Positions 1 through 44,376 of a DNA stretch of 44,376 bases are shown in pieces. The translations under genes and the position numbers were made by a program. The DNA is from a virus (lineage: Duplodnaviria > Heunggongvirae > Uroviricota > Caudoviricetes). Below the pieces are notes generated by a model. It was given only the letters and a program-made list of their open reading frames with translations, did not search any database and was not told where the DNA came from. Positions within the stretch are counted from its first letter, which is position 1; every line of letters begins with the position of its first letter. The DNA lies in IMG/VR virus record IMGVR_UViG_2541047881_000004, positions 1-44,376 of that record. One strand, written 5' to 3'.

Positions 1-906
1 GTGGATAGCGCACGCGCCCTTATTGCCCGGGGATGGGGAGTAAGCTTAGTCAGCCGTTGTCTCCGGGTGTCGCGTGCGCAGTTGCACGTAATTCTCAGAC
101 GAACCGATGACTGGAAAGATGGTCGCCGCAGCCGTCACTCAGATGATACGGATGTGCTTCTCCGTATACACCATGTTATCGGAGAGCTGCCCACGTATGG
201 TTATCGTCGGGTATGGGCGCTGCTTCGCAGACAGGCCGAACTTGATGGTATGCCTGCGATCAATGCCAAACGTGTTTACCGGATCATGCGCCAGAATGCG
301 CTGTTGCTTGAGCGAAAAACCGCTGTACCGCCATCGAAACGGGCACATACTGGCAAAGTGGCCGTGAAAGAAAGCAATCAACGATGGTGCTCTGACGGGT
401 TCGAGTTCCGCTGTGATAACGGAGAAAAACTGCGAGTCACGTTCGCGCTGGACTGCTGTGACCGTGAGGCACTGCACTGGGCAGTCACTACGGGCGGCTT
501 CGACAGTGAAACAGTACAGGACGTAATGCTGGGAGCGGTGGAACGCCGCTTCGGCAACGAGCTTCCGGCGTCTCCAGTAGAGTGGCTGACGGATAATGGT
601 TCATGCTACCGGGCTAATGAAACACGGCAGTTTGCCCGGATGTTGGGGCTTGAACCGAAGAACACGGCGGTGCGGAGTCCGGAGAGTAACGGCATAGCAG
701 AGAGCTTCGTGAAAACGATAAAGCGTGACTACATCAGTATCATGCCTAAACCAGACGGGTTAACGGCAGCAAAGAACCTTGCAGAGGCGTTCGAGCATTA
801 TAACGAATGGCATCCGCATAGTGCACTGGGTTATCGCTCGCCACGGGAATATCTGCGGCAGCAGGCCAGTAATGGGTTAAGTGATAACAGGTGTCTGGAA
901 ATATAG
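1..906 (+). CDS. insD: IS2 transposase OrfB (InsD), 5' end lies outside the window
   Basis: 301-aa ORF from the track; integrase-core transposase ending ...[31 protein letters not shown]. Confidence 0.9.
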
Positions 907-917
907 GGGCAAATCCA
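1..917 (+). mobile_element. IS2 insertion sequence, 3' portion (window starts inside the element); right terminal repeat ends at 917
   Basis: InsD-type transposase ORF followed by terminal sequence ...GGTGTCTGGAAATATAGGGGCAAATCCA, which matches the IS2 right end as I recall it. Confidence 0.85.
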
Positions 918-1477
918 CATATATTGAAGATAGGTATAAATATCTAACAAGCCTAAAGGGTTCCGTAATAGCAATCCGTATAAAACATTACAGCACCCTA
1001 TCCAAACAGATTATACCGTCTACTGATAACATTCATGCTGAGTTAAAGTTGCTTCTTTCAGAAGTTGCGGTGCGAGGTGATAACGATTATTACCGAATGG
1101 AAGTGGAAGAGTTAATAAAGTTGTTCGAGGGGAATGTTAAAGAGGCACATCTCAAGGATGAAGCTGACGTATTTTTAAGTAAACTACATCCAATTGCAGT
1201 AGAGATTAGATATAATCTTCAGGAAATGAATATTGAGGATTTAGCAACTAAGCATGGCGTGTTGATTTCAACACTTCCGAAAAATGCCCTGCATTACGTT
1301 CTTCAGAAAATGTTTACTTGGCTCCACTCTGATAGATATGACCCAATGGGTGGCTTTTACTTGGACAAGTTAAATGAATATTCAGGCGGGCGATACAATT
1401 TTTGTTCTGAGGATGATGACAGTACAACTCTATTGAAGCTCCGGATGATGTTGCATTGGTATCATCAACAAAAATAG
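918..1477 (+). pseudogene. AT-rich ORF of unknown function whose reading frame runs straight out of the IS2 end; probably a gene remnant disrupted at its 5' end by IS2
   Basis: ORF 881..1477 is open across the IS2 boundary at 917; first ATG outside IS2 is at 1097 and has no RBS. Confidence 0.3.
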
Positions 1478-1710
1478 GCTTAGCCACGAAAACAAGCAAT
1501 ACAGTTGGAAGTTCGTGTGACCTATGCGCTAGGTATTCTGAGACGACAGTGTGACCTGCTCCCTGTTGATTAACATAGGCTGACACTAGCAACGTCCTCT
1601 ACTGGCACATAGCAGCCCCAGAGACAGTGGTGTAAAGTCATGGAGGGTCGGTGGGAGGATATTCAGTTTCATTCATGCCGAAATACGGTAAAATCTATAA
1701 TAGATGGAAA

Positions 1711-1989
1711 TCATTCAATACTCGCACTAAAGTCCACCATCCAGCCGCAGCAAGTTCTTGCATACGACGTGTCTGCGGTTTTATATAATCCCAGCCGGTC
1801 CAGTTTCCAGACAATCAACTCATCTCCACTTTTCATCACCGTAATTAATTCCTTTAACACAGGGCGATTAGCTGTTCTGCCACTGGCATATTCTTCATAA
1901 ATTCGCTCACAGCCAGCTGACTCAAGTGCAAGACGTTGCAACTCTGTATCCTGATGATTTGTTGATACACGAACATACCCGTAAATCAT
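1711..1989 (-). pseudogene. pin: Truncated serine recombinase / DNA invertase (Pin/Gin/Hin family); only about the first 68 residues are invertase-like
   Basis: N-terminus MIYGYVRVSTNHQDTELQRLALESAGCE...DELIVWKLDRLG has the catalytic Ser motif of small invertases; similarity ends near nt 1786 and the ORF stops at 92 aa, so the C-terminal HTH domain is missing. Confidence 0.6.
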
Positions 1990-1994
1990 GAGTG

Positions 1995-2021
1995 CTTCTC
2001 CTGTTGTAAAAACAGGAGAAG
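1995..2021. repeat. 27-bp near-perfect palindrome CTTCTCCTGTTGTAAAAACAGGAGAAG directly upstream of the invertase start codon
   Basis: 13-bp arms with one mismatch around a central A; contains the AGGAG RBS of pin on the minus strand; candidate recombination site remnant or regulatory hairpin. Confidence 0.35.
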
Positions 2022-2056
2022 AGGCGAAATATCACCTGATTCAGAAAAATATTTGA

Positions 2057-2530
2057 AAGGTTGGTTTGGGAGAAACGATAAATAAAGCCTCCGGAGCTAT
2101 GCAGAAATCGGCTAATGGAGCTGATATTTCTGATGTATCAGCCTTCCGAAATGCGCTCCAGTTAGGGATCGCCGCAACACGAGATGTTGGAGCAGATAAT
2201 GCCTCGAAGTTACTGGATTTAGACAGCTTCAGGTCAATGATGTCAGGGAATGGCTACATCTACATTCCATGCATTGCGACGACAGGAAACCCGGTGAAAC
2301 TTATGTTGCAGTGGGGAACGGTGGCAACACAAAAGGGAGCTGATGCTGGATATGCCTTACCATTTGCTTTTCCCTATGCAGGCTTATTTGCGACCGGAAA
2401 CCGTGGAACATCTGGCTACAATGCCGCGATGAATGTGCGTATTGCCAGCAGAACGCATATCAGTATTCAGAACTGGTCGCCATCCGGAGAGGGCACCGAA
2501 GATTGTTGTTTTATCGCGCTGGGGTATTAA
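2057..2530 (+). other. Alternative side-tail-fibre C-terminal cassette, promoterless and oriented opposite to stf
   Basis: ORF 2066..2530; like stf it ends in ...GY and shows loose similarity to the stf C-terminal region; upstream in-frame stop at 2054-2056; arrangement typical of Mu G / e14 P invertible segments. Confidence 0.55.
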
Positions 2531-2532
2531 GA

Positions 2533-2943
2533 ATGAATAAATTTTATAAAGGCTCTTTCTATCCGAAAGCACTAAAAGAGGTATATATCAGCGCCGGTTC
2601 ATGGCCTGAAAATGGCGTTGATGTTGATGATGAAACAATGGCAATTTACACAGGCGTAGCGCCACAAGGCAAAACGCTGGGGGCTGATAAAAATGGTAAT
2701 CCTGCGTGGATTGATATCCCGCCACTCTCCGCTGAACAACAGATTATTCAGGCTGAACAGAAAAGAACGGTATTGCGTTCTATGGCTGATAAGGAAATAG
2801 CCTGGAGACAGGATGCTTTTGATGCGGAAATCGCGACGGCAGAAGAAACCGCCGCGTTATCTGAATGGAAAAAATACCGGGTCTTGCTGATGCGCGTTGA
2901 TACAGCAAAACCCGTATGGCCTGTCAATCCGCAGGATATTTAA
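2533..2943 (+). CDS. tfa: Tail fibre assembly chaperone (Tfa) belonging to the alternative cassette
   Basis: 136 aa from ATG 2533; C-terminus ...[27 protein letters not shown] matches the conserved Tfa C-terminal motif (lambda Tfa ...[22 protein letters not shown]...WP). Confidence 0.7.
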   Translation: [136 protein letters not shown]

Positions 2944-3157
2944 CGGGGGCGTTGTAGGTGGTGACATATTCAAGCAGTTCTGTTGGATATGTCACCGTTG
3001 CTGCATCTCGCTCTACGTTAAATGTATCCGCTCCCCAGATAACACACTCCCTCAAAAATGCCTCCACCTCTGGCGAGACTTCAACCGCATCATCAGGTCG
3101 CTCTTGTTCAGAAACATAAAAACCAACGGTCGTTGGGCTGAAATACATATTCTCCAT
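2924..3157 (-). CDS. Short Tfa-like ORF directly downstream of stf; probably a truncated tail fibre assembly gene
   Basis: 77 aa, MENMYFSPTTVGFYVSEQERPDDAVEVSPE... resembles the N-terminal motif of small Tfa chaperones, but the conserved C-terminal region is absent; its 3' end overlaps the 3' end of the plus-strand tfa. Confidence 0.4.
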   Translation of the reverse strand: MENMYFSPTTVGFYVSEQERPDDAVEVSPEVEAFLRECVIWGADTFNVERDAATVTYPTELLEYVTTYNAPVKYPAD

Positions 3158-3159
3158 AT

Positions 3160-6030
3160 TTAGTATCCTATTGCTTCAAAATGCAAAGTCGGAATTTCGC
3201 CGAGATTGGGTGTCGTATACGACACAGTGAATCGCGTTCTTGATACGTCAGTGCCAGAATCAGTATCGCGATGCGTTGCCAGTGATTTCCCAGCCATTGA
3301 TGACTGGGTCGAAAAGCTGTAACTCGCTAGTGTTGCCAGCGTTGCTATTTGTGCATTTGGGAATTGTCTGGGGAAATTAACCCTGTAGTAATGGGTGTAG
3401 TACAGCACTCCACCAAGAGTAATTGCGTTGAAATTACCAACAGGCGTCAGTGTCACAGTACCAACCTGTCGAATCATACCATTTGGGAGAATATCCCAGG
3501 CAGTTTGTCCGTTTCGCGACATACCAAATGCGGACATGTCCGGGAGTTGATTATTACCGGTTCCGACATTACGTTTTGCCGCTTCTCCCAATTGAAGGTA
3601 TGCGAGAAGACCAGCTACATCCTTTCCACTCAAATTAGTCAGCGTATTGTCCAGCGGTTGTTTGCCCGCCAGTGCGCTCTGTACTTCGCTTTTGCTGTAG
3701 GCATCCAGATCTTTAGGCGTAAGCGTAATATCCTTCGTGCCGTCAAACGGAACGCCGTTGATATTCCGTGCAGTCTGTAGTTTTGTGGCAGTTGCAGCAT
3801 TACCAGTGGTGTTCTGATTACCCGTAGTGTTTACACCTGGAAGGTTAATATTTGCAGAACCGTCGAAAACAACTCCACCGATAGATCTTGCCGTCTGCAA
3901 TTTCGTGGCTGTAGCAGCATTTCCTGAAAGACTTGAAATAAATGGATGTGAACAGTAATAACCTCGTCCATTTTTAAAGTCCAAAATTATCTGTGCATTC
4001 GTACTTTCTGATAAAGGATCAGTTGCCCCCCACTTATAAGTGGTTTGACCAACTGCATAATCAGCCGTTGGAACAATCACATTTAATCCTTCCTCAGCAA
4101 AAATATGGATAGGGAATGCTCTTGTCTCAACGTAAAATACACTACACAAATCATCATCTTTCACGCTTGCGATAATCGAGTGTATAGCTCGCTCAGCAGT
4201 AGAATATATTGAGAAAAAACCAGCCGCATATGAATCGCGATCAGACCAACCGCCAGGCATAACAAACCCATTAAATTCACAATTATTCATGGCGTATCCG
4301 CCAGCTGAGGAATAAGTGGTGATAACCACTCGTGAGGCTAATTCATCTGCGCCACCACCAGTTCGGCGAAAGACTACAGGATACCACTTACCGCTTACTG
4401 CATTTGCAGGAGCAGAGAAAGTGTATTTTCGCATCCCCTTTTTCTTATCCACTTCACCTTTGCTGTAAACATTAATGTTACTCAGGAAGCGGCCCTTGTC
4501 TGGGATATCAGCGCCATTCTGATTCTTCGCCAATCGGCTATTCGCATTGTCATTCGCAGCTTTAACTGCCTTTGGAGTTGCGGCCAGCGATTCACTGGTG
4601 CTATCAACAGCACTGCTAAGTTTCACAACACCTTTAGTTGTAAGGCTTGCGTCTTCCATCGCAACTGCACCGGCAATCTCTTCAGCACGATCAGCAGCAG
4701 CTTCCGCACGGGTCGCAGCGGATTCAGCAGCAGTTTTGCTCTGAGATGCTGCCGTCGCACTGCCTGCCGCCTCTGTTGCTTTCGTGGATGCCGTCGTGGC
4801 GCTGCCCTTCGCTGCTGACGCCTGTCTGGTCGCCTCATCTTTTGAAGCAGACGCAGATGATGCCGATGACGCTGCCGAACTGGCGGACGATGCGGCTGCC
4901 GTTTTTGAGGATTCTGCACGGGTTTCCGACGCTTTCGCATTCGTTTCGGATGTCTTCGCTGTGGAAGCAGACCTCGCTGCTGCGCTGGCCTGTACAGCGG
5001 CTTCGCCAGCCTTCGTTGTGGCTGTTGAAGCGGACGATGCAGCACTTTCTGCCGATTTTCCGGCGGCGGTGGCACTGGCTGAGGCCTGCCCGGCACTTGT
5101 TGACGCGGCACTGGCAGACGACGCAGCCGCTGTTTTTGAGCCTGCCGCAGCTGAGGCACTCTGTCCCGCTGCCGTTTCAGAAGCCTTGGCGTTCGTCTCG
5201 GACGTTTTTGCCGCCTTCGCAGAATTTGCTGTCGCCGTTGCCGAGGAAGCTGCGCTGCTGGCGCTCGAGGCTGCGCTCGTTTCTGATGATTTTGCCGCCT
5301 CTTTTGAAGCCGACGCATCCCGGGCTGAGGTGGCAGCTTCTGACGCTTTCGTGGTTGCGGTGGATGCTGAAGTGGCTGCTGATTGTTGTGACGCTGCCGC
5401 ATTCGTTTCTGACGTTTTTGCCGCAGCGGCACTGGTGGCCGCCGCGCTTTTTGAGGACTCTGCAGCGGCAGCACTTTTTGATGCTTCAGTGGCCTTTGCT
5501 GATGCCGTTCCTGCGCTGGAAGACGCTGACTGAGCCGACGAAGCGGCCTGTCCGGCTGACGTGCTGGCTGCGCGTGCTGAGCCTGCAGCATCAGTCGCAT
5601 GGGTTGCCGCCTCACGGGCAGATGTGCCGGCATCGCCGGCTGACTTCTTCGCGGCTGCCGTGTTCTGTGCCACTGCGGACGCGTTACGCGCCACCTCTTC
5701 CACCATCAGTTCAAAACGGCGCAGTGCCTCTGGCCGGACATCATCCTCCGTCATTGCACCGAGGAAATCATTCAGTGTGCCCGGCTTTGAGTCCTCATAT
5801 ACGGTGATAATCCCGGCGTGTGACGGCGGGAATCCCTCCACCAACAGACTGACGCTGTACTGACCATACTCGACGTCCATTGTGTAACGCCCGGCTTCAT
5901 CCGGGTTTTCTGAGGCCACTGTGTTCACCACCACCGTGGTGCTGTTGCGCCTGGCCTTTAGCTGAATGGTGCAGTTTTGTATCGGCTTACCTGCGCCATC
6001 TTTCAGTACACCTGAAATCCGTACTGCCAT
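3160..6030 (-). CDS. stf: Side tail fibre protein Stf with long Ala/Ser/Thr-rich repeat region
   Basis: 956 aa; N-terminus MAVRISGVLKDGAGKPIQNCTIQLKARRNSTTVVVNTV... close to lambda Stf; internal low-complexity repeats (AKTSETNAKASET..., TSAGQASSA...). Confidence 0.9.
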   Translation of the reverse strand: MAVRISGVLKDGAGKPIQNCTIQLKARRNSTTVVVNTVASENPDEAGRYTMDVEYGQYSVSLLVEGFPPSHAGIITVYEDSKPGTLNDFLGAMTEDDVRPEALRRFELMVEEVARNASAVAQNTAAAKKSAGDAGTSAREAATHATDAAGSARAASTSAGQAASSAQSASSSAGTASAKATEASKSAAAAESSKSAAATSAAAAKTSETNAAASQQSAATSASTATTKASEAATSARDASASKEAAKSSETSAASSASSAASSATATANSAKAAKTSETNAKASETAAGQSASAAAGSKTAAASSASAASTSAGQASASATAAGKSAESAASSASTATTKAGEAAVQASAAARSASTAKTSETNAKASETRAESSKTAAASSASSAASSASSASASKDEATRQASAAKGSATTASTKATEAAGSATAASQSKTAAESAATRAEAAADRAEEIAGAVAMEDASLTTKGVVKLSSAVDSTSESLAATPKAVKAANDNANSRLAKNQNGADIPDKGRFLSNINVYSKGEVDKKKGMRKYTFSAPANAVSGKWYPVVFRRTGGGADELASRVVITTYSSAGGYAMNNCEFNGFVMPGGWSDRDSYAAGFFSIYSTAERAIHSIIASVKDDDLCSVFYVETRAFPIHIFAEEGLNVIVPTADYAVGQTTYKWGATDPLSESTNAQIILDFKNGRGYYCSHPFISSLSGNAATATKLQTARSIGGVVFDGSANINLPGVNTTGNQNTTGNAATATKLQTARNINGVPFDGTKDITLTPKDLDAYSKSEVQSALAGKQPLDNTLTNLSGKDVAGLLAYLQLGEAAKRNVGTGNNQLPDMSAFGMSRNGQTAWDILPNGMIRQVGTVTLTPVGNFNAITLGGVLYYTHYYRVNFPRQFPNAQIATLATLASYSFSTQSSMAGKSLATHRDTDSGTDVSRTRFTVSYTTPNLGEIPTLHFEAIGY

Positions 6031-6041
6031 ATTCCCCCCAC

Positions 6042-6068
6042 AAAAAAGCCCGCCTGAACCGGCGGGCT
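6042..6068 (-). terminator. Intrinsic terminator between lom and stf
   Basis: Minus-strand RNA AGCCCGCC-GGUUCA-GGCGGGCU followed by UUUUUUG. Confidence 0.6.
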
Positions 6069-6094
6069 GTCATAACACTGTGTTACCTGGCTAA

Positions 6095-6694
6095 TCAGAA
6101 TTTATAACCAACACCCACGATGAAACCGTCAGTGCGCCAGTCGCCACTGCCGGAGCCTTCATAAGCAATATCAATGGCCACGGATTCGATCGGGTTAAAC
6201 TGCACGCCAGCTCCCCACGCCAGAGACGTGTTGCTGTGGCGACCGTCATCACTTCCGGTCAGCACATCGTGCGTTTTCCCCTTGTTGTCAGTTACGCGGA
6301 GATAATCCCCGGAGAACGTCGAAACACGGCTGTAAGCCACACCTGCCATCGCATAAGCACTGAACCATTCATTCACGCGTACAGATGGCCCCGCCATCAT
6401 GCTGAACCAGCGGTTACGCACTGAATCTTCATGCCAGCGGGTATCGCTGTAATGCGTTTTTTGCTCATCTTTGGCATTGGCATAACTGAATGACGTCACC
6501 AGCCCCAGCGTGTCCGTAAATTCATAACGGTATTTCACGTTAATGCCCTTCAGGTCATCACTGCCTGGCATATCAGTATGGGCCTGAAGATACCCGGCGC
6601 TTAGTGTGGACTGATGCTCTGCTGCGCTCGCTGGCGTACCAGCGGCAACCAGCCAGACTACTGCGGACAGAATAACAGCACATAATTTACGCAT
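6095..6694 (-). CDS. lom: Lom-family outer membrane protein (Ail/OmpX/PagC beta-barrel family)
   Basis: 199 aa with signal peptide; C-terminus ...IAYEGSGSGDWRTDGFIVGVGYKF as in lambda Lom. Confidence 0.85.
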   Translation of the reverse strand: MRKLCAVILSAVVWLVAAGTPASAAEHQSTLSAGYLQAHTDMPGSDDLKGINVKYRYEFTDTLGLVTSFSYANAKDEQKTHYSDTRWHEDSVRNRWFSMMAGPSVRVNEWFSAYAMAGVAYSRVSTFSGDYLRVTDNKGKTHDVLTGSDDGRHSNTSLAWGAGVQFNPIESVAIDIAYEGSGSGDWRTDGFIVGVGYKF

Positions 6695-6715
6695 AATTAC
6701 CTCTCGCTTTTCTGC

Positions 6716-6741
6716 AATAAAAAGGCGTCATTTCTGACGCC
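6716..6741 (-). terminator. Intrinsic terminator downstream of J
   Basis: Minus-strand RNA GGCGUCA-GAAA-UGACGCC followed by UUUUUAUU. Confidence 0.6.
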
Positions 6742-6760
6742 CGTATTGGGGTTATAAAAT

Positions 6761-9700
6761 TCAGCTGATACTGATGCCTGCGGTGGCTTTCTTCATCACC
6801 ACAACCAGCAAATCGCTGATACTTGCTGTGGGATACCAGCCATTTACCCACCATGCTGATACCGAAAACTCCAGTGTCATTACGCCACTGCCTGCAGGCA
6901 TATCAATAACACCCGTGTAAATCAGAGTATTATCCAGAGCCGTTCGGTTATAAATTTCAGCCCCGTTTTTCTTCACTATCAGGCGGCATGACGAATAAGT
7001 ATCGCTATTCTCCCGTTCATGTCTGGCACCGCTGAAAGCCACCGCTGGAATAACAATTTGCCGGTCAAACGGCTGATCGTCATAAACCCTGACGGTAATG
7101 GTCCCTGATGGCCACCGTTCCGGTGCACGGGAGTCACGGGGGAAAGCTTTGCCCACTGTTTTAACGAGATCGCCTTCAATCTGGTTCGCGGACAGTTTTC
7201 CCAGAACCCGGCAGTTCTCGTTAATCGTGACGTTGTTGAGCGTCCCGGAGTTCGCATTCACGTTACCGCTGATATCGGCATTTTTTGCCGTCAGCCGCCC
7301 GTCCGGTGTCAGGGAAAATGCCGGAGGATTACCGCCGCTGGTAATGGTGGGAGCCGTCAGATATTTCAGGAACACTTCATTCATAAATATCTGATCGCCC
7401 TGACCAACAAACATCGGCTTTGTGTTGCCATTCGCAGGATTAATCATCGCAATCCTGTCCGCCGCCAGCAGCACCTGACTCTGCATACCGTCAGGGGTAT
7501 TCTCAATACCGGCACCAATACCCGCGATATAAAGGCGTCCGTCCTGCATCTGCTGCAGCTTCACAGCCCACATGCTGTTCAGGTTATTATTTGTATCAAC
7601 CTGAACCTTCTGTATCTGCTGAATTGCCGCACTCTGGTCTTCCAGTTTCTTATTGACGGTCTGCGTGATTTCATTGCTGACATCCGTAATGGACGTCCTG
7701 ATTTCAGCCAGGTCAGGCGCAAGCTGACCGTTATCAATCTGCGTCCACAGCTCCTGAGCCAGATGGCTTTTCCCTATCTCTCCTTTGAAAAAATCCAGAT
7801 AGCCGGATGCATCATCACTCGGCTGGCCAACAGCCTCCACAAATGCCGATTTGCCAACGGTGTTCACACTGCGGATGTAAAAATAATAATCATGGCCCGG
7901 TTTGATATTGATACTGGCGGCTATCCAGTACAGCGCCGTGCCAAGATAGCGGGCTGTGGTTTCAACCTGCCTGATATCGGTAATCCGCGTTTCCGAGAAC
8001 CAGAACTCAAACTGTACCGTCGGATCATAAACCGCAAGATGCGGCGTGGCAGTTATCTGAAAATAGCCCGGCGTCAGCTCAATCCGCGACGGCGCTGCCG
8101 GTGCGGCAATCCGGAACGATACCGACGCCGGATCGCCCTGCTGCCCCCACGCATTTACTGCCCGGACTGTCAGCCTGTAGTTCCCCAGCGCCAGTTGCCT
8201 GAAGCGGTATGTGGTTTCCGTCGTCCTGGCCGTGCTGACCAGCCGCTCACTGCCGTCGTCCGCTGCCACGGTCAGACGGAGCAGGAAGCTCACGCCCTTC
8301 ACCACCTTCGGCGTGTCCCAGCGCGCCAGCACCTGGTATTCCCCGCTGTCTGCGGTGACTTCGGCGGTCAGGTGCTGCACCGCTGGCGGCGTGACACCAT
8401 TCACCGTGCCGCTCTGGTCGCCGTCAAAGTGCGCCCCGTTATCCACGATGGCCTCTTTTTCCGGTACATGCTGCACGGCAGTGATGGCATACGTGCCGTC
8501 GTCGTTCTCACGGATACTCACGCAGCGGAACAGGCGCTGGCGCAGCGTCGGCAGCTTCAGCCCCCACACGCTGTATTCAGCAACACCGTCAGGAACACGG
8601 CTCACTTTTACCTTCACGCCGTCGGTGACGGACTGAACCTCCACGCTGACCGGATTGCCACTTCCGTCAACCAGGCTTATCAGCGTGGTACCGGAGGATG
8701 GCAGCGTGATTTCACGGTCGAGCGTCAGCGTCCGGGTCTGGCTGTTCACCGCCAGCACGCGCCCGCCGGTGCTGATACCGGCATAGTCATCATCGCAGAT
8801 TTCAATGACATCGCCCGGCACATGGCGAAGCCCTTCTGCGCCCACGCTGAAATCCACGGTCTGCGTTTCCAGCAGTTCCGTTTTAATCAGCCACAGCCCG
8901 GCGCGGTGTGCCTGCCCCCGGCTGGTACAGCCAAAGGCATCCATCTTCGTAACATTACGACCGTAACGGGCAATGGCCTGCGTATCTTCAACAAGCTCTG
9001 TCGCCGTCTCCCAGCCGTTATCCGGGTCAATCCAGTTCACCTCAACGGCATTATGGCGGTCCTTCAGGGCGCTGAAGCTGTAGCGGAACGGCGCGCCATC
9101 ATCCGGCATCACCACATTACTGCGGTTATAGGTCCACACCTTATCCGACGGTCGGTCCTGCACGAACGTCAGCGTCTGCCCGTTCCATACCGGCATACAG
9201 CGCATCGCCGAGCAGAAATCGCTGAGCACATCCCACGCCTTACGTTGTGTGGTCAGCCAGGCATTACAGGTGATGCGCGGCTCCGTGCCGCCAAAACCGT
9301 CCGGCACCGACTGGTCGCAGTACTGGCCGATGACATACAGCGCCCATTTATCCACATCTGCCGCACCAAGACGTTTCCCCATGCCGTAGCGCGGATGGGT
9401 CAGCATATCCCACAGACACCAGGCCATGTTGTTGCTGTATGCTGGCTTAAACGTTCCATCCCAGATACCGCTGTATTGCCGCGTCTGCGGGTTATAGTTC
9501 GACGGCACCTGCAGAATACGCCCGCGAAGATGATAATTACGGCTCACCTGCTGGCTGCCGAACTGCTCCGAATCCACCTGTACGCCGACCAGTGCCGTGT
9601 TCGGGTAGCACTGTTTCACATCGATGATTTCGGTGTATGACGACCAGAGCGTTTTGTTCTGCAGCTGGTCTGTGGTGCTGTCCGGCGTCATCCTGCGCAT

Positions 9701-10240
9701 CCGGATACTGAACGGGCGCGGCGGCAGGTTATCCACCACCACCGAGGCCAGATACTGTGAAGTGGTTTTACCCTTAATGGTGATGTCTTTTTCCGTCACC
9801 CAGCCACCGTTACGTTGTATCTGAACCAGCAGGCGGACTTCCGATGGATTCCTGTCCCCCTTTGAGGTGGTTTCCACCAGTGCCTGCACGCCGAAGGTAA
9901 AGCGCAGACGGTCGATGTTTGCAGACGTGATGGTCCGGGTGATCGGCGTGTCATATTTCACTTCCGTACCCAGCACCGTCTCGGATCCGGAGGATTCAAA
10001 TCCCTCCGGCGGTGTCTGCTCCTGCTCACCGGCCCGGAACACCACCGTGACGCCGGAGATATTGGTATTCCCCTCACTGTCCAGCACCGGTGTACTGTTC
10101 AGCAGCACGCTTTTTAATCCATCCACCGGACCTTCTATCGGCCCTTCGCTGATGGCATCGATCACACTCAGTAACTGCGTGGATTTCAGGTTGTCCTTCG
10201 CTTCGCGCGGGGTATGCCCCTTACTGCTGCCTTTACCCAT
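6761..10240 (-). CDS. J: Tail tip host-specificity protein J
   Basis: 1159 aa; lambda J-like over its whole length as recalled. Confidence 0.95.
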
Positions 10241-10300
10241 TCGTCATGCTCCATAAACGACAAAACCGCCCGCAGGCGGTTTCACATAAAACATTTTGCA

Positions 10301-10972
10301 TCAGCGACCAATCACCACAACCTGACCACCATCCCCTTCGTCTGCCGTGCTGATCTCCTGAGAAACCACCCGCGACCCCACACGCATTTCACCGTACAGA
10401 ACAGGCAAAACATTGCCCTGGGCAACCATGTTATCCAGTGAGGAGAAATAGGTGTTCTGCTTACCGTTATCCGTTGTCTGTGTGCGGGGAGTTCTGGCTT
10501 TCGGTGCCAGCATCTGAGCCACACCGCCGAGCACCATACTGGCACCGAGAGAAAACAGAATGCCGGTCATACCACCGGCCCCAATGGCTGTCCCCCATGC
10601 TGCAAGGGTGGCTCCGGCGGTAAAGAATGATCCGGCAATGGCGGCTGCCCCCAGGACAATCTGGAATACGCCACCTGACTTGGCCCCGGCGACTCTGGGA
10701 ACGATATGAATCACAGCGCCGTCAGGCAGAGCCTCATGTAACTGCGCCGTTAATCCGGACGTGCTGACATCCTGCCCGGCAATACGTACCTGATACCAGC
10801 CGTCGCTCAGTTTCTGACGAAACGAAGGGAGCTGTGTGGCCAGCGCCCGGATGGCTTCAGCCCCCGTTTTCACACGAAGGTCGATGCGGCGGCCAAATCG
10901 TTGTAAATCCCCGTAAAGGCAGATGCGTGCCATGCCCGGTGACGCCAGAGGGAGTGTGTGCGTCGCTGCCAT
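10301..10972 (-). CDS. I: Tail assembly protein I
   Basis: 223 aa, MAATHTLPLASPGMARICLYGDLQRFGRR..., essentially lambda I; overlaps the 3' end of K by about 100 nt as in lambda. Confidence 0.95.
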   Translation of the reverse strand: MAATHTLPLASPGMARICLYGDLQRFGRRIDLRVKTGAEAIRALATQLPSFRQKLSDGWYQVRIAGQDVSTSGLTAQLHEALPDGAVIHIVPRVAGAKSGGVFQIVLGAAAIAGSFFTAGATLAAWGTAIGAGGMTGILFSLGASMVLGGVAQMLAPKARTPRTQTTDNGKQNTYFSSLDNMVAQGNVLPVLYGEMRVGSRVVSQEISTADEGDGGQVVVIGR

Positions 10973-11607
10973 TTGTCGGTATACCTCTCTCGTTTGCTCA
11001 GTTGTTCAGGAATATGGTGCAGCAGCTCGCCGTCACCACAGTAAATGGCGGCATGATTCGGCACAGATGAACCAAAACAGCACAGCAGCACATCGCCCGG
11101 CTGCGCCGCTGACAGCGGCACCTGATACAGCCCTGTGGCCTCCAGATTATCCAGATAGAGATTCTGACCGTTACGCCACCAGTCATCCTCACGATGAAAA
11201 TCCGGCATCTCAATCCCCGCCAGATGGTAAGCATCCCGGAACAGCGTGTAACAGTCCGTCACCCCGTGCTCAAAGAGCCGCCCGGTGAGATGCGGCACAC
11301 AGCGGAACTTATGAATCGCCCCCCGGCAGACCAGCCACCACGGCAAATCACTCTGCACCTGCAGTCGCCGGTCGGCCTCACTCAGCCAGGGCAGACCACC
11401 GGGGTGGCTGTGGACCAGCGCCACAACCTCACCCTGCATTTCTGCCTGCAGCCAGTCTTCCGGCGACATACGGAAATACGCCTCCGGCTCACCGGAGATA
11501 TTCACGCAGGGGAAATATCTTTCCCCCTCCGGCGCTCTCACCACGAAGCCGCACGACTCCGCTGGCGCACATCGCCGGGCGTGCGCCAATATATTGCTAT
11601 AGAGCAT
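10870..11607 (-). CDS. K: Tail assembly protein K (MPN/JAMM plus NlpC/P60-like)
   Basis: Lambda K-like (…VCGFVV…HSHPGG…); start set at ATG 11607 with an AGGAG RBS 5 nt upstream; the ORF is open to 11646 and lambda K is annotated shorter, so the start is uncertain. Confidence 0.85.
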   Translation of the reverse strand: MLYSNILAHARRCAPAESCGFVVRAPEGERYFPCVNISGEPEAYFRMSPEDWLQAEMQGEVVALVHSHPGGLPWLSEADRRLQVQSDLPWWLVCRGAIHKFRCVPHLTGRLFEHGVTDCYTLFRDAYHLAGIEMPDFHREDDWWRNGQNLYLDNLEATGLYQVPLSAAQPGDVLLCCFGSSVPNHAAIYCGDGELLHHIPEQLSKRERYTDKWQRRTHSLWRHRAWHASAFTGIYNDLAAASTFV

Positions 11608-11618
11608 GAGAACTCCTG

Positions 11619-11642
11619 ATAAAAAACCCAGCCGAAGCTGGG
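11619..11642 (-). terminator. Intrinsic terminator between ant and K
   Basis: Minus-strand RNA CCCAGC-UUCG-GCUGGG followed by UUUUUUAU. Confidence 0.6.
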
Positions 11643-11661
11643 TCATTTCGTTGGCAATCTG

Positions 11662-12597
11662 TTAGTAGTGATGCAGTGAAGGAGGTAATTCTTTGTTCTT
11701 AAGCCTTACCCATGCGGAAAGATTCGTTGGTCCGTCTGGCTCATTAATATCAACATCTCGTGTGTGATTGATTAAAACGTCTCTCGCCATTCCAATAACA
11801 TACGAGAACTCATGGCCGTAGTCGTAGCACCTGCCAAAATAGTTTGATTGAATTTGCTTTAGCGCCGGATACAGTTCGCGGAATAATGCCTGTGAGCGGT
11901 TGGCATAATCCCATAACCATACAAGGCTGTTTGCTTCTTTTGCAGAAAGCTCGTTGGTTTTCTTCTCTTGTTTTCCGATGAATTCGCCTTCAAGTGGAAT
12001 ACGAGCAGCAAGTGACAGTGCTTCGGTAAACTGCTCCTCACTGATTTCTTTGTACGAACATCCAAAATGGGATTTCAGTGACGACCACATGGTGATCATC
12101 GCCTTCGCCTGTTTTTCTTTTGGCAGAGACTGACCGCGACTCATGACGAGTTGTTTAATAGCTTCCTGCTGTTCAGTGGTGATTTTACCCGGCAACGCCT
12201 TTTTAGCTTTGCGCGGGTTAACCACATGGCCTTTAGTCCAGTAGTCATGCAGCACAGTAAAGCATTCTTCCTGGTACTGAATCAGTTTATCGCGGATGTC
12301 AGCACGAACTTTCTCAGGGTTGATGCTGAACAGCCATCCATTTAACTTCTTCAAAGGAAGGCAGAGTAGCTTACGAAGCTTCCCATCAGCAGCAACCATA
12401 TTCATATGAATACAGTTGAACTTATCTAGTTGTTTCATAAGTTTTTGTTGCTGAGTACCCCAGCTCATTCCGAGGTTTTCAACGATTGGCTTCATCGCAA
12501 CATATGCAACTCCTGCAGCCATGGCGGTGATAATTTGCTGACCGTTGAAGGATACGTAAGAGGTGCTCACTGCTTCTAAAATTGCTATACTATTCAT
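11662..12597 (-). CDS. ant: Antirepressor (P22 Ant-like)
   Basis: 312 aa from ATG 12597 ([10 protein letters not shown]...); sits downstream of an arc-like gene as in the P22 immI operon; longest ORF extends to 12720 but those codons overlap arc (alternative start 12678). Confidence 0.7.
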
Positions 12598-12669
12598 ATC
12601 AGTTTTCTCGTAGTTAACTGGTAATTTAGAAGCCTCAATGGTTGCAGCCATTGAGGCTTCGCTGTTTTT
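12598..12669 (+). ncRNA. sar: Candidate sar-like antisense RNA covering the ant translation-initiation region
   Basis: Plus-strand extended -10 element TGCTATACT (12583-12591) inside the 5' end of ant; about 72 nt downstream a 13-bp perfect stem (12629-12641 / 12648-12660, GAAGCCTCAATGG...CCATTGAGGCTTC) followed by GCTGTTTTT; by analogy with P22 sar. Confidence 0.35.
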
Positions 12670-12841
12670 AGCGACCATTCGCCACCTCTTCCCTAACACC
12701 TTTTGCCAGCAAACGAACAATTGCAGAGTTCAGAGATATACAGTCCATTTCCGCCAGGCGGCGAAGGTCTTCATTCAGCCGTGATGGAAGGCGAAGGTTG
12801 AGTTTGATATTTTTGCGCTCAGTGAAAAGTGTATCTTGCAT
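12668..12841 (-). CDS. arc: Arc-like ribbon-helix-helix repressor
   Basis: 57-aa ORF below the track size cutoff, translated by hand: [57 protein letters not shown]; matches the Arc/Mnt pattern NLR.P...L....AE....S.NS.I; GGAG RBS 8 nt upstream. Confidence 0.65.
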
Positions 12842-12948
12842 TATCTAATCTCCTTTATGTGGTGCCAAAGTGACGCCATGAAGGCCATAATGCCACCATT
12901 GAAATCGTATGGCAATATGGCACCATGATTTTTTTTGAGAGATTTGCA
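12842..12948. promoter_or_regulatory. Divergent promoter/operator region between arc-ant and mnt
   Basis: On the minus strand TTGCCA-17 nt-CATTAT reads toward arc; repeated ATGGTG(C/G)CA motifs are operator candidates. Confidence 0.4.
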
Positions 12949-13269
12949 ATGGCCGAAAAACAAGTAAAAGACTACGACAAGTTCAACCTCCGTTTTCCTG
13001 ACGGAATGCGAGATGCTATAGCTGAACGAGCCAAACGAAACGGGCGCTCTATGAACTCAGAGATTGTTCAGATACTGGAAGATGCCTTGAATGCAGAAAA
13101 TACACTCGGGGAAATAGCAGATAAAATTAACAGCGTCTCGGTTCCGCTAAATGTTGATGCGCTAGTTCAACTTCAAGCCCAGGTTATCGCCATGCAAAAA
13201 GAAATACAGGAAAAGTTCAGAGAGCAGAACGAAAAGTTGAGAGAACTGCTAAACAAAAAACCCACCTGA
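12949..13269 (+). CDS. mnt: Mnt-like ribbon-helix-helix repressor
   Basis: 106 aa from ATG 12949; ...FNLRFPDGMRDAIAERAKRNGRSMNSEIVQILEDAL closely matches P22 Mnt (...NGRSMNSELLQIVQDAL); transcribed divergently from arc-ant. Confidence 0.75.
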   Translation: MAEKQVKDYDKFNLRFPDGMRDAIAERAKRNGRSMNSEIVQILEDALNAENTLGEIADKINSVSVPLNVDALVQLQAQVIAMQKEIQEKFREQNEKLRELLNKKPT

Positions 13270-13276
13270 CGGTGGG
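13251..13276 (-). terminator. Intrinsic terminator downstream of L, overlapping the mnt stop codon
   Basis: Minus-strand RNA CCCACC-GUCA-GGUGGG followed by UUUUUUGUUU. Confidence 0.55.
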
Positions 13277-13285
13277 CATAATCCA

Positions 13286-13984
13286 TTACTGCGAAAGTTT
13301 GTTAATGGAAAGGAAGCCGCCAAAGTTGCCGACGTTATTGCGAAACTTACAGCCGCTCAGGCATTTGCTGCATTTATCCTTCGTGATATCGGACGTCGGC
13401 TGGTCATATTCATCCGCGACAGCCGGACCGTGATAACCGCACTCATCACCGCGATAGGTCCAGGTGCAGGTGTTGGCCAGCATGATACGTCCCGGAAAAA
13501 CAGCGCCGTCCGTTTCCGTCGGCGTGGACAGTACAAAGGAGGCACTGACCGCGCTCAGTTCGCTGCACTGCTCGATGCGCCAGCGACTGATCACCTCCTG
13601 CTCCGGATCGGCGTCGCTGTTTCCGTTGACGAAGTTCACCGCATCCAGAAAACGGGCGTAAACCTTACGCCTGACCACCGTTCCGCCGACCAGACTCTGC
13701 AGATCTTCCGCCATCCCGGTGACCATACCGTACAGGTTAGAAACCGTCAGCGTGGGGCGCGTACTGGTGCCTTTGCCATTCAGTTCAAAACCGCTCCCCT
13801 GAATGGGATACGCCTGATACTGTCGCCCCTGCCAGGTGACCGGCTCACCTTTTTCGTTCTGCTCATTACAGAAAAAATAACGTTCTCCACCGACCTCTGT
13901 CAGATCGATCTCCCAGAGCACCACGCTGGCCGACTGCTCCGCACGGGTGCATTCATTCAGTGTTTCCTGCCGGATATCCTGCAT
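13286..13984 (-). CDS. L: Tail tip protein L
   Basis: 232 aa, MQDIRQETLNECTRAEQSAS..., lambda L-like. Confidence 0.95.
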   Translation of the reverse strand: MQDIRQETLNECTRAEQSASVVLWEIDLTEVGGERYFFCNEQNEKGEPVTWQGRQYQAYPIQGSGFELNGKGTSTRPTLTVSNLYGMVTGMAEDLQSLVGGTVVRRKVYARFLDAVNFVNGNSDADPEQEVISRWRIEQCSELSAVSASFVLSTPTETDGAVFPGRIMLANTCTWTYRGDECGYHGPAVADEYDQPTSDITKDKCSKCLSGCKFRNNVGNFGGFLSINKLSQ

Positions 13985-14313
13985 CAGTTCACCACCTGTT
14001 CAAACTCTGCGCTGAACTCAACACGCAGCATACTGACCCGCGACGACCATTTTGCGCAGGTCACCTTTATCTGCCGCCACTCATAAGGCGGCGTCCACAG
14101 AAAGGCTTTCCAGCCCCCGTGCTCTTCCAGAAATGACTCCAGTACCGTGGCCTCCTCACGGGGGACAGAAAGCGTCACGCTGTACGTTTTCAGGTTGGCA
14201 TTCAGCCCGGCAGGCGCTCGCTGTGAATAGCCATCACCAAAGCGCACCTTTCTTACAGAAGGGGCCGAAGCCACATCCATACCGGGTTTCACTTTCCAGC
14301 GGAAGGTTTTCAT
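13984..14313 (-). CDS. M: Tail tip protein M
   Basis: 109 aa, lambda M-like; stop overlaps the L start. Confidence 0.95.
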   Translation of the reverse strand: MKTFRWKVKPGMDVASAPSVRKVRFGDGYSQRAPAGLNANLKTYSVTLSVPREEATVLESFLEEHGGWKAFLWTPPYEWRQIKVTCAKWSSRVSMLRVEFSAEFEQVVN

Positions 14314-16889
14314 CGTCCACCTCCGGAGAACAGGCCACCATCACGCATCTGCCCGGTCACAACATCCATTGCCGCCTTACGGGCTACGTCATAAACCGCC
14401 TTCAGCGCCTGTGGCCCTATCTGACCGTTCGTGCCGTCGTTGTTAATCACCACATGGTTATTCTGCTCAAACTTCCCGGACGCCTGCGACCGGCTGTCCG
14501 CCATGCTGCCCGGTGTACCGACATAACCGCCGGTGGCATAGCCGCGCATCAGCCGGTAAAGATTCCCCACGCCAATCCGGCTGGTTGCCTCCTTCGTGAA
14601 GACAAATTCACCACGATGAACAATCCCCGCAGGCTCATATTTGCCGCCGGTTCCCGTAAATCCTCCGGTCGCAAAATGGAATTTCGCCGCAGCTGCCTGA
14701 ATGGCTGTACCGCCTGACGCCGATGCGCCACCACCAACAGCTCCGCCAATGGCGCTGCCAATACTCCCGACAATCCCCACCATTGCCTGCTTAAGCAGAA
14801 TTTCTGTCATCATGGACAGCACGGAACGGGTGAAGCTGCGCCAGTTCTGCTCACTGCCGGTCAGCATCGCCGCCATATTCTGTGCAATACCATCAAAGGT
14901 CTGCGTGGCTGCACTTTTAACCTGCGACATACTGTCCGTGGCGCTCTCTTCCCACTCACTCCAGCCGGACTTCAGGCCTGCCATCCAGCTCCCGCGAAGC
15001 TGGTCTTCAGCCGCCCAGGTCTTTTTCTGCTCTGACATGACGTTATTCAGCGCCAGCGGATTATCGCCATACTGTTCCTTCAGGCGCTGTTCCGTGGCTT
15101 CCCGTTCTGCCTGCCGGTCAGTCAGCCCCCGGCTTTTCGCATCAATGGCGGCCCGTTTTGCCCGTTGCTGCTGTGCGAATTTATCCGCCTGCTGCGCCAG
15201 CGCGTTCAGGCGCTCCTGATACGTAACCTTGTCGCCAAGTGCAGCCAGCTGGCGTTTGTACTCCAGCGTCTCATCTTTATGCGCCAGCAGGGATTTCTCC
15301 TGTGCAGACAGCTGGCGACGTTGCGCCGCCTCCTCCAGTACCGCGAACTGACTTTCTGCCTTCCACAAATCCCGGCGCTGCTGGCTGATTTTCTCATTCG
15401 CTCCGGCATGCTTCTCCAGCATCCGGAGTTCTGCCTGAAGCGTCAGCAGGGCAGCATGAGCACTGTCTTCCTGACGATCGCCCGCAGACACTTTCACGCC
15501 GGACTGCTTCGGCTTTTTCAGCGTCGCTTCATAGTCCTTTTTCGCCGCCGCCATCAGCGTGTTGTAATCTGCCTGCAGGATTTTTCCGTCTTTCAGAGCC
15601 TTATTCAGTTCCTCCTGGCGGGCGGTATATTTCTCCAGCGGTGTCTGCAGGCGTTCGTAAGCCTTCTGCGCCTCTTCGGTATATTTCAGCCGTGATGCCT
15701 CAGACTCGGCCCAGTCCTTTGCTGCCATCTCTCTGGCCTTTTCAAGATCGGCCTGCAACGTGGCGGCTGAAAGCCCAAGTTGCGCATTCGCTCTGTCCTC
15801 CCATGCTCCCCGGAGATTGGCAAGAAATGCTGAGGTTTTACCGCGCCGGTGGCTCCGGCTCTGATACCACTGCCATTTTTTGTCCGCCTCATCAAAAGCC
15901 TTTTCTGCTTTCTCCAGCATTCCCTGGGCAGTGTCCGGGCGACCAATATCCAGCACCGAATCCCACATGGATTTGAATGCCCGCGCTGTCCTGTCTGCCC
16001 AGGTCTCCAGCGTGCCCATGTTCTCTTTCAGGCGGCGGGTCTGGTCATCAAACCCTTTCGTTGCGGCTTCGTTCGCCGCCTGCAATGCCCCGGCTTCATC
16101 TCCGGAACGCTGCAACTGAGCAACATACGCAATCTGCTCCGCCGTCACGTTATGGAACTGACGTGCCATCGCTGTCAGTCCCGACGTCGGGTCTGTGGTC
16201 AGCTTCCCGAAGGCTTCAGCGACCTTGTCCACCTCCACGCCGGATGCAGAGGAGAAACGCGCCACACTCTGGCTGATCGCCTCAAACTGCTCACCACCAC
16301 GCACACCGGCATTCACCAGCGCCGTCAGTGACTCGCTGGTCTGGTTAAACGTCAGCCCTGCCGCCTGCCCGGCTCTGGACAGGGCCAGAATACGATCTGC
16401 CGTCAGTCCCGCCTGATTGCCGGAAAGGACCAGCGTTTTGTTGAAATCGGACAGGGTTGAGTTGCCCTGATACCAGGCATACGCCAGCGCACCGGTCGCC
16501 ACCGCCAGCGAGGTGGCCCCCACCATCGGCAGGGTGATCGCACCGGCAAGCCCCCTGAACATGGGGATCATCCCGCCGAAGGAGTCCTTAACCTGACCAC
16601 CCTGTTGCAGCAGGATCAGCCACGGACTTTGCCCGCCTGCAAGCTGCGTGGCCACGTCGGTGAACTGTGCAGGCAGCATACGCATGGCGGCTTTATACTG
16701 CCCGACGGAAATCCCCGCTTTCTGTGCAGCCAGCGCCTGTCGGCTCAGCGACTGTTCAACGACTGCCGCTGTTTTTTTCGCATCAGTTTCCGTACCGGAA
16801 AAATGACGCCTGACTCTGGCCATCTGCTCGTCAAATCTGGCCGCATCCAGACTCAAATCAACGACCAGATCGCCTACCGGTTCAGCCAT
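14310..16889 (-). CDS. H: Tail tape measure protein H
   Basis: 859 aa, MAEPVGDLVVDLSLDAARFDEQMARVRRHF..., lambda H-like. Confidence 0.95.
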   Translation of the reverse strand: MAEPVGDLVVDLSLDAARFDEQMARVRRHFSGTETDAKKTAAVVEQSLSRQALAAQKAGISVGQYKAAMRMLPAQFTDVATQLAGGQSPWLILLQQGGQVKDSFGGMIPMFRGLAGAITLPMVGATSLAVATGALAYAWYQGNSTLSDFNKTLVLSGNQAGLTADRILALSRAGQAAGLTFNQTSESLTALVNAGVRGGEQFEAISQSVARFSSASGVEVDKVAEAFGKLTTDPTSGLTAMARQFHNVTAEQIAYVAQLQRSGDEAGALQAANEAATKGFDDQTRRLKENMGTLETWADRTARAFKSMWDSVLDIGRPDTAQGMLEKAEKAFDEADKKWQWYQSRSHRRGKTSAFLANLRGAWEDRANAQLGLSAATLQADLEKAREMAAKDWAESEASRLKYTEEAQKAYERLQTPLEKYTARQEELNKALKDGKILQADYNTLMAAAKKDYEATLKKPKQSGVKVSAGDRQEDSAHAALLTLQAELRMLEKHAGANEKISQQRRDLWKAESQFAVLEEAAQRRQLSAQEKSLLAHKDETLEYKRQLAALGDKVTYQERLNALAQQADKFAQQQRAKRAAIDAKSRGLTDRQAEREATEQRLKEQYGDNPLALNNVMSEQKKTWAAEDQLRGSWMAGLKSGWSEWEESATDSMSQVKSAATQTFDGIAQNMAAMLTGSEQNWRSFTRSVLSMMTEILLKQAMVGIVGSIGSAIGGAVGGGASASGGTAIQAAAAKFHFATGGFTGTGGKYEPAGIVHRGEFVFTKEATSRIGVGNLYRLMRGYATGGYVGTPGSMADSRSQASGKFEQNNHVVINNDGTNGQIGPQALKAVYDVARKAAMDVVTGQMRDGGLFSGGGR

Positions 16890-17720
16890 ACCGGACTCCT
16901 CCTGCGATCCCTTCTGATACTGTCATCAGCATTACGTCATCCTCCGTCATGTCCGCCACATCCGGGGAAACGGGGATAACTTCATTCCCGTCCGGACCAA
17001 AGCGGACGCCTCCGGCAAGCCCTGCCGCTTTCTGCATCAGCACATCATCTTCAGGCTCTTCGTCAGCCTCACGCCGGTTCAGCAGACTGAAATCCAGCGG
17101 ATGCATATCCGGATCGCTGAAAAACAGGCTGAGCACGGTGTACGTCAGCCCGGAAAAGTGCATATCCAGCAGAACATCATGAAAATAATGGGTACTGTAA
17201 AAGCGGTGCCAGTCGGCATACTCCGTGGATGACATCCCGGCAAGCATGGCACGCCAGTCGGGTCGCCCCATCTCTCGCGCCAGTTTCAGGGCAAAACTCA
17301 GCTCACCATCGAACACTTTCCCGCAGAAACAGGCTCTGCAGGCCCGGCGTCCTCTGTCTGTTCAGGAGCATCATTCACCACAAACTCATACATACCGGAC
17401 AGCCGGTACACCACGTTTTCAGCATGAGAAATTGCCTCCGTGGGCCAGGTGGTAAGCACTTCCTGCTCAATCTGTTTAACGGCTTCATTCATAGAAGGCA
17501 GCTTTGTCTTCTGCGGATGGTTATGCCACAGGGACATCGCCACCACAAAAGCGCCGGTTCTGATGGCGTCTTCCACAGTAAACTTCCGGTTGCTGTCTGA
17601 CTCCGCCTGTTCTGCCTGTCGTTTCATCAGGGCGAGATGCTCAATACGCTGCAGGGCTGACAGTTCAGAAAGCGTGACGGTCACACCGTTATGTTCAAAT
17701 GATTCGGTTTTCAGGAACAT
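16882..17720 (-). CDS. T: Tail assembly chaperone G-T, made by a -1 programmed ribosomal frameshift from G into the T frame
   Basis: T-frame ORF 16882..17316 (…VFDGELSFALKLAREMGRPDW) overlaps the 3' end of G; slippery heptamer G GGA AAG at 17316-17322 (minus strand). Confidence 0.85.
17298..17720 (-). CDS. G: Tail assembly chaperone G
   Basis: 140 aa, lambda G-like, ending ...SAGKCSMVS. Confidence 0.95.
   Translation of the reverse strand: MFLKTESFEHNGVTVTLSELSALQRIEHLALMKRQAEQAESDSNRKFTVEDAIRTGAFVVAMSLWHNHPQKTKLPSMNEAVKQIEQEVLTTWPTEAISHAENVVYRLSGMYEFVVNDAPEQTEDAGPAEPVSAGKCSMVS
17316..17322 (-). promoter_or_regulatory. G-T -1 frameshift slippery site GGGAAAG
   Basis: Read directly on the minus strand in the G frame as G GGA AAG, as in lambda. 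Confidence 0.85.
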
Positions 17721-17735
17721 CGCTGACTCTCCGGA

Positions 17736-18476
17736 TTAACTGGCGGTGACGTTGATTTCTGCAACCGCAGCAAGTTCACCATTACCGGATACGACCGGAA
17801 TGTTGACCTTGCCTGCAGCAACACCTTTCACGGTGATGGTCATACCACTGACCGACACGGTGGCTTTTGTTTTATCCGCAGACACCGCACGGAAGCTCTT
17901 GTCGGTTGCGCCTTCCGGCTGGAATGCCACGGTCAGCGTCGTGCTCTGCCCTTTCACCACCGAGGTGCTGGCAGGCGTCACGGTCATGCCGGTTGCCGCT
18001 GTTACCGTGCTGCGATCTTCTGCCATCGACGGACGTCCTACGTTGGTGACTTTCACCGTGCGGGTAATCACTTCCTTCGCCGTCACCGCCTTACCGATAC
18101 TGCTGACCCAGCCGCGGAACACATCGACCGTGCCGTTCGGGAAGCGGATTTTATAGGCACGGGTATCGCCTTCATTAAACCACGCCAGCAGCGCCTGCTG
18201 CCCCTGCTCTCCGGGCATCCACGCCAGCGTGAAGCTGGTATCTCCGGCAGATTTCTGCCCCTGCCCGGTCGCAGTCCAGTCTGCATCTTCATCATCGAGA
18301 TAGCTGTCGTCATAGGACTCAGCGGTCAGTTCGCCGGGCGTCAGGTCTTTAACTTTTGCCAGACGCGACCAGTCAACGTCTGAAAGCGGATTCGCATAAG
18401 GGTCACCGTTCCCCTTATAAACCCACAGGGTGGTCCCGGCACCTTTCACCGGTGCCAGAGGATTTGGTGTTGGCAT
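17736..18476 (-). CDS. V: Major tail tube protein V
   Basis: Lambda V-like with C-terminal Ig-like domain; start set at [14 protein letters not shown] by comparison with lambda V. Confidence 0.9.
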
Positions 18477-18483
18477 ATCGTCC

Positions 18484-18879
18484 TCACATTTCATAGGTAA
18501 TGACATAAGTCAGATCGGCTGAACTCCACAGGCCCGCATCATCGTCGCGCCGGTAGTCATAGCCACTGGCCACCATACTGGTGATCAAATCTGACAGTGC
18601 CGGGATATCGCTCATCACCGGATAAATCCGGGACTCCATCCACGAATCCAGCTCTGAATCCGGCACCTGAGCAGGCAGGAAAACTTCAATATGCAGCTCC
18701 GCCTGCCAGGTATCGCTGTCCAGCTCTTCGCCCGTGTATTCAGCGCCGGTGAGATAAACGGCAATTGCCGGAAAATCTTCCTCATCAAAAACAGCGGGGC
18801 GACCATCAAAAAGCGTCGCCCCGGTGTCATGCTTCTCCAGTGCATCCAGTACGGCTGCACGGAGTTCAGTATGTTTCAT
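18484..18879 (-). CDS. U: Tail terminator protein U
   Basis: 131 aa, lambda U-like. Confidence 0.95.
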
Positions 18880-19454
18880 CGCTTTATTACCATTCTCAGT
18901 TGATGCTGCAGCGCATAGCCCAGCTCTTTCGGGAGACGTTCACGCCGTATCCGTTCAATATTCTGTTTAAACGCCGTGGTCAGCGGCACCGCCATCGGGA
19001 TTTTCACCACATCAATGGGGTAACGGTTTTTCCCGGCCACACGCTGCATGACATGCCACCGGCCATTTTTCAGTTGCTGAATAAACGCGCCGGGAATACG
19101 ACGGTTTCCCACCACAAGCACACTGCCGCCACCTTTCAGGGCTGAACGCTGCCCCTTTTTACGACGCCTGCGTCGGGACAGGACAACCCGCGCGTTACCC
19201 AGCTTTATTACGGGCAAATCCCCCCGGTTAACCCTGATTCTGGCCTGCGGATTTTTGACCGTGGCCCTTTTCAGCCTGGCCCTTTCCTTTACCAGTTTCC
19301 GGCGTACCTTTGTCTCACGGGCAACCTGTGCCACCGACTGCGATATCGCGGATGAAGCAACGCGGTTAATGGCCATTGCGGCGGCACCGGGCACCGCCGT
19401 TCTGCTGATACGGCTGAGGTTTTCAACGGCCTGCTCAAGACCTTTTATGGCCAT
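18876..19454 (-). CDS. Z: Tail completion protein Z
   Basis: 192 aa, lambda Z-like. Confidence 0.95.
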   Translation of the reverse strand: MAIKGLEQAVENLSRISRTAVPGAAAMAINRVASSAISQSVAQVARETKVRRKLVKERARLKRATVKNPQARIRVNRGDLPVIKLGNARVVLSRRRRRKKGQRSALKGGGSVLVVGNRRIPGAFIQQLKNGRWHVMQRVAGKNRYPIDVVKIPMAVPLTTAFKQNIERIRRERLPKELGYALQHQLRMVIKR

Positions 19455-19465
19455 ACATCCCCCTT

Positions 19466-19819
19466 TCAGCGGCGACGGTTAACGGCAGGCGGTACGCCCC
19501 GCCCAAGCCAGAGATGACAGCTTCCGCCATCATCCGGCGAAATCCGGTCTATCCAGAAGTTTTCCTCACCGATGGTCAGCGTGTCGCCGCGCCGCAGCTG
19601 CCGCACATCATCAGTCCGGACAAACAGGGACGGGCTGGAGCCTTCAACGCGCACGCCCTGTCCGGCATAGCTGATATTTTCAGGGTCATCAAAAACACCA
19701 CGTATCACAGCACCGGACTGCTCACCGGATGTCATGGTGGCTGACGTTCCCATGTACCCGCGTATCGTTTCATCGGCGCAGGCAATGGCAGCATCGAACA
19801 GGTTATCGAAATCAGCCAC
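19466..19819 (-). CDS. FII: Head-tail connector protein FII
   Basis: 117 aa, lambda FII-like. Confidence 0.95.
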   Translation of the reverse strand: MADFDNLFDAAIACADETIRGYMGTSATMTSGEQSGAVIRGVFDDPENISYAGQGVRVEGSSPSLFVRTDDVRQLRRGDTLTIGEENFWIDRISPDDGGSCHLWLGRGVPPAVNRRR

Positions 19820-19830
19820 AGCGCCTCCCG

Positions 19831-20226
19831 TTATTGCATTCTGGCCAGGCCGCGCGCTGTCATTTCGGCTGCCACACCGGCAGAGACACGGAACGCCGTT
19901 CCCGGCAGCACAAATGCCACAGCCTCATCCCGCGTGGCGTGAAGTGCATCAGTATGCAGCGTCACCAGTGCCACAACCGTGACCAGAGCAGCCGTATCAG
20001 TCACGGTATCCGTCTGTGCTGATACCACCTCATTTTCATGTCCGGTCAGTGCATTTTCCGGGCTGACAGACGTGTCCTGACCGGCTGCGTCATCCGTGTC
20101 ATCAAGCTCCTCTTCCAGCTCTGCCACACGGAGCGCCAGTTCTTCTTTCGTCCCCGTCAGGCTGACATCACGGTTCAGTTGCTCACCCAGCGACCGGAGA
20201 CGGGCAATCAGTTCATCTTTCGTCAT
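19831..20226 (-). CDS. FI: DNA packaging protein FI
   Basis: Start at MTKDELIARLRSLGEQLN..., lambda FI-like with some central divergence. Confidence 0.9.
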   Translation of the reverse strand: MTKDELIARLRSLGEQLNRDVSLTGTKEELALRVAELEEELDDTDDAAGQDTSVSPENALTGHENEVVSAQTDTVTDTAALVTVVALVTLHTDALHATRDEAVAFVLPGTAFRVSAGVAAEMTARGLARMQ

Positions 20227-20267
20227 GAACTCCTCCACAGAGAGAAAATGGCCCCGAAGGGCCACGA

Positions 20268-21293
20268 TTACGCCAGTTGTACGGAAACGAACTCATCAGG
20301 GTCAGCCAGCAGCATCAGCGGTGCTGACTGAATCATGGTGAACTCACGCGCCGGATCGCCGGTGGTCACCCAGTTTTTCGGGTAACGGGCAGAGGCGTTA
20401 ATGCCTTCGCGCTGTGCGTCCGCATCCTGAATGCAGCCATAGGTGCGCAGACCGCGAGCCTGAGTGTTCCCCAGCACCATCGTGTTGTCCGGCAGGAAGT
20501 TCTTTTTGACGCCGTTTTCCACGTACTGTCCGGAATACACGACGATGGCCACATCGCCATACATTCCCTTATAGGACACCGCTTTGCCCAGGTCTTTTAC
20601 CGCTGTCTCCAGCTCGGAATGAGAGCCGCGACGGGTATCCAGCTTCTCCTTGACGGCTTTGAAGGAACGGAACAGCGCCCAGCCTTTCGGATCGAACACG
20701 ATGATATTCACCACGCCGCTGGCGTTCAGCGCGTAGGCTTCGATATCGTCGGTCGGGTCATACGTGGACTTGTCACGCTTGCTCCACTCCGTGCCGCCGG
20801 ACTGCGTGATGTTGTTCGCCGCACTGCGGCCCATATCCACCTCAACCGGATCGAAGGCTTCACCGGTCATGGTGTATTTGCCCTTGAGCACGGCAGAAAC
20901 GGCCTGCATCTCTTCGACCTGAGCAATGGCCAGCTCTTCGTCTCGCATGTTCTGCATGATGATGCGACGGCGGCGGTAAGCCGGGTCCGCCAGATTCTGT
21001 GGATCTTCATCCGGCAGGCGACGCAGGGTCATCTGCGGATTCACCTCATGCTTCGGCTTGACATATCCCGGTGTAAATTCAGAGGTGGAGCCGCCACGGG
21101 AGCGGATAACCTCACCGGAAACAATCGGCGAAACGTACAGCGCCATGTTTACCAGTCCAGGAATTTGTGAGAGATAGACTTTCTCCGTGGTGAAGGGATA
21201 GCTCTCACGGAAAAAGAGACGCAGAAACAGCGGATCAAACTTAAATTTCTGCTCATTTGCCGCCAGCAGTTGGGCGGTTGTGTACATCGACAT
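20268..21293 (-). CDS. E: Major capsid protein E
   Basis: Start at MSMYTTAQLLAANEQKF..., lambda E-like. Confidence 0.95.
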   Translation of the reverse strand: MSMYTTAQLLAANEQKFKFDPLFLRLFFRESYPFTTEKVYLSQIPGLVNMALYVSPIVSGEVIRSRGGSTSEFTPGYVKPKHEVNPQMTLRRLPDEDPQNLADPAYRRRRIIMQNMRDEELAIAQVEEMQAVSAVLKGKYTMTGEAFDPVEVDMGRSAANNITQSGGTEWSKRDKSTYDPTDDIEAYALNASGVVNIIVFDPKGWALFRSFKAVKEKLDTRRGSHSELETAVKDLGKAVSYKGMYGDVAIVVYSGQYVENGVKKNFLPDNTMVLGNTQARGLRTYGCIQDADAQREGINASARYPKNWVTTGDPAREFTMIQSAPLMLLADPDEFVSVQLA

Positions 21294-21348
21294 AAAAAAA
21301 TCCCGTAAAAAAAGCCGCACAGGCGGCCTTTAGTGATGAAGGGTAAGG

Positions 21349-21681
21349 TTAAACGATGCTGATTGCCGTTCCGGCAAACGCGGTCCGTTTTTTCGTCTCT
21401 TCGCTGGCAGCCTCCGGCCAGAGCACATCCTCATAACGGAACGTGCCGGACTTGTAGAACGTCAGCGTGTTGCTGGTCTGGTCAGCAGCAACCGCCAGAA
21501 TGCCAACGGCAGCACCGTCGGTGGTGCCATCCCATGCAACCAGCTTACGGGTGGAGGTGTCCAGCATCAGCGGGGTCATTGCAGGCGCTGTCGCACTCAA
21601 TCCGCCGGGCGCGGTTGCGGTATGAGCCGGGTCACTGTTGCCCAGCGGCTGGTAATGGGTAAAGGTTTCTTTGCTCGTCAT
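21349..21681 (-). CDS. D: Capsid decoration protein D
   Basis: Start at [12 protein letters not shown]..., lambda D-like. Confidence 0.95.
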
Positions 21682-21690
21682 AAACATCCC

Positions 21691-22296
21691 TTACACTGGT
21701 GTGTTCAGCAAATCGTTAACGGCATCTGATGCCGGGTTACCTGCAGCCAGAGGTGCCGGTGCACCCTGCATCAGACGATCCAGCGCAGTATCACTGCGCG
21801 CCTGTGCACTCTGTGGTGCTGCGGCCAGAATGCGACGGGCCGTTTCCACGGTCATTCCGGGGGTTTCTGCCAGCACGCGTGCCTGTTCTTCGCGTCCGTG
21901 AGCCTCCTCACAGTTGAGGATCCCCATAATGCGGCTGTTTTCTGCCGCAACCGCTGCGGTGATCTGCGCGTTCACGTCCGGCTGCGCCGCGCTGGCGTTC
22001 TCGCCCTCCGTCGCTTGCACCACGGTGGTGATGTCAGCCTGCGAGGCAGTAGCTGAAACAGTTGTTGATTGAGTCTCTTTGGTCATTCGCCCTCCTGAGA
22101 GACGGGATTTACGTGCATCCAGTGCATCACGCATGACGGTGATCGCATCGGTGCTGTTAACAAGTTCATCAGCCAGTCCGGCATCAATGGCCTCCTGACC
22201 GCTGTACACTGCAGCCTCGGTATCCAGCACAGCCTGCACAGACAGGCCGGTATATGCCGACACCTTCTGCGCAAACATCTGGCGGGTTGCATCCAT
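21691..22296 (-). CDS. Nu3: Scaffolding protein Nu3, nested in-frame in the 3' part of C
   Basis: In-frame internal ATG 22296 giving MDATRQMFAQKVSAYTGLSVQ..., placed by offset from the lambda map. Confidence 0.8.
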   Translation of the reverse strand: MDATRQMFAQKVSAYTGLSVQAVLDTEAAVYSGQEAIDAGLADELVNSTDAITVMRDALDARKSRLSGGRMTKETQSTTVSATASQADITTVVQATEGENASAAQPDVNAQITAAVAAENSRIMGILNCEEAHGREEQARVLAETPGMTVETARRILAAAPQSAQARSDTALDRLMQGAPAPLAAGNPASDAVNDLLNTPV

Positions 22297-22990
22297 CCGG
22301 GACTGCAGTGTCTCCCGGACGTCATCCGGAAGATGGCTGTAGGGGTTGCCATCCACCTTATGGCTGCCGCTGTAAATCAGCGTGATTTCCACACCCTGTT
22401 TCTCCAGCGCAGCACCGTAATTGCTGTGAGCCATCATGACGCCGATGGAGCCTGTCCGGGCGGTCTGCGTGACCAGACGCCGGGAGGCGGCACTGGCAAG
22501 CAGCTGACCTGCACTGCAGTTCATGTCGTTGGCCAGCGCCCATACCGGTTTTATGTCACGCACACGGGCGATGATGTCAGCGCAGTCAAATGCTCCCGCC
22601 ACCATTCCGCCTGGCGTGTCCATATCGAGCAGAATGCCGTCCACCATCGGATCGCTGGAAGCCTGTTGCAGACGGGCGATAATGCCGTTGTAACCGGTCA
22701 TCCCCGAATACGGCTGCAGCGCCCGCGTCCGGCTGACCAGCGTGCCGGACACCGGCAGCACGGCGATGCCGTTCATGACCTGATAACTGCGGGCCTGTCG
22801 TGGTCCGTCATCATCACCGGATAACGCCAGCGTCGCGGGTGCCTCTCCGGCAGTCAGGCTGTCGCCGGACACCGCATCCGTCAGGCGGCTGATCCCAAGC
22901 TGGCCTGCAAGTGCACAAAAGAAAACCCGCGCATAGGCGGGTTCAAGCATCAGCGGCTCATTAAAGGCCATGCTGGCAATATGCGGGAGA

Positions 22991-23010
<20 letters not shown>
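21691..23010 (-). CDS. C: Capsid assembly protease C (GTG start)
   Basis: GTG at 23010 gives VTAELRNLPHIASMAFNEPLMLEPAYARVFF... as lambda C; overlaps the 3' end of B. Confidence 0.9.
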
Positions 23011-26691
<3,681 letters not shown>

Positions 26692-26717
<26 letters not shown>

Positions 26718-27237
26718 TCAGCAACCCCGGTATCAGTTCATCCAGCGCGGCTGCTTTGTTCATGGCTTTGATGATATCCCGTTTCAGGAAATCAACATGT
26801 CGGTTTTCCAGTTCCGGAAAACGCCGCTGCACCGACAGGGGGATCCCGTCGAGAATACTGGCAATTTCACCTGCGATCCGCGACAGCACGAAAGTACAGA
26901 ATGCGGTTTCCACCACTTCAGCGGAGTCTCTGGCATTTTTCAGCTCCTGTGCGTCGGCCTGCGCACGCGTAAGTCGATGGCGTTCGTACTCAATAGTCCC
27001 TGGCTGGAGATCTGTCTCGCTGGCCTGCCGCAGTTCTTCAACTTCCCGGCGCAGCTTTTCGTTCTCAATTTCAGCATCCCTTTCGGCATACCATTTTATG
27101 GCGGCGGCAGAGTCATAAAGCACCTCATTACCCTTGCCACCGCCTCGCAGAACGGGCATTCCCTGCTCCTGCCAGTTCTGAATGGTACGGATACTCGCAC
27201 CGAAAATGTCAGCCAGCTGCTTTTTGTTGACTTCCAT
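26692..27237 (-). CDS. Nu1: Terminase small subunit Nu1
   Basis: 181 aa, MEVNKKQLADIFGASIRTIQNWQEQGMPVLRGGGKGNE..., lambda Nu1-like. Confidence 0.95.
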
Positions 27238-27299
27238 TGTTCATTCCACGGACAAAAACAGAGAAAGGAAACGACAGAGGCCAAAAAGCCCGTTTTCAG

Positions 27300-27460
27300 C
27301 ACCTGTCGTTTCCTTTCTTTTCAGGGGGTGTTTTAAATAAAAACATTAAGTTACGGCGAAGAAGAACGGAAACGCCTTAAACCGGAAAATTTTCATAAAT
27401 AGCGAAAACCCGCGCGCCTTCCGCCCCGTAACCTGTCGGATCGCCGGAAAGGACCCGCAA
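27300..27460 (-). other. cos packaging site; cosN 12-nt cohesive-end segment at 27415-27426
   Basis: Minus strand reads ...GATCCGACAGGTTACG GGGCGGAAGGCG CGCGGGTTTTCGCTATTTATGAAAATTTTCCGG; flanks match lambda as recalled, the cohesive-end 12-mer differs in its last six bases; lies about 190 nt upstream of Nu1 as in lambda. Confidence 0.8.
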
Positions 27461-27625
27461 AATGATAATAATTATCATCTGCATGTCACAACGTGCATCT
27501 ACGCCATCAAACCACGTCAAATAATCAATTATGACGCAGGTATCATATTAATTGATCTGCATCAACTTAACGTAAAAACAACTTCAGACAATACAAATCA
27601 GCGACACTGAATACGGGACAACCTC

Positions 27626-27859
27626 ATGTCAACGAAGAACAGAACCCGCAGAACAACAACCCGCAACATCCGCTTTCCTAACCAAATGATTGAACAAATT
27701 AACATCGCTCTTGATCAAAAAGGGTCCGGGAATTTCTCAGCCTGGGTCATTGAAGCCTGCCGCCGGAGACTGTGCTCAGAAAAAAGAGTTTCTCCTGAAG
27801 CAAACAAAGAAAAGAGTGACATTACTGAATTGCTCAGAAAACAGATCAGACCAGATTGA
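27626..27859 (+). CDS. Ribbon-helix-helix protein, homologue of the lambda cos-proximal hypothetical gene (recalled as orf-79)
   Basis: 77 aa, MSTKNRTRRTTTRNIRFPNQMIEQINIALDQKGSGNFSAWVIEACRRRL...; near-identical to the lambda right-end ORF as recalled. Confidence 0.8.
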   Translation: MSTKNRTRRTTTRNIRFPNQMIEQINIALDQKGSGNFSAWVIEACRRRLCSEKRVSPEANKEKSDITELLRKQIRPD

Positions 27860-27915
27860 AGCAATTTAGATAATCGTGCAGACTACGCCCCTCATATCAC
27901 ATGGAAGGTACTACA

Positions 27916-28326
27916 ATGGCTCAGGTTGCCATTTTTAAACAAATATTCGATAAAGTGCGAAATAATTTAAACTATCACTGGTTTTATTCTGAACTAAAAC
28001 GTCACAATGTCTCACATTACATTTACTATTTAGCCACAGAGAATATTCATCTTGTTCTTGAAAACGATAATACGGTTTTAATAAAAGGACAGGGTAAGGT
28101 TGTAAATGTAAGATTTTCAAAAAATAAATGCCTTATAGAAGCCACCTTAAAAGGATTCAAATCAGGAGAGTTATCATTTTACGAATACAGGAAAAATCTT
28201 GCTACAGCAGGGGTTTTCAGATGGATTACAAATATCCACGAAAACAAAAGGTATTACTATACCTTTGATAATTCATTACTCTTTACTGAGAACATTCAGA
28301 ACACTACACAAATATTTCCGCACTAA
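27916..28326 (+). CDS. Hypothetical protein of the YbcV family (DUF name recalled as DUF1398), homologue of the lambda cos-proximal gene (recalled as orf-78)
   Basis: 136 aa from ATG 27916 (GGAAGG RBS); AT-rich; lambda-like. Confidence 0.7.
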
Positions 28327-28612
28327 ATCATAACGTCCGGTTTCTTCCGTGCCAGAACCGGACTCGCTGGCATGATGAAATATGTGTACCCGGTAACCCC
28401 GGTGTGCATCGTTTTTGATTATTCCCACACACTCGCGCAGAAGGAGTTCCCCGTCGGGCTACGGTCTCTGTTAATACGGGAATACGGCGACGATACAGCG
28501 CATGATGTGTCAGGCTTGAATACCTTTATCCTTTAAAAGGGATATCAGTTAAGTTATCCCGTGTAGGGTATAAGCCATTATCAAGCCCACCCGTAGATAG
28601 GCTTTGTAATGG

Positions 28613-28870
28613 CTACTTCGCTTTTGCTTCCGCTCGCTTACGCCGGCGCTCTTCTTTCCTCTCGGCTTTTGCCATGTCCATGAATGCCTGCATGATCGAG
28701 TTCCGCATCATGTAGCTAACAAAGTGATGATTGACACAGCCGTTGAGGCGCAGCTGCTCGCCAAACTCGTCCACCGAGGCCAATGCTTCCATCATGCCCT
28801 TCTCGCCTTTCATGAACTCTGAGAAGTCGCGCCCCGCTCTGGAGGCGCATTCAATAACATGATCACTCAT
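28613..28870 (-). CDS. Hypothetical protein (85 aa, basic C-terminal tail)
   Basis: ORF coupled to the upstream KilA-N gene (stop/start overlap); no family recognised. Confidence 0.55.
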   Translation of the reverse strand: MSDHVIECASRAGRDFSEFMKGEKGMMEALASVDEFGEQLRLNGCVNHHFVSYMMRNSIMQAFMDMAKAERKEERRRKRAEAKAK

Positions 28871-29364
28871 CCCGGAAGCCCGGGGATCGTAATCTGCAGC
28901 TGGTTAGCCAGGGAGTTAATCTCAGCGACCAACACTGGCTTCGTATAGCGCCATGCTGCCAGCCCTTGTCCGCAGAAGCTCGCCATGTCTTTCTTCTGGT
29001 CAAACTCATGACATTTCATGTTGAGCTGCGCACTTAAGCTGTTGCGATGCTGAAGTTCTCCGGTGAAGTAGTCATCGAGGACTTTATAGGCCGCGTACTT
29101 GAACCCGGGGTTTAACCAAGCCGCATAATCGTAAGCAACAAACTTCCCGCCATATGTTCCACCGTGTACACCGCGCTCAGTAAAAACCACAGATTCGTGG
29201 TTTTTCTCCAGCTCGGCTAAGAACTCTTTGGTCTGCTTGTTTCGCAGGTAGTGGTAAGGCGATTCAGATTCACTTTTACCACTGGCTTTCCACATATCAG
29301 TGAGGCAGATCATGCCATCTTCACCGATACGAATTGGTTGATTGAAGAGGGTTAATGATTTCAT
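28867..29364 (-). CDS. KilA-N domain protein
   Basis: 165 aa, MKSLTLFNQPIRIGEDGMICLTDMWKASGK... resembles the KilA-N / Bro-N DNA-binding domain; occupies the slot that bor holds in lambda but on the opposite strand. Confidence 0.55.
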   Translation of the reverse strand: MKSLTLFNQPIRIGEDGMICLTDMWKASGKSESESPYHYLRNKQTKEFLAELEKNHESVVFTERGVHGGTYGGKFVAYDYAAWLNPGFKYAAYKVLDDYFTGELQHRNSLSAQLNMKCHEFDQKKDMASFCGQGLAAWRYTKPVLVAEINSLANQLQITIPGLPG

Positions 29365-29479
29365 AGCGTGTACCTACTCTTTGAAATGAACCTTTGCCGC
29401 ACAGGAAACCAGCCCACCGAGGCTCGCCAGCACTAACTGGTATCCTCAAAGGCCCATTCCAAAGGGGCAGGTTCGGTGT

Positions 29480-29534
29480 AAAAAACATGCGTTGCGGTAC
29501 GCATTTATTGCAAAAAGCCCCGCATCGCGAGGCT
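29480..29534 (-). terminator. Two tandem intrinsic terminators downstream of Rz
   Basis: Minus-strand RNA AGCCUCGCGAUGCGGGGCU + UUUUUGC (29511-29534), then AUGCGUACCGCAACGCAU + GUUUUUUAC (29480-29504). Confidence 0.6.
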
Positions 29535-29565
29535 CATTAAATGGACTTTGTGATTTGCAAAAAAA

Positions 29566-30003
29566 TTATTTCAGGCACTGAGTCCTGATGTACTCCTGCA
29601 GGTAGTTAACCTGCGCGGTTATCCTGTCGATTCCACTTCGGAGACGGTAATAATTGAGTTCAGCATCTGCTGTAAGTCTTGGGCTTTCTCCATCGCCCAT
29701 GCCGCTGGCTCCGGTCGTTGGCTTTGCACAGGTGGCGGCGACTTGCAGGCGCTTACGACCAGCAGAAACATCAGCACGGAGACTTTCGATAGTCGCGTTA
29801 GCATCAGCAAGCTCCTTTGTGTATCTGGCGTCGAGTTCTGCTACATCACGTTGACGCTTCTGCATGTCAGCGATGATGTACGTGGCTTTATCGCGCTGGG
29901 TTTTGTAGGTAATGGCGTTATCACGGTAATGATTAACAGCCCATGACAGGCAAACGATGATGCAGATAACCAGAGCGGAGATAATCGCGGTTACTCTGCT
30001 CAT
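29566..30003 (-). CDS. Rz: Spanin, inner-membrane subunit Rz
   Basis: 145 aa; N-terminus [34 protein letters not shown] as lambda Rz, central region divergent. Confidence 0.9.
29619..29810 (-). CDS. Rz1: Spanin, outer-membrane lipoprotein subunit Rz1, embedded in Rz in another frame
   Basis: 63-aa ORF with lipobox LLVVSAC and Pro-rich region, nested within Rz. Confidence 0.75.
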
Positions 30004-30476
30004 ACCTCAATCTCTCTGACCGTTCCGCCTGCTTCTTTGAATTTTGCAATCAGGCTGTCAGCCTTATGCTCGAACTGACCATAACCAGCCCCCGGCAGTG
30101 AAGCCCAGATATTGCTGCAACGGTCGATTGCCTGACGGATATCACCGCGATCAATCATCGGCAAAGCGCCACGCTCTTTAATCTGCTGCAATGCCACAGC
30201 GTCCTGGCTTTTAGGAGAGAAGTCTTTCAGAGCAAGCTGCTTACGGTAGGCATCCCACCAACGGGAAAGAAGCTGGTAACGTCCGGCGGCTGTTGATTTG
30301 AGTTTGGGGTTTAGCGTGACAAGTTTGCGAGGGTGATCGGAGTAATCAGTGAATAGCTCTCCGCCAACAATGACGTCATAACCATGATTTCTGGTTTTCT
30401 GTCGTCCGTTATCAGTCCCCTCTGACCACGCCAGCATATCGAGGAACGCCTTACGTTGATTATTGATTTCCACCAT
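30000..30476 (-). CDS. R: Endolysin R (lytic transglycosylase)
   Basis: 158 aa, [35 protein letters not shown]..., lambda R-like. Confidence 0.95.
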
Positions 30477-30783
30477 CTTCTACTCCGGCTTTTTTAGCAG
30501 CGAAGCGTTTGATAAGCGAACCAATCGAGTCAGTACCGATGTAGCCGATGAACACGCTCGTTATATAAGCGAGATTGCTACTTAGTCCGGCGAGGTCGAG
30601 AAGGTCACGAATGAACCAGGCGATAATGGCGCACATCGTTGCATCGATTACTGTTTTTGTAAACGCACCGCCATTATATCTGCCGCGAAGGTACGCCATT
30701 GCAAACGCAAGGATTGCCCCGATGCCTTGTTCCTTTGCCGCGAGAATGGCAGCTAACAGGTCATGTTTTTCTGGCATCTTCAT
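30460..30783 (-). CDS. S: Holin/antiholin S (dual-start motif Met1-Lys2-Met3)
   Basis: 107 aa, [34 protein letters not shown]..., lambda S-like. Confidence 0.95.
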
Positions 30784-31180
30784 GTCTTACCCCCAATAAG
30801 GGGATTTGCTCTATTTAATTAGGAATAAGGTCGATTACTGATAGAACAAATCCAGGCTACTGTGTTTAGTAATCAGATTTGTTCGTGACCGATATGCACG
30901 GGCAAAACGGCAGGAGGTTGTTAGCGCAGCCTCCTGTCACCCGCTTTCACGAAGGTCATGTGTAGAAGGCCGCAGCGTAACTATCACTGATGAATTCAGG
31001 ATAGCCAGTGGATACGGCTCAGTTTGGGTTGTGCTGTTGCTGGGCGGCGATGACGCCTGTACGCATTTGGTGATCCGGCTCTGCTTCCGGTATTCGCTTA
31101 ATTCAGCACAACGGAAAGAGCACTCAATGCATTTAAACCAAGCCCATAAAGGAGAATGCTCTTACCTGTTGCACAGATAT

Positions 31181-31237
31181 AAAAAATCCCGAAACCGTTA
31201 TGCAGGCTCTAACTATTACCTGCGAACTGTTTCGGGA
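31181..31237 (-). terminator. tR'-like terminator ending the short late leader (6S) transcript
   Basis: Minus strand AATCCCGAAACAGTTCGCAGGTAATAGTTAGAGCCTGCATAACGGTTTCGGGATTTTTT, matching lambda tR' as recalled. Confidence 0.8.
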
Positions 31238-31379
31238 TTGCATTTTGCAGACCTCTCAGCCTGCGATGGTTGGAGTTCCAGACGATACGTCGAAGTGACC
31301 AACTAGGCGGAATCGGTAGTAAGCGCCGCCTCTTTTCATCTCACTACCACAACGAGCGAATTAACCCATCGTTGGGTCA

Positions 31380-31408
31380 AATTTACCCAACTTTATTCAA
31401 AAAGTCAA
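31380..31408 (-). promoter_or_regulatory. Late promoter pR' (-35 TTGACT, 17-nt spacer, -10 TAAATT) with adjacent Q-utilisation region
   Basis: Minus strand ...ATATTGACTTTTTGAATAAAGTTGGGTAAATTTGACCCAACG matches the lambda pR' region as recalled. Confidence 0.8.
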
Positions 31409-31450
31409 TATTATGCCGTTAATATGTTGCCATCCGTGGCAATCATGCTG

Positions 31451-32074
31451 CTAACGTGTGACCGCATTCAAAATGTTGTCTGCGATTGACTCTTCCTTGT
31501 GGCATTGCACCACCAGAGCGTCATACAGCGGCTTAACAGTGCGTGACCAGGTGGGTTGAGTAAGGTTTGGGATTAGCATCGTTACAGCGCGATATGCGGC
31601 GCTTGCTGGCATTCTTGAATAGCCGACACCTTTGCATCTTCCGCACTCTTTCTCAACAACTCTCCCCCACTGCTCTGTTTTGGCTATATCAACCGCCCGA
31701 CCTGTACCGTGGCAATCCCTGCATCTTGCGCCCGGCGTCGCGGCACTACGGCAATAATCCGCATAAGCGAATGTTGCGAGCACTTGCAGTACCTTTGCCT
31801 TAGTATTTCCTTCAAGCTTTGCCACACCACGGTATTTCCCCGATACCTTGTGTGCAAATTGCATCAGATAGTTGATAGCCTTTTGTTTGTCGTTCTGGCT
31901 GAGTTCATGCTTACCGCAGAATGCAGCCATCCCGAATCCGGCCTGTGATTGTGCCATCCCCATAGCAGCCATCACATCAGTACCGGAAAGAGAGTCAGAA
32001 GCCGTAGCCCGTGGTGAGTCGCTCATCATCGGGCTTTTTGGCGAATGAAATTTAGCTACGCTTTCGAGTCTCAT
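31451..32074 (-). CDS. Q: Late gene antiterminator Q (lambda type)
   Basis: 207 aa, MRLESVAKFHSPKSPMMSDSPRATASDSLSGTDVMAAMG..., matches lambda Q as recalled. Confidence 0.95.
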   Translation of the reverse strand: MRLESVAKFHSPKSPMMSDSPRATASDSLSGTDVMAAMGMAQSQAGFGMAAFCGKHELSQNDKQKAINYLMQFAHKVSGKYRGVAKLEGNTKAKVLQVLATFAYADYCRSAATPGARCRDCHGTGRAVDIAKTEQWGRVVEKECGRCKGVGYSRMPASAAYRAVTMLIPNLTQPTWSRTVKPLYDALVVQCHKEESIADNILNAVTR

Positions 32075-32259
32075 GGCCTTCCCCTTTTGCCCTGTTTGAC
32101 CATCAGGACGCCGTTAACTATTACGTGACGCTCGCCTTTGCTGTCTCGGTTGTACTTGAGCACTGTTCCTCTTGCGCAGGAAAGCATCCTCGCCACTTCG
32201 GTCTGATTGCCTCGTGTCTGGATAAGAAGCTCTGGTATCGTTTGAATTGTGGCGTTCAT
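32071..32259 (-). CDS. ninH: NinH-like protein
   Basis: 62 aa, ...IPELLIQTRGNQTEVARMLSCARGTVLKYNRDSKGERHVIVNGVLMV similar to lambda NinH. Confidence 0.75.
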   Translation of the reverse strand: MNATIQTIPELLIQTRGNQTEVARMLSCARGTVLKYNRDSKGERHVIVNGVLMVKQGKRGRP

Positions 32260-32618
32260 GCGTTCTCCAGTTCGGTGATTTTTATTCCAAGCCTTCCGCC
32301 TGGTACTTTCACACCACGAATTACGCGAATGTCATCGAATTGCTCGTCGTCTTCCGCAAATCCGGCGTGGATAAGGGAGTCGAGTAAACCCTTCAGGATG
32401 TTATCGAGGTCGCGGCGGCGGGAGTCTGGAACGTCTGCGATGACTTTGATGCGGAGTCTTGATTTGGTGAAAATGTCTAACTTGAGTTGGCGGATGATTT
32501 GCTGAACGTCTTTTCGGTATTTCTGGCCTTTATCGCTGATGTAGTATTGGCTTCCCCGTCTTCGCCAGTAGGTGTTCACCGACGGCGGGTAAGGAAGCAC
32601 AAACTGATATTCTTTCAT
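32256..32618 (-). CDS. rusA: Holliday junction resolvase RusA
   Basis: 120 aa with the RusA motif PDSRRRDLDNILKGLLDSL. Confidence 0.85.
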   Translation of the reverse strand: MKEYQFVLPYPPSVNTYWRRRGSQYYISDKGQKYRKDVQQIIRQLKLDIFTKSRLRIKVIADVPDSRRRDLDNILKGLLDSLIHAGFAEDDEQFDDIRVIRGVKVPGGRLGIKITELENA

Positions 32619-32905
32619 GGCTTAATCTTCCCCTCCTTCAGCAGGATCGCCTGCGTCCTGATCACGCCTTCGAGGTGATAAAGTCTGGCGTCTTTGTTGT
32701 CGAGATTATGGGTGCGTCGGTCGATTTCATCGTGACACGCGCTACAAGCCCATGCGCCGATCAGGTCGTCAGGCTTCATTCCCGTTCCGCAAATTCCAGC
32801 CATCCGGTAATGTGCCAGAACTGTAGTTTCAGGATTGCCATTGCATACGCCGTAAATACGTACCTGGCATTCTCTGCCGCGTGCTTCTTTGCGTAGATTA
32901 GCCAT
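32615..32905 (-). CDS. Cys-rich nin-region protein of the YbcO family (DUF name recalled as DUF1364)
   Basis: 96 aa, MANLRKEARGRECQVRIYGVCNGNPETTVLAHYR...CSACHDEIDRRTH. Confidence 0.7.
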   Translation of the reverse strand: MANLRKEARGRECQVRIYGVCNGNPETTVLAHYRMAGICGTGMKPDDLIGAWACSACHDEIDRRTHNLDNKDARLYHLEGVIRTQAILLKEGKIKP

Positions 32906-32957
32906 TAAGCAGCCTCCCCTGTTACTTTCAGCATTCCGTTATCGAGCAGCTTTCTGG

Positions 32958-41234: not shown

Positions 41235-41486
41235 ATGGAATTTCATGAAAGTGCGATTTGTGATTTTCGCGCTAACGCAAATTCAGTAAAACCACAGCCA
41301 ATTGCAGTTCTTTTTAAAACAATGGGTGCGTGGGCTGTTTTATGCTTCGCCGCTGATGACACTGACGCAAGAATGGCAATAGGCCAAGAGATGGAGATGG
41401 ACCCGACAAACGATGAATTCATAATTTATGGCGCTCCATCTAATTACTTACTTGATACCTGCAACATTTACAACAAGGCTGCCTGA
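41235..41486 (+). CDS. Hypothetical protein (83 aa) immediately downstream of N
   Basis: ORF with GAGGTG RBS; no family recognised. Confidence 0.5.
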   Translation: MEFHESAICDFRANANSVKPQPIAVLFKTMGAWAVLCFAADDTDARMAIGQEMEMDPTNDEFIIYGAPSNYLLDTCNIYNKAA

Positions 41487-41622
41487 TGGTGGCCTTTATT
41501 TTTGGCATAAATAACAGAATAAACACTGCACTGTGTATTCATTCCAACGAGTGAATACACGGAGCAATGTCGCTCTTAACTAAACAGGAGCCGACTTGTT
41601 CTGATTATTGGAAATCTTCTTT

Positions 41623-41646
41623 GCCCTCCAGTGTGAGGGCTTTTTT
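41623..41646 (+). terminator. Intrinsic terminator in the pL operon (tL1-like)
   Basis: GCCCTC-CAGTGT-GAGGGC followed by TTTTTT. Confidence 0.7.
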
Positions 41647-41712
41647 ATATGCATACCAATAACGCTTCACTCGAGGCGTTTTCGTTATGCAATCAAATAT
41701 AAGGAGTTACCC

Positions 41713-41847
41713 ATGATGCACTTTCAGCTCGCGGGTAGCGGCGTCATGTCCGCTTTCTACCCGCACGAATCTGAATTATCACGCCGAGTTAAACAATTAA
41801 TCAGAGCAGCAAAGAAACAACTGGAGGCGTTATGCGCAATGAAATAG
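41713..41847 (+). CDS. Possible CIII-like small protein
   Basis: 44 aa from ATG 41713 (AAGGAG RBS 6 nt upstream): MMHFQLAGSGVMSAFYPHESELSRRVKQLIRAAKKQLEALCAMK; loosely resembles lambda CIII. Confidence 0.4.
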   Translation: MMHFQLAGSGVMSAFYPHESELSRRVKQLIRAAKKQLEALCAMK

Positions 41848-41984
41848 CCATCAATCACCAGATGCTTCGTGCAGCACAAAACAAAGCAGTAATAGCCAGA
41901 TTTATTGGTGATTCCAAAATGTGGCTTGAAGCAAATAAAGCGATGAAATCAGCTATCAACCTTCCGTGGTATCGCAGGAAATGA
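41832..41984 (+). CDS. kil: Kil-like small protein (host cell-division inhibitor family)
   Basis: 50-aa ORF below the track cutoff: MRNEIAINHQMLRAAQNKAVIARFIGDSKMWLEANKAMKSAINLPWYRRK; the segment IARFIGDSKMW resembles lambda Kil as I recall it; GGAGG RBS. Confidence 0.45.
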   Translation: MRNEIAINHQMLRAAQNKAVIARFIGDSKMWLEANKAMKSAINLPWYRRK

Positions 41985-42240
41985 GTTTTACAGATAACTG
42001 GTCAGACGAAGAATTCATTCGTCAGATGAAAGAATTAATCGGTAACGAAGGAGATATTCATGTCACTTGCAACCACAGTGAAGGAGAGCAAGTTACAGAG
42101 GCGCATGTACACGCAGCAGGCGTAAATGTATCGCCAGAAGGGAGATCGTGAAGGTGTTCGCGTATTTTTAAATGCGGCAAAGACTGAAGTATTAAATCAG
42201 CGTTATTTCCTTGGGCCATGTCCATTCTGAGAACAATCAT

Positions 42241-42846
42241 ATGAGCAAAGAATTTTACGCAAGACTGGCAGCTATTCAGGAGAATCTGAACGCGCCAAAG
42301 AATCAATACAACTCATTCGGCAAATATAAATACAGAAGCTGCGAAGACATTCTTGAGGGTGTTAAGCCGTTACTGAATGGCCTGTTTTTATCAATCAGCG
42401 ATGAAGTTGTGTTGATTGGTGAACGGTATTACGTGAAAGCCACGGCAACTATTACTGATGGCGAAAACAGTCATACAGCAACCGCTCTTGCACGAGAGGA
42501 AGAAAGCAAGAAAGGAATGGATTCTGCACAAGTTACGGGAGCCACAAGCTCTTATGCACGCAAGTATTGCCTCAATGGTTTGTTCGGCATTGATGATGCG
42601 AAAGATGCAGATACAGACGAGCATAAACATCAGCAGAACGCAGCAGCAAAGCAATCAAAACCATCACCTACACCTGAACAGGTTCTAAAAGCATTCACTG
42701 ACGCAGCAATGCAGAAAAACACCGTAGAAGAGCTTAAACAGGCGTTCGCCAAAGCGTGGAAGATGCTCGAAGGCACACCGGAGCAGCACAAAGCGCAGGA
42801 CGTTTACAACATCAGACGAGACGAATTAGAAGGAGCGGCTGCTTAA
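42241..42846 (+). CDS. erf: ERF-family single-strand annealing recombinase
   Basis: Start at MSKEFYARLAAIQENLNAPKNQYNSFGKYKYRSCEDILEGVKPLL..., typical of the P22 Erf superfamily; takes the place of lambda exo/bet. Confidence 0.7.
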   Translation: MSKEFYARLAAIQENLNAPKNQYNSFGKYKYRSCEDILEGVKPLLNGLFLSISDEVVLIGERYYVKATATITDGENSHTATALAREEESKKGMDSAQVTGATSSYARKYCLNGLFGIDDAKDADTDEHKHQQNAAAKQSKPSPTPEQVLKAFTDAAMQKNTVEELKQAFAKAWKMLEGTPEQHKAQDVYNIRRDELEGAAA

Positions 42847-43229
42847 TGGCACATTCGATTACTGTAAGACTAAACAAGCCCGCAAGAGAGTTTCAGGCCG
42901 GGGAAAATATCGGATTCAACATCCGTGCTGGCGTTCAGTATTACGATCGCCAGACAAAAAAGAAAGAATGGACAAACTACAGCGCCGTTGTATTTGCCAA
43001 GCCGGGAGCGCAAGCGGATTACTACCGTAGTGTTCTTGTTGAAGGTGGCATTGTTGAAATTACCGGAGAAAACATCAGGGTTGATGTTTATCAGGGGCAA
43101 AATGGTCAATCAATCAATCTTGAATTACTGAATGCAAAGATTGGATTTGCAACTTCAGGAAACAGCCAACAGCAGCAAAGTAGCAATCATCAAAATCATC
43201 CTGAATACGACGATTCAATTCCCTTCTAG
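42846..43229 (+). CDS. ssb: Phage single-stranded DNA-binding protein with acidic C-terminal tail
   Basis: 127 aa; OB-fold-like N-terminal region and C-terminal ...PEYDDSIPF (compare the DDDIPF tip of E. coli SSB); TAATG overlap with the erf stop. Confidence 0.7.
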   Translation: MAHSITVRLNKPAREFQAGENIGFNIRAGVQYYDRQTKKKEWTNYSAVVFAKPGAQADYYRSVLVEGGIVEITGENIRVDVYQGQNGQSINLELLNAKIGFATSGNSQQQQSSNHQNHPEYDDSIPF

Positions 43230-43252
43230 ATTTGCAAAATAAGGATTCCATT

Positions 43253-43546
43253 ATGCCAGCGCCTCTGTATGGTGCGGATGACCCGCGCCGCTGTTCCGGC
43301 AATTCCGTATCGGAGGTGCTGGATAAATTCAGAAAAAACTACGATCGGATAATGTCGCTACCGCAGGAAACGAAAAAGGAAAAGGAATTTCGCCACTGTA
43401 TATGGCTTGCAGAGAAAGAAGAACGCGAGCGAATTTACCAGACATCAATCCGACCATTCCGCAAAGCCACATATACCCACTTCCCTGAAATTGACCCGCG
43501 CCTGCGTAATTACCGCTCACGCTATGGCGCTATCAGTAATGACTGA
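43253..43546 (+). CDS. Hypothetical protein (97 aa)
   Basis: ATG 43253 with AAGGA RBS; no family recognised. Confidence 0.5.
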
Positions 43547-43556
43547 GGAATTTACC

Positions 43557-43724
43557 ATGAGAGGACTTGCATACAATCCCGGCATTCTTCCGGCAGAAAT
43601 GATTATTCGCCAGCGCGTAAAGCCAATGCCATCGAGAGAGGAATTGCTTAAGAGAAATTCTTTTCCGTCAGTAAATCAAAACAAATATCTGAATGCGATG
43701 TGGCGTAAAGGAGGCAAGCAGTGA
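43557..43724 (+). CDS. Hypothetical small protein (55 aa)
   Basis: ATG 43557 with GAGGAA RBS; stop overlaps the next start (GTGA). Confidence 0.4.
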
Positions 43725-44020
43725 GTGTATGTCTTATTGATAAACGTCGACGTGGGCAACAAATATCATCTGTTGGAATGCCGAATCACACATGGTTTTG
43801 CGTACTTGATATCGATGGTATGGATGCGTTGGTTGACACTCGTCATTACTGCGATACCGCAACAGCTACTCCGGCGAAAGCAAAGAAAATGGCTGCTCTG
43901 ATAGAAAACTGGACTCCACCTGATGGTTGGTGCAATGGGAATGATCGAGATTGGCACGAAAAAATGAAGGGCTATATCTGCGATTTTTTACGTAAATGCA
44001 ACGGATTCAGGGTGATGTGA
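43721..44020 (+). CDS. Hypothetical Cys-rich protein (99 aa)
   Basis: GTG start overlapping the upstream stop; no family recognised. Confidence 0.45.
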
Positions 44021-44184
44021 TATGACCAAAATTAACTATCAGGCACTGCGTGAGATAGCAAAGCACCAGAGACTTACAGAAGAATCAGCGAGCTACGCAA
44101 GGACTAACGCCTCACACTCGATTAGGCCTGTACATATCTGATAGAGCCGCTATATGGCGGTTTTTTCTTGCCTGGAGAATTAAG

Positions 44185-44376
44185 ATGACCGATACCAGCC
44201 TGATTCCTGAGAAAGAAGTGATGAACAAGCTCGGTGTTTCATCACGTCAGACAATCTGGAACTATACCAAACGGCACGGATTTCCGAAGCCAGTCAGAAC
44301 CCACCCCAAATCATACCTTCGTGAAGCTGTTGAGTGGTGGATTCTTAACGGTGGCGTTAATCAGAAATGCTCCTGA
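44185..44376 (+). CDS. AlpA / excisionase-like small DNA-binding protein
   Basis: 63 aa, ...MNKLGVSSRQTIWNYTKRHGFPKPVRTHPKSYLREAVEWWIL, AlpA/Xis-family HTH; GGAGAA RBS; stop codon is the last triplet of the window; an integrase would be expected just beyond. Confidence 0.65.
   Translation: MTDTSLIPEKEVMNKLGVSSRQTIWNYTKRHGFPKPVRTHPKSYLREAVEWWILNGGVNQKCS

Follow-up and report, generated by a model that had tools for sequence, protein, structure and literature searches.

The left end of the window (the whole 44,376-nucleotide stretch of DNA analyzed here) joins the right end of the insertion sequence IS2 to the 3' half of a gene. The preferred reading, with a probability of about 0.88, is that transposition of IS2 interrupted a 1140-bp accessory gene at codon 194/195 and thereby produced a null allele. 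Four points were observed directly: where IS2 ends, that the remnant is identical to intact alleles, that the N-terminal half is missing from the window, and that the gene lies close to att. The course of the insertion is given below as a proposal.

IS2 right end and gene remnant

The features at the junction were as follows.
Positions 1 to 917, plus strand: right-hand 917 bp of IS2, assigned from domains and from alignment with a complete annotated IS2-family copy.
Positions 877 to 917, plus strand: right inverted repeat (IRR) of IS2, 41 bp, ending in ...GGGGCAAATCCA at 917, with a terminus identical to that of the IS2 copy in locus L004.
Positions 918 to 922, plus strand: predicted right-hand copy of the target duplication, CATAT, deduced from the intact target, the other IS2 end being outside the window.
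Positions 917 to 1477, plus strand: 3' remnant of a 379-amino-acid (aa) accessory gene, codons 194 to 379 (186 aa) and stop, a pseudogene fragment recognized by identity to the intact coding sequence (CDS).
Positions 1478 to 1778, plus strand: noncoding DNA that normally lies downstream of the gene, 100% identical to positions 6561 to 6861 of an intact locus (L001) and 99.9% identical to a second locus (L002).

The full IS2 element is 1331 bp long, of which about 414 bp lie beyond the left edge of the window. The InsD/OrfB transposase open reading frame (ORF) is open over positions 1 to 906, within IS2 (301 aa), and its Pfam matches to rve (8.5e-20), rve_3 (1.7e-18), and HTH_21 (4.8e-11) identify a DDE (rve) integrase core. 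Window positions 1 to 917 aligned end to end, at 96% identity, with positions 6916 to 7832 of L004 (strain Res13-Lact-ER02-39), the right part of a full-length (1331-bp) copy whose annotation reads "IS3-like element IS2 family transposase." The termini in both copies read ...GGGGCAAATCCA, as in an IS2 right repeat. In L004, the flanking DNA and its 5-bp target duplication (ATTCA) start directly after ...AAATCCA, and because that copy ends at the same sequence, the right end of IS2 in the window was placed at 917. The published length of the IS2 IRR is 41 bp (PMC3299598). The first-pass annotation, which had the window opening within IS2 with a terminal repeat ending at 917, is thus borne out by the domains, the 96% alignment, and the identical terminus. 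More than 1000 Escherichia coli records held matches ≥99% identical to a query that included the IS2 region. The junction between IS2 and the gene, in contrast, gave 0 matches among the 5,426 complete E. coli genomes searched, and contig collections of viral, GTDB-genome, and metagenome origin did not contain it either. The GC content was 52 to 57% within IS2 versus 37 to 39% over positions 901 to 1500.

Across the IS2 boundary, a frame runs without interruption from a GTG at 881 (within IS2) to the stop codon at 1475 to 1477, and the part outside IS2 (917 to 1477) amounts to exactly 186 aa. The remnant ORF contains no ATG before 1097, and no obvious Shine-Dalgarno sequence was seen by eye upstream of its internal ATG and GTG candidates; the earlier description of an AT-rich ORF that crosses the boundary and lacks a convincing start of its own was accurate. 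Pfam gave no match to the remnant, and a look-up of the 198-aa read-through ORF by its exact product returned nothing. At the nucleotide level, the remnant was 100% identical to positions 6000 to 6560 of L001, which belong to the 3' portion of an undisrupted CDS of 1140 bp. Window positions 917 to 1778 were 100% identical to the intact locus of strain 5CRE51, so the pattern did not arise by chance. Homology to the intact gene begins exactly at the IS2 end, and the intact target at the insertion point reads ...GCTAATTA followed directly by CATATATTGAAG. The intact protein (WP_057077950.1/WP_000784327.1, a "hypothetical protein" in RefSeq) is Orf54 of phage phi458. The N-terminal half of the gene was absent from the entire 44-kb window. 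Farther downstream, a piece of about 207 bp (positions 1575 to 1781) recurs at 93 to 95% identity in two other aligned E. coli islands.

Under the preferred reading of a simple insertion, IS2 would have entered by copy-out/paste-in through a minicircle, with a normal 5-bp target duplication. The target gene lies in a cargo slot between the thrW-derived att site and the pin/tail fiber module, the equivalent of the nonessential b region of lambda. The insertion would have split the conserved N-terminal half of the protein (residues 1 to 193) from its variable, helical C-terminal half, leaving in the window a 186-codon tail that lacks a start codon of its own, is co-oriented with insD, and is probably not translated into anything functional. 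The other IS2 end would abut the 5' half of the gene with the CATAT duplication, as opposed to the outcome of an IS2-mediated deletion; the 5' half of the gene, ending in ...GAGCTAATTACATAT (...GATGAGCTAATTACATAT), would then be followed directly by the IS2 left end, TAGACTGGCCCC.

Prophage end and pin remnant

A 48- to 57-nucleotide repeat of the thrW 3' end, which is the att site, lies about 400 bp upstream of the gene in intact loci, and the phi458 record carries this thrW 3'-end repeat at each of its ends. No other cargo gene lies between the gene and the thrW-derived att site of this lambdoid phage, which integrates at thrW. The lambda b region and the pin-mcrA end of e14 are nonessential att-proximal cargo regions. 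Like such regions of temperate phages, the locus examined here consists of a lone AT-rich, nonstructural gene between a tail fiber/invertase module and att. The P2 old/tin region and other P2/P4 hotspots have been described as att-proximal, nonessential cargo regions (PMC9122126, PMC13586616). Among the lambdoid modules sampled in the rest of the window, the main ones were present. A search of positions 1 to 3200 against Rfam gave only a subthreshold IS009 match, in the tfa region.

Beyond the noncoding spacer lies an invertase gene fragment.
Positions 1711 to 1989, minus strand: pin serine invertase remnant, a 92-codon ORF identified by a Pfam Resolvase match over residues 2 to 67 and by alignment with PinE.

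The genuine pin codons are 1 to 67 (about 1789 to 1989), and the last 25 codons of the ORF derive from flanking DNA. As the first-pass annotation had stated, pin is truncated: the match covers positions 1 to 76 of the 145 in the Resolvase profile, with the C-terminal helix-turn-helix DNA-binding part missing, and the match to the 184-aa PinE of L002 extends only as far as ...VWKLDRLG, residue 67. The remnant resembles the Pin, Gin, and Hin invertases in its N-terminal resolvase catalytic domain and in adjoining an alternative tail fiber C terminus and tfa cassette, but it differs from them in keeping codons 1 to 67 only. Since the DNA-binding C terminus is missing, the window pin cannot act in cis as an invertase.

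The same annotation had inferred a decayed prophage end. The location at a prophage end held, given the thrW att repeat about 400 bp away, whereas the decay was not supported. Phage phi458, a spontaneously induced, plaque-forming phage (PMC9701743), carries an intact copy of the gene together with an identical pin remnant and spacer, with 99.94% identity over window positions 917 to 2481, and its record annotates the same 279-nucleotide ORF as "DNA invertase." Because a plaque-forming phage has this configuration, the truncated pin beside the tail fiber cassette does not count as evidence for a dead prophage. The window remnant is 99.9 to 100% identical in nucleotide sequence to the 3' half of the gene for Orf54 (OP434518.1, UYE91787.1), and the downstream spacer, pin remnant, and tail fiber cassette are shared. 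The two differ in that Orf54 and the RefSeq alleles are intact at 379 aa, whereas the window allele lacks codons 1 to 193, and in that phi458 has an IS1 in the tail fiber region that is absent from the window.

An end that is truly eroded would be expected if IS2 marked an IS2-mediated deletion or inversion, with the 5' half of the gene, and perhaps att and the neighboring chromosome, lost or moved. The 5' half is indeed nowhere in a 44-kb window that starts within IS2, and IS-associated loss at this locus is illustrated by L004, where the gene breaks off at 1175 against an annotated IS5, which in turn abuts a truncated ecpD. Against a rearrangement in the window, for which positive evidence was not found, stand the clean IS2 terminus at one position of an otherwise 100% identical locus and the survival of both halves in at least one other disrupted allele, which has a 199-aa N-terminal partial product (P0269) on record. 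A deletion or inversion is accordingly regarded as unlikely.

Frequency of the gene and of other disrupted alleles

At ≥99.6% nucleotide identity, the gene was found in 48 of 5,426 complete E. coli genomes and was full length in 42 of the 48. Because the intact gene occurs in these 42 genomes and in the plaque-forming phi458, the inference of the first-pass annotation that IS2 struck an existing accessory gene is fully supported. The gene was truncated next to IS5 in 6 isolates of one study series (Res13), and these alleles were taken as a single event. In other strains, further junctions within the gene fell at window-equivalent positions of about 905 and of about 932 and 952, the last two of which we take to be IS1 and IS5 ends. 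A look-up with the 126-aa product, biased to breakpoints just upstream of codon 254, gave matches only to other, different IS-disrupted alleles.

Repeated disruption of a rare gene, with at least three to four breakpoints besides the window IS2 and four within 47 bp, might be read as selection against an intact gene that is costly or toxic, like some abortive infection genes, rather than as target preference. Nevertheless, an intact copy (≥99.6% identity) is retained in 42 of the 48 complete genomes that carry the gene, the viable phi458 also has it intact, and the breakpoint cluster lies in a very AT-rich stretch containing CTAA. IS1 and IS5 are reported to favor AT-rich or CTAA-type targets. 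The bias of the 126-aa look-up also weighs against this explanation, which appears quite improbable.

Promoter and terminator signals around the junction

Two candidate signals flank the remnant.
Positions 896 to 925, plus strand: fusion promoter-like candidate site, with a -35 element TGGAAA (896 to 901, in the IRR), an 18-bp spacer, and a -10 element TATATT in flanking gene DNA, scoring 9/12 in a consensus scan.
Positions 1743 to 1786, plus strand: terminator-like hairpin (1743 to 1780) followed by UUUUAUAU, with a minimum free energy of -14.2 kcal/mol and z = -2.84 versus shuffles.

The IS2 IRR supplies an outward -35 element from which fusion promoters can arise (PMC9330008, PMC3299598). 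The junction promoter of IS2 requires a spacer of 17 bp (PMC3299598), and an IS2 fusion promoter has been documented at ampC (Jaurin and Normark 1983, as cited in PMC9330008). By our own spacing calculation, TGGAAA occupies the expected -35 position of the IS2 minicircle junction promoter, and TATATT matches the -10 consensus at 5 of 6 positions. The window insertion resembles other IS2 insertions in E. coli, such as that at ampC, in its rve-type OrfB, its 41-bp right repeat ending in ...CA, its outward -35 element, and its location in AT-rich DNA, co-oriented with the target gene. It differs from ampC-type insertions in lying inside a coding sequence, in having a candidate -10 element at 18 bp with nothing functional downstream, and in that only the right IS2 end is visible in the window.

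The placement of TGGAAA, the 5/6 match of TATATT, and the ampC precedent as PMC9330008 cites it are what could be said for an adaptive insertion in which the outward -35 and the flanking TATATT form a promoter that activates downstream DNA. The count of promoter-like sites in the region was no better than chance (3 found versus 3.3 expected from shuffles), and the spacer is 18 bp where the optimum is 17. Downstream lie a gene tail without a start and the hairpin at 1743 to 1780, and beyond the hairpin, the antisense strand of the dead pin and a tail fiber cassette without its N terminus. The outward promoter activity suggested by the first-pass annotation is sound in principle, given the known -35 element; at this site, the match is at chance level and only a dead fragment precedes the hairpin. 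An adaptive role is very improbable; since IS2 lies inside the coding sequence, a knockout is favored over activation.

The hairpin likely represents the 3' end of the transcript of the gene. It was missed by a simple terminator scan and came from alignment and folding only; in strain STB20-1, a comparable hairpin follows intact pinE closely on its 3' side, as seen in alignment with the pinE-proximal copy in L002. Around the intact gene, simple scans detected no moron-type promoter or terminator above chance.

Protein family of the disrupted gene

The first-pass annotation would have been refuted by an ORF that was mere read-through with no homologs anywhere, and homologs were found. A read-through artifact out of IS2 into AT-rich noncoding DNA is consistent with a frame that is open from a GTG in IS2, lacks a convincing start, and yields a fragment without a Pfam match, but its probability is negligible, as the 186 codons are identical to the C-terminal half of a 379-aa CDS, intact copies of which occur in phi458 and in 42 complete genomes, the family comprises 146 word-indexed matches and at least 662 representative clusters (50% identity) across Gammaproteobacteria, Epsilonproteobacteria, and Leptospiraceae, and the AF2 model of the intact protein has a pLDDT of 91.9.

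The family is unnamed and consists of two-part proteins of 360 to 385 aa (WP_000784327.1-like). The N-terminal half carries the motifs CSCMDW, DDDxYFxxIRxxFGAHP, and FASWP, and the C-terminal half is helical and more variable. The N-terminal half (1 to 193) is the more strongly conserved and holds most of the conserved polar residues (S48, D51, W52, D85, D128, R136, H142, and S157), so that most of the conserved residues of the family belong to the half missing from the window. A full-length member has both halves, and the window holds residues 194 to 379 only; judged by its sequence, the window ORF is a fragment of a family member and not a functional member.

Searches with the intact protein gave no assignment in Pfam, NCBIfam, or PHROG and 0 families at E ≤ 1 in PADLOC-DB 2.0, placing it in no known defense system. 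Matches to YHS (E = 0.1 to 0.2), DfrI (0.028), and a PHROG (0.02) were far below the cutoffs and were dismissed as noise. Forty distant family members shared no Pfam family, and fusion proteins of 623 to 626 aa carry an N-terminal extension without a Pfam match. No fold relatives were found among PDB chains and viral BFVD models, and profile searches of PDB sequences with the full protein and with the N-terminal domain gave nothing below E = 0.03. The HEPN ribonuclease superfamily is characterized by an Rx4-6H motif in a four-helix-bundle HEPN fold. An assignment to it, prompted by an R-x5-H motif and weak HEPN/AbiA matches, had no above-background support. A PD-(D/E)xK reading (D51...D71-V-K73) was dropped, because the AF2 model places the candidate residues in helices rather than strands.

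Genomic neighborhoods and possible function

Homologs reside in prophages, an SXT-type integrative and conjugative element (ICE), and conjugative plasmids, with neighbors that include RnlAB, ABC-3C, EcoRII-type restriction-modification, AbiH with PIN, SIR2, Gabija-like, Mrr, and type I and type II restriction-modification systems. Nearly all of the approximately 14 contexts sampled were prophages, ICEs, plasmids, or integrase islands, and about 10 of 14, in a nonrandom sample without a background rate, had restriction-modification, Abi, RnlAB, SIR2, Gabija-like, ABC-3C, or Mrr genes within 7 kb. In other strains, the slot neighboring the gene holds RnlAB, EcoRII-type restriction-modification, or ABC-three-component systems, and a 72%-identical paralog lies between ogr and gpD of a P2-like prophage. 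A DUF6037 gene found 4 bp upstream in Proteus was considered as a fixed partner; it was seen in that context only, which argues against a fixed two-gene system. Nothing was found in the literature on the family accessions and DUF6037.

Occurrence as a lone gene on prophages, ICEs, plasmids, and defense islands makes the gene a plausible candidate defense gene. Unlike the cargo of other att-proximal regions, this family matches no PADLOC model, and a defense role is suggested here by neighborhood only. From that context, the intact protein could tentatively be viewed as a stand-alone anti-phage or interelement competition factor expressed from the prophage, at somewhat less than even odds. A broader proposal, doubtful when its parts are taken jointly, is that these proteins may form a novel single-gene defense against phages or mobile elements, acting as a hydrolase through D128, H142, and S157 (with R136), with the variable helical C-terminal half as a sensor or specificity module and the IS hits as turnover of a costly immune gene.

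Significance of the disrupted allele

Knockout of a prophage cargo gene by IS2 is routine genome wear, and the window allele, being simply null, matters little by itself. The disrupted gene nonetheless draws attention to an unannotated protein family whose fold is predicted with confidence and has no relative among PDB and BFVD structures. Members of the family are carried as lone genes on prophages, ICEs, plasmids, and defense islands, and intact WP_000784327.1 is a cheap candidate for phage challenge.

Disruption of a pre-existing accessory gene by IS2

An uninterrupted ORF of 301 amino acids at positions 1 to 906 of the window contained HTH_21, rve, and rve_3 domains (DDE integrase core). 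Positions 1 to 917 aligned without gaps, at 96% identity, to positions 6916 to 7832 of L004 (the locus of strain Res13-Lact-ER02-39), which form the right part of a complete 1331-bp IS2 copy annotated as "IS3-like element IS2 family transposase." That copy starts with TAGACTGGCCCC, ends with GGGGCAAATCCA, and has a 5-bp duplication (ATTCA) on either side. Based on this alignment, the window lacks the first 414 bp of IS2, and the right end at position 917, as placed by the first-pass annotation, matches the terminus of the complete copy. GC content dropped from 52 to 57% within IS2 to 37 to 39% over positions 901 to 1500. A single frame was open from a GTG at position 881, within IS2, to a stop codon at 1475 to 1477; exactly 186 of its codons lie outside the element, and its earliest ATG is at 1097.

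Compared to 5,426 complete Escherichia coli genomes (megablast), positions 918 to 1710 were present in a minority of strains. In strains 5CRE51, STB20-1, and E6, which represent three contexts, this sequence formed the 3' portion of a 1140-bp CDS annotated as "hypothetical protein" (WP_057077950.1/WP_000784327.1). Window positions 917 to 1778 were 100% identical to positions 6000 to 6861 of L001 (the intact 5CRE51 locus), with homology starting precisely at the IS2 terminus. Residues 194 to 379 of the 379-residue intact product were retained (from ...T-Y-I-E-D-R-Y-K-Y-L), and the first 580 bp of the gene were not found anywhere else within the window. With the whole gene as query, matches of at least 99.6% identity were found in 48 of the 5,426 genomes, at full length in 42 and truncated beside IS5 in six Res13-series isolates, which are taken to be one event. 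The proposal that IS2 landed in a pre-existing accessory gene was correct, given the intact 379-residue alleles and the homology that begins at the IS2 terminus; the ORF, rather than lacking homologues anywhere, had them.

Potential for outward transcription

The outward-facing IS2 end had also been suggested to supply promoter activity to flanking DNA. The right repeat of IS2 contributes the -35 element of the minicircle-junction promoter, and a flank-derived -10 element can give fusion promoters (PMC3299598, PMC9330008). By our own spacing calculation from the published descriptions, the predicted -35 element is TGGAAA (896 to 901), with a candidate -10 element in the flank, either TATATT (920 to 925) with an 18-bp spacer or ATATAT with a 17-bp spacer. 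A scan of the region reported 3 promoter-like sites, the 896 to 925 site among them, versus 3.3 in shuffles. Transcription from this site, or read-through from insD, would span only a start-less gene tail and then a hairpin at 1743 to 1780 followed by UUUUAUAU (-14.2 kcal/mol, z = -2.8). The suggestion of promoter donation was not supported, and no plausible beneficiary of an IS2-borne promoter was apparent here. Both L001 and L002 (the STB20-1 locus) conserve the hairpin downstream of the intact gene, and in L002 a related copy lay immediately 3' of intact pinE, a placement like that of a terminator between convergent genes.

The hairpin terminates an unannotated noncoding piece of ~207 bp downstream of the disrupted gene (window 1575 to 1781), which was found at 93 to 95% identity in two other aligned E. 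coli islands (L029 and L030). Shorter matches (87 to 99%) occurred in roughly 90 further genomes. In a CP4-like island, for example, the piece adjoined a SMEK-domain gene, and at another site it lay between IS3 and a Bro-N gene.

Copies of the 207-bp piece
L029, 4001 to 4211
L030, 4001 to 4192 and 8017 to 8115

Cargo slot and pin remnant

In all three intact loci, a 48- to 57-nt stretch matching the 3' end of the tRNA-Thr gene thrW at full identity preceded the start codon by ~400 bp. In K-12, cryptic prophage CP4-6 has the same stretch at its right end, and in the GenBank record of Escherichia phage phi458 it was found at both ends, adjoining the integrase. Downstream of the disrupted gene, the order was pin, an invertible tail fiber C-terminus/tfa cassette, a long side tail fiber, lom, and J. 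With the thrW repeat on its upstream side and the pin/tail fiber module downstream, the gene is the last cargo gene before the att site of a thrW-integrating lambdoid phage. This slot corresponds to the nonessential b region of lambda. Between the gene and pin, L001 contained an RnlA/RnlB toxin-antitoxin pair, and L002 contained an EcoRII-type restriction-modification system and a GIY-YIG protein; upstream of the gene, other strains contained an ABC-three-component system or a second integrase island. In 5CRE51, the second island lay directly upstream of the intact gene, in tandem at the thrW-derived att repeat.

L001, 3610 to 4818 and 461 to 3368: second island (tyrosine integrase, HsdM-family methylase, and ORC/CDC6-family AAA ATPase)
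L001, 4980 to 5027: att repeat
Window, 1711 to 1989, minus strand: pin ORF, only codons 1 to 67 genuine

The Resolvase match of the pin ORF spanned profile positions 1 to 76 of 145, and alignment with intact 184-residue PinE of STB20-1 ended at ...VWKLDRLG, in agreement with the earlier description of pin as truncated. That description had gone on to call this a decayed prophage end. Window positions 917 to 2481 were 99.94% identical to positions 43295 to 41731 of phi458, which has a 279-nt "DNA invertase" remnant identical in kind to that of the window, plus the intact 379-residue gene. Phage phi458 formed plaques on E. coli MC1061 and came from a prophage of APEC strain DE458 after spontaneous induction (PMC9701743). 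Because this plaque-forming phage pairs the pin remnant with an intact gene, the truncation is older than the IS2 event, is compatible with a viable phage, and is no sign of decay. The main lambdoid modules sampled were present in the rest of the window: genes for the terminase, portal, S49 protease, and capsid (assigned from the annotation of similar prophages), the tail gene cluster, Q antiterminator, an antirepressor, and an ERF recombinase. The IS2 insertion is the only change assignable to the window's lineage at this prophage end. In 5CRE51, pin was independently truncated, with a breakpoint near codon 97, which suggests that cargo turnover at the slot repeatedly erodes pin.

The pin truncation junction directly adjoined the hairpin (window 1743 to 1789; L002 10996 to 11040). 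Pin codons 64 to 70 resembled the final codons of intact pinE together with the hairpin that follows them (~16/22 nt by eye), which suggests that pin may have been truncated through microhomology-mediated internal deletion. Two hairpin copies flanked the restriction-modification cargo of L002.

The invertible tail fiber region occupied window positions 2066 to 3157 and 3160 to 6030, and, with pin truncated, it is fixed in one orientation unless a different invertase is supplied in trans. The side tail fiber contained a long Ala/Ser-rich low-complexity tract, and a subthreshold Rfam IS009 match at 2733 to 2909 scored 37.5 bits versus a gathering score of 117. An antirepressor ORF lay within a ~1.7-kb stretch (11588 to 13286) that breaks an otherwise collinear alignment with phi458 tail genes and appears to be a moron within the tail gene cluster.

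2066 to 6030 region, plus strand: alternative Gp53-like C-terminal cassette and tfa
2066 to 6030 region, minus strand: tfa' and 956-residue side tail fiber, facing the plus-strand cassette
11662 to 12720, minus strand: P22-type antirepressor homologue, 352 residues (P22_AR_N and P22_AR_C)

Other disrupted alleles

The 126-residue product called from the ATG at 1097 was found on three draft contigs with breaks just upstream of it, in a look-up biased to breakpoints shortly upstream of codon 254. At window-equivalent positions, one junction (~932) was presumably an IS1 end, another (~952, at CTAA) we take to be an IS5-type end, and the third (~905) joined DNA without an assigned identity. L004 contained a further breakpoint at 1175, next to an annotated IS5. 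The gene, a rare one, thus has at least four breakpoints besides that of IS2. Four breakpoints, including IS2 at 917, fell within 47 bp of one another in very AT-rich sequence, with the fifth at 1175.

Window 905 to 956 (L001 5988 to 6035): breakpoint cluster, with comparison loci L020, L021, and L022; the L004 breakpoint is the one at 1175

Local target-site preference is the favored candidate cause of these breakpoints. Their recurrence could instead reflect selection against the gene, a less favored explanation since most complete genomes hold the gene intact and the look-up was biased.

Distribution and conservation of the protein family

The full-length protein had no match in Pfam, PADLOC, NCBIfam, or PHROGs. 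Its family comprised 146 word-indexed matches (360 to 385 residues) from Enterobacterales, Vibrionaceae, Pasteurellaceae, Moritella, Marinomonas, Aliarcobacter, and Leptospiraceae, and 662 representative clusters at an E value of ≤1e-3 in a full profile scan; all named members were "hypothetical" or "uncharacterized." Conservation was strongest in the N-terminal half, with invariant or near-invariant motifs among 70 members (CSCMDW, 47 to 52; DDDxYFxxIRxxFGAHP, 126 to 143; FASWP, 155 to 159). Among 40 distant members, D128, F139, and H142 remained invariant, and S48, D51, W52, D85, R136, S157, and W158 were conserved in at least 90%; a putative D128/H142/S157 triad is speculation. This half is exactly the half removed from the window by IS2, and the window allele is thus null. 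An AlphaFold2 model of the intact protein was confident (pLDDT, 91.9; pTM, 0.84), in which a long helical bundle comes after a helical N-terminal domain that bears a small three-stranded sheet. No match was found by Foldseek of this model against viral models or by PDB sequence-profile searches.

Three metagenomic members (P0109, P0116, and P0118; 623 to 626 residues) contained an extra N-terminal domain of ~250 residues with no Pfam match, and the neighbors of one long member (L012) were RadC, two AlpA regulators, and a type I methylase. A fusion with DUF6577 was present in one distant member, and in Proteus mirabilis (L013) a DUF6037 gene ended 4 bp upstream of the family member.

The family member was a lone gene in every context listed (prophage, ICE, plasmids, and islands). 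In a P2-like prophage, a 72%-identical paralogue occupied the interval from ogr to gpD, with a hok/gef gene as its neighbor. The lambdoid-borne allele is by far the rarer of the two, since hundreds of E. coli contigs, as well as E. fergusonii contigs, contained sequences of the paralogue's cluster.

Genomic contexts of the family
L023 (E. fergusonii CP079891.1), 6533 to 9383: P2-borne paralogue, cluster of P0007/P0275
SXT/R391-type ICE: traN on one side, ssb-bet-exo module on the other
IncF-type conjugative plasmids: AbiH and a PIN protein as neighbors
Island: Mrr and AAA_13 ATPase
Island: type I methylase
Island: 1273-residue SIR2 protein
Island: Eco57I and Alw26I restriction-modification genes and integrase
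Island: ParE, HsdR-N, AAA_15, and MjaI restriction-modification genes
Island: Gabija-like AAA_15/OLD-TOPRIM plus UvrD pair

Such a pattern is typical of genes for anti-phage defense or inter-element competition, which makes that role a tentative possibility, as the association with neighbors was seen in a non-random sample with no background control. The IS2 knockout of a phage cargo gene is a routine event, and RefSeq already annotates the gene as hypothetical; the residual interest lies in an uncharacterized, widely mobile protein family hit by the insertion.

Follow-up and report, generated by a model that had tools for sequence, protein, structure and literature searches.

E. coli prophages are well known for invertible tail-fibre segments and for crippled pin genes. 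The locus described here, at the tail-operon end of a lambdoid (lambda-like) E. coli prophage, raises the question of whether such a switch has decayed or has been orphaned by the loss of its own enzyme. The prophage lies in a 44,376-nt stretch of viral DNA (hereafter, the window) and looks complete, having repressor, replication, Q, lysis, terminase, head, and tail genes. We found that window positions 1789-3608 very probably (a probability of roughly 0.8) represent a Din-family (Gin/Pin/Cin/Hin-type) host-range switch whose own invertase is dead, whose other parts are intact, and whose inversion in trans is still possible. Because everything except the invertase is intact, we regard the switch as orphaned, not decayed. 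It is an ordinary switch of the Mu/P1/e14 type, that is, a known kind of system, and its sequence is already in GenBank (in phage phi458 and in several chromosomes), though undescribed.

Organization of the locus

The initial annotation had proposed an invertible tail-fibre switch of the Mu G/e14 P type, and the crossover sites, the cassettes, and the in-frame inversion bear this out. All of its open reading frames are present where it had placed them. Its extent was too short, however: it missed a second crossover site inside stf (3583-3608), which carries the unit to about 1789-3608. The features are as follows.

About 1789-3608: the switch unit
1789-1989, minus strand: pin', codons 1-67 of a Din-family serine invertase gene, a 5' remnant
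1900-1968: putative Fis-dependent recombinational enhancer within the surviving 5' portion of pin', assigned from its position only
1995-2021, minus strand: pin leader hairpin, with a perfect 11-bp stem and a 5-nt loop
2049-2074: crossover site A, ATATTTGAAAGG TT GGTTTGGGAGAA on the plus strand, equivalent to TTCTCCCAAACC AA CCTTTCAAATAT on the minus strand
2057-2530, plus strand: tip 2, the silent alternative fibre-tip cassette, 157 codons, in frame with the crossover site
2533-2943, plus strand: tfa, a classical tail-fibre assembly gene, 136 aa, cognate to tip 2 and silent in the present orientation
2924-3157, minus strand: mini-Tfa gene, 77 aa, cognate to tip 1, expressed downstream of stf and overlapping the 3' end of tfa by 20 nt
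3160-6030, minus strand: stf, intact, 956 aa, ending in ...AIGY
3160-3595, minus strand: variable part of stf (tip 1), ~145 codons, now fused to the constant part
3583-3608: crossover site B, inside stf at codons LLAYLQLGE, TTCTCCCAATTG AA GGTATGCGAGAA
3596-6030, minus strand: constant part of stf (PF08400, E=1.2e-71)

The segment between the two inverted 26-bp crossover sites is 1,534 bp long and holds two convergent modules. Module 1 comprises tip 1 and the 77-residue mini-Tfa, and module 2 comprises tip 2 and the classical 136-residue Tfa. In the present orientation, the J-lom-stf operon yields Stf with tip 1 and then mini-Tfa, and tip 2 and its Tfa are silent, having neither promoter nor start. 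Recombination at the AA core would place tip 2 in frame, giving a 967-residue Stf followed by the 136-residue Tfa; this fusion would probably have a different receptor specificity. The deletion after invertase codon 67 has abolished self-flipping and locked the element on tip 1, and a related invertase of another prophage, acting in trans, could still invert the segment.

This block shares homology with P2-like, P1-like, and other myovirus loci up to 3601-3608, within site B. Because the homology stops inside the second crossover site, the layout is not the product of chance.

Crossover sites, cassettes, and inversion

The initial annotation had suggested a search for 26-bp crossover sites at both ends of the segment, and they were found at 2049-2074 and 3583-3608. 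The two sites are inverted relative to each other, with imperfect 12-bp half-sites and the same 2-bp core (AA/TT), which is AA in both when read from the TTCTCCCAA half. Site A has the same sequence as in two loci with intact invertases (L016 and L017) and shares its form with e14 pix and Mu gix. Site B has the same sequence as in L006, and its half-sites are reciprocally exchanged in L014.

The plus-strand cassette, tip 2, begins directly after an in-frame TGA (2054-2056) and ends in ...ALGY. It matches the fibre-tip domain Gp53-like_C (PF21882) at 35.8 bits against a cutoff of 24.9. That it is an intact alternative fibre C-terminus, as had been supposed, is borne out by its in-frame fusion to stf, both in silico and in L014. 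Its neighbour, the 136-residue Tfa, is a full Caudo_TAP protein (PF02413; E=2.4e-31; 109 bits against a cutoff of 22.1; profile positions 5-131 of 131) and matches phrog_188 (E=3.8e-42). Tip 1 scores 23.9 bits against Gp53-like_C, just under the cutoff of 24.9, and matches phrog_2557 (4e-23) and phrog_1396 (8e-16).

Inversion of the segment in silico produced an open, in-frame 967-residue Stf with the junction ...LLAYLGLGETINK.... The same fusion junction occurs in the intact 1008-residue stf of L014, a lambdoid prophage relative in E. coli strain 167. The expressed C-terminus of that Stf is identical to tip 2 at 152 of 156 residues, and the Tfa encoded there is identical to that of the window throughout (136/136). 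Between L006 (direct orientation) and L014 (inverted), the half-sites are reciprocally exchanged at the core, including the diagnostic TTCGCCC/TTCTCCC base; opposite orientations are also found when the P2-like L003 is compared with L015 and L037. The clean exchange of half-sites between strains identifies the 26-bp sites as real recombination points and as the boundaries of a horizontally exchanged module.

The invertase remnant

The invertase had been described as truncated to about 68 residues, and the N-terminal third is indeed what is kept, as codons 1-67. The minus-strand ORF at 1711-1989 encodes 92 residues. Residues 1-67 match Pfam PF00239 (Resolvase; E=1.3e-18; profile positions 1-76 of 145) and the Gin structures 4M6F/3UJ3 (E~2e-19); past codon 67, with the breakpoint at 1789/1790, the frame continues into unrelated sequence. 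A complete invertase (catalytic domain, helix E, and C-terminal HTH) is absent beside the segment, and the missing portion includes the catalytic Arg cluster, helix E, and the DNA-binding domain. The 44-kb window holds no other invertase-like sequence by tblastn (E<=1); residues 1-67 were the only match. Intact invertase homologues of 182-199 residues are carried by the relatives L003, L004, L005, and L016. The last of these, an e14-like element beside mcrA, holds the intact parent of pin'; its invertase has 184 residues and is 71% identical to Mu Gin, and window positions 1790-2100 are the same as in this element except for 2 bases beside the break.

Could pin be short only because a sequencing or assembly frameshift conceals a full-length invertase? 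Nothing beyond the general possibility favours this explanation, and we regard its probability as negligible. No frame past codon 67 resembles an invertase in the tblastn search, and the sequence beyond the breakpoint runs at 99.9% identity into DNA that flanks the 3' end of an unrelated 379-aa gene. Further, the same junction is present in five independent records, namely four E. coli chromosomes (L001, L002, H3, and H4) and the plaque-forming phage phi458; this recurrence marks a deletion, not a sequencing error. The tblastn result, the alignment with L016, and the phi458 junction together refute a hidden full-length pin.

Invertase genes of this family normally carry a Fis-dependent enhancer in their 5' part, ~100 bp from one of the sites. 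The putative enhancer of the window (~1900-1968) occupies this position and is 100% identical to the corresponding sequence of L016, which has an intact invertase. In the hin system, the enhancer is ~100 bp from hixL (PMC3798978). The stem of the leader hairpin covers the AGGAG ribosome-binding site just 5' of the pin ATG, with a predicted RNA folding energy of -24.8 kcal/mol (z=-4.6), and other pin/gin leaders show a similar hairpin.

The 77-residue protein

The 77-residue ORF had been called a truncated tfa. The protein does lack the conserved Tfa C-terminal motif (…W..YR..L.RVD…), as the initial annotation had observed, and neither it nor any of 25 members of its family has a Pfam match, to Caudo_TAP or otherwise, even at E<=10. 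Its likeness to Tfa is limited to the first ~31-40 residues, which resemble Tfa N-termini (phrog_188; L028-L033). Only the N-terminal ~31 residues match phrog_188 (E=8e-5), BLASTP against the 136-residue Tfa of the window gave E=0.2, and BFVD yielded only a weak match (E=0.03) to a 60-residue "tail fiber assembly protein" of Pantoea phage LIMEzero. Taken with the truncated invertase, these observations could point to general decay, in which the invertase and the minus-strand tfa would both be truncated remnants and the expressed fibre would have no working assembly protein.

We consider such decay very unlikely. The gene keeps its 234-nt length beside intact invertases in related loci, and across four genera, with identity as low as 59%, members of the family still have 77-80 residues. 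Purifying selection on the gene is strong (dN/dS 0.085-0.098, about 0.09). AlphaFold predicts a confident structure (pLDDT 92.2, pTM 0.77). In each of 10 IMG/VR loci, and also in L008, L010, and L011, the gene comes directly after a homologous tip; in P2-like phages lacking a switch, it alone separates fibre H from sheath FI, at the position of P2 gene G. Tip 1 is 80% and 50% identical to the tips of such phages, and the identity of the small protein drops in step (74% and 59%, respectively). The gene is also present in the plaque-forming phages phi458 and phi456. The 77-residue ORF is thus an intact member of a conserved family; it is neither the product of a local truncation of tfa nor an indication of decay. 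It is the conserved partner of a widespread tip that moves among lambda-like, P2-like, P1-like, and e14-like elements, and host-range engineering or prediction from these fibres needs the gene to be carried along.

Current models hold the conserved C-terminal helical domain of Tfa responsible for fibre trimerisation. The mini-Tfa shares with lambda Tfa, Mu U, and P2 G (Caudo_TAP) a position directly after the fibre gene, but it has neither this domain nor a Pfam match. The variable N-domain of Tfa is the fibre-binding part (PMC9608196). We tentatively suggest, at somewhat less than even odds, that the 77-80-residue family is an undescribed minimal fibre helper: a Tfa reduced to its fibre-binding N-domain, with a fold unseen in the PDB, that may act as the chaperone and sole accessory of its Gp53-like tip. 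Annotation pipelines call the gene "hypothetical", and it is easily mistaken for debris.

Possible inversion in trans and alternative fates

The switch had also been judged to be frozen. This holds in cis, where the invertase is cut, but not beyond, as both sites and the 5' part of pin (the expected location of the enhancer) are intact; inversion in trans by another Din invertase would thus be possible. There is precedent for such an activity: PinQ, a Din invertase, inverts the e14 P segment in trans (PMC12529663). Further, because the e14-like element with an intact invertase has the same site A and the same ~190 bp at the start of pin, the switch of the window is orphaned and could flip only with an invertase supplied in trans. 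At least one strain houses both partners: in EM06-18-14, the orphan switch (L002) coexists with a P2-like prophage that carries the same cassettes together with an intact invertase (L037). On a secondary reading, switches that have lost their invertase persist through flipping in trans by the invertases of co-resident prophages. Because invertase-less copies keep all of the cis elements, the putative enhancer among them, the host range of a prophage in a polylysogen may depend on invertase genes at other genomic locations.

An alternative to which we assign only slightly less than an even chance is a completely frozen relic, with no inversion in cis or in trans and with tip 2 and its tfa as neutral passengers that will decay. 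All six carriers of the pin' junction (the window, L001, L002, H3, H4, and phi458) share one orientation, and the inverted junction predicted with the left flank of the window found matches of only 86-88% identity, beside other invertase alleles; the lineage therefore gives no sign of continued flipping. Relaxed selection is suggested by the IS1 inserted in tip 2 of phi458 and by stf being a pseudogene in L001 and L002. The carriers may, however, be few and closely related, in which case their uniform orientation is weak evidence. In the window itself, tip 2, tfa, both sites, and the 5' region of pin are all intact and match functional copies elsewhere exactly or almost exactly; the cross-reaction of Din invertases (PMC12529663) and the co-residence in EM06-18-14 likewise argue against a relic.

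It is improbable that the element, instead of serving prophage host range, now works for the host, with the products of the locked cassettes taken over, for instance, as a fibre-derived protein blocking other phages in the manner of e14 StfE2. StfE2 is created when PinQ inverts e14, and it blocks T2 adsorption (PMC12529663); in relatives, a hotspot for defence cargo adjoins pin, with mcrA, RnlAB, and a type II restriction-modification system. Expression of the silent cassette, however, is without support. Given that the prophage of the window looks complete and that its near-twin phi458 forms plaques (PMC9701743), plain phage function suffices.

Comparison with known systems

The P-segment/Pin system of e14 (E. 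coli K-12: pinE, stfE, tfaE, tfaP, and stfP) has its genes in the same order as our orphaned switch (invertase, silent tip, tfa, convergent helper, and expressed fibre), and its sites (TTCTCCCAAACC AA CGTTTATGAAAA and TTCTCCCAAACC AA GGTTTTCGAGAG) share the form of those in the window. In contrast to e14, the invertase of the window is cut to 67 codons, its switch is mounted on a lambda-like 956-residue Stf (the e14 fibre is short), its tips are Gp53-like_C cassettes, and one of its helpers is the 77-residue mini-Tfa, not a Caudo_TAP protein.

The Mu G/Gin and P1 C/Cin systems also have two fibre C-termini, each with an assembly gene, that a serine invertase exchanges at 26-bp sites, and, as in the window, the constant N-terminus of the fibre is outside the segment (as annotated in Mu). 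P1-like plasmids carry the same cassette pair as the window, with a cix-like outer half-site (GGTATTGGATAA). The core is AA in the window but GA in Mu gix; the segment is 1.5 kb, compared with ~3 kb for Mu G; and, unlike Mu G and P1 C, the window lacks a working invertase in cis.

Escherichia phage phi458 (OP434518.1), a prophage that was induced spontaneously in the APEC strain DE458, is a siphovirus that forms its plaques on MC1061 (PMC9701743). It is 99.9-100% identical to window positions 917-3913, including the pin' junction, the 77-residue ORF, tfa, and tip 1. It differs from the window in the IS1 in tip 2, which corresponds to window position ~2473-2481, and in having an intact 379-aa gene where the window carries IS2; the remainder of its genome is mosaic relative to the window. 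In the phi458 record, the constant part of stf is annotated in pieces, and the 279-nt pin' is labelled "DNA invertase".

Anatomy of the fibre switch

The window is the tail-to-immunity portion of a lambdoid E. coli prophage, with tail, head, terminase, lysis, Q, replication and repressor genes lying rightward of stf, lom and J. Its fibre switch belongs in anatomy and mechanism to the well-known Din family, which includes e14 P, Mu G and P1 C; of the family's features, the one found missing is a functional invertase in cis. The initial annotation had called this region a decayed invertible switch. Its identity as a switch and the death of the invertase hold, but "decayed" is too strong, as the cis elements are intact at the level of sequence. 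Every ORF in that annotation was found where it had been placed.

Features of the switch and its surroundings
1-917; right part of an IS2 copy, with an rve-type transposase; terminus at 917 reads ...GGGGCAAATCCA
1711-1989, minus; 92-aa ORF containing the 5' invertase remnant (pin')
2049-2074; crossover site A, minus strand TTCTCCCAAACC AA CCTTTCAAATAT
2057-2530, plus; silent tip 2 cassette, directly after an in-frame TGA, with a Gp53-like_C fibre-tip domain and the C-terminus ...ALGY
2533-2943, plus; tfa, full-length assembly protein of the Caudo_TAP family (E=2.4e-31)
2924-3157, minus; 77-aa ORF without a Pfam match
3160-6030, minus; stf, intact side-tail-fibre gene, 956 aa
3583-3608; crossover site B, plus strand TTCTCCCAATTG AA GGTATGCGAGAA, within stf codons LLAYLQLGE
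6095-6694, minus; lom
6761-10240, minus; J

Stf carries a prophage fibre domain at its N-terminus; its C-terminus, ...AIGY, is that of the expressed, variable tip (tip 1). A repeat search pairs 2066-2082 with 3575-3591 as an inverted repeat. Sites A and B each comprise two 12-bp half-sites flanking an identical AA core, the same form found in e14 pix and Mu gix when these were extracted with the same pattern. Because site B lies inside coding sequence, the switch reaches into stf itself. A third half-site-like sequence, TTCTCCCAAATG GT ..., on the minus strand at 3480, was judged not to be a crossover site, given its different core and its location in conserved coding sequence. Tip 2 has another "LQLG" motif 26 codons from its start, a likeness at the protein level only, without a matching DNA site. 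The middle of Stf (4550-5850) is a long low-complexity region rich in Ala, Ser and Thr, and the long ORFs over it (e.g. 4623-5633, minus; 4647-5807, plus) are spurious by-products of that composition rather than genes.

Positions 1790-2100 span site A, the leader and the first 200 nt of pin, and they agree with the e14-like locus L016 (strain TUM9812, NZ_CP128926.1) at every base except two beside the break in pin. L016 encodes an intact 184-aa invertase with 71% identity to Mu Gin. Site B is that of the lambdoid locus L006, whose half-sites occur recombined in its sister L014. From position, an enhancer is predicted at roughly 1900-1968, within the retained pin'; its placement draws in part on the hin sequence. 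The Fis-dependent enhancer of Din systems is some 100 bp away from one of the crossover sites (PMC3798978).

The minus-strand pin leader (1995-2021) can fold into a hairpin with 11 perfectly paired bp and a 5-nt loop (RNA fold z=-4.6), which covers the ribosome-binding site (AGGAG) located 5 nt before the pin ATG. Alignment reveals comparable hairpins of different sequence in other pin/gin leaders, which suggests a conserved translational damping of the invertase.

The invertase remnant

The 92-aa ORF matches the Resolvase catalytic domain at residues 2-67 only (profile positions 1-76 of 145, E=1.3e-18), and its match to Gin structures spans residues 1-67. In alignments to intact pins, the last shared codon is 67 (...KLDRLG), with the break at position 1789/1790; past this point lies the 3' flank of an unrelated 379-aa gene. 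When two full-length invertases were searched against the 44 kb by tblastn, residues 1-67 were recovered and nothing else invertase-like; the window holds neither a second invertase nor a displaced pin 3' fragment. The junction recurs in phage phi458, whose sequence agrees at 99.9-100% with window positions 917-3913, and in four E. coli chromosomes, all complete, in which PGAP labels the gene a partial pseudogene. A sequencing error is thus excluded as the cause of the short pin by the tblastn search, the alignment with L016 and the identical junction in phi458. On these comparisons, the truncation is a fixed deletion. The product lacks the remainder of the catalytic domain, helix E and the DNA-binding domain, and therefore cannot act, as the initial annotation had supposed. 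Phi458 is a plaque-forming siphovirus (PMC9701743) that already makes this sequence public, yet the switch has so far not been described.

Beside this pair of cassettes, pin has been cut short in no fewer than three independent events: the window's deletion truncates it at codon 67, the L006 copy is truncated at 288 nt, and IS903B truncates the L014 copy at 122 nt. The intact parent invertase in L016 is itself a mosaic, with residues 1-60 of a "MIYGY" type and residues 61-184 almost identical to PinE.

Inversion and exchange of the segment

Swapping the sequence between the two cores in silico yields an open 967-aa Stf with the junction ...LLAYLGLGETINK.... This predicted inverted arrangement is found in L014, a lambdoid prophage of E. 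coli strain 167. There, an intact 1008-aa Stf, identical at 152/156 C-terminal positions to the window's silent cassette, is followed by an identical 136-aa Tfa, while tip 1 and an identical 77-aa gene are silent and adjoin a pin remnant. L006 has the window's orientation. Across the four sites of L006 and L014, half-sites are reciprocally swapped at the AA core, and the swap carries a diagnostic base (TTCGCCC vs TTCTCCC). Both orientations are also seen among P2-like prophages with intact invertases (L003 vs L015 and L037). The proposal that the silent cassette is usable, being in frame if fused to stf, is borne out by the in-silico product and by the intact fusion gene of L014.

Block homology to L003, L005 (a P1-like plasmid), L004 (another myovirus-type prophage) and L001 (a lambdoid prophage carrying the pin' junction) ends at 3601-3608, inside site B. 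Further, the outer half of site B varies with the host phage, the P1-like plasmid version being the cix-like GGTATTGGATAA. Therefore, the invertase-plus-segment unit is a module exchanged among very different phages at the crossover site. The lambdoid prophage of L001 (NZ_CP191548.1), with an stf annotated as a pseudogene, has a P2-type outer half, GGTAATCAAGAA, at 5900-5925; it appears to have acquired the segment from a P2-like phage via crossover-site exchange.

Din invertases can act in trans, as exemplified by PinQ of Qin, which inverts the e14 segment (PMC12529663), and strain EM06-18-14 holds both the orphan switch (L002) and a P2-like prophage, L037, that has both cassettes together with an intact invertase. 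Counting against ongoing flipping in the window's lineage are the single orientation in 6/6 carriers of the pin' junction and the decay near the switch in other carriers: tip 2 of phi458 contains IS1, and stf is a pseudogene in both L001 and L002. Searches for the predicted inverted junction with the window's pin flank gave only 86-88% identical matches, beside other invertase alleles. There is thus no evidence that the lineage has flipped, and the lack of a high-identity match also counts against ongoing flipping. For the source strain, we estimate a chance of about one in three that trans-inversion occurs to a meaningful extent.

A conserved 77-aa gene

The initial annotation took the 77-aa ORF for a truncated tfa, a reading ruled out by its constant length, its presence at switch-less P2-like loci, its dN/dS and its confident fold. 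The 234-nt length is unchanged where the neighbouring invertase is intact, in P2-like, P1-like, e14-like and other prophages, and homologues in Escherichia, Citrobacter, Enterobacter and Phytobacter have 77-80 residues at identities down to 59%. In switch-less P2-like phages (L008, L010, L011 and L024-L026), the gene by itself fills the interval from H (fibre) to FI (sheath), where P2 has gene G, and it always lies directly 3' of a tip homologous to tip 1. The identities of tip and small protein drop jointly (80% with 74%, 50% with 59%). Against these switch-less homologues, dN/dS is 0.085-0.098, indicating purifying selection, and AlphaFold returns a compact alpha/beta fold (pLDDT 92.2, pTM 0.77). 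IMG/VR yielded 16 loci of the family; a scan of one genome per species gave no confirmed locus, and Pfam searches with 25 members returned nothing at E<=10.

Over its first 31-40 residues, the protein is similar to Tfa N-termini (phrog_188, E=8e-5); the ~170-aa Tfa genes of high-GC P2-like phages share about 50-58% identity with it at their N-terminus. The conserved C-terminal helical domain of Tfa is missing. In classical Tfa, a variable N-domain binds the fibre and a conserved C-domain trimerises (PMC9608196). On the simplest reading, the 77-aa protein would be a minimal, N-domain-only helper specific for tip 1. This uncharacterised family is the one item here worth an experiment.

A 14-bp inverted repeat at 2960-2996 (93% complementary, 9-nt loop), 17 nt beyond the tfa stop, overlaps codons VTYP...EYVT towards the 3' end of the convergent 77-aa gene. 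It could act as a terminator between the two convergent modules or simply result from the protein sequence encoded there.

The left flank and a moron-type insertion

IS2 interrupts the 379-aa gene (918-1477), which is uninterrupted in phi458, L006 and L007. Its 3' part and downstream flank (918-1781) have 99.9% identity to other E. coli loci; the gene has no match in Pfam or PADLOC. In relatives, it sits amid defence-type cargo (RnlAB, type II restriction-modification, mcrA) between the prophage end and pin. The ~105 bp from the point of divergence from L001/L002 to the pin' break (1682-1789) recur in several unrelated contexts: L001/L002 have them after a DinI-like gene adjoining prfC, L006/L007 have them 3' of the 379-aa gene, and L007 has a 78% identical copy near ykgJ. 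This stretch appears to be a recombination joint or a repeated intergenic element.

Elsewhere, an Ant-like anti-repressor (352 aa, minus) and a divergent Arc-like regulator (114 aa, plus) at 11662-13269 interrupt the tail-gene cluster as a moron-type insertion, with K/I-like genes on one side and L-like genes on the other.

Follow-up and report, generated by a model that had tools for sequence, protein, structure and literature searches.

DNA invertases set how often phages and prophages switch the host range of their tail fibres. The switch must be rare, and the control that keeps invertase levels low is poorly documented outside Hin. The locus described here raises this problem in the form of a single element: in a viral sequence of 44,376 nucleotides (IMGVR_UViG_2541047881_000004, hereafter the window, by which the whole analysed stretch is meant), a near-perfect palindrome lies directly upstream of the truncated invertase gene pin, and the question is what this palindrome does, or did. 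A sequence-only reading of the window had offered a remnant of an inversion crossover site as one answer, and a hairpin or operator controlling pin expression as the other.

The palindrome occupies positions 1995-2021 and reads CTTCTCCTGTTGTAAAAACAGGAGAAG on the (+) strand. On the (-) strand, from which pin is read, it runs into the start codon as CTTCTCCTGTT-TTTAC-AACAGGAGAAG-CACTC-ATG. Its initial description as two 13-bp arms with one mismatch is valid, with a central A between 13-nt arms, though a better one, returned by a repeat finder, is a pair of perfectly complementary 11-nt arms (1995-2005 and 2011-2021) set 5 nt apart. The AGGAG of pin does lie inside the palindrome, as had been proposed, at 2002..1998 (-) in the 3' arm, while the gap between palindrome and pin ATG, previously given as 6 nt, is in fact 5 nt (1990-1994). 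Among the 14 short-range inverted repeats of the 44-kb window this is the sole one with 100% complementarity; simple arithmetic predicts ~0.06 perfect inverted repeats of at least 11 bp with loops of 3-8 nt in a random 44 kb. With as many as 3 mismatches permitted, the window contains a single match to the pattern TTCTCCTGTT-N5-AACAGGAGAA, against an expectation of 0 from 100 shuffles. The window leader is identical to the pinL leader of phage phi80. In the phi80 record (NC_021190) the same 11+11-nt inverted repeat, immediately before pinL, bears the label 'IR3', to which no function is attached.

The gene downstream is a remnant. Its reading frame covers only positions 1-76 of the 145 in the Pfam Resolvase profile and lacks the helix-turn-helix (HTH) domain, the resolvase-like part being confined to residues 2-67, whereas the intact homologue in E. 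coli CT02 has 187 aa with both Resolvase and HTH_7; its earlier designation as a truncated invertase is therefore correct. Homology to pin stops after codon ~67 (about 1789; window ~1705-1790), and the stretch 1705-1787 is 80-87% identical to one in lambda, HK97 and Stx phages that is mostly unannotated and sometimes labelled 'hypothetical protein'. Phage phi458, 99.8% identical to the window in this region, and E. coli EM06-18-14 share the deletion junction, and the invertible tail-fibre segment is thus frozen in these genomes. Because pin is truncated, the element in this window is a fossil, a recently orphaned relic ahead of a pseudogene; with pin dead and the tail-fibre segment frozen, it is of no consequence here. 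On the far side of the remnant, window positions 1-906 (+) encode a full-length IS2 transposase TnpB (NCBIfam PRK09409, 706 bits, 301 aa), this IS2 copy lying ~0.8 kb from the pin remnant; the ORF at 881-1477 had no match in Pfam or NCBIfam. Coordinates of the features discussed are collected in Table 1.

Table 1. Features of the pin leader, the pin remnant and the adjoining invertible segment, in window coordinates.
Feature	Position	Strand	Basis or remark
Truncated pin ORF, 92 aa	1711..1989	-	Pfam PF00239, E = 1.3e-18
pin start codon ATG	1987..1989	-	translation MIYGYVRVSTNHQ... aligns with phi80 PinL and other invertases
Palindrome / leader hairpin 2	1995..2021	-	RNA CUUCUCCUGUU-UUUAC-AACAGGAGAAG; 11-bp stem, 5-nt loop
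3' arm AACAGGAGAAG, holding the Shine-Dalgarno	1995..2005	-	fold and sequence
Shine-Dalgarno AGGAG of pin	1998..2002	-	wholly in stem; 8 nt before ATG
Hairpin loop UUUAC	2006..2010	-	variable among relatives
5' arm, anti-SD, RNA CUUCUCCUGUU	2011..2021	-	non-coding, without Shine-Dalgarno
Leader hairpin 1, AGGUGA-UAUU-UCGCCU (core GGYGA-N4-UCGCC)	2022..2037	-	fold; abuts palindrome
pin-proximal crossover site, 26 bp, TTCTCCCAAACC-AA-CCTTTCAAATAT	2049-2074, core 2061-2062	-	genuine hix/gix-like site
Distal crossover site in stf, TTCTCCCAATTG-AA-GGTATGCGAGAA	3583-3608, core 3595-3596	+	inverted partner
Invertible segment, ~1.5 kb	2063..3594		stf'/tfa' and tfa/stf cassettes
Silent stf' C-terminus	2066-2530	+	in invertible segment
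tfa'	2533-2943	+	in invertible segment
Active tfa	2924-3157	-	in invertible segment
Active stf C-terminus	3160-3594	-	in invertible segment

The distribution of the palindrome ties it closely to the invertase gene. Its core, TTCTCCTGTT-N5-AACAGGAGAA, was found in 89 IMG/VR contigs, once in each and always in one orientation, and in every one of them it ends 6-7 nt upstream of the ATG that opens MIYGY(A/V)RVSTNHQ, the start of a phi80-PinL-type invertase. Such exclusive linkage to the invertase ATG indicates that the palindrome is part of the leader of this gene and not a dispersed operator. When the palindrome was not required, the scan added only one viral contig, in which the 5' arm differs by one T-to-C change. 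Among species-representative genomes the element was present in Trabulsiella, Kluyvera, Pseudocitrobacter, Shimwellia and Apirhabdus, upstream of an invertase 87-88% identical to PinL, and its two leader types, A and B, together occurred in 162 of 5426 complete E. coli genomes.

Within this range the arms hardly change. Across 25 leader haplotypes, drawn from Escherichia and the five genera just named, both 10-nt arm cores are invariant bar one singleton; that sequence aside, 10 of the 11 positions of the 5' arm do not vary. The loop appears as TTTAC, TTCAT, TTCAC or TTTAT (3 of its 5 positions vary), and most positions of the 5-6-nt spacer and most of the 40 nt upstream are variable as well. 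A metagenome scan anchored on the coding sequence alone, in which the palindrome was not a requirement, yielded 59 loci and only one further arm variant, a G-to-A change. The conservation of the 5' arm calls for an explanation, since this arm neither codes for protein nor contains the Shine-Dalgarno (SD) sequence. The palindrome is real, non-random and functionally constrained in its clade. One metagenome locus (L216, PPYF01298480.1) encodes a pin relative of 121 aa with an internal deletion; in its leader a G-to-A change leaves the palindrome mismatched in the 5' arm, and hairpin 1 is fully Watson-Crick (GGUGA/UCACC).

The sites at which inversion would take place can be located elsewhere (Table 1). 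The proximal site shares its reading frame with the ..VGLGE.. motif in the silent C-terminus of stf'. When the DNA between both AA cores was inverted in silico, stf continued in frame into the silent C-terminal cassette (..LAYLGLGETINKA..), and the resulting Stf has 967 aa, as against 956 aa in the present orientation. Pfam matches in the invertible segment were to Gp53-like_C and Caudo_TAP. Similarity among related loci ends exactly at the proximal site, with the AA core (2061/2062) as the breakpoint; the palindrome, 27 bp away from this real site, falls in the constant stretch that separates it from the ATG. In a group of related IMG/VR loci (L007-L086, ~1430-1450 per locus), an identical pin and leader run into a wide variety of inner half-sites and flanks (..GCCGCTTCTCCCAAACC, ..GAGCCTTCTCCCAAACC and ..CCCATCTTAAAGC among them), a diversity which, judged from these sequences, suggests active inversion among several cassettes, in a multi-inversion or shufflon-like manner, in intact relatives. 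Inside the segment, just past the tfa' stop and within the convergent tfa, a 14-nt inverted repeat (2960-2973 and 2983-2996; 93% complementary, 9-nt gap) may be a bidirectional stop signal between the cassettes, or may be due to chance.

With these sites in hand, the proposal that the palindrome is a crossover remnant, a former pix site decaying beside its gene, becomes very improbable. It does adjoin the invertase gene, as the hix, gix, cix and pix sites of Hin, Gin, Cin and Pin may lead one to expect, and it has the hexamer TTCTCC in common with the real sites of this window: the outer 6 nt of each arm are those with which the half-sites TTCTCCCAAACC and TTCTCCCAATTG end on their outer side. 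The likeness goes no further, the inner 6 nt of each arm (TGTTKT) failing to match the corresponding CAAACC of the half-sites. The genuine sites form an inverted pair that bounds the invertible DNA and lies inside the tail-fibre reading frame, whereas the palindrome is unique and non-coding. Its odd length had already been remarked upon as atypical, and rightly so: it is 27 bp long, or 25 bp between its TTCTCC ends, and has a single central base, as against hix sites of 26 bp (PMC3798978) built from 12-bp half-sites around a 2-bp core. The partner copy that might have been expected in stf is missing, with no second copy anywhere in the window at up to 3 mismatches. True sites that function in silico have been identified, the homology breakpoints fall on them and not in the palindrome, and a decaying site would not stay invariant across six genera while its flanks vary. 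The palindrome is not a recombination site and should be annotated as a 5'-leader structure.

As RNA, the leader folds strongly. The (-) strand transcript of 1960-2080 has a predicted energy of -29.3 kcal/mol (z = -4.05; 0 of 200 shuffles as good), and the hairpin alone accounts for -14.9 kcal/mol in type A leaders and -15.4 in type B. The pin SD lies within a stable local stem near the start codon, an arrangement expected of an SD-sequestering leader. The cost of exposing it was expressed as an opening energy, the free energy needed to make positions -16 to +3 single-stranded in a context of -60 to +40. For pin this amounts to 18.6 kcal/mol, whereas 47 other long ORFs of the window have a median of 7.5 and reach at most 13.75. 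From related phage contigs (L102-L186), 342 non-redundant ORFs that carry SD-like motifs served as controls and gave a median of 6.9, a 95th percentile of 12.0 and a 99th percentile of 15.1; against this set the median of the palindrome-bearing leaders, 17.9, falls at the 99.7th percentile. Other carriers of the palindrome ranged from 16.1 to 18.4 and the metagenome variants from 18.5 to 21.8. In the sister clade of invertases that begin MIIGY... (72-74% identity), the palindrome is absent and opening energies are ordinary, at 5-10 kcal/mol; the feature is thus specific to its clade and not essential to invertases. On the accepted thermodynamic view of translation initiation (PMC3936740), the additional ~11 kcal/mol of unfolding would, as a rough estimate, place initiation about two orders of magnitude below that of a typical gene with the same SD. 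A stem of -15 kcal/mol over an SD appears almost too strong, which suggests either a mechanism that opens it or extremely low expression.

Whether selection acts on this symmetry as RNA or as DNA is a separate matter, and the stem itself varies too little to be very informative. In the stem alignment 98.7% of cells are paired and 9 of 12 pairs never vary; there are two single-sequence mismatches, and measures based on pair counts did not beat their shuffle controls, little variation being available. Covariation is weak: the one compensatory change, at the closing pair, runs from C-G in type A to U-A in type B, the latter in three haplotypes of one lineage. L233, a hybrid of types B and A, has U.G at this position, which favours RNA because that pair is legal only in the pin-sense transcript. 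Hairpin 1, the smaller stem that abuts the palindrome, behaves similarly: its pair 29-38 (alignment A2) is C-G in 17 haplotypes, U-G in 8 and U-A in L216, a wobble series that fits sense-strand RNA because the antisense would carry A.C. The stem of hairpin 1 is weakened in L058/L089, L205, L223 and L255, and is absent in L234.

A further locus, L212, offers a different kind of comparison. It encodes a full-length invertase of 183 aa, 84% identical to PinL and with the same type of crossover site, yet its leader is non-homologous. There the SD (AAGGAG) lies in the 3' arm of a ~10-bp stem, ACAUCACU(U)CC/GGAGUGAUGU, the arms of which do without TTCTCC outer ends; the opening energy is 13.2 and the fold z is -2.65. 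L212 is a single sequence, and a search of IMG/VR for more leaders of its type found none. The motif of the window, in turn, occurs once per phage genome and only at the invertase gene, unlike typical sets of operators. Taken from sequence comparison, the closing pair of L233, the wobble series of hairpin 1, the leader of L212 and the single occurrence favour a structure in pin-sense RNA, while the invariance of the arms and their symmetric change would also fit a dimeric DNA-binding protein.

We judge that the palindrome is probably an SD-sequestering leader hairpin which would throttle the translation of Pin. Of the two controlling devices put forward by the sequence-only reading, the hairpin is retained as the best reading, on the strength of position, stability, conservation and the leader of L212, and the operator becomes the less likely of the pair. 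The palindrome would reflect, at the level of DNA, a stem-loop that forms in the 5' leader of mRNA for phi80-PinL-type invertases. In the (-) strand transcript the 5' arm CUUCUCCUGUU would pair with the 3' arm AACAGGAGAAG, burying a near-consensus and well-spaced SD in a stem of 11 bp that stops 5 nt short of the AUG. In any transcript that includes position 2021 the 27-nt hairpin would form immediately on synthesis, and the 30S subunit would bind only in the rare unfolded state, so that very little Pin would be produced whatever the source of the transcript. This reading assumes both arms to be present in the natural mRNA; the hairpin would lower translation in vivo, and this effect would be what selection maintains.

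The transcripts themselves may start at a weak promoter that neighbours or overlaps the crossover site, or arise by read-through of the co-directional tail-fibre operon. Consensus scans of the (-) strand near pin gave no good sigma-70 match, only weak and non-conserved candidates, and a scan of the same strand from tfa to pin gave no strong terminator; read-through into pin is possible for these two reasons. A large part of pin transcription may indeed be read-through, to which the stem would render Pin output insensitive. The expected outcome would be a low frequency of inversion and a safe level of a DNA-cutting enzyme. An SD-masking stem, if true, would be a simple post-transcriptional answer to the problem of invertase level for the phi80-PinL clade, and the native leader would be expected to suppress translation wherever such invertases are expressed or built into synthetic inversion switches.

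The symmetry of the arms can also be read at the level of DNA, as an operator at which a dimeric protein, most plausibly Pin itself, would bind the double strand; we hold this to be unlikely. The operator would be a pseudo-recombination or accessory site, with 25 bp between its TTCTCC ends in place of 26, and its occupation would block pin transcription in a form of autoregulation. Arrangements of this kind are familiar from the res subsites of gamma-delta and Tn3, where inverted half-sites at non-standard spacing (25 bp in site III) keep tnpR repressed; for Hin, autoregulation by way of hixR is reported. In keeping with such a site, both arms start with TTCTCC when read inward, in the same orientation as in TTCTCCCAAACC and TTCTCCCAATTG, both are invariant in sequence, and the one change seen is symmetric. 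The inner TGTTKT, however, does not match the CAAACC of the half-sites, with its A-tract and CC, and puts G.C where an A.T minor-groove contact, as in Hin-hix, is expected. L212, of the same clade and crossover type, still masks its SD with an unrelated stem devoid of TTCTCC, the U.G pair of L233 and the wobble series of hairpin 1 point to RNA, and the motif is confined to one copy per phage genome.

An RNA structure with some other primary role, whether a 5'-terminal stem-loop that stabilises pin mRNA or a pause or barrier against late tail-fibre transcription, seems to us just as unlikely as the operator. Such roles would suit a stable hairpin reached by read-through in a region that lacks a strong (-) strand terminator between tfa and pin, and a weak -10-like hexamer (GATATT, GATACT or GACATT) in hairpin 1, ~7 nt before the stem, would place the stem near a 5' end. 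That hexamer is not conserved, being GATCTC in some haplotypes, and the stem is followed by a U-tract on neither strand, so it is not an intrinsic terminator. A stem that contains the SD would, moreover, block initiation in any case, so that these roles would add to SD sequestration without replacing it. Extensions of the hairpin reading are quite unlikely too. The stem may serve a dual use, with a 25-bp pseudo-site for Pin superimposed on it as an autoregulatory site distinct from the crossover site and comparable to a res accessory subsite; it may be gated, some factor or event opening it and thereby licensing tail-fibre inversion at a particular stage only; or, in the broadest version, masking of the initiation region may be a general and unremarked design rule of phage DNA-invertase genes.

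Several other candidates were considered and set aside. A rho-independent terminator is contradicted by the tails of the stem, CACTCATG (-) and AGGCGAAA (+), neither of which is a U-tract, and by scans that were negative on both strands. As a LexA (SOS) box the palindrome is one base short, its CTGT-N7-ACAG departing from the consensus spacing CTGT-N8-ACAG. Searches for an Rfam 15 family returned only noise (mir-3179 at 14.6 bits and E = 6.3, where the threshold is 90). A leader peptide or N-terminal extension was rejected on frame: in type B leaders a GUG/AUG in hairpin 1 is in frame with pin, but in type A and other leaders the difference between 5- and 6-nt spacers shifts the frame. An antisense promoter, TTGATA-16-AATCAT at 1962-1989 (+), matches at 9 of 12 positions, no better than chance, which predicts 3.3 such matches per region, and relatives differ in its -35 at synonymous positions; the sequence lies within the first pin codons and is directed away from the gene, and an RNA from it would start at the palindrome. 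An upstream 'hairpin 0' (CTGAATCAG or CCTGATAACCAGG) has registers that differ between haplotypes, and a riboswitch-like toggle, in which the anti-SD arm would pair with an upstream CAGGYG, is not conserved.

SD sequestration in a leader is a known kind of control, although for this invertase clade we found no earlier description; a full-text literature search returned nothing on invertase leader hairpins, or on autoregulation of Gin, Hin, Cin or Pin, relevant to this element. The closest experimentally established analogue is the leader of IS200 tnpA, in which an inverted repeat sequesters a near-perfect SD, blocks the 30S subunit and represses translation, a repression that keeps transposition rare (PMC4513863). 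In both systems a strong SD would be masked in a leader stem and a potentially harmful recombinase kept scarce. The IS200 stem is much longer (nt 69-138) and has no sequence similarity to the pin leader, and IS200 also employs Hfq, the antisense sRNA art200 and a terminator further upstream, to which no counterpart was found for pin. The IS200 effect is experimental, whereas that of pin is predicted from sequence.

Two further systems share parts of the proposed scheme. Fold-back inhibition of read-through transcripts was reportedly described for IS10/Tn10 by Davis, Simons and Kleckner in 1985. There, a sequence upstream pairs with the ribosome-binding site in transcripts that enter from outside, so that these do not raise recombinase synthesis, and the element's own promoter starts between the arms, leaving its own mRNA free of the structure. 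The likeness lies in the position of pin, which follows the late tail-fibre operon in the same direction with no strong terminator in between. The pin loop differs in that it has 5 nt and no -10 fits in it, and pin's own transcripts would probably be masked too. In phage Mu, the translation initiation region of mom is likewise locked in a stem-loop, which Com opens by binding beside the stem. For pin, no activator is known or indicated.

Occluded ribosome sites may extend to other invertases. Opening energies were 12.2 for Mu gin, 11.5 for P88, 10.8 for P1 cin, 10.0 for pro483 and 9.8 for mEpX1; the MIIGY clade spanned 5.1-10.4, and a Yersinia phage hin gave 6.2. Values in a P2-like family from IMG/VR, with the leader GGCAUCAUCYCC-loop-GGGGGAUGMUC-AUG, were mostly 10-18. 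When summarised by their medians, 16 invertase leader types exceeded the 342 control ORFs in opening energy (Mann-Whitney p = 1e-4), a trend and not proof, as the boundaries between types were drawn by eye and certain types are related; nine of the 16 lie above the 89th percentile of the controls and five are ordinary. These modelled energies suggest that ribosome sites are occluded in several invertase lineages and that the solution may recur.

For the gin/P2-type leaders, RNAalifold gave only an invariant GGCAU:AUGCU pairing that involves the start codon, with no covariation. Leaders of this type (L278-L335, L191 and L195) carry an invariant TGGCAT(C/G)AT ~31 nt upstream of the start. The motif is complementary to the start region AUGCU, GUG starts keeping a U.G pair, and it also resembles an extended -10 (TGnCATCAT). 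If it is a -10, only read-through transcripts could fold back over the start, by analogy with IS10.

Follow-up and report, generated by a model that had tools for sequence, protein, structure and literature searches.

The side tail fiber locus

The window, that is, the whole stretch of 44,376 nucleotides of an IMG/VR virus record that was analyzed, contains a side tail fiber gene, stf, at positions 3160..6030 on the minus strand, which codes for 956 amino acids and a stop codon. The earlier note had named this gene as stf, and its identity is confirmed by the list of open reading frames, by the Pfam domain PF08400 (phage_tail_N) at the N-terminus of the product (aa 1-134, E 1.2e-71) and by matches to PHROG tail fiber families (E 1e-133). 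The gene order agrees as well: J (6761-10240), lom (6095-6694; Ail/Lom match, E 3e-127) and stf all lie on the minus strand and follow each other as in phage lambda.

Four parts can be distinguished along the protein, all encoded on the minus strand. The N-terminal collar domain (aa 1-94, 5749..6030) matches the Ur-lambda "Tail fiber protein" of PDB entries 9e7m/9mgh (E 3.3e-49), and in that phage it attaches the fiber to the tail where gpV meets gpM (Yu et al. 2025, PMC12617516). It is followed by the predicted proximal coiled-coil shaft, or PCoil (aa 100-463, 4642..5733), with about 52 unbroken heptads, delimited by autocorrelation, heptad layout, an AlphaFold2 (AF2) model and homology to lambda. 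The shaft is followed by a junction motif, TTKGVVKLSSAVDSTSESLAATPKAVK..., at aa 464-498 (4537..4641), which is kept in lambda, phi458 and StfR; the surrounding region (aa 454-521) matches the tail fiber protein S of phage Mu (PDB 5yvq, 8ju3; E 1e-16 to 1e-18). The remainder (aa 499-956, 3163..4536) is a distal mosaic, as defined by tblastn and Pfam. In tblastn comparisons with phages, aa 459-730 share 74% identity with P2-like phage fibers and aa 700-956 share 96% identity with phi456/phi458; the low-complexity filter masked the shaft in these searches, such that the coverage figures understate the similarity. Within the distal part, a GNAATATKLQTAR..FDG motif occurs twice, at aa 703-729 and at aa 743-769, and the C-terminal tip is gp53-like (aa 848-956; PF21882, E 6e-5, just under the Pfam cut-off). 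The fibers of phi458 and of strain PT62 part from the window sequence directly after the junction motif, which, judging from these alignments, is the point at which different distal modules are joined.

With a downstream tfa-like reading frame of just 77 aa and a truncated invertase, the prophage of the window may not produce a working fiber. Invertase crossover sites were sought as inverted repeats of at least 20 nt (11-nt seed), and none was found in positions 1-6100 of the window. A complete Caudo_TAP gene lies convergent to stf at 2503-2943 (plus strand), an arrangement shared with phage phi458 and strain EM06-18-14. A 198-aa reading frame at 881-1477 has no match in Pfam, PHROGs or PADLOC.

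Composition and heptad periodicity of the shaft

The central region of the fiber is extreme in its composition. Ala (39%), Ser (23%) and Thr (12%) together make up 74% of aa 114-456, which contain 3.8% Gly and are devoid of Cys, Phe, Leu, Met, Pro, Trp and Tyr. The GC content of the DNA of this region is 0.615, compared to 0.468 in the rest of stf and 0.516 in the entire window. A region of about 400 residues made up of degenerate repeats had been reported here from the sequence. The repeats are real, yet they extend over about 343-364 residues (nt 4642-5733) rather than over positions 4400-5700. Two of the motifs quoted at the time occur precisely as given, AKTSETNAKASET at aa 274 and at aa 358 and ATTKAGEAA at aa 337, but SAGQASSA is absent, the actual sequences being SAGQAASSA and SAGQASASA.

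Autocorrelation of the protein sequence reveals peaks of identity exclusively at multiples of seven residues. At lags of 7, 14 and so on up to 56, identity is 0.37-0.43, compared to approximately 0.20 at other lags, and the corresponding z scores, referred to 500 composition-preserving shuffles, are 7.3-10.5. A single unbroken register with the consensus x-x-S-A-x-x-A runs through aa 100-463, with Ala in 46 of 49 heptads at position 7 and in 35 of 49 at position 4, and Ser in 37 of 49 at position 3. The heptads of aa 114-449 are of this type; the first three of the shaft have hydrophobic or Ala residues at a and d (L/F, V/V, A/V), and the heptad of aa 450-456 has A/V. In coiled-coil terms, Ala would occupy both core positions (a, d) and Ser the flanking g position. 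The region had been described as low complexity, a label that does not suit a coiled coil whose heptads keep strict phase. No higher-order period was detected at lags of 1-39 heptads, including 15 heptads, in either protein or DNA. Likewise, the 956-aa Stf contains no run of four or more collagen-type G-X-Y triplets.

The shaft belongs to a known type of structure, namely the three-stranded coiled coil of lambda-type side tail fibers, termed "PCoil" by Ghosh et al. (2012, PMC3368898), who described its heptad as A-x-x-A/S-x-x-S and its length differences as multiples of 7. The region studied here likewise follows directly after PF08400 and combines seven-residue periodicity with Ala at both core positions.

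Age and stability of the repeats

The earlier note regarded the repeat DNA as prone to slippage and recombination and as a possible assembly hazard. In its strongest form, this reading would make the region an unstable, low-complexity DNA repeat, whose copy number often changes or is mis-assembled. Many database homologues are indeed "partial" and lie at contig ends, and rare events of length change are known, as described below. The DNA itself, however, lacks the high-identity head-to-tail copies and long exact repeats of a slippage-prone array. Tandem Repeats Finder returned just three scraps of 1.9-2.4 copies in the region, and identity within the direct-repeat families is 60-88% over stretches of 20-45 nt. 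Exact repeats within the shaft do not exceed 14 nt, and none of its 15-mers or 21-mers recurs anywhere in the window. This length is below any assembler k-mer size and short of the 20-30 bp or so required for RecA-dependent recombination. The best-matching blocks of 35 aa share 71% identity in protein but only 56% in DNA, and the duplications must therefore be old. The shaft repeats are thus diverged duplications of long standing that have been kept alike at the level of the protein, and not an unstable array. Substitutions relative to K-12 stfR prevail at third codon positions (59, versus 18 and 9 at the others), and the codon changes in stf comprise 51 synonymous and 27 non-synonymous ones.

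Slippage or assembly collapse within stf is consequently not supported. The real hazard for assembly is the occurrence of several prophage copies, at least 90% identical, in one genome: genomes with any match have from 1 to 10-14 matching places, with a median of 2.

Shaft length among relatives

Compared with lambda orf-401, the window Stf is 80% identical over the N-terminal 500 aa, and the alignment has a single gap before the C-terminal divergence. This gap is exactly 105 aa (15 x 7), corresponds to aa 304-408 of the window protein (4807..5121, minus strand) and accounts for approximately 52 heptads versus 37 in lambda. The statement in the earlier note that the fiber is longer than that of lambda is therefore accurate. 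Since no higher-order repeat was found, the extra block is not a recognizable copy of its neighbor.

The repeat array had been called expanded, but the shaft is not unusually long. Its length is the same in the K-12 Rac StfR (449 of 498 ungapped identities over aa 1-498), in the fiber of strain PT62 (497/498 identity) and in the viable phage phi458. Moreover, of 5426 complete E. coli genomes, 3582 (~66%) carry 80% or more of the coil DNA at a single place, and among the 120 closest database proteins, 118 equal the window either in anchor spacing or in heptad count. The length is ordinary, and lambda is the shorter variant.

The comparison of fiber lengths that had been suggested in the earlier note gave a range of 20 to 67 heptads. 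In 75 IMG/VR relatives, the counts are 20, 21, 34, 36, 37, 38, 52 or 67, always in register; 52 is the commonest class in this sample, the class frequencies of which are biased, as its 80 loci were picked as the nearest to the query N-terminal domain by that domain only. The junction, in the form TKKG(I/V)VQLSS, comes after 36, 37, 38, 52 or 67 whole heptads, and in one locus 21 heptads are followed by G-X-Y repeats of the EPcl type. The lengths of the members hence differ by multiples of seven, with one exception: protein P0064 is 3 aa shorter due to a deletion in a SSASSASS microrepeat. Its anchor spacing of 368 is genuine, and it is the sole real register change among the 120 close homologues. 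A second spacing, 415, also seemed not to be a multiple of 7; in that case, the regular expression had passed over the first junction motif and matched its second copy. A further rare event is a near-perfect 315-bp tandem duplication, equal to 15 heptads, in IMG/VR locus L017. Against the wide conservation of length, these events leave an unstable DNA repeat very improbable as an account of the region.

Structure and proposed role of the shaft

The Ala/Ser/Thr-rich center of the fiber is very probably its proximal shaft, a parallel three-stranded α-helical coiled coil of about 52 uninterrupted heptads. The trimeric state, the helicity and the function as a rod are transferred from the literature on homologues. 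Lambda gpStf was divided by Yu et al. (2025, PMC12617516) into a collar (1-91), a linker (92-101), a proximal trimeric coiled coil (102-393), a hinge and a distal part. In the same study, the Ur-lambda fiber is a homotrimer, four fibers are attached to a dodecameric collar, cryo-EM displays a trimeric bundle where the side fiber begins, with a proximal domain that behaves in classification as a rigid moving body, and slices from cryo-ET exhibit hinged side fibers. For the PCoil of EPclA, circular dichroism revealed an α-helical protein with cooperative and reversible melting (Ghosh et al. 2012, PMC3368898).

The predicted structure is compatible with such a shaft. A single-sequence AF2 model of the monomer (aa 95-520) is almost all helix, as in the PCoil, with helices at model residues 4-180, 210-295, 299-387 and 391-410 and moderate confidence (mean pLDDT 66.6). 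The monomer folds back on itself, as expected of one chain from a trimer. Of relevance to such models, the AlphaFold3 fold of full-length gpStf is inconsistent with cryo-ET (Yu et al. 2025, PMC12617516). A search of the PDB with the coil alone returned nothing at E <= 1; the atomic packing of the all-Ala core is consequently inferred, as there is no PDB structure with a coil-like sequence. An Ala/Ala core is atypical of a stable coiled coil.

The same composition might suggest an intrinsically disordered, flexible Ala/Ser/Thr linker that serves as an entropic tether and forms no folded rod. The abundance of small polar residues and Ala, the lack of aromatics and Leu over aa 114-456, the masking of the region by the BLAST low-complexity filter and the moderate AF2 confidence are all in line with this view. 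A tether would nevertheless have no reason to maintain a strict 7-residue register over some 50 repeats or to confine its insertions and deletions to 7n. In addition, Pro is absent, Gly is scarce, AF2 predicts helix, and both the helical PCoil homologue and the rigid-body proximal domain of Ur-lambda speak for a folded structure, such that a disordered linker is highly unlikely.

In the coiled-coil shaft favored here, three collar domains would be seated where the tail tube meets the tip and connected by short linkers to the rod. The latter would act as a stiff spacer that keeps the hinge, the distal fiber and the receptor-binding tip off the tail, whereby the fiber could reach the cell surface before the central fiber. 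The number of heptads would set the length of the shaft, and this length would change only in whole heptads because other insertions or deletions break the register. With a coiled-coil rise of about 0.148 nm per residue, the shaft would measure approximately 54 nm, compared to approximately 38 nm in lambda, and the 15 extra heptads would contribute about 15.5 nm. The earlier proposal that the repeats may tune fiber length is compatible with the spacing of the natural classes by whole heptads. Any adaptive value of length is conjectural, and it is a tentative and rather doubtful idea that heptad number is a selected molecular ruler, in which classes of about 20, 34-38, 52 and 67 would adapt the reach of the side fiber to its distal module or to how thick the surface layer of the host (O-antigen or capsule) is, with 15 heptads as a preferred unit of change. 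A step of this size was seen twice, between lambda and the window and between L017 and the window.

Alternative reading frames

Long open frames overlie the shaft on both strands between 4623 and 5807. They include reading frames of 336 aa (4623..5633, minus strand), 386 aa (4647..5807, plus strand) and 249 aa (4784..5533, plus strand), the last being the counterpart of lambda orf206b. The view that this GC-rich DNA generates spurious frames is consistent with its codon usage: the high GC content and the open alternative frames both result from GCN/TCN/ACN codons, and out-of-frame stops are few because the sequence is built of GCN/TCN/ACN/AAA/GAA codons. In the in-register antisense frame, the 26 stops correspond to 26 TCA codons. 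Spurious frames of this kind have been annotated in GenBank as orf206b in lambda and as the Orf44/45 fragments in phi458; public records also contain a pseudogene call in EM06-18-14 and several homologues under the name "short-chain fatty acid transporter".

A real overlapping gene, for example at 4784..5533, is hardly credible despite long frames in three other registers, similar annotations in lambda and phi458 and a coding-like ratio in one antisense frame (51 synonymous to 28 non-synonymous changes versus K-12 stfR), since that frame has its wobble positions in common with stf, from which the ratio derives, and is interrupted by 1-3 stops in each of the 34 distinct versions, and since the fully open antisense frame (5 to 73) and the +1 sense frame (10 to 68) lack such a ratio and the stop counts of the other open frames vary among versions. 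The ratio is thus no evidence of antisense coding; the synonymous/non-synonymous test fails for a wobble-sharing antisense frame, and the conservation of stop codons was used there instead.

Implications

For annotation, the locus is best recorded as one continuous stf with a coiled-coil shaft, the alternative frames being by-products despite the public records. For the construction of chimeric lambda Stf delivery particles, it is of use that the natural variants described here differ only by whole heptads, over a span of some 20 to 67. The junction that follows the shaft is the natural swap point in fiber engineering. Among deposited structures, none displays the packing of a trimeric coil of some 50 nm with an all-Ala core and flanking Ser.

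Comparison with known systems

The closest parallel is the side tail fiber gpStf of Ur-lambda, reportedly described by Hendrix and Duda in 1992. Both share the position after J and lom, the collar, the linker, the heptad shaft and a junction of the form KG(I/V)V.LSS...LAATPKAVK. The window shaft, however, is 15 heptads longer, and its distal half combines a middle resembling Mu S and P2 H with a gp53-like tip, whereas the lambda tip is gp37-like and binds OmpC. StfR of the K-12 Rac prophage (WP_000279097.1, 1120 aa) is identical in shaft length and register and similar at the start of the distal part, yet its distal part is longer and is adjoined by intact tfaR and pinR genes, in contrast to the 77-aa tfa-like frame and truncated invertase of the window.

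The PCoil of EPclA/B, collagen-like proteins of EHEC prophages, shares the Ala/Ser-rich heptads after PF08400 and lengths of 7n (Ghosh et al. 2012, PMC3368898). Its shaft of about 20 heptads has more Glu and leads into a collagen triple helix, unlike the approximately 52 heptads of the window, where no G-X-Y run occurs. Finally, the 953-aa fiber of phi458 (OP434518), an isolated phage with E. coli MC1061 as its listed host, has its shaft length and its C-terminal 257 aa in common with the window fiber, but carries another module at aa ~500-700. In its GenBank record, the fiber gene is split into fragments and accompanied by antisense "hypothetical proteins".

The heptad shaft of the side tail fibre

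The side tail fibre gene, stf, is an ORF of 956 residues (3160..6030), as the earlier note had stated. It is on the minus strand and, as in lambda, comes after a gene resembling J (6761-10240) and one of the Ail/Lom type (6095-6694; E 3e-127). The first 134 residues of Stf match the Pfam family PF08400, "Prophage tail fibre N-terminal" (E 1.2e-71), and residues 1-94 resemble the Ur-lambda tail fibre collar domain (PDB 9e7m/9mgh, E 3.3e-49). Residues 114-456 are composed of 39% Ala, 23% Ser and 12% Thr, and are devoid of Cys, Phe, Leu, Met, Pro, Trp and Tyr. The Ala/Ser/Thr-rich region noticed earlier is therefore real, yet it comprises ~343-364 residues (nt 4642-5733) rather than about 400 at 4400-5700, and its quoted motif SAGQASSA is approximate only. 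Its DNA is indeed GC-rich (61.5%, versus 46.8% in the remainder of stf).

When the sequence is laid out in rows of seven, a single unbroken heptad register extends from residue 100 to residue 463. Identity of the shaft with itself reaches 0.37-0.43 at each multiple of seven residues (z = 7.3-10.5, relative to 500 shuffles of the same composition) and is flat elsewhere, at ~0.16-0.25. Since peaks occur only at these lags, the register is unbroken and no higher-order period appeared at any of the 39 heptad lags tested, in either protein or DNA, the repeat unit is the heptad. Position 7 is Ala in 46/49 heptads, position 4 is Ala in 35/49 (Lys or Glu in the others) and position 3 is Ser in 37/49; the two Ala columns recur with the 3-4 spacing of coiled-coil a and d positions. 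Positions 4 and 7 are likewise hydrophobic or Ala in the opening heptads PEALRRF (L/F), ELMVEEV (V/V) and ARNASAV (A/V) and in EEIAGAV (residues 450-456; A/V), while the final heptad, AMEDASL, carries Asp and Leu. The description "low complexity" thus misreads an array of phased heptads, and the longer motifs noticed earlier are scattered relics of old duplications.

DNA repeats and alternative reading frames

The earlier suggestion that the array is prone to slippage is a misreading of its DNA. Tandem Repeats Finder returned just three scraps from the shaft, each of ~2 copies, the longest exact repeat within the region is 14 nt, and no shaft 15-mer or 21-mer was found again on either strand of the 44-kb window. 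The direct-repeat families share 60-88% identity across 20-45 nt, with spacings that are mostly multiples of 21 nt, and the best-matching 35-residue blocks are 71% identical in protein and only 56% in DNA. Neither slippage during replication, nor efficient homologous unequal crossing-over, nor collapse by a k-mer assembler finds support in the shaft DNA.

Long spurious ORFs do occur in the repeat DNA, as had been claimed, with 249-386 codons in three alternative frames. Comparison with stfR, the side tail fibre gene of the E. coli K-12 Rac prophage, places 59 substitutions at the third stf codon position and 18 and 9 at the others. The stf frame exhibits 51 synonymous and 27 non-synonymous codon changes, versus 10 and 68 in the open sense +1 frame and 5 and 73 in the fully open antisense frame. 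One antisense frame (51/28) mimics the stf ratio because it shares wobble positions with stf; it contains 1-3 stops in each of the 34 distinct versions examined. The in-register antisense frame has 26 stops, corresponding to 26 TCA codons. These patterns mark the alternative ORFs as by-products of codon composition.

In public records, antisense "hypothetical" ORFs are annotated inside the shaft (lambda orf206b; Orf44/45 of the isolated Escherichia phage phi458), and stf is split or pseudogenised (phi458 Orf46/47; "missing C-terminus" in strain EM06-18-14). These annotations lie at 5148-5768 (-) of lambda NC_001416 (L002), 3437-4735 (-) of phi458 (L001) and 2571-4067 of locus L085. Four close homologues (P0004, P0013, P0019 and P0037) are misnamed "short-chain fatty acid transporter" in NCBI/nr, and the majority of the top 120 Stf homologues are "partial", stopping at contig ends.

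The distal fibre and the flanking region

The motif GNAATATKLQTAR(S/N)I(G/N)GV.FDG occurs twice, 40 residues apart, in distal Stf (residues 703-769; 3724-3924, minus strand), and PHROG matches at residues 700-800 indicate that it is common to many myovirus and siphovirus fibres. Convergent with stf, positions 1711-3157 are what is left of an invertible segment encoding tail-fibre tips. Directly behind the stf stop codon comes a 77-residue ORF with a weak match to the Tfa N-terminus (2924-3157, minus strand). The segment also contains a full gene for tail fibre assembly (PF02413, E 3e-31; 2503-2943, plus strand) and an alternative cassette for the fibre tip, which ends in ...FIALGY (PF21882, E 1e-8; 2066-2530, plus strand). 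Its DNA invertase is shortened to 92 residues, the Resolvase N-terminal half (1711-1989, minus strand). A search of window positions 1-6100 with an 11-nt seed revealed no inverted repeats of at least 20 nt, and the switch is thus probably frozen. The same layout is found in phi458 and EM06-18-14.

Adjoining the remnant, an IS3-family type transposase ORF (1-906, plus strand; rve/rve_3/HTH_21 domains) begins at base 1 and may extend upstream beyond the window start. The low-GC island at ~900-1500 (0.37-0.39 GC) contains a 198-residue ORF (881-1477, plus strand) that has no Pfam, PHROGs or PADLOC match; lying between the IS and what remains of the invertase, it could be cargo or a moron gene.

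Shaft lengths among relatives

The comparison of fibre lengths among related prophages, which the earlier note had proposed, covered 80 IMG/VR loci retrieved with the N-terminal 113 residues alone, heptads being counted from the fixed PEALRRF anchor. Eight classes emerged (20, 21, 34, 36, 37, 38, 52 and 67 heptads), the largest being that of 52 (35 proteins). Ala-heptad segments of at least 35 residues share the phase of the window's shaft, with the lone exception of a short segment (residues 312-349) in L059, and the junction motif TKKG(I/V)VQLSS follows 36, 37, 38, 52 or 67 whole heptads. A single protein of the 120 nearest in the database, P0064, is 3 residues short in the SSASSASS microrepeat. 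The 21-heptad shaft continues into G-X-Y collagen repeats, as in L024; this protein and those of L026, L048 and L053 (434-437 residues, shaft leading directly into collagen repeats) are of the EPclA type of Ghosh et al. 2012 (PMC3368898). The 67 heptads of the 809-residue Stf in L017 (5100-5742 of IMGVR_UViG_2660237933_000006) result from a near-perfect 315-bp (15-heptad) tandem duplication, perfect along a 273-nt run. Either this duplication is a very recent event, in which case 15-heptad steps can arise, or the contig is mis-assembled.

The window's shaft compared with known systems

The region following PF08400 in EHEC prophage fibre proteins was studied by Ghosh et al. 2012 (PMC3368898) as "low-complexity", and described as an A-x-x-A/S-x-x-S heptad with lengths that differ by multiples of seven. 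In the Ur-lambda gpStf resolved by Yu et al. 2025 (PMC12617516), residues 1-91 form the collar domain and 92-101 a linker. Residues 102-393 make up the proximal coiled coil, which is trimeric, and 394-422 the hinge, after which come a gp37-like distal part and an OmpC-binding tip. Four such trimeric fibres sit on a dodecameric collar where gpV meets gpM. A single-chain AF2 model of residues 95-520 of the window's Stf is nearly all-helical (mean pLDDT 66.6) and folds back upon itself, as would be expected of one chain from a trimer. A PDB search with the shaft sequence gave zero matches at E <= 1, so that no deposited structure shows its atomic packing. Judging from the literature, the trimeric helical rod would hold the distal receptor-binding part out sideways from the tail, and the side fibres would thereby contact the cell ahead of the central fibre. 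This analysis itself establishes the shaft's heptad register, its homology and its quantised lengths, and the suggestion that the array sets fibre length is reasonable.

An artefactual copy number is very unlikely, because other sequences agree: StfR has the same shaft length and register (449/498 identities, ungapped), strain PT62 is identical at 497/498 residues, phi458 has an identical shaft length, and EM06-18-14, itself a complete genome, runs collinearly with window positions 2000-6100 at 98.0% identity. At least 80% of a 1151-nt coil query is present in one place in 3582 of 5426 complete E. coli genomes, the sampled matches with ~90% coverage or more all being single ungapped pieces. 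The assembly hazard foreseen earlier is not supported for the internal repeats; the real hazards of assembly and annotation come from the several stf copies per genome at least 90% identical (median 2, up to 10-14) and from the alternative frames that stay open. As the earlier note said, Stf is longer than that of lambda, which is shorter by 105 residues in a single alignment gap (window residues 304-408) of exactly 15 heptads. In textbook geometry, coiled coils rise ~0.148 nm per residue, and the window's 364-residue shaft would thus measure ~54 nm and lambda's 259 residues ~38 nm, a difference of ~15.5 nm. To call the array "expanded" is nevertheless a misreading, given the same length in StfR, phi458 and the 3582 genomes; the length appears to be the commonest one in E. 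coli prophages and nothing special. Real, correctly located and ordinary, the region is a coiled-coil shaft already known from side tail fibres of the lambda type.

Follow-up and report, generated by a model that had tools for sequence, protein, structure and literature searches.

What is the segment that separates tail genes L and K in this lambda-type E. coli prophage, and could it act on the repressor of the prophage that carries it? An earlier note on the window (the whole 44,376-nucleotide stretch of DNA analysed here) had proposed that the segment reproduces the immI locus of phage P22. Our analysis points the same way: with a probability of roughly 0.85, we read it as a complete and intact P22-type immI 'ant moron', placed as a unit, terminator to terminator, between L and K, and presumed to work by a P22-like mechanism. 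The junction and its edges comprise the following features.

13286-13984, minus strand: tail gene L (Pfam Phage_tail_L, E 7e-101), adjoining the cassette on its upstream side (late strand)
13250-13277, minus (late-operon) strand: intrinsic terminator after L, stem at 13277-13260, 9 nt past the L stop codon; left edge of the cassette
11615-11644, minus strand: intrinsic terminator after ant, stem at 11644-11625 followed by a T-run; right edge of the cassette
10870-11607, minus strand: tail gene K (JAB and NlpC/P60 domains), true start at 11607, with 5' codons and ribosome site rebuilt by the insertion

Comparison with the lambda junction sets the size of the insert at 1,678 bp (11608-13285), as against 5 bp in lambda, because the lambda K-homologous reading frame opens 5 nt after the L stop codon. 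The gap of about 1.7 kb given in the earlier note thus stands, while the lambda spacing of about 150 bp to which it was compared does not: a 1-nt difference shifts the annotated K start of lambda downstream, and the larger gap exists only in the annotation. The insert has replaced the first codons of K, which read MTQTESAIL in lambda and MLYSNIL here, and K has a ribosome site that is new in the window (AGGAG, 11613-11617); the same K start is found in the RefSeq annotation of strain c1-17. Terminators had been noticed after both L and ant, and the terminator scan placed them within a few bases of those positions. The one after L has a 7-bp stem with 5 GC pairs, followed by TTTTTGTTTA, and its hairpin also contains, on the opposite strand, the final codons and stop of the mnt-like gene; it is missing at the lambda L-K junction and is identical in phages WGPS8 and JLK-2012. 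The one after ant has an 8-bp stem, again with 5 GC pairs, followed by TTTTATCAGG, and ends a few bases upstream of the K ribosome site. It accompanies ant in phage UPF_BP1, where the match extends to position 11621 of the window, as well as in JLK-2012. A moron is an independently transcribed insert in a phage operon. The cassette fits this definition, since its GC content is low (42-47%, versus 55-63% across the flanking tail genes) and it has a promoter and terminators of its own; it is moreover present in some and absent from other syntenic relatives.

Between the two terminators lie three protein-coding genes.

11662-12597, minus strand: antirepressor gene ant, 311 aa (Pfam P22_AR_N, E 2e-44, and P22_AR_C, E 5e-29)
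12668-12841, minus strand: Arc-like ribbon-helix-helix (RHH) gene, 57 aa, first gene of the arc-ant operon
12949-13269, plus strand: Mnt-like RHH repressor gene, 106 aa, divergent from arc-ant

Open reading frames and Pfam domains confirmed these as the mnt-, arc- and ant-like genes that had been named beforehand, and alignment with the P22 proteins upheld the assignment to a degree that differs from one protein to the next. Ant aligns with P22 Ant from end to end (68% identity, E 3e-158) and matches the PHROG family of anti-repressor Ant proteins (phrog_245, E 1e-96); among PDB structures it has no sequence relative. Its identity reaches 95% with the Ant protein of the P22-like Salmonella phage UPF_BP1 and falls to 76% with the variant found in O157 strains and Stx phages, the difference residing in the N-terminal domain of about 120 residues. 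Here this domain is of the P22/UPF_BP1 type, replacing the O157 type, and outside the swapped domain the two proteins are about 98% or more identical. At the L-K site, the P22/UPF_BP1-type domain was found only in strains c1-17, TUM1880, and TUM3755.

The arc-like reading frame lies on the same strand as ant, 70 nt upstream of it, and is preceded by a ribosome site (AAGGAG, 12853-12848). Its product scores 22.1 bits against Pfam Arc (cut-off 20.4), shares 30% identity with P22 Arc over 40 residues (E 7e-6), matches the Arc-like repressor family of PHROG (E 7.6e-7), gives a weak match to Arc in the PDB (E 0.12), and is 95% identical to a protein of phage SPN3UB annotated as an Arc-like repressor. 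For the Mnt-like protein, the match to Pfam Arc is much stronger (E 1.4e-20); residues 7-48 align with residues 3-44 of P22 Mnt, that is, the RHH domain, at 50% identity, and matches were also obtained with PDB entry 1mnt (E 1.4e-7) and phrog_1287 (E 5e-51). The protein consists of an N-terminal RHH domain and a long C-terminal helical region, for which a single-sequence AF2 model of low confidence (pLDDT 64.5), read for secondary structure only, predicts helices at residues 20-30, 37-62, and 69-102. It has 106 residues versus 83 in P22 Mnt, and the C-terminal halves are unrelated, no sequence similarity to the tetramerisation region of P22 Mnt being found past residue ~48. Both RHH repressors carry a Lys-x-Asn-x-Arg pattern in the DNA-reading strand. 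Judged by sequence, the Arc-like and Mnt-like proteins are distant RHH relatives of their P22 counterparts, and only ant and the putative sar stand close to P22.

The last of these, sar, had not figured in the earlier note.

12583-12668 (RNA approximately 12598-12668), plus strand: sar-like antisense RNA gene in the arc-ant spacer, across the ant ribosome site

Its predicted promoter has an extended -10 element (TGcTATACT, 12583-12591) located within the first codons of ant, with the 5' end of the RNA predicted at 12598; this element and this start line up with the Psar and sar annotated in P22. Two hairpins are predicted in the RNA, one at its 5' end and the other a terminator of 14 bp (12629-12660) that runs into a stretch of T; the ant ribosome site is complementary to the RNA, which also overlaps the stop codon of arc. 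The match to Rfam family RF00262 is full length, at 29.8 bits (E 0.0024), a value below the gathering score of 43. The calculated fold has an energy of -32.3 kcal/mol (z -6.3), and the 5 sequences compared keep all 20 base pairs, although at 5 of these pairs both partners have changed. Matches to the family occur at the same place in all related cassettes, with scores ranging from 95.6 down to 29.5 bits. This putative fifth immI component makes the match with P22 stronger than had been claimed at first.

The divergent mnt-like and arc-like genes are separated by a short region in which the control elements would be expected to lie.

12842-12948, no strand assigned: control region, 107 bp between the mnt-like and arc-like genes, with the arc/ant promoter and clustered repeats (candidate operators)
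12887-12915, minus strand: Pant-like promoter into arc and ant, -35 TTGCCA (12915-12910), 17-nt spacer, -10 CATTAT (12892-12887), with a TG upstream

The promoter scan recovered, at 12915-12887, the very TTGCCA-17-CATTAT element that had been described as reading toward arc, with 9 of 12 positions matching the consensus; at the corresponding position, SPN3UB, two Klebsiella phages, and phage Oslo carry TTGACA and a TG-extended -10. With this promoter in place, the content, order, and orientation of the genes as well as the flanking terminators agree with the proposed P22 immI arrangement inside a lambda-type tail operon. Overlying the predicted arc/ant promoter are repeats and dyads: the motif RTGGYGBCA occurs four times (12859-12867 on the plus strand; 12871-12879, 12891-12899, and 12918-12926 on the minus strand), and two 19-nt direct repeats (12863-12881 and 12910-12928) are accompanied by nested dyads. 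The window as a whole has 12 matches to the motif, and these four all lie inside 68 bp; the motif was itself defined after inspection of the control region. Dyad arms are likewise found on either side of the promoter in the SPN3UB relative.

For the mnt-like gene, the promoter scan suggested GTGCCA-18-CATAAT (12862-12891), and a weak, mirror-image candidate (ATGCCA-17-CAATAT, 12890-12918) was picked out by eye; when relatives were scanned, conservation of an mnt promoter was not confirmed. The scan also gave a second candidate on the minus strand, TTGGCA-17-GATAAT (12868-12840), whose -10 overlaps the arc start codon, which makes it an improbable promoter for arc. When the 107-bp control region was aligned to P22, only scattered identities were obtained, with no similarity to Oarc or Omnt, so the P22 operator assignments are not transferable. 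Given this dissimilar operator region and the distance of the Arc-like and Mnt-like proteins from those of P22, the locus is, as far as sequence comparison can tell, a heteroimmune immI. Two other modes of control were considered and rejected. LexA/SOS control lacks its site, no LexA box (CTGT-N8-ACAG, at most one mismatch) being present at 11600-13300; control of the P1/P7 immI type (C4 antisense RNA-icd-ant) lacks its RNA, as the Rfam scan gave no match to C4 or isrK in 11300-13600.

How widely is this arrangement distributed? Among 5,426 complete genomes of E. coli, 301 contain its regulator half, most of these being STEC, and in 252 genomes its conservation is 99% or higher; the STEC carriers include O157, O111, and O26, with at most 3 copies per genome. 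The cassette is also present in Stx phages 2851, YYZ-2008, 1717, and Stx2a_WGPS4/6/8 and in Sakai-type Sp prophages. Relatives without the insertion, to which the earlier note had looked for comparison, are readily found: the junction is empty in lambda, and a contiguous L-K junction is far commoner in E. coli than an occupied one (4,320 genomes, 10,596 places). The cassette is not unusual, for hundreds of E. coli genomes and of Shiga-toxin phages already have it annotated at the L-K site. Ant genes of Stx phages are counted in PMC8136144, and the antirepressors of the Sakai prophages are tabulated in PMC2669165; in the full texts searched, we found no account of the L-K site nor any test of the cassette.

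Other sites harbor the cassette or its Mnt type as well, namely the slot between gene 16 and the tailspike gene in P22, the tail operons of SPN3UB/Oslo and of Klebsiella phages, and the nin region of JLK-2012, where it sits beside a truncated ant and is adjoined by C4 and isrK RNAs. This occurrence at several sites identifies the cassette, on comparative grounds, as a mobile 'ant moron'. JLK-2012 as a proof of terminator-to-terminator mobility was accepted in part only: its left junction falls in GGATTATGCC microhomology with the resident truncated ant and its right side shares ant homology, so recombination between ant genes could account for it.

Could Ant act on the repressor of this phage? 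The CI protein encoded in the window has HTH and S24 autocleavage domains and hardly differs from lambda CI in its C-terminal domain. P22 Ant is reported, in a passage of PMC3121763 that cites Susskind and Botstein (1975), to inactivate the repressors of lambda, 21, L, and P22; the Discussion of the same paper treats the natural role of Ant as unsettled even in P22. That Ant could override CI, as the earlier note had suggested, is plausible. For SOS induction it would not be needed, because CI has an S24 autocleavage domain of its own.

We infer each binding and regulatory step of the following scheme from P22. In the lysogen, the Mnt-like protein, made from its own promoter, would bind the repeats over the arc/ant promoter and keep Ant off, while the terminator after L would guard the cassette against stray upstream transcription. 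Upon infection, or when Mnt is lost, the arc/ant promoter would fire and the Arc-like protein and Ant would be produced together; the Arc-like protein would then close the promoter and sar would pair with the ant ribosome site, limiting Ant to a short burst. Ant would inactivate CI-type repressors by non-covalent binding, independently of RecA, its targets being the phage's own CI, through the lambda-type C-terminal domain, and probably the CI proteins of co-resident lambdoid prophages. During lytic growth, Q-modified polymerase would pass both terminators, permitting expression of K, I, and J.

A bolder extension of this scheme, which we regard as speculative and rather unlikely, would make the cassette a Mnt-gated, RecA-independent second induction route for lambda-tailed prophages, including Stx1- and Stx2-converting ones. 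It would also switch on heteroimmune neighbours, the swapped N-terminal domain of Ant would set which repressors are targeted, and both RHH repressors would read one shared repeat array, differing only in spacing or oligomeric state. In P22, the operators of Arc and Mnt are separate. One shared array, if true, would amount to a regulatory logic unlike that of P22.

The same parts could, nevertheless, have been selected for something other than the phage's own lysis-lysogeny switch. Ant might serve crosstalk or competition by striking the repressors of heteroimmune lambdoid prophages, for example Stx prophages in STEC, a possibility that we take seriously even though we hold it at clearly less than even odds. 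The concentration of the cassette in polylysogenic STEC (O157, O111, O26) is consistent with such a role, and so is the fact that the phage's own CI already possesses S24 autocleavage; P22 Ant has a broad repressor specificity, is dispensable for the P22 life cycle, and has been proposed to play a coupling role (PMC3121763). A change of targets would also fit the swap of the Ant N-terminal domain between lineages whose Ant proteins are otherwise ~98% identical. Such a role does not, however, preclude self-targeting, as the C-terminal domain of the window CI is of the lambda type and the lambda repressor is a reported target of P22 Ant. It is improbable, by comparison, that the insert acts chiefly as a transcriptional attenuator or insulator, adjusting the output of K, I, and J against that of the upstream tail genes by means of its terminators and the convergent transcription of mnt, with Ant activity a by-product. 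Two late-strand terminators do bracket the insert, K restarts a few bases past the second, and in P22 the ant moron has been discussed as affecting tailspike level in a similar way, possibly by accident (PMC2629481); yet about 10,000 E. coli L-K junctions function without any insert, and an attenuator has no need of 1.7 kb of intact, conserved coding sequence and an antisense RNA.

Degraded ant morons are known in some P22-like phages (PMC2629481), and a truncated ant lies beside the cassette in JLK-2012, either of which might suggest an inert or decaying passenger with no present function. All three reading frames are, however, full length, the matches span both Ant domains, and the promoters, sar helices, and terminators are intact; with a regulator half at least 99% identical in 252 genomes, we consider decay very improbable. 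Least credible of all is a toxin-antitoxin or anti-phage defence module in place of an antirepressor circuit. Its pointers are weak HicB and FitA-like RHH matches in Pfam, one Arc-like copy in an O111:H8 genome that PGAP names a HicB-family antitoxin, and related RHH families labelled 'partition protein ATPase' in PHROG, but these labels reflect the common RHH fold or propagated misannotation, since P22 mnt itself bears the name 'partition protein ATPase' in RefSeq. The large protein, for its part, is 68-95% identical to genuine Ant proteins, and the Pfam scan found no toxin domain in the cassette proteins. We therefore retain the P22-type immI 'ant moron' as the preferred reading.

Should the cassette act as it does in P22, roughly 5% of the complete genomes of E. 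coli would hold a CI-inactivating switch that is independent of DNA damage; STEC, together with several Shiga-toxin phages, are strongly over-represented among the carriers. A switch of this kind would bear on spontaneous and cross-prophage induction, and therefore on toxin release and phage spread. The locus also illustrates modular phage evolution, with one terminator-bounded cassette recurring in the late operons of podoviruses, two kinds of tail operon in siphoviruses, and a nin region. Specialists are unlikely to be surprised, since the components are classic ones and public records already carry an automatic annotation of the locus.

Set beside known systems, the cassette resembles P22 immI most closely. 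The window has a counterpart, a predicted one in the case of sar, for each of the five P22 components, with order and orientation unchanged (in P22: mnt, Pmnt/Pant, arc, sar, ant, followed by a terminator and a tail gene); each of the two cassettes is embedded in a late operon, where ant is followed by a terminator and then a tail gene, and the predicted sar shares its promoter and both helices with that of P22. In P22, by contrast, immI lies between gene 16 and the tailspike gene, whereas here it occupies the L-K junction of a lambda-type siphovirus, with an additional late-strand terminator upstream and without sieA or hkc. The concept of an 'ant moron', along with its possible effect on the expression of downstream tail genes, was developed for P22-like phages (Villafane et al. 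2008, PMC2629481). The cassettes of Stx and other lambdoid prophages (2851, YYZ-2008, 1717, WGPS4/6/8, and the Sakai Sp prophages) share the L-K junction itself and are identical or at least 99% so in the mnt-like gene, control region, arc-like gene, sar, the C-terminal two thirds of ant, both terminators, and rebuilt K start; they are annotated as encoding an anti-repressor Ant and an Arc-like repressor or Arc family DNA-binding protein. In the ES18-like siphoviruses SPN3UB, vB_SosS_Oslo, and the Klebsiella phages, a divergent Mnt-like gene is likewise followed by an Arc-like gene and an antirepressor gene, with the same promoter geometry and a sar-family RNA (48 bits in SPN3UB, above the Rfam cut-off). 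Their cassettes differ in site, lying between the major-tail/chaperone genes and the tape measure gene, and in cargo, which comprises a Bro-N/Rha-type antirepressor and additional KilA-N and regulator genes. With GfoA/GfhA of the Gifsy prophages, AntC of N15, and Tum of 186, the shared principle is a small accessory module that inactivates the main repressor non-covalently (PMC3121763); those systems are LexA-controlled, whereas the cassette in the window carries genes for two RHH repressors and a putative antisense RNA.

The late operon of this lambdoid prophage lies on the minus strand, and the interval between its tail genes L and K is occupied by an insert with a GC content of 42-47%, against 55-63% for its flanks. 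The earlier note had described three ORFs in this gap, arranged as in P22 immI within a lambda-like tail operon, with terminators following L and ant. The three ORFs were recovered with exactly the same coordinates, the gene order matched, and a consensus scan placed both terminators on the minus strand.

Tail genes, insert genes and terminators around the L-K junction
6761-10240, minus strand: tail gene J
10301-10972, minus strand: tail gene I
11644-11625, minus strand: intrinsic terminator after ant
11662-12597, minus strand: ant, 311 aa; Pfam P22_AR_N (E 2e-44) and P22_AR_C (E 5e-29)
12668-12841, minus strand: arc-like gene, 57 aa; Pfam Arc, 22.1 bits, narrowly passing the threshold of 20.4
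12949-13269, plus strand: mnt-like gene, 106 aa; Pfam Arc (E 1.4e-20)
13277-13260, minus strand: intrinsic terminator after L
13286-13984, minus strand: tail gene L
13984-14313, minus strand: tail gene M
14310-16889, minus strand: tail gene H

Alignment with the annotated P22 genome bore out the proposed kinship: Ant is 68% identical to P22 Ant over its whole length, the Mnt-like protein 50% identical to P22 Mnt in the ribbon-helix-helix (RHH) domain only, and the Arc-like protein 30% identical to P22 Arc over 40 residues. A PDB sequence search matched the Mnt-like protein to Mnt (1mnt), Arc and AmrZ, and the Arc-like protein weakly to Arc, with no match for Ant; the PHROGs search returned 'anti-repressor Ant' (E 1e-96) plus Arc-like families. 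Where Arc and Mnt have the beta-strand that reads DNA, the Arc-like (IKLNLRLP) and Mnt-like (DKFNLRFP) proteins both carry Lys-x-Asn-x-Arg; the corresponding residues are Gln-x-Asn-x-Arg in P22 Arc and His-x-Asn-x-Arg in P22 Mnt. The pattern common to the two window proteins suggests that they may recognize the same half-site. RefSeq names P22 mnt (NC_002371, 14519-14770) 'partition protein ATPase', a name inherited by PHROG families 795 and 2685, and PGAP names the Arc-like gene of one O111:H8 genome 'HicB family antitoxin'; on these RHH genes such labels are annotation noise.

The component overlooked by the earlier note is a sar-like antisense RNA. The 70-nt arc-ant spacer carries, on the plus strand and antisense to ant, a hairpin of 14 bp with a T-run after it. 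The whole of the Rfam sar model RF00262 matches at 12597-12663 (+), but its score of 29.8 bits (E 0.0024) falls short of the gathering score, 43. The predicted fold of this stretch has an energy of -32.3 kcal/mol (z = -6.3). On alignment, the first ~45 nt of ant, where the annotated Psar of P22 lies, are almost identical between the window and P22, and the extended -10 TGcTATACT is retained at 12583-12591, which would place the RNA start near 12598, adjoining the ant ATG as in P22. Every related cassette compared has a sar match at the same spot, scoring 95.6 and 94 bits in the P22-like phages UPF_BP1 and N7, 48 in SPN3UB, 37.6 and 34.8 in the Klebsiella phages, and 29.5 in the O157 type (the variant of O157/Stx-phage cassettes). 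Both helices keep 20 of 20 base pairs in all five aligned sequences, with five pairs changed on both sides; as no more than two or three lineages are covered by these sequences, the conservation supports the RNA but does not prove it. The terminator hairpin is kept, with compensatory changes, in seven sequences. With this sar-like RNA, counterparts of all five P22 immI components appear to be present.

The 107-bp control region between the mnt-like and arc-like genes showed no useful similarity to P22 Oarc/Omnt. The promoter previously proposed to read toward arc, TTGCCA-17-CATTAT, was found by consensus scan at 12915-12887 (-), with an upstream TG, and its -35 and TG-extended -10 occupy the same alignment columns in the diverged SPN3UB, two Klebsiella phages and Oslo. 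The region also holds two copies of a 19-nt direct repeat (12863-12881 and 12910-12928), nested dyads, and, within 68 bp, four copies of RTGGYGBCA, a motif defined post hoc, versus 12 in the whole 44-kb window. The dyad arms flanking the promoter co-vary, TGGTGCCA...TGGCACCA in the window becoming TGGGGCCA...TGGCCCCA in SPN3UB. Scans of the window and its relatives settled no conserved mnt promoter.

A gap of about 1.7 kb had been set against about 150 bp in lambda. The former was measured at 1,678 bp (11608-13285); the latter agrees with the RefSeq annotation (148 bp) but not with the alignment, in which the lambda frame homologous to K opens 5 nt past the L stop (TAAatcccATG). A one-base difference in the 5' part of K (lambda GAGGC-TATTTCC vs GAGGCGTATTTCC; lambda NC_001416 1126-1300, window 11450-11650) breaks this frame, so that the annotation starts lambda K at a later ATG, and the true comparison is with 5 bp. 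The right-hand junction of the insert falls within K, whose first codons read MLYSNIL here vs MTQTESAIL in lambda, and a new AGGAG ribosome site for K lies at 11613-11617, past the ant terminator. The 99.9% identical genome c1-17 has this K start in its RefSeq annotation. The annotated lambda K has 199 aa and would lack the N-terminal portion of its JAB domain; the longer frame of ~245 aa, starting 5 nt after L, is PGAP's choice in c1-17. Matches to a 311-base lambda query in E. coli prophages span 312 bases.

Over the 1.8-kb region, E. coli c1-17 is 99.9% identical to the window, and TUM1880 and TUM3755 are 98.7-98.9% identical; in these genomes PGAP names a 'phage antirepressor N-terminal domain-containing protein' and two 'Arc family DNA-binding protein' genes. 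The regulator half (12600-13285) occurs in 301 of 5,426 complete E. coli genomes, at full length in 273 and at no less than 99% identity in 252; among the matches listed, a sampled ranking, the serotypes are largely O157:H7, O111 and O26. In the phage collection, the same L-K site is used in Stx phages 2851, YYZ-2008, 1717, Stx2a_WGPS4/6/8 and others. Prophages without the insertion, a comparison proposed in the earlier note, are far commoner: the junction is contiguous in lambda and in 4,320 genomes (10,596 places); an occupied junction is the minority condition and the derived one. Only in the first ~120 ant codons does the window depart from the O157 type; these codons are P22-like in the window, and its Ant is 95% identical to that of Salmonella phage UPF_BP1 vs 76% to the O157 type.

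Phage JLK-2012 carries the cassette in its nin region, where a truncated ant and a P1-type C4/isrK RNA are its neighbours. In SPN3UB, Oslo and Klebsiella phages the cassette or its Mnt type is found between tail chaperone and tape measure genes, there with other antirepressor cargo. It also occurs in IMG/VR contigs, adjacent to a P22 gene-16 homologue, and at L-K junctions of tail operons themselves diverged (L identity 69 to 100%). With this occurrence at several sites, the cassette behaves as a moron.

In JLK-2012, the mnt-arc-sar-ant cassette (3467-4834) directly follows the truncated ant at a GGATTATGCC microhomology, and upstream of that gene are Rfam matches for P1-type C4 antisense RNA, its a1/b1 targets and isrK; since the cassette adjoins this C4/isrK-linked gene, two different antirepressor control systems are fused head to tail. 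In IMG/VR contig 2547132402_000004, an mnt/arc/antirepressor-type cassette (Mnt 50%, Arc 58% identical) sits between L and K of a lambda-type tail operon that is far more diverged (identity to the window 69% for L and 68% for K); the L-K junction thus seems a long-standing or repeatedly used slot for modules of this kind. The window itself carries two moron-like genes, a DUF1398 gene (27901-28326, +) on the opposite strand between lysis and packaging genes, and a lom (Ail/Lom) outer-membrane protein gene (6095-6694, -) after J. Its side tail fibre gene (3160-6030, -) is followed downstream by a second tail-fibre C-terminal segment on the opposite strand (2066-2530, +) and a tail fibre assembly gene (2503-2943, +), and a 92-aa ORF (1711-1989, -) covers just the N-terminal portion of a serine resolvase/invertase domain; the arrangement resembles a Gin/Pin-type invertible host-range segment with an invertase that may be truncated.

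The P22 scheme, in which Mnt represses the arc/ant promoter, Arc and Ant are co-expressed, sar intervenes and Ant acts against repressors, is summarised in PMC2629481 and PMC3121763. By homology, the Mnt-like protein would repress the arc/ant promoter in the lysogen; on promoter firing, the Arc-like protein and Ant would be made together, the former shutting the promoter while sar blocks translation of ant, and Ant would bind and inactivate CI-type repressors. In the lysogen, the terminator after L would guard against read-through into ant, and Q-modified polymerase (Q gene, 31451-32074) would pass both terminators to transcribe K, I and J. HTH and S24 domains are present in the window's CI (38440-39141), whose C-terminal domain differs from that of lambda CI by one residue, and PMC3121763, citing Susskind and Botstein 1975, reports that P22 Ant acts on lambda repressor; self-targeting of this CI by Ant is therefore plausible. 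A motif search found no LexA box in the cassette, and Ant is not needed for SOS induction of this prophage. Two further antirepressor-like or Bro/KilA-type genes are present, one in the nin region (32958-33626, -; ANT (KilAC) and Rha domains) and one between lysis and packaging genes (28867-29364, -; KilA-N and ORF11CD3 domains).

Cross-prophage induction in polylysogens could be the selected role, the most interesting variant and one compatible with the main model. That the cassette attenuates K/I/J expression is unlikely in view of some 10,000 L-K junctions without an insert. It could be an inert passenger, but its parts are intact and conserved; it could likewise be a toxin-antitoxin or defence module, but its large protein is a true Ant, and the labels that databases derive from the RHH fold mislead.

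The reading of the insert as a P22 immI-like module is thus supported, and is extended by sar, the exact junctions and the mobility evidence. The literature searched yielded no paper describing the L-K site or testing the cassette, which is already auto-annotated in hundreds of public genomes, well-known Stx phages included. It is a further case of a classic, well-studied kind, the P22-like equivalent of which was described by Villafane et al. as the 'ant moron' (PMC2629481).

Follow-up and report, generated by a model that had tools for sequence, protein, structure and literature searches.

The plus-strand interval 12598-12669 of the viral DNA analysed here (44,376 nucleotides in all, referred to below as the window) very probably specifies a diverged homologue of phage P22 sar, i.e. 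a cis-encoded antisense RNA of ~70 nt, situated in an immI-type module of a lambda-like prophage of E. coli. P22 sar is a long-established case of antisense control, and the present locus is a diverged, unannotated member of that known family, whose mechanism is already known and whose occurrence here is unsurprising to the specialist. Four kinds of observation carry the identification: the sequence elements themselves, their homology to sar, the conservation of both structure and promoter among relatives, and a preference for the sar strand over the strand of the arc-ant mRNA.

Judged from their sequences, the Ant, Arc and Mnt-like genes of the window form a P22-type immI module, with the same order and orientation as in P22. 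The features of this module, and of the putative antisense RNA that lies within it, are as follows.

11625-11644, minus strand: terminator-like hairpin and T-run directly past the ant stop codon (terminator scan), closing the arc-ant unit.
11662-12597, minus strand: ant, antirepressor gene, 311 aa (Pfam P22_AR_N, E 2e-44; P22_AR_C, E 5e-29).
12563-12568, plus strand: candidate Psar -35 element, TGCTCA, a weak match.
12583-12591, plus strand: Psar extended -10 element, TGCTATACT, read from the sequence, with TG at -15/-14 and the hexamer TATACT.
12598-12611, minus strand: ant translation-initiation region, ACGAGAAAACUGAU before the AUG, covered wholly by the 5' part of the predicted sar.
12598-12669, plus strand: predicted sar-like antisense RNA, ~69-72 nt, with its 3' end within the T-run 12665-12669; the ends are placed according to the P22 annotation.
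12598-12622, plus strand: stem-loop I, obtained by folding, with a 7-bp stem AUCAGUU/AACUGGU that includes one U-G pair.
12629-12669, plus strand: stem-loop II, a predicted intrinsic terminator (terminator scan), with a stem of 13-14 bp at 12629-12660.
12668-12841, minus strand: arc-like ribbon-helix-helix repressor gene, 57 aa (Pfam Arc, 22.1 bits; cut-off 20.4).
12860-12928, no strand assigned: control region between arc and mnt, from a promoter scan and repeat search; the matches are at consensus level only, and the assignment is by analogy with P22.
12915-12887, minus strand: candidate Pant, TTGCCA-17-CATTAT with TG (promoter scan, consensus level).
12862-12891, plus strand: candidate Pmnt (promoter scan, consensus level).
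12949-13269, plus strand: mnt-like ribbon-helix-helix repressor gene, 106 aa, divergent from arc-ant (Pfam Arc domain, 73.3 bits).

The ant gene shares 81-93% nucleotide identity with ant of P22-like phages, the arc-like product is 37% identical to P22 Arc (related records annotate an Arc-family or Arc-like repressor), and the mnt-like product is 50% identical to the N-terminal domain of P22 Mnt. The control region between arc and mnt contains three copies of a ~19-nt repeat, together with the inverted repeats TGGTGCCA/TGGCACCA, as candidate operators; comparison of this region with the P22 operators revealed no sequence similarity. The module is located between the lambda-type tail genes L (13286-13984) and K (10870-11646), within a lambda-like head/tail cluster, whereas that of P22 lies next to the podovirus tailspike gene. 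A prophage of E. coli TUM1880 matches its arc/sar/mnt segment at 100% identity; in Stx-converting phages, and in prophages of O157:H7, O55:H7 and O111, identity over this segment is 95-99%. Identification of the window with the TUM1880 prophage throughout was rejected, as identity of ~97% extends over 7744-31027 only and the tRNAs annotated there are absent. As a separate observation, the window joins a P22-like ant body to a sar/arc/mnt segment of the Stx-phage type, the joint being the conserved 18-mer that contains Psar and the ATG.

With ant taken to start at the P22-type ATG (12597-12595, minus strand), the -10 element of Psar covers ant codons 3-5. The initial annotation had proposed an extended -10 element opposite ant, within its 5' end, and TGCTATACT is indeed present at 12583-12591, in precisely these codons. 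A scan of both strands of the window identified a sole occurrence of the pattern TGnTAWAMT, 38 nt upstream of the 13-bp hairpin described below. On the strength of these sequence features, a candidate promoter that is directed against ant lies inside the first codons of that gene, and its -10 element is the same as that of P22 Psar; since the -35 element is poor, Psar is predicted to depend upon the extended -10.

The predicted RNA would begin at the base complementary to ant position -1, adjoining the ant ATG, and covers the entire 70-nt gap between arc and ant. The 72-nt segment 12598-12669 folds into two hairpins with an energy of -30.9 kcal/mol, compared with -13.3 +/- 2.8 kcal/mol in shuffles (z = -6.2). 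The loop of stem-loop I contains UUCUCG, complementary to the Shine-Dalgarno region of ant; in the folded mRNA a small hairpin holds the SD-like GAG of ant (12609-12607), which is weak, in its loop, and the ant initiation region aligns with the P22 segment GGAGAAAAA. The arms of stem II, GAAGCCTCAATGG (12629-12641) and CCATTGAGGCTTC (12648-12660), are perfect complements around a 6-nt loop, TTGCAG, to which folding adds a closing U-G pair so as to give 14 pairs and a 4-nt loop. Stem II is followed by the tail GCTGTTTTT (12661-12669), consisting of a 4-nt spacer (GCTG) and then, overlapping the TAA stop codon of arc (12670-12668), the run TTTTT at 12665-12669. A start of the U-run 4 nt past the stem departs from textbook terminator geometry; this spacer is common to P22 and most relatives.

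The perfect 13-bp inverted repeat at 12629-12660, with its tail, is thus present as initially annotated, and only its distance from the promoter needs to be amended: the repeat had been placed ~70 nt after the -10 element, but the hairpin starts 38 nt after it and reaches ~70 nt with its 3' end. The further statement that no U-run follows the hairpin on the arc-ant mRNA strand is also borne out, as the sequence encountered there is CTAAATTACC, without a T-run, and the terminator scan reports the hairpin on the plus strand only. Stem II is the only perfect hairpin of at least 13 bp (loop 3-10) in the 44-kb window, and 100 shuffles yielded none; its uniqueness, taken together with the location of the sole TGnTAWAMT 38 nt upstream, excludes chance as an explanation. 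The window's own stem II is fully Watson-Crick and hence foldable on both strands, so that the strand preference of this individual copy rests on the U-run, the promoter, the one G-U pair of stem I and the close variants of the allele.

Comparison with P22 was based upon GenBank AF527608, in which Psar, the sar RNA (70 nt), tsar, arc, ant and mnt are annotated. The initial annotation had likened the interval to P22 sar in its geometry, and every geometric feature annotated in AF527608 (promoter, +1, two hairpins, tail on the arc stop codon) is reproduced in the window. P22 carries the same TTGCTATACTATTCAT, in which 6 nt separate the extended -10 from the complement of the ant ATG, and RNA synthesis would therefore start at the equivalent base in both. 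The two loci share an RNA length of ~70 nt, two hairpins, an anti-Shine-Dalgarno sequence in loop I, a tail overlapping the arc stop codon, an identical Psar -10 element in the same ant codons and the same three surrounding protein genes. In contrast to this shared architecture, sequence identity is confined to 46 of the 76 positions aligned, and compensatory changes rebuild both stems: stem I is GUUGGU/ACUGAC in P22 and AUCAG(UU)/(AA)CUGGU in the window, whilst stem II is GAAGCCCUGACUG/CGGUUGGGGCUUC in P22 and GAAGCCUCAAUGG/CCAUUGAGGCUUC in the window. The spacer between the hairpins is also longer (6 nt in the window, 4 in P22), as is the U-run (5 nt in the window, 3 in P22). The P22 sar transcript and its repression of ant translation, also when acting in trans, are documented in reviews and in a paper on epsilon34 (PMC12197685, PMC2629481, PMC7968456), the immI region and 'ant moron', sar included, have been described in P22-like phages (PMC2629481), and the transcript was re-detected by small-RNA sequencing in 2026 (PMC13397905).

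A search of the whole window with Rfam at gathering threshold gave no match. In a permissive local search the sar model, RF00262, aligned over its full length (model positions 1-68 of 68) with 12597-12663 on the plus strand, with a score of 29.8 bits (E 5e-4), which is below the curated gathering threshold of 43 bits. This threshold is operational rather than biological. The same model scores 96 bits on P22 and 66.7, 46.9 and 35.4 bits on the variants L148, L073 and L082, respectively; a search at E <= 0.01 left L149 (the O157:H7 copy of the window allele), L052 and L074 unreported, and the 43-bit threshold misses L052, L074 and L082. A broader covariance model, R1, was constructed from 29 distinct sar sequences of the viral-contig set described below, with all window-type copies, and also L082, left out. 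Applied with filters off to the whole window, R1 identified a single strong site at 12598-12668 on the plus strand, matched at full length with 57.9 bits (E 2.4e-9). The opposite strand at the same site scored 29.2 bits, because the hairpin is palindromic, and the rest of the window scored at most 14.

IS10 RNA-OUT and the copy-number ctRNAs of plasmids (e.g. ctRNA_pGA1), cis-antisense RNAs that occlude ribosome-binding sites, are likewise short, highly structured and equipped with a terminator hairpin; they cover or control a translation-initiation region and begin pairing at their loops. Their resemblance to the RNA predicted here is one of analogy only, there being no transposase or replication gene at the window locus. 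A match to ctRNA_pGA1 (RF00236; 28.2 bits on the plus strand, 22.2 on the minus strand, cut-off 45) was rejected, the neighbouring genes being phage tail and immI genes; the match falls below threshold and arises because of a generic shape of hairpin plus U-run.

Conservation was assessed in two sets of loci. The first, from viral contigs, was gathered by promoter pattern and contains 92 copies that represent 35 distinct 72-nt sequences of at least 8 variant types. Because the promoter pattern was used to gather this set, promoter conservation within it is circular, and the second set was gathered by protein similarity instead. Across the 35 distinct copies of the first set, pairing on the sar strand is intact in 99.7% of the 630 pair cells, and 7 pairs have changed at both positions (28 cells); none of 500 shuffles reached any of the five measures used, and sliding the register reduced pairing to 27-50%. 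Stem I is 99.4% paired, with exchanges of G-C to A-U and of G-U to A-U or G-C, and 6 of the 13 pairs of stem II are changed on both sides. When the mirrored structure is imposed on the mRNA strand of the same copies, only 81.4% of pairs are retained, because many G-U pairs become A.C mismatches, and the difference between 99.7% and 81.4% indicates that selection acts on the sar strand. The window-type variants L088 and L122 provide an instance: an A-to-G change in each gives a U-G pair in stem II that on the mRNA strand corresponds to an A.C mismatch. Covariation and the strand comparison thus both speak for an RNA structure that is conserved on the sar strand.

The second set comprises ant homologues from one genome per species, 23 loci in total, and R1 identified an element opposite ant, abutting its ATG, in 14 of these (13 scoring at least 36 bits, and one 29.4). 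The genera concerned include Klebsiella, Citrobacter, Providencia, Yersinia, Morganella, Hafnia, Lonsdalea, Brenneria, Mixta and Erwinia. In a MAFFT alignment of these 14 copies, pairing in stem II is kept at 95.9%, and 9 of its 13 pairs have both partners changed, a result that none of 500 shuffles reached. MAFFT placed stem I out of register in these distant sequences, and this stem was assessed by folding single sequences: 13 of the 14 form a 5'-terminal stem with a pyrimidine-rich (anti-Shine-Dalgarno) loop, together with a terminator hairpin, the one exception being L125, whose excised sequence was cut 4 nt short and for that reason shows no stem I. The promoter pattern TGnTAnAnT is present in all 14 of the sar-bearing ant loci in this protein-based set, 6-7 nt ahead of the 5' end given by the model, and the N-termini of the Ant proteins encoded at promoter-keeping loci vary (MNSIAI, MTSLAI, MASISI, MTSVST, MNSVTA).

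The reading given above places the start of ant at 12597, but the 70-nt 'intergenic' region could instead be coding. In that case Ant would start at the in-frame ATG at 12678, comprise 338 aa (27 additional residues) and be coupled to arc, with the hairpin inside its reading frame. We regard this as unlikely, although several features are compatible with it: the ATG at 12678 overlaps the arc stop codon and is preceded by the Shine-Dalgarno sequence GAGGTGG in the 3' end of arc, the frame upstream of the P22-type ATG is open for at least 27 codons, PGAP annotates the long form of ant in NC_049944, and in-frame upstream ATGs close to the arc stop codon also occur in the variants L052, L073 and L082. 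Differences within the putative extension, however, display no excess at third codon positions (9/6/10, 5/7/7 and 13/10/13 by codon position, compared with 24/13/41 in genuine ant coding sequence), and the three substitutions found among window-type copies would all be non-synonymous if the region were coding, whilst two of them keep the RNA pairing via G-U. Moreover the P22-type loci, L072, L074 and L115 have no upstream start, the SD-like motif before the P22-type ATG is kept in every variant, and RefSeq uses the short start (12597) in the identical locus of NZ_CP135706. The sequence evidence thus favours 12597 as the ant start and makes the long form unlikely; even if made, long Ant would leave sar in place.

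The locus might, alternatively, hold a relic of sar that is homologous and structurally intact but non-functional here, with Psar inactive or the ant module carried as silent cargo in the tail operon. The weak -35 element and the weak Shine-Dalgarno sequence of ant are consistent with such a relic, as is a combined Ribo-seq and RNA-seq study of EDL933 in which the one Rfam 'sar', of 67 nt, received zero reads in LB (PMC5331693). Judged by this length and by its Rfam score, the sar listed in EDL933 is probably of the L148 type, and the lack of reads, in a lysogen, suggests that sar expression is low while Pant is silent. Against a relic, ant, arc and mnt have intact reading frames, the -10 element, the U-run and the two stems are likewise intact, the U-run is better than that of P22, and the window allele recurs with 95-100% conservation in 273 of 5426 complete E. 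coli genomes, chiefly those of O157:H7, O55:H7 and O111, its few variants keeping the pairing; we therefore consider a non-functional relic distinctly improbable. It is more improbable still that the hairpin serves the arc-ant mRNA (as an intercistronic stabiliser, RNase III site or means of translational coupling), with the -10 a by-product of Ant codons and no antisense RNA made: stem II of the window, being fully Watson-Crick, does also fold on the mRNA strand, R1 still scores 29 bits on the minus strand and the -10 lies within coding sequence, but pairing across the family drops from 99.7% on the plus strand to 81.4% on the mRNA strand, the T-run occurs on the plus strand only, all 14 of 14 loci retain TGnTAnAnT despite differences in the residues encoded, and the homologous P22 transcript is annotated (AF527608), appears in reviews and has been re-detected by small-RNA sequencing (PMC13397905).

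Returning to the favoured reading of a functional sar homologue, we infer its transcription, exact ends, pairing and repression of translation by analogy with P22, and these can be assembled into the following putative mechanism. The extended -10 promoter in ant codons 3-5 would initiate plus-strand transcription at the base adjoining the ant ATG, generating an RNA whose 5' hairpin offers an anti-Shine-Dalgarno sequence in its loop and which would end at the strong hairpin and U-run over the arc stop codon. With its perfect complementarity to the 70-nt region between arc and ant, sar would pair with the arc-ant mRNA, probably beginning by loop-loop contact at the Shine-Dalgarno hairpin, and this pairing would occlude the ant ribosome-binding site such that antirepressor is not translated. 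In this way sar may add a post-transcriptional layer to repression of Pant by Arc and Mnt. Since Arc and Mnt act only upon initiation at Pant, and arc-ant is in the sense orientation within the late tail operon, we suggest that sar would be the sole layer of control available for late transcripts that read through.

RefSeq annotates no RNA at loci that carry the window allele, and in annotation its region is sometimes absorbed into an over-long ant reading frame; our search of the literature on sar and immI in the tail clusters of Stx or lambdoid phages found no description of this allele, and a survey that noted Ant in 126 of 279 Stx phages leaves sar unmentioned (PMC8136144). In O157:H7, two prophages bear different sar alleles, one of the window type (L149) and the other L148 (strain F8092B). 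The latter resembles the former in its position in the tail cluster between L and K, in its ant, arc and mnt neighbours and in its architecture, but has a P22-like stem II, shares ~60% identity with the window allele and reaches 66.7 bits in the Rfam search. Its longest complementarity to the window target is 6 nt, and the two alleles are consequently predicted not to cross-react; overall, cross-complementarity between them extends to at most 7 nt. A tentative extension, to which we attach rather less than even likelihood, is that sar exists as mutually orthogonal alleles that co-vary with arc and mnt as specificity groups, such that co-resident lambdoid prophages of STEC each gate their own antirepressor, with the 18-mer at Psar and the ant start acting as a recombination joint that reassorts ant with sar/arc/mnt cassettes.

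These findings identify an annotation gap, in that the window allele is invisible to Rfam at the curated threshold, and indicate that the Rfam seed greatly understates the breadth of the sar family, since 14 of the 23 ant loci sampled, from more than 10 genera of Enterobacterales, have an element abutting ant. Antirepressors are able to induce prophages without the SOS response. The predicted RNA brake on Ant in STEC prophages may bear upon prophage cross-talk and possibly upon induction of toxin phages and, if the Ant proteins act on the repressors of Stx prophages, allele-specific control by sar would bear on cross-induction between prophages and on toxin release.

Sequence comparison places a mosaic joint where the -10 element of Psar, the promoter of the antisense RNA sar, meets the start of the antirepressor gene ant, at positions 12580-12606 of the window, at 2429-2460 of the comparison locus L003, and in L149, a locus from E. 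coli O157:H7 F8092B; the 18-mer AATTGCTAWACTANTCAT lying here is the sole stretch common to all alleles compared. The ant body of the window is P22-like (81-93% nucleotide identity to P22-like phages), and the sar/arc/mnt segment joined to it is of the type found in Stx phages. In most Stx and O157 prophages, this segment is followed by another ant allele (MTSLAIADRT...).

Strain F8092B itself contains two immI modules (mnt, arc, sar and ant) in separate prophages, in both cases flanked by tail genes L and K, and their sar alleles differ:
2484-2550 of L148, sar allele recognised by Rfam (66.7 bits)
about 2519-2590 of L149, window-type sar allele, unrecognised by Rfam
Since identity between these two alleles is about 60%, and their cross-complementarity does not exceed 7 nt, they are predicted to be orthogonal to each other.

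One further in-frame start codon is available for ant:
12678 (region 12598-12678), minus strand, in-frame upstream ATG of ant, preceded by a strong SD (GAGGTGG) within the 3' end of arc
Initiation at this codon would lengthen Ant by 27 residues, spanning the entire sar target. PGAP annotation differs on this point, giving the long Ant in NC_049944 and the short in NZ_CP135706, and in-frame ATGs upstream of ant are also present in comparison loci L052, L073 and L082. A search of the upstream extension for a codon-position signature of coding found none.

Between arc and mnt (12860-12928), a repeat search identified three copies of a ~19-nt motif (TGCCAAAGTGACGCCATGA-like) together with inverted repeats TGGTGCCA/TGGCACCA, which overlap candidate Pant and Pmnt. 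These are likely candidates for Arc and Mnt operators, whose specificity would differ from that of P22. On the late-operon strand, a terminator scan showed the module to be bracketed by terminator-like hairpins, each with a T-run:
11625-11644, minus strand, after ant, ahead of the probable actual start of K
13260-13277, minus strand, after L and overlapping the 3' end of mnt
The listed K open reading frame probably starts too early, and transcripts of the late tail genes have to continue past both terminator-like hairpins.

Two hairpins lie elsewhere in the window:
1995-2021, perfect hairpin (11 bp, 5-nt loop) close to the prophage's tail-fibre/invertase end, the only long perfect hairpin besides sar stem II
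37709-37777, plus strand, hairpin then T-run, the third-best match (14 bits, non-significant) to R1, a covariance model built from sar copies excluding window-type sequences; probably an ordinary intrinsic terminator of the early region

Weaker R1 matches occur upstream of Pasteurellaceae ant homologues, at two loci from Mannheimia and Pasteurella:
936-1002 of L141, sar-like match (29 bits)
953-1017 of L142, sar-like match (23 bits)
Comparison of the -10 region of these two loci revealed no obvious conservation. The sar family may reach past the Enterobacterales.

What the first reader, a model, noticed from the sequence alone, without database searches (positions are those of the whole stretch)
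16882..17720. Conserved G-T -1 programmed frameshift site
The slippery heptamer G GGA AAG lies seven codons before the G stop, with the T frame open downstream. This is the textbook arrangement producing the G-T tail-assembly chaperone fusion at low frequency. It is reported so that the T ORF is not mistaken for an independent gene.
Basis: partly seen in the sequence, partly recalled or inferred. Interest (0 to 1): 0.2.

Follow-up and report, generated by a model that had tools for sequence, protein, structure and literature searches.

The report
Lambda G-T tail chaperone frameshift site
This is the well-known lambda-phage "slippery" site, where a small share of ribosomes slip back one base to make the G-T tail-assembly fusion protein; it is present and intact in this lambda-like prophage, and it is ordinary.

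Summary
Confirmed and already known. On the minus strand, gene G (17720..17298, 140 aa) contains GGGAAAG at 17322..17316. It is read as G GGA AAG in the G frame, and GGA is the seventh codon before the TGA stop. From the slip point the -1 frame stays open for 144 codons to the TGA at 16884..16882, giving a 279-aa G-T fusion. The 839-nt stretch is 97.7% identical to lambda 9711-10549 (genes G and T); there are 19 base changes, none within the heptamer. The fusion matches Pfam Phage_TAC_2 (protein G) and Phage_tail_T. It lies between the major tail gene V and the tape-measure gene H, whose start overlaps the T stop. Seventy-four IMG/VR loci (58 distinct sequences, 93-99% identical) all keep the heptamer at the same position. 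More distant relatives have GGGAAAG, AAAAAAG or GGAAAAG at the aligned position: seven codons before the G stop in five of the six, two codons before it in Klebsiella phage Kp4865-4. Variable sites in T fall at the third position of the -1 frame (22 of 27). No stimulatory RNA structure was detected. The heptamer alone occurs at chance frequency; position, frame, homology and conservation make the case. Interest is very low.

The parts
17298..17720 (-). Gene G (tail assembly chaperone gpG), 140 codons plus TGA stop at 17300..17298
   Evidence: ORF listing. Five aa differences from lambda G: L59V, Q73K, M74L, N117D, T138M. Pfam PF06894 Phage_TAC_2, E=1.6e-58.
17316..17322 (-). Slippery heptamer G GGA AAG (zero-frame phase); -1 re-pairing reads GGG AAA
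   Evidence: Identical to lambda, HK630 and phiSTEC1575. Invariant in 74 IMG/VR loci.
16882..17316 (-). T segment: -1 frame, 144 codons plus TGA (16884..16882), reached only by the frameshift
   Evidence: Pfam PF06223 Phage_tail_T at fusion residues 164-239. 22 of 27 variable sites lie at codon position 3 of this frame.
16882..17720 (-). G-T fusion coding region, join(17720..17316, 17316..16882), 279 aa
   Evidence: Conceptual translation. Full-length match to PHROG 32165, residues 1-278, E=2.4e-125. 98% aa identity to the lambda GT fusion.
17727..17732 (-). Shine-Dalgarno-like GGAGAG, 6 nt upstream of the G ATG
   Evidence: Read directly from the sequence.
16896..16902 (-). Shine-Dalgarno GGAGGAG for gene H, embedded in the last codons of T (Gly-Gly-Val)
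   Evidence: Read directly from the sequence. The H ATG at 16889..16887 overlaps the T stop (ATGGCTGA).
14310..16889 (-). Gene H, tape-measure protein (859 aa), the binding partner of gpG and of the G part of gpGT
   Evidence: Pfam TMP_2 and Tape_meas_lam_C.
17736..18476 (-). Gene V, major tail tube protein, the partner of the T domain; the mechanical ORF extends to 18506 but the lambda-equivalent start is 18476
   Evidence: Pfam Phage_TTP_12 and Big_2. The lambda V CDS is 741 nt.

Best explanation
This is the lambda-type G/GT programmed -1 ribosomal frameshift in a lambdoid prophage, encoded on the minus strand. Most ribosomes translating G read GCG GGA AAG and continue to the TGA seven codons after GGA, releasing the 140-aa gpG. 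A small share slip back one base on G GGA AAG, so that the Gly and Lys tRNAs re-pair with GGG AAA. In lambda this share is about 4%, which gives a gpG:gpGT ratio of about 30:1. These ribosomes continue in the -1 frame for 144 codons and make the 279-aa gpGT. gpG and the G part of gpGT coat the tape-measure protein H. The T part recruits the major tail protein V so that the tube polymerises around H. Neither protein is found in the finished virion. T has no translation start of its own. Shown here: the sequence anatomy, the homology, the conservation and the coding constraint in the -1 frame. Inferred from lambda: the slippage itself, its frequency and the chaperone role.
For: Heptamer, phase and distance to the stop were verified. 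The 839 nt are 97.7% identical to lambda G-T, with 19 substitutions and none in the heptamer or the 7 nt after it. The fusion carries PF06894 plus PF06223 and matches the fusion-length PHROG 32165 end to end. Gene order is V-G-T-H, with the H start overlapping the T stop. All 74 IMG/VR loci with an intact G (58 distinct sequences, 93-99.4% identical) keep GGGAAAG 7 codons before the stop with a 144-codon extension. Six relatives with 47-73% fusion aa identity keep a Lys-AAG slip site at the aligned column (K135 invariant): PhiR12_2 GGGAAAG, ASU11 and Stx1_9793 AAAAAAG, N15, phi80 and Kp4865-4 GGAAAAG. In five of them the site lies seven codons before the G stop; in Kp4865-4 the stop follows two codons after the start of the site. 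The N15 record annotates its site as the -1 slippery sequence, and the phage 434 record annotates the joined GT CDS. T-frame variable sites: 22 at position 3, 4 at position 1 and 1 at position 2. The C-to-T change at G-T position 413 is T138M in G but synonymous in the T frame. Only 46 of 20,000 shuffles of the T segment lack an in-frame stop. Literature: lambda GGGAAAG frameshift of about 4%, the role of tRNA-Lys(UUU), the 30:1 ratio and the chaperone model (PMC3296357; PMC5009743).
Against: No protein or ribosome-profiling data exist for this sequence, so the fusion product is inferred. The heptamer by itself occurs at chance frequency in the window (7 against 5.8 expected). No stimulatory RNA structure was detected downstream of or around the site (z = -0.57 and -0.37). 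That fits a low-efficiency site but gives no independent support. Whether this prophage is inducible was not established; an IS3-family transposase ORF sits at the window's low end.
Confidence: 0.97

Rival explanations
1. T is an independent gene translated from its own start, either the GTG at 17316 or the ATG at 17271, as many database records annotate it.
For: Mechanical ORF calling gives a 144-aa GTG-started ORF. Lambda J02459 and RefSeq list T as a separate CDS. Other records start it at the internal ATG.
Against: Neither start has a usable Shine-Dalgarno sequence. GGGA lies only 2 nt before the GTG, and GAGAG abuts the ATG (sequence). By contrast, G and H have GGAG-type sites at a spacing of 6 nt. 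Conservation of the T frame runs continuously back to the slip site, with K135 followed by the conserved V/A-F/L-x-G/S-E-L. The literature describes only gpG and the frameshift-derived gpGT as products of this region.
Confidence: 0.02
2. The frame change is made by RNA polymerase slippage (a one-base deletion in the transcript) rather than by the ribosome.
For: The site contains short G3 and A3 runs. Some relatives have an A6 run (AAAAAAG).
Against: By established knowledge, runs of three are far shorter than the homopolymer tracts known to support transcriptional slippage. The X XXY YYZ phase in the zero frame is conserved, which matters for tRNA re-pairing but not for polymerase slippage. 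In lambda, frameshift frequency responds to tRNA-Lys U34 modification (PMC3296357).
Confidence: 0.01

Closest known systems
Bacteriophage lambda G / GT programmed -1 frameshift (J02459 9711-10549; Levin, Hendrix and Casjens 1993; Xu, Hendrix and Duda 2004, 2013, 2014)
   Same: The same genes, heptamer G GGA AAG, phase, seven-codon distance to the G stop, 144-codon T frame, V-G-T-H order and H start overlapping the T stop. Nucleotide identity is 97.7% and fusion aa identity 98%.
   Different: There are 19 base substitutions. The fusion differs at L59V, Q73K, M74L, N117D and A251V; gpG alone also differs at T138M. The first change after the heptamer is C to T, 8 nt downstream; it is shared with phage phiSTEC1575-Stx2k. 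The neighbouring H is 859 aa, against lambda's 853.
N15 gp14/gp15 and phi80 gp13/gp14 tail chaperone frameshift
   Same: Homologous G and T proteins with 47-53% fusion identity. The slip site is at the aligned Lys codon, seven codons before the stop, and T runs into the tape-measure gene.
   Different: Their heptamer is G GAA AAG, which is not a canonical X XXY YYZ. Their T is about 30 aa shorter and carries a single copy of the C-terminal GGVRYG motif.
E. coli dnaX -1 frameshift (A AAA AAG)
   Same: A -1 slip that relies on the shift-prone single E. coli tRNA-Lys on an AAG codon (PMC5009743).
   Different: According to the review, dnaX has a 3' stem-loop stimulator; from my own knowledge it also has an upstream Shine-Dalgarno-like stimulator and runs at about 50%. 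No structure was detected here, and the lambda rate is about 4%. The proteins are unrelated.

Membership tests
Lambda-type G/GT tail assembly chaperone frameshift (Xu et al. 2004 arrangement) | Two overlapping ORFs lying between the major tail protein gene and the tape-measure gene | tested here: met
   V (17736..18476) - G - T - H (14310..16889), all on the minus strand; Pfam assignments, ORFs.
Lambda-type G/GT tail assembly chaperone frameshift (Xu et al. 2004 arrangement) | [quoted passage not shown] | tested here: met
   G GGA AAG at 17322..17316, seven codons before the TGA.
Lambda-type G/GT tail assembly chaperone frameshift (Xu et al. 2004 arrangement) | Downstream ORF open in the -1 frame from the slip site and under protein-coding constraint | tested here: met
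   144 open codons. 46 of 20,000 shuffles are stop-free. 22 of 27 variable sites lie at codon position 3 of the -1 frame.
Lambda-type G/GT tail assembly chaperone frameshift (Xu et al. 2004 arrangement) | Downstream ORF lacks its own ribosome-binding site and start | tested here: inconclusive
   By inspection there is no well-spaced Shine-Dalgarno sequence before the GTG at 17316 or the ATG at 17271. Absence of initiation cannot be proved from sequence.
Lambda-type G/GT tail assembly chaperone frameshift (Xu et al. 2004 arrangement) | Sequence homology to gpG and gpT | tested here: met
   PF06894 E=1.6e-58 and PF06223 E=6.6e-14, both above their curated cut-offs. 98% aa identity to the lambda fusion.
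Lambda-type G/GT tail assembly chaperone frameshift (Xu et al. 2004 arrangement) | Slip site conserved in position among relatives | tested here: met
   74 of 74 intact IMG/VR loci. All six diverged phages keep a slip site at the aligned Lys codon; five have it seven codons before the G stop, and Kp4865-4 has an earlier stop.
Lambda-type G/GT tail assembly chaperone frameshift (Xu et al. 2004 arrangement) | A low-abundance G-T fusion protein is actually made and is needed for tail assembly | not testable with these tools
   Known for lambda only (PMC3296357, PMC5009743). It requires a western blot, mass spectrometry or genetics on this sequence.

The most novel reading that the evidence does not exclude
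The most novel reading not excluded is that this allele shifts at a different rate from lambda, or has an altered gpG C-terminus. It has a C-to-T change 8 nt after the heptamer, which gives T138M in gpG and is silent in T. A different shift rate would change the gpG:gpGT ratio that tail assembly depends on. Nothing observed here points that way: the same change occurs in a deposited phage genome (phiSTEC1575-Stx2k).
Probability: 0.05. Interest if true: 0.12.

Novelty: already known. Interest (0 to 1): 0.04.

Why it matters
The value is for annotation only. The correct products of this stretch are gpG (140 aa) and the 279-aa gpGT made by ribosomal slippage, not an independent T protein. Public records are inconsistent on this point. 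Matches to the surrounding 6-kb tail module occur in 4151 of 5426 complete E. coli genomes, so the annotation error is widely propagated. No new biology follows from this finding.

Tried and rejected
(1) A stimulatory RNA structure. Folding the 100 nt downstream and a 107-nt stretch spanning the site gave z = -0.57 and -0.37, no better than shuffles. No Shine-Dalgarno-like stimulator was seen upstream by inspection.

(2) Rfam. No family reached its gathering score anywhere in the window. No tRNA genes were found.

(3) A solved structure of G or T. There was no PDB sequence match at E <= 0.01. No structure prediction was run, because it would not bear on the finding.

(4) Other frameshift candidates in the window. 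The next-ranked in-frame heptamers are CCCTTTC in a mechanical ORF antisense to V, and GGGAAAC at 34428 in the Dam methylase ORF. The -1 frame of the latter simply runs into the next, overlapping ORF (34132..34398). Both were judged chance.

(5) Plus-strand ORFs across 16882-17720. Three antisense ORFs had no PHROG match. One, inside H/T (16605..16979), matches an unknown-function PHROG and is probably a family of spurious antisense gene calls. Codon-position variation supports the minus-strand frames.

(6) Promoters and terminators in 16500-18100. None were found above shuffle expectation.

(7) Four IMG/VR loci lack an intact G: L012, L013 and L014 carry apparent indels that switch the reading frame, and L070 has an in-frame stop in G. 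L012 also lacks a usable slip site. These are decayed copies or assembly errors, not natural in-frame fusions.

Full report
**Observation.** Read on the minus strand, the stretch 17720..16882 begins with the ATG of a 140-codon ORF, MFLKTESFEHNG.... Near its end the sequence is GCG GGA AAG TGT TCG ATG GTG AGC TGA. The heptamer GGGAAAG occupies 17322..17316 in the phase G GGA AAG. GGA is the seventh codon before the TGA at 17300..17298. After a -1 slip the next codon is GTG at 17316. That frame stays open for 144 codons to the TGA at 16884..16882, giving a conceptual 279-aa fusion. The only omission is that everything lies on the minus strand.

**Is it more than chance?** The bare heptamer is not. 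It occurs 7 times in the window against 5.8 expected. The arrangement is.
- I scanned every mechanical ORF of at least 100 aa on both strands for in-frame X XXY YYZ heptamers. There were 31. This one has the longest -1 extension beyond the zero-frame stop (137 codons). It is also by far the nearest to its ORF's stop among the 15 top-ranked sites listed: 7 codons, against 39 or more.
- Only 46 of 20,000 composition-preserving shuffles of the T segment are free of in-frame stops.

**What it is.** The 839 nt are 97.7% identical to lambda J02459 9711-10549, which that record annotates as G (140 aa) and T (144 aa).
- There are 19 substitutions, none in the heptamer or the seven bases after it.
- The fusion differs from lambda's at five residues: L59V, Q73K, M74L, N117D and A251V. 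gpG alone also has T138M. That change is synonymous in the T frame, a small sign that in the overlap the T frame is the more constrained one.
- The fusion matches Pfam PF06894 (lambda tail assembly chaperone G, residues 1-125) and PF06223 (minor tail protein T, residues 164-239). It also matches, end to end, PHROG 32165, a family of fusion-length proteins.
- Upstream lies V (tail tube). Downstream lies H (tape measure, 859 aa). The H ATG at 16889 overlaps the T stop (ATGGCTGA), and the H Shine-Dalgarno sequence GGAGGAG (16902..16896) is embedded in the last Gly-Gly-Val codons of T.
- The wider window is a mosaic lambdoid prophage. Its late genes are lambda-like at about 95-96% identity, its early region is HK97-like at 96.6%, and an IS3-family transposase ORF sits at the low end.

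**Comparative evidence.**
- A scan of IMG/VR returned 80 loci. All 74 with an intact G (58 distinct G-T sequences, 93-99.4% identical to the window) carry GGGAAAG seven codons before the stop, with a 140-aa G and a 144-codon extension.
- Across the 59 distinct sequences (those 58 plus the window), 27% of G columns vary but only 6.5% of T columns do. In T, 22 of 27 variable sites sit at the third codon position of the -1 frame, so that frame is translated and under purifying selection. Columns 399-405, the heptamer, are invariant.
- Six more distant phages (47-73% fusion identity) keep a Lys-AAG slip site at the same aligned column. PhiR12_2 has GGGAAAG. ASU11 and an Stx1 phage have AAAAAAG. 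N15, phi80 and Klebsiella phage Kp4865-4 have GGAAAAG. Five have it seven codons before the G stop; in Kp4865-4 the G stop comes earlier, two codons after the start of the site.
- The N15 record labels its site as the -1 slippery sequence. The phage 434 record annotates the joined GT product.

**Mechanism.** Shown here are the anatomy, the homology, the conservation and the coding constraint. The rest is inferred from lambda.
- About 4% of ribosomes slip -1 on GGGAAAG.
- The Lys codons of both frames are read by the single tRNA-Lys(UUU), whose U34 modification tunes the rate (PMC3296357).
- G GGA AAG is among the shift-prone heptamers in E. coli.
- The resulting ratio of about 30:1 gpG:gpGT is needed for tail assembly.
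- gpG and the G part of gpGT bind the tape measure, and the T part binds the major tail protein. Neither is in the virion (PMC5009743).

I found no stimulatory structure: z = -0.57 for the 100 nt downstream and -0.37 across the site. No Rfam family matched. This fits a low-efficiency, heptamer-driven shift.

**Rivals.**
- Independent translation of T is unlikely. Neither the GTG at 17316 nor the in-frame ATG at 17271 has a properly spaced Shine-Dalgarno sequence, whereas G and H each have one at 6 nt. Protein conservation also runs uninterrupted back to the slip codon.
- Transcriptional slippage is unlikely on runs of three. It would also not explain the conserved phase, or the dependence on tRNA modification reported for lambda.

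**Comparison and novelty.** This is the lambda G/GT site itself, in a close allele. Every sequence-level defining feature of the family was tested and met. Production of the fusion cannot be tested with these tools.
- Matches to the surrounding 6-kb tail module occur in 4151 of 5426 complete E. coli genomes.
- The only practical point is annotation. Lambda J02459 and RefSeq list T as a free-standing CDS from the GTG. Other records start it at the internal ATG.
- The correct annotation is G plus a ribosomal-slippage join, join(17720..17316, 17316..16882) on the minus strand.

**Verdict.** The feature is already known and of very low interest.

Noticed in passing
window 14310-16889 (-): The tape-measure gene H encodes 859 aa here, against 853 aa annotated in lambda J02459. 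An 859-aa-length H (2580 nt) is also annotated in E. coli EC14 and in phiSTEC1575-Stx2k. If tail length scales with H length, this would mean a marginally longer tail.
   Followed up: no
window 16885-16935 and 16996-17043 (-): Lambda-type T carries two copies of a C-terminal motif: VLMQKAAGLAGGVRFG and VMLMTVSEGIAGGVRYG. N15, phi80, ASU11 and Kp4865-4 have one copy and a T about 30 aa shorter. The last copy's GGA GGA codons double as the Shine-Dalgarno sequence of H.
   Followed up: partly
L004 1221-1227 (N15), L007 (phi80), L008 (Klebsiella phage Kp4865-4): These relatives have G GAA AAG at the homologous position. It is not a canonical X XXY YYZ heptamer, because the P-site GAA would re-pair with GGA. 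In Kp4865-4 the G stop follows only two codons after the start of the site. This suggests that the A-site Lys AAG slip is the essential part.
   Followed up: partly
whole window; 1-906 (+): The window is a mosaic lambdoid prophage. Tail and head genes are about 95-96% identical to lambda-like phages. The early region (about 28.5-44 kb) is 96.6% identical to HK97, with an Erf recombinase, an S24-type repressor and a Dam methylase. An IS3-family transposase ORF (rve domains) runs in from the low end of the window.
   Followed up: partly
window 16605-16979 (+): A mechanical ORF antisense to the H start and T end matches PHROG 18264 (unknown function, E=1.3e-23). This is probably a family built from spurious antisense gene calls in lambda-like genomes.
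   Followed up: no
window 34305-34892 (-), heptamer at 34428: The Dam methylase ORF contains an in-frame GGGAAAC whose -1 frame runs 96 codons into the next, overlapping ORF (34132..34398). This was judged a chance configuration; from my own knowledge, AAC is not a shift-prone A-site codon in E. coli.
   Followed up: partly
L012, L013, L014, L070 (IMG/VR): Four related viral contigs have G-T regions without an intact G: apparent indels that switch the reading frame in L012, L013 and L014, and an in-frame stop in G in L070. They are decayed prophage copies or assembly errors.
   Followed up: partly
L001, L003, L010, L011, L092 (public records): Annotation of T is inconsistent. It is a separate CDS from the GTG in lambda J02459 and RefSeq NZ_CP060924. 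It runs from an internal ATG in OQ243220 and PP925829. It is a joined GT CDS in the phage 434 record OL657226.
   Followed up: yes

Follow-up and report, generated by a model that had tools for sequence, protein, structure and literature searches.

A lambda-type cos region in a lambda-like prophage

The window, i.e. the whole 44,376-nucleotide stretch of DNA analysed here, is a lambda-like prophage in reverse orientation, with the lysis genes lying to the right of cos. When searched by tblastn with lambda proteins as queries, it was found to encode Nu1, A, W, B, C, D, E, FI, FII, Z, U, V, G, H, M, L, K, I, J, Q, S, R and Rz at full length, with 83-100% identity to lambda from Nu1 to J; the same search revealed no truncated, missing or frameshifted packaging, head or tail gene in the window. 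In comparison with lambda, an insert of ~1.7 kb is located between the tail genes L and K (window 11470-13288). Its minus-strand open reading frame (11662-12720; 352 aa) codes for a P22-type antirepressor with P22_AR_N and P22_AR_C domains and its plus-strand open reading frame (12925-13269; 114 aa) for a divergent Arc-like ribbon-helix-helix repressor; this insert looks like an immI-like ant/arc module inside the tail operon.

The cos site was delimited by alignment to lambda (NC_001416) and to DE3, in whose record the cos site is annotated, and the two alignments agree (Table 1). On the minus strand, the window between 27300 and 27520 reads ...CCGACAGGTTACG GGGCGGAAGGCG CGCGGGTTTTCGCTATTTATG..., also given as ...GGGTCCTTTCCGGCGATCCGACAGGTTACG GGGCGGAAGGCG CGCGGGTTTTCGCTATTTATGAAAATTTTCCGGTTTAAGGCGTTTCCGTTCTT...; the cosN 12-mer is numbered from position 1 at 27426 to position 12 at 27415. 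A blastn alignment of the window with lambda is interrupted exactly at this 12-mer, window 15904-27414 corresponding to lambda 11527-13 and window 27427-27788 to lambda 48502-48141.

Table 1. Coordinates in the window of the cos site elements and of the adjacent terminase genes
Feature	Position	Strand	Description	Basis
GGGTCCT motif	27450..27456	-	Identical to lambda 48473-48479 (-30 to -24)	Alignment
cosN 12-mer	27415..27426	-	Cohesive end GGGCGGAAGGCG (lambda: GGGCGGCGACCT)	Alignment to lambda and DE3
Right half of cosN	27415..27420	-	Variable half (positions 7-12), AAGGCG versus CGACCT in lambda, 5 of 6 bases different
16-bp cosN core	27413..27428	-	12-mer plus the CG dinucleotide outside each inferred nick site
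cosB R3	27362..27377	-	Lambda bp 50-65, AGGCGTTTCCGTTCTT, identical to lambda	Alignment
Remaining cosB up to the Nu1 start	27238..27361	-	Lambda-like, scattered substitutions, spacing 1 bp shorter
Nu1	26692..27237	-	Small terminase subunit, 181 aa, 98.3% identical to lambda Nu1
A	24792..26717	-	Large terminase subunit (cosN-nicking endonuclease), 641 aa, 99.7% identical to lambda gpA

The first-pass annotation had set the 12-mer against the lambda end and reported that it differs from it at five of 12 positions between matching flanks. Base-by-base comparison with NC_001416 agrees with this count, and the alignments to lambda and DE3 show that both the lambda end used there and the matching flanks were correct; between -31 and +70, the only mismatch to lambda outside the 12-mer is at -17. 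The substitutions are C>A at position 7, G>A at 8, A>G at 9, C>G at 10 and T>G at 12. Position 11 is C in both sequences, and the further remark that the last six bases differ consequently holds for five of them. The left half of the 12-mer, GGGCGG (positions 1-6), is identical to lambda and CG dinucleotides adjoin both inferred nicks, 12 bp apart (...TTACG / 12-mer / CGCGGG...). Five of the 6 bp of the right half are changed, but a single one of the 89 flanking bp; at a regional background divergence of ~2.6%, such clustering is far stronger than this background would give. By inspection, no simple inversion or shift that would turn CGACCT into AAGGCG is apparent.

The computed two-fold symmetry of the 16-bp core is 8/16 bp in the window and 10/16 in lambda, the latter figure being the one given in the literature (PMC9026076). 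The symmetric pairs 2/11, -1/13 and -2/14 are kept and 4/9 is gained, whereas two of the five symmetric base pairs of lambda (3/10 and 6/7) are absent from the variant. Since the GC content is 10/12 in both alleles and the predicted nearest-neighbour Tm of the variant (46.3 C) is within 1.5 C of that of lambda (47.8 C), annealing of the ends should be unaffected.

On the cosB side, lambda bp 13-70 are identical in the window, and the spacing between R3 (coordinates taken from PMC9026076) and cosN is therefore unchanged. Farther into cosB, a 1-bp shortening is located at window 27277-27290 (lambda bp ~137-150), as a result of which the ATG of Nu1 is at position 190 and not 191. On the other side of cosN, the GGGTCCT motif, which we take to be cosQ, lies about 30 bp upstream. 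A cosB shortening similar to that of the window is also seen in Lambda_ev099, the closest match to the right of cos. This genome is uninformative as to the allele, because the right half of its cosN is missing: the record (LR597635.1; match L124, 1-33) starts with a Nextera transposase adapter, TCGTCGGCAGCGTCAGATGTGTATAAGAGACAG, followed by lambda from bp ~45, and it ends with ...GTTACGGGGC, without the rest of cosN and ~40 bp beyond. The adapter at the start and the missing cosN sequence indicate that its ends are assembly artefacts and not cos ends.

The window site shares with lambda-type cos the left half of cosN, the CG dinucleotides, the cosQ motif, R3 with its spacing and the adjacent Nu1 and A genes; the canonical right half CGACCT is the one defining feature that it lacks, with five of six bases changed. 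According to published genetics, there is no functional requirement for the right half, and its divergence does not exclude membership. Judged on its sequence, the site classifies as a lambda-type cos by every testable defining feature except this non-essential half.

Identical terminases adjoin both alleles

Five clustered substitutions beside the bottom-strand nick could in principle alter endonuclease contacts, and altered terminase nicking was one of the consequences considered in the first-pass annotation. A diverged gpA/Nu1 pair that had co-adapted with the site might then read the changed right half and confer a new nicking and packaging specificity. We regard this as very improbable. 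Both terminase subunits of the window are nearly those of lambda (Table 1), and its gpA is a single residue away from gpAs that are found beside a canonical cosN. When gpA proteins were extracted from 104 loci, their median identity was 98.8% between allele classes, as compared with 98.4% and 98.9% within classes; no alignment column separates the classes and no gpA residue co-varies with the allele in these 104 loci. Five distinct 641-aa gpA sequences are each 100% identical beside canonical and variant 12-mers. The same is true of several Nu1 sequences, the commonest of which are common to both alleles. No terminase change is thus needed for the variant, and this speaks against altered nicking. 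The unchanged R3 also argues against co-adaptation, as does the fact that lambda TerL does not discriminate between the lambda and N15 alleles of cosN, the yields being equal on both (PMC4669245).

Distribution of the variant allele

When IMG/VR was scanned for 12-mers of any sequence between lambda flanks, at least 120 contigs were retrieved, nearly all of them canonical and at least two with the variant. The exact variant 34-mer (12-mer plus flanks) is present in 13 IMG/VR contigs, and a looser pattern (left ACG only, non-T at position 12) matched at least 99 contigs. In total, ~80 IMG/VR contigs among the matches listed have the variant 12-mer. Among the matches listed, we counted the canonical GGGCGGCGACCT at least 129 times, the variant GGGCGGAAGGCG 82 times (window included), GGGCGTCAGGCG 12 times, GGGCGGCAGGCG four times, GGGCGGCAGACG three times and nine rarer alleles once or twice each; these tallies are shaped by the search patterns and are not frequencies. 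In the lambda-type cos sites listed, the variant ranks second in frequency among the 12-mers. In all 14 alleles tallied positions 1-5 are invariant, and among the matches listed positions 7-10 and 12 are polymorphic. Position 6, in the left half, is also altered in GGGCGTCAGGCG (12 IMG/VR loci listed, including L160, L163, L166 and L168); wherever the available sequence suffices, this allele goes with a 165-aa Nu1 reading frame and not with the 181-aa one.

In complete E. coli genomes, the variant was searched with a 52-mer centred on it at a coverage of at least 80%, the flanks being too short to seed canonical sites. It occurs in ~84 of 5426 genomes, both on chromosomes and on ~46-kb plasmids (16 places on plasmids). 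For the canonical 52-mer, the corresponding figure is 4454 genomes, which probably includes widely shared cryptic prophages, and the variant is ~50-fold rarer. This rarity (~84 versus 4454) is compatible with a mild fitness cost.

The variant is also carried by two deposited phage genomes, PhiR46_1 (host E. coli ECOR13) and YDC107_1, whose record assigns it to Ravinvirus (N15-like). The PhiR phages belong to the panel of Brenes and Laub 2025, temperate lambda relatives that were used in plaquing assays (PMC13190303). PhiR46_1 is probably viable, judging from its GenBank record and from the use in that paper of sister phages of the same panel. None of the phage-collection records starts at a GGGCGGAAGGCG end, and the nick positions and packaging efficiency of the variant consequently rest on homology. 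The allele is unannotated in every record inspected. When it was searched outside the lambda-type cosB context, five further lambda-type sites with slightly different flanks were found, together with two contigs with an unrelated flank and three GC-rich matches unrelated to cos, which are probably due to chance.

Some of the matching loci are of interest in their own right. In E. coli APEC E14033 (L138; NZ_CP126948, 26154-38455), an element of ~11 kb interrupts the major capsid gene of a lambda-like prophage with this cosN variant, unlike in the window, whose own capsid gene is intact. This element encodes an integrase, a primase, an SSB, a major capsid protein and a head decoration protein of its own, and it resembles the helper-embedded satellites of bioRxiv 10.1101/2022.07.18.500453. 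Four other records, all genome assemblies of unrelated bacteria, from Raphidiopsis brookii D9 (L145), Aeromicrobium sp. PE09-221 (L146), Archangium violaceum Cb vi76 (L147) and the Alicyclobacillus fastidiosus plasmid unnamed3 (L148), contain a lambda cos fragment and no other lambda sequence. The fragment is at most ~400 bp long and consists of lambda 48299-48502 joined to 1-199 (bp 1-211 only in L147) with ~99% identity; these fragments are most likely leftover cosmid or fosmid vector sequence in the assemblies.

The first-pass annotation had proposed that the 12-mer could be a natural cos variant, and its recurrence bears this out, as it is found in phage genomes that have been deposited and in numerous independent assemblies. 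A sequencing or assembly error at the 12-mer, which the same annotation had named as a possible refutation, can practically be dismissed: short GC-rich runs can be error-prone, a general point with nothing specific to this site, but dozens of independent assemblies, produced by different projects on different platforms, contain the identical 12-mer. Related alleles also exist, with the right halves CAGGCG, CAGACG and AAGGCT, or as GTCAGGCG.

The 12-mer is uncoupled from its flanks

The closest relatives of the window in terms of flanking sequence carry the canonical allele. Its exact left 200 bp are found at five canonical loci (L004, L142, L020, L052 and L103), and its right 200 bp are identical to those of the canonical locus L107. 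The latter is the nearest neighbour of the window, with three differences in 400 bp, and is closer to it than any other variant locus. No complete RefSeq E. coli genome matches the window exactly; over 6.1 kb around cos the best complete-genome match, TUM1880 (98.1%), also has a canonical cosN. The 12-mer therefore moves independently of its background. More generally, the variant allele is found on 39 left-flank and 23 right-flank haplotypes. In the right 100 bp of cosN, eight haplotypes are common to both alleles and cover 41 of 77 variant loci, and in the left flank two haplotypes are common to both; only such haplotype-sharing counts were used, as the variant loci span several unrelated left-arm families and ungapped left-flank linkage is noisy. 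From this pattern, we infer that the 12-mer forms a unit that predates both arms and has been shuffled relative to them.

Terminase-made breaks such as cos stimulate recombination. Moreover, cohesive ends with mismatches can persist until replication, and either allele can then segregate (PMC4669245). The uncoupling of the 12-mer from its flanks is probably due to recombination at the cos cut or close to it, together with mismatched ends that resolve to either allele.

These distributions also bear on the suggestion, made in the first-pass annotation, of defective packaging in a decaying prophage. The nicking of such a site would have been lost, and the changes would persist as packaging would no longer be needed. 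The ~50-fold rarity of the variant in complete E. coli genomes is in line with such a defect. Nevertheless, we consider it highly unlikely. All morphogenesis genes of the window are intact, Nu1 to J being of full length. Where 2.7 kb or more of sequence follows cos, a full-length 641-aa gpA is encoded at 40 of 47 variant loci as against 39 of 65 canonical ones, and intact gpA is thus kept more often beside the variant. The diversity of left and right haplotypes, on chromosomes as well as on N15-like plasmids, implies spread by infection, and one of the deposited phages that carry the allele has a propagation host. Finally, decay would scatter mutations, whereas the same five changes are seen in ~80 assemblies, with cosQ, the left half of cosN and R3 untouched.

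A more speculative scenario concerns selection on the ends themselves. At least two old, diverged cohesive-end families (xGACCT and xAGGCG/xAGACG) might be maintained as end-compatibility types, the 5/12 mismatch blocking hybrid chromosomes or end-joining with co-resident canonical phages. Among the matches listed, the alleles do fall into an xGACCT-like and an xAGGCG/xAGACG-like family with few intermediates, and the divergence of the 12-mer is far above that of its flanks, which suggests an old, maintained polymorphism; a mismatch of only 2 bp between ends already lowers the viable yield ~4-fold (PMC4669245). However, a hexamer under relaxed constraint beside a recombination hotspot could give the same pattern, and the sampling among the matches listed was shaped by the search patterns. 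We therefore hold this scenario to be improbable, albeit slightly less so than a co-adapted terminase or a decayed site, and it could add to the explanation that we favor rather than replace it. If it were true, one terminase would cut both families and mixed-type chromosomes or end-joined products could not cyclise; the 12-mer would then be a small tag for reproductive isolation or anti-interference, shuffled between backgrounds by breakage at the cos nicks.

A natural right-half allele of a probably working cos site

Published genetics and biochemistry from the Feiss laboratory describe the two halves of cosN as different in function. Substitutions in bp 7-12 have hardly any effect, whereas changes in the left half are harmful; G2C lowers the yield ~10-fold while the symmetric change C11G has no cost, and the CG dinucleotides beside the nicks are highly conserved (PMC4669245). 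In addition, bp 1-4 of cosN are cited in the literature as conserved. The first-pass annotation had considered cosN to be very conserved among lambda-like cos phages: this is right for the left half and for the nick-flanking CG, but the right half tolerates mutation and is naturally variable (PMC4669245). By its sequence, the window allele keeps every element that published studies have flagged as important, namely bp 1-6, C11, the CG flanks, R3 and the spacing. It is a common natural allele in a half already known to tolerate change, and the difference is thus an ordinary one that implies no defect.

Altogether, the window very probably harbors a working lambda-type cos with a natural minority allele of the right half, and a lambda-type terminase without modification would cut it at the homologous positions. 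The Nu1/A terminase, encoded immediately downstream, would bind the unchanged R3 of cosB, and this binding would place the gpA endonuclease on cosN. There, gpA is predicted to nick the two positions used in lambda, next to the conserved CG dinucleotides, and to produce 12-nt 5' overhangs reading GGGCGGAAGGCG. The variable half adjoins cosB, and nicking in this half is set by anchoring and not by base-specific contacts; its sequence can therefore change while the terminase stays the same. The published data on tolerance concern single changes and the 2-bp N15 difference; for an allele with five simultaneous changes, the nick positions and efficient packaging are presumed by extension from these cases.

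Natural variation of the right half of cosN was already known (PMC4669245). What goes slightly beyond the literature found is the second rank of this allele among the matches listed, its coexistence with 100% identical terminases and its uncoupling from the flanks. The current understanding of lambda packaging is unchanged; the allele provides a natural five-substitution test of the view of the Feiss laboratory that anchoring, and not a reading of the sequence, positions the cosB-proximal half of cosN. A 12-mer uncoupled from both flanks is also a clear example of cos as a recombination boundary. On the practical side, cos finders keyed to the canonical 12-mer will overlook ~1-2% of the lambda-like prophages of E. 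coli.

Comparison with known cosN alleles

A full-text search for the exact 12-mer or its reverse complement returned only unrelated plant and Streptomyces papers, and the names of the PhiR phages gave no match. Thus, GGGCGGAAGGCG was found in no searchable paper. Papers that cite Vahanian et al. 2017 (Virology 509:140) indicate that natural right-half cosN variation is also the subject of that survey, and the allele may already be tabulated there.

The window resembles lambda (NC_001416) in the GGGTCCT motif, positions 1-6 and 11 of cosN, the CG dinucleotides, bp 13-70 and Nu1/A; it differs from it at cosN positions 7, 8, 9, 10 and 12, in the symmetry of the core (8 versus 10/16) and in a cosB spacer that is 1 bp shorter. 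Among the natural alleles already described, those of N15 and phiD326 carry changes relative to lambda at positions 9 and 12 and that of Gifsy-1 at positions 8, 9 and 11 (PMC4669245), while the cosN of mEp213/LLS is reported as GGGCGGCGCGCT (PMC12315714). The N15 cosN, GGGCGGCGTCCG, also keeps the left half GGGCGG and has in common with the window the T12G change beside the nick. However, N15 departs from lambda at these two positions only, and both its cosB, with a single R3, and the specificity of its TerS are its own, whereas the window keeps the cosB of lambda. In Gifsy-1 and mEp213/LLS the variation is likewise confined to bp 7-12 and bp 1-6 are kept, but other bases are involved and these are more distant phages with different head genes; unlike them, the window carries its allele in a packaging module that is otherwise almost entirely that of lambda.

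The best overall phage match to the cos region of the window is PhiR70_1 (L002; PV340577.1, locus ~1862), which carries GGGCGGAGACCT, i.e. C7A only, one step from the canonical sequence. Together with GGGCGGCAGGCG, GGGCGGCAGACG, GGGCGGAAGGCT and GGGCGTCAGGCG, this allele is found with flanks and cosB as in the window. These five related alleles differ from GGGCGGAAGGCG by one to four bases and form a series that links the allele of the window to the canonical one.
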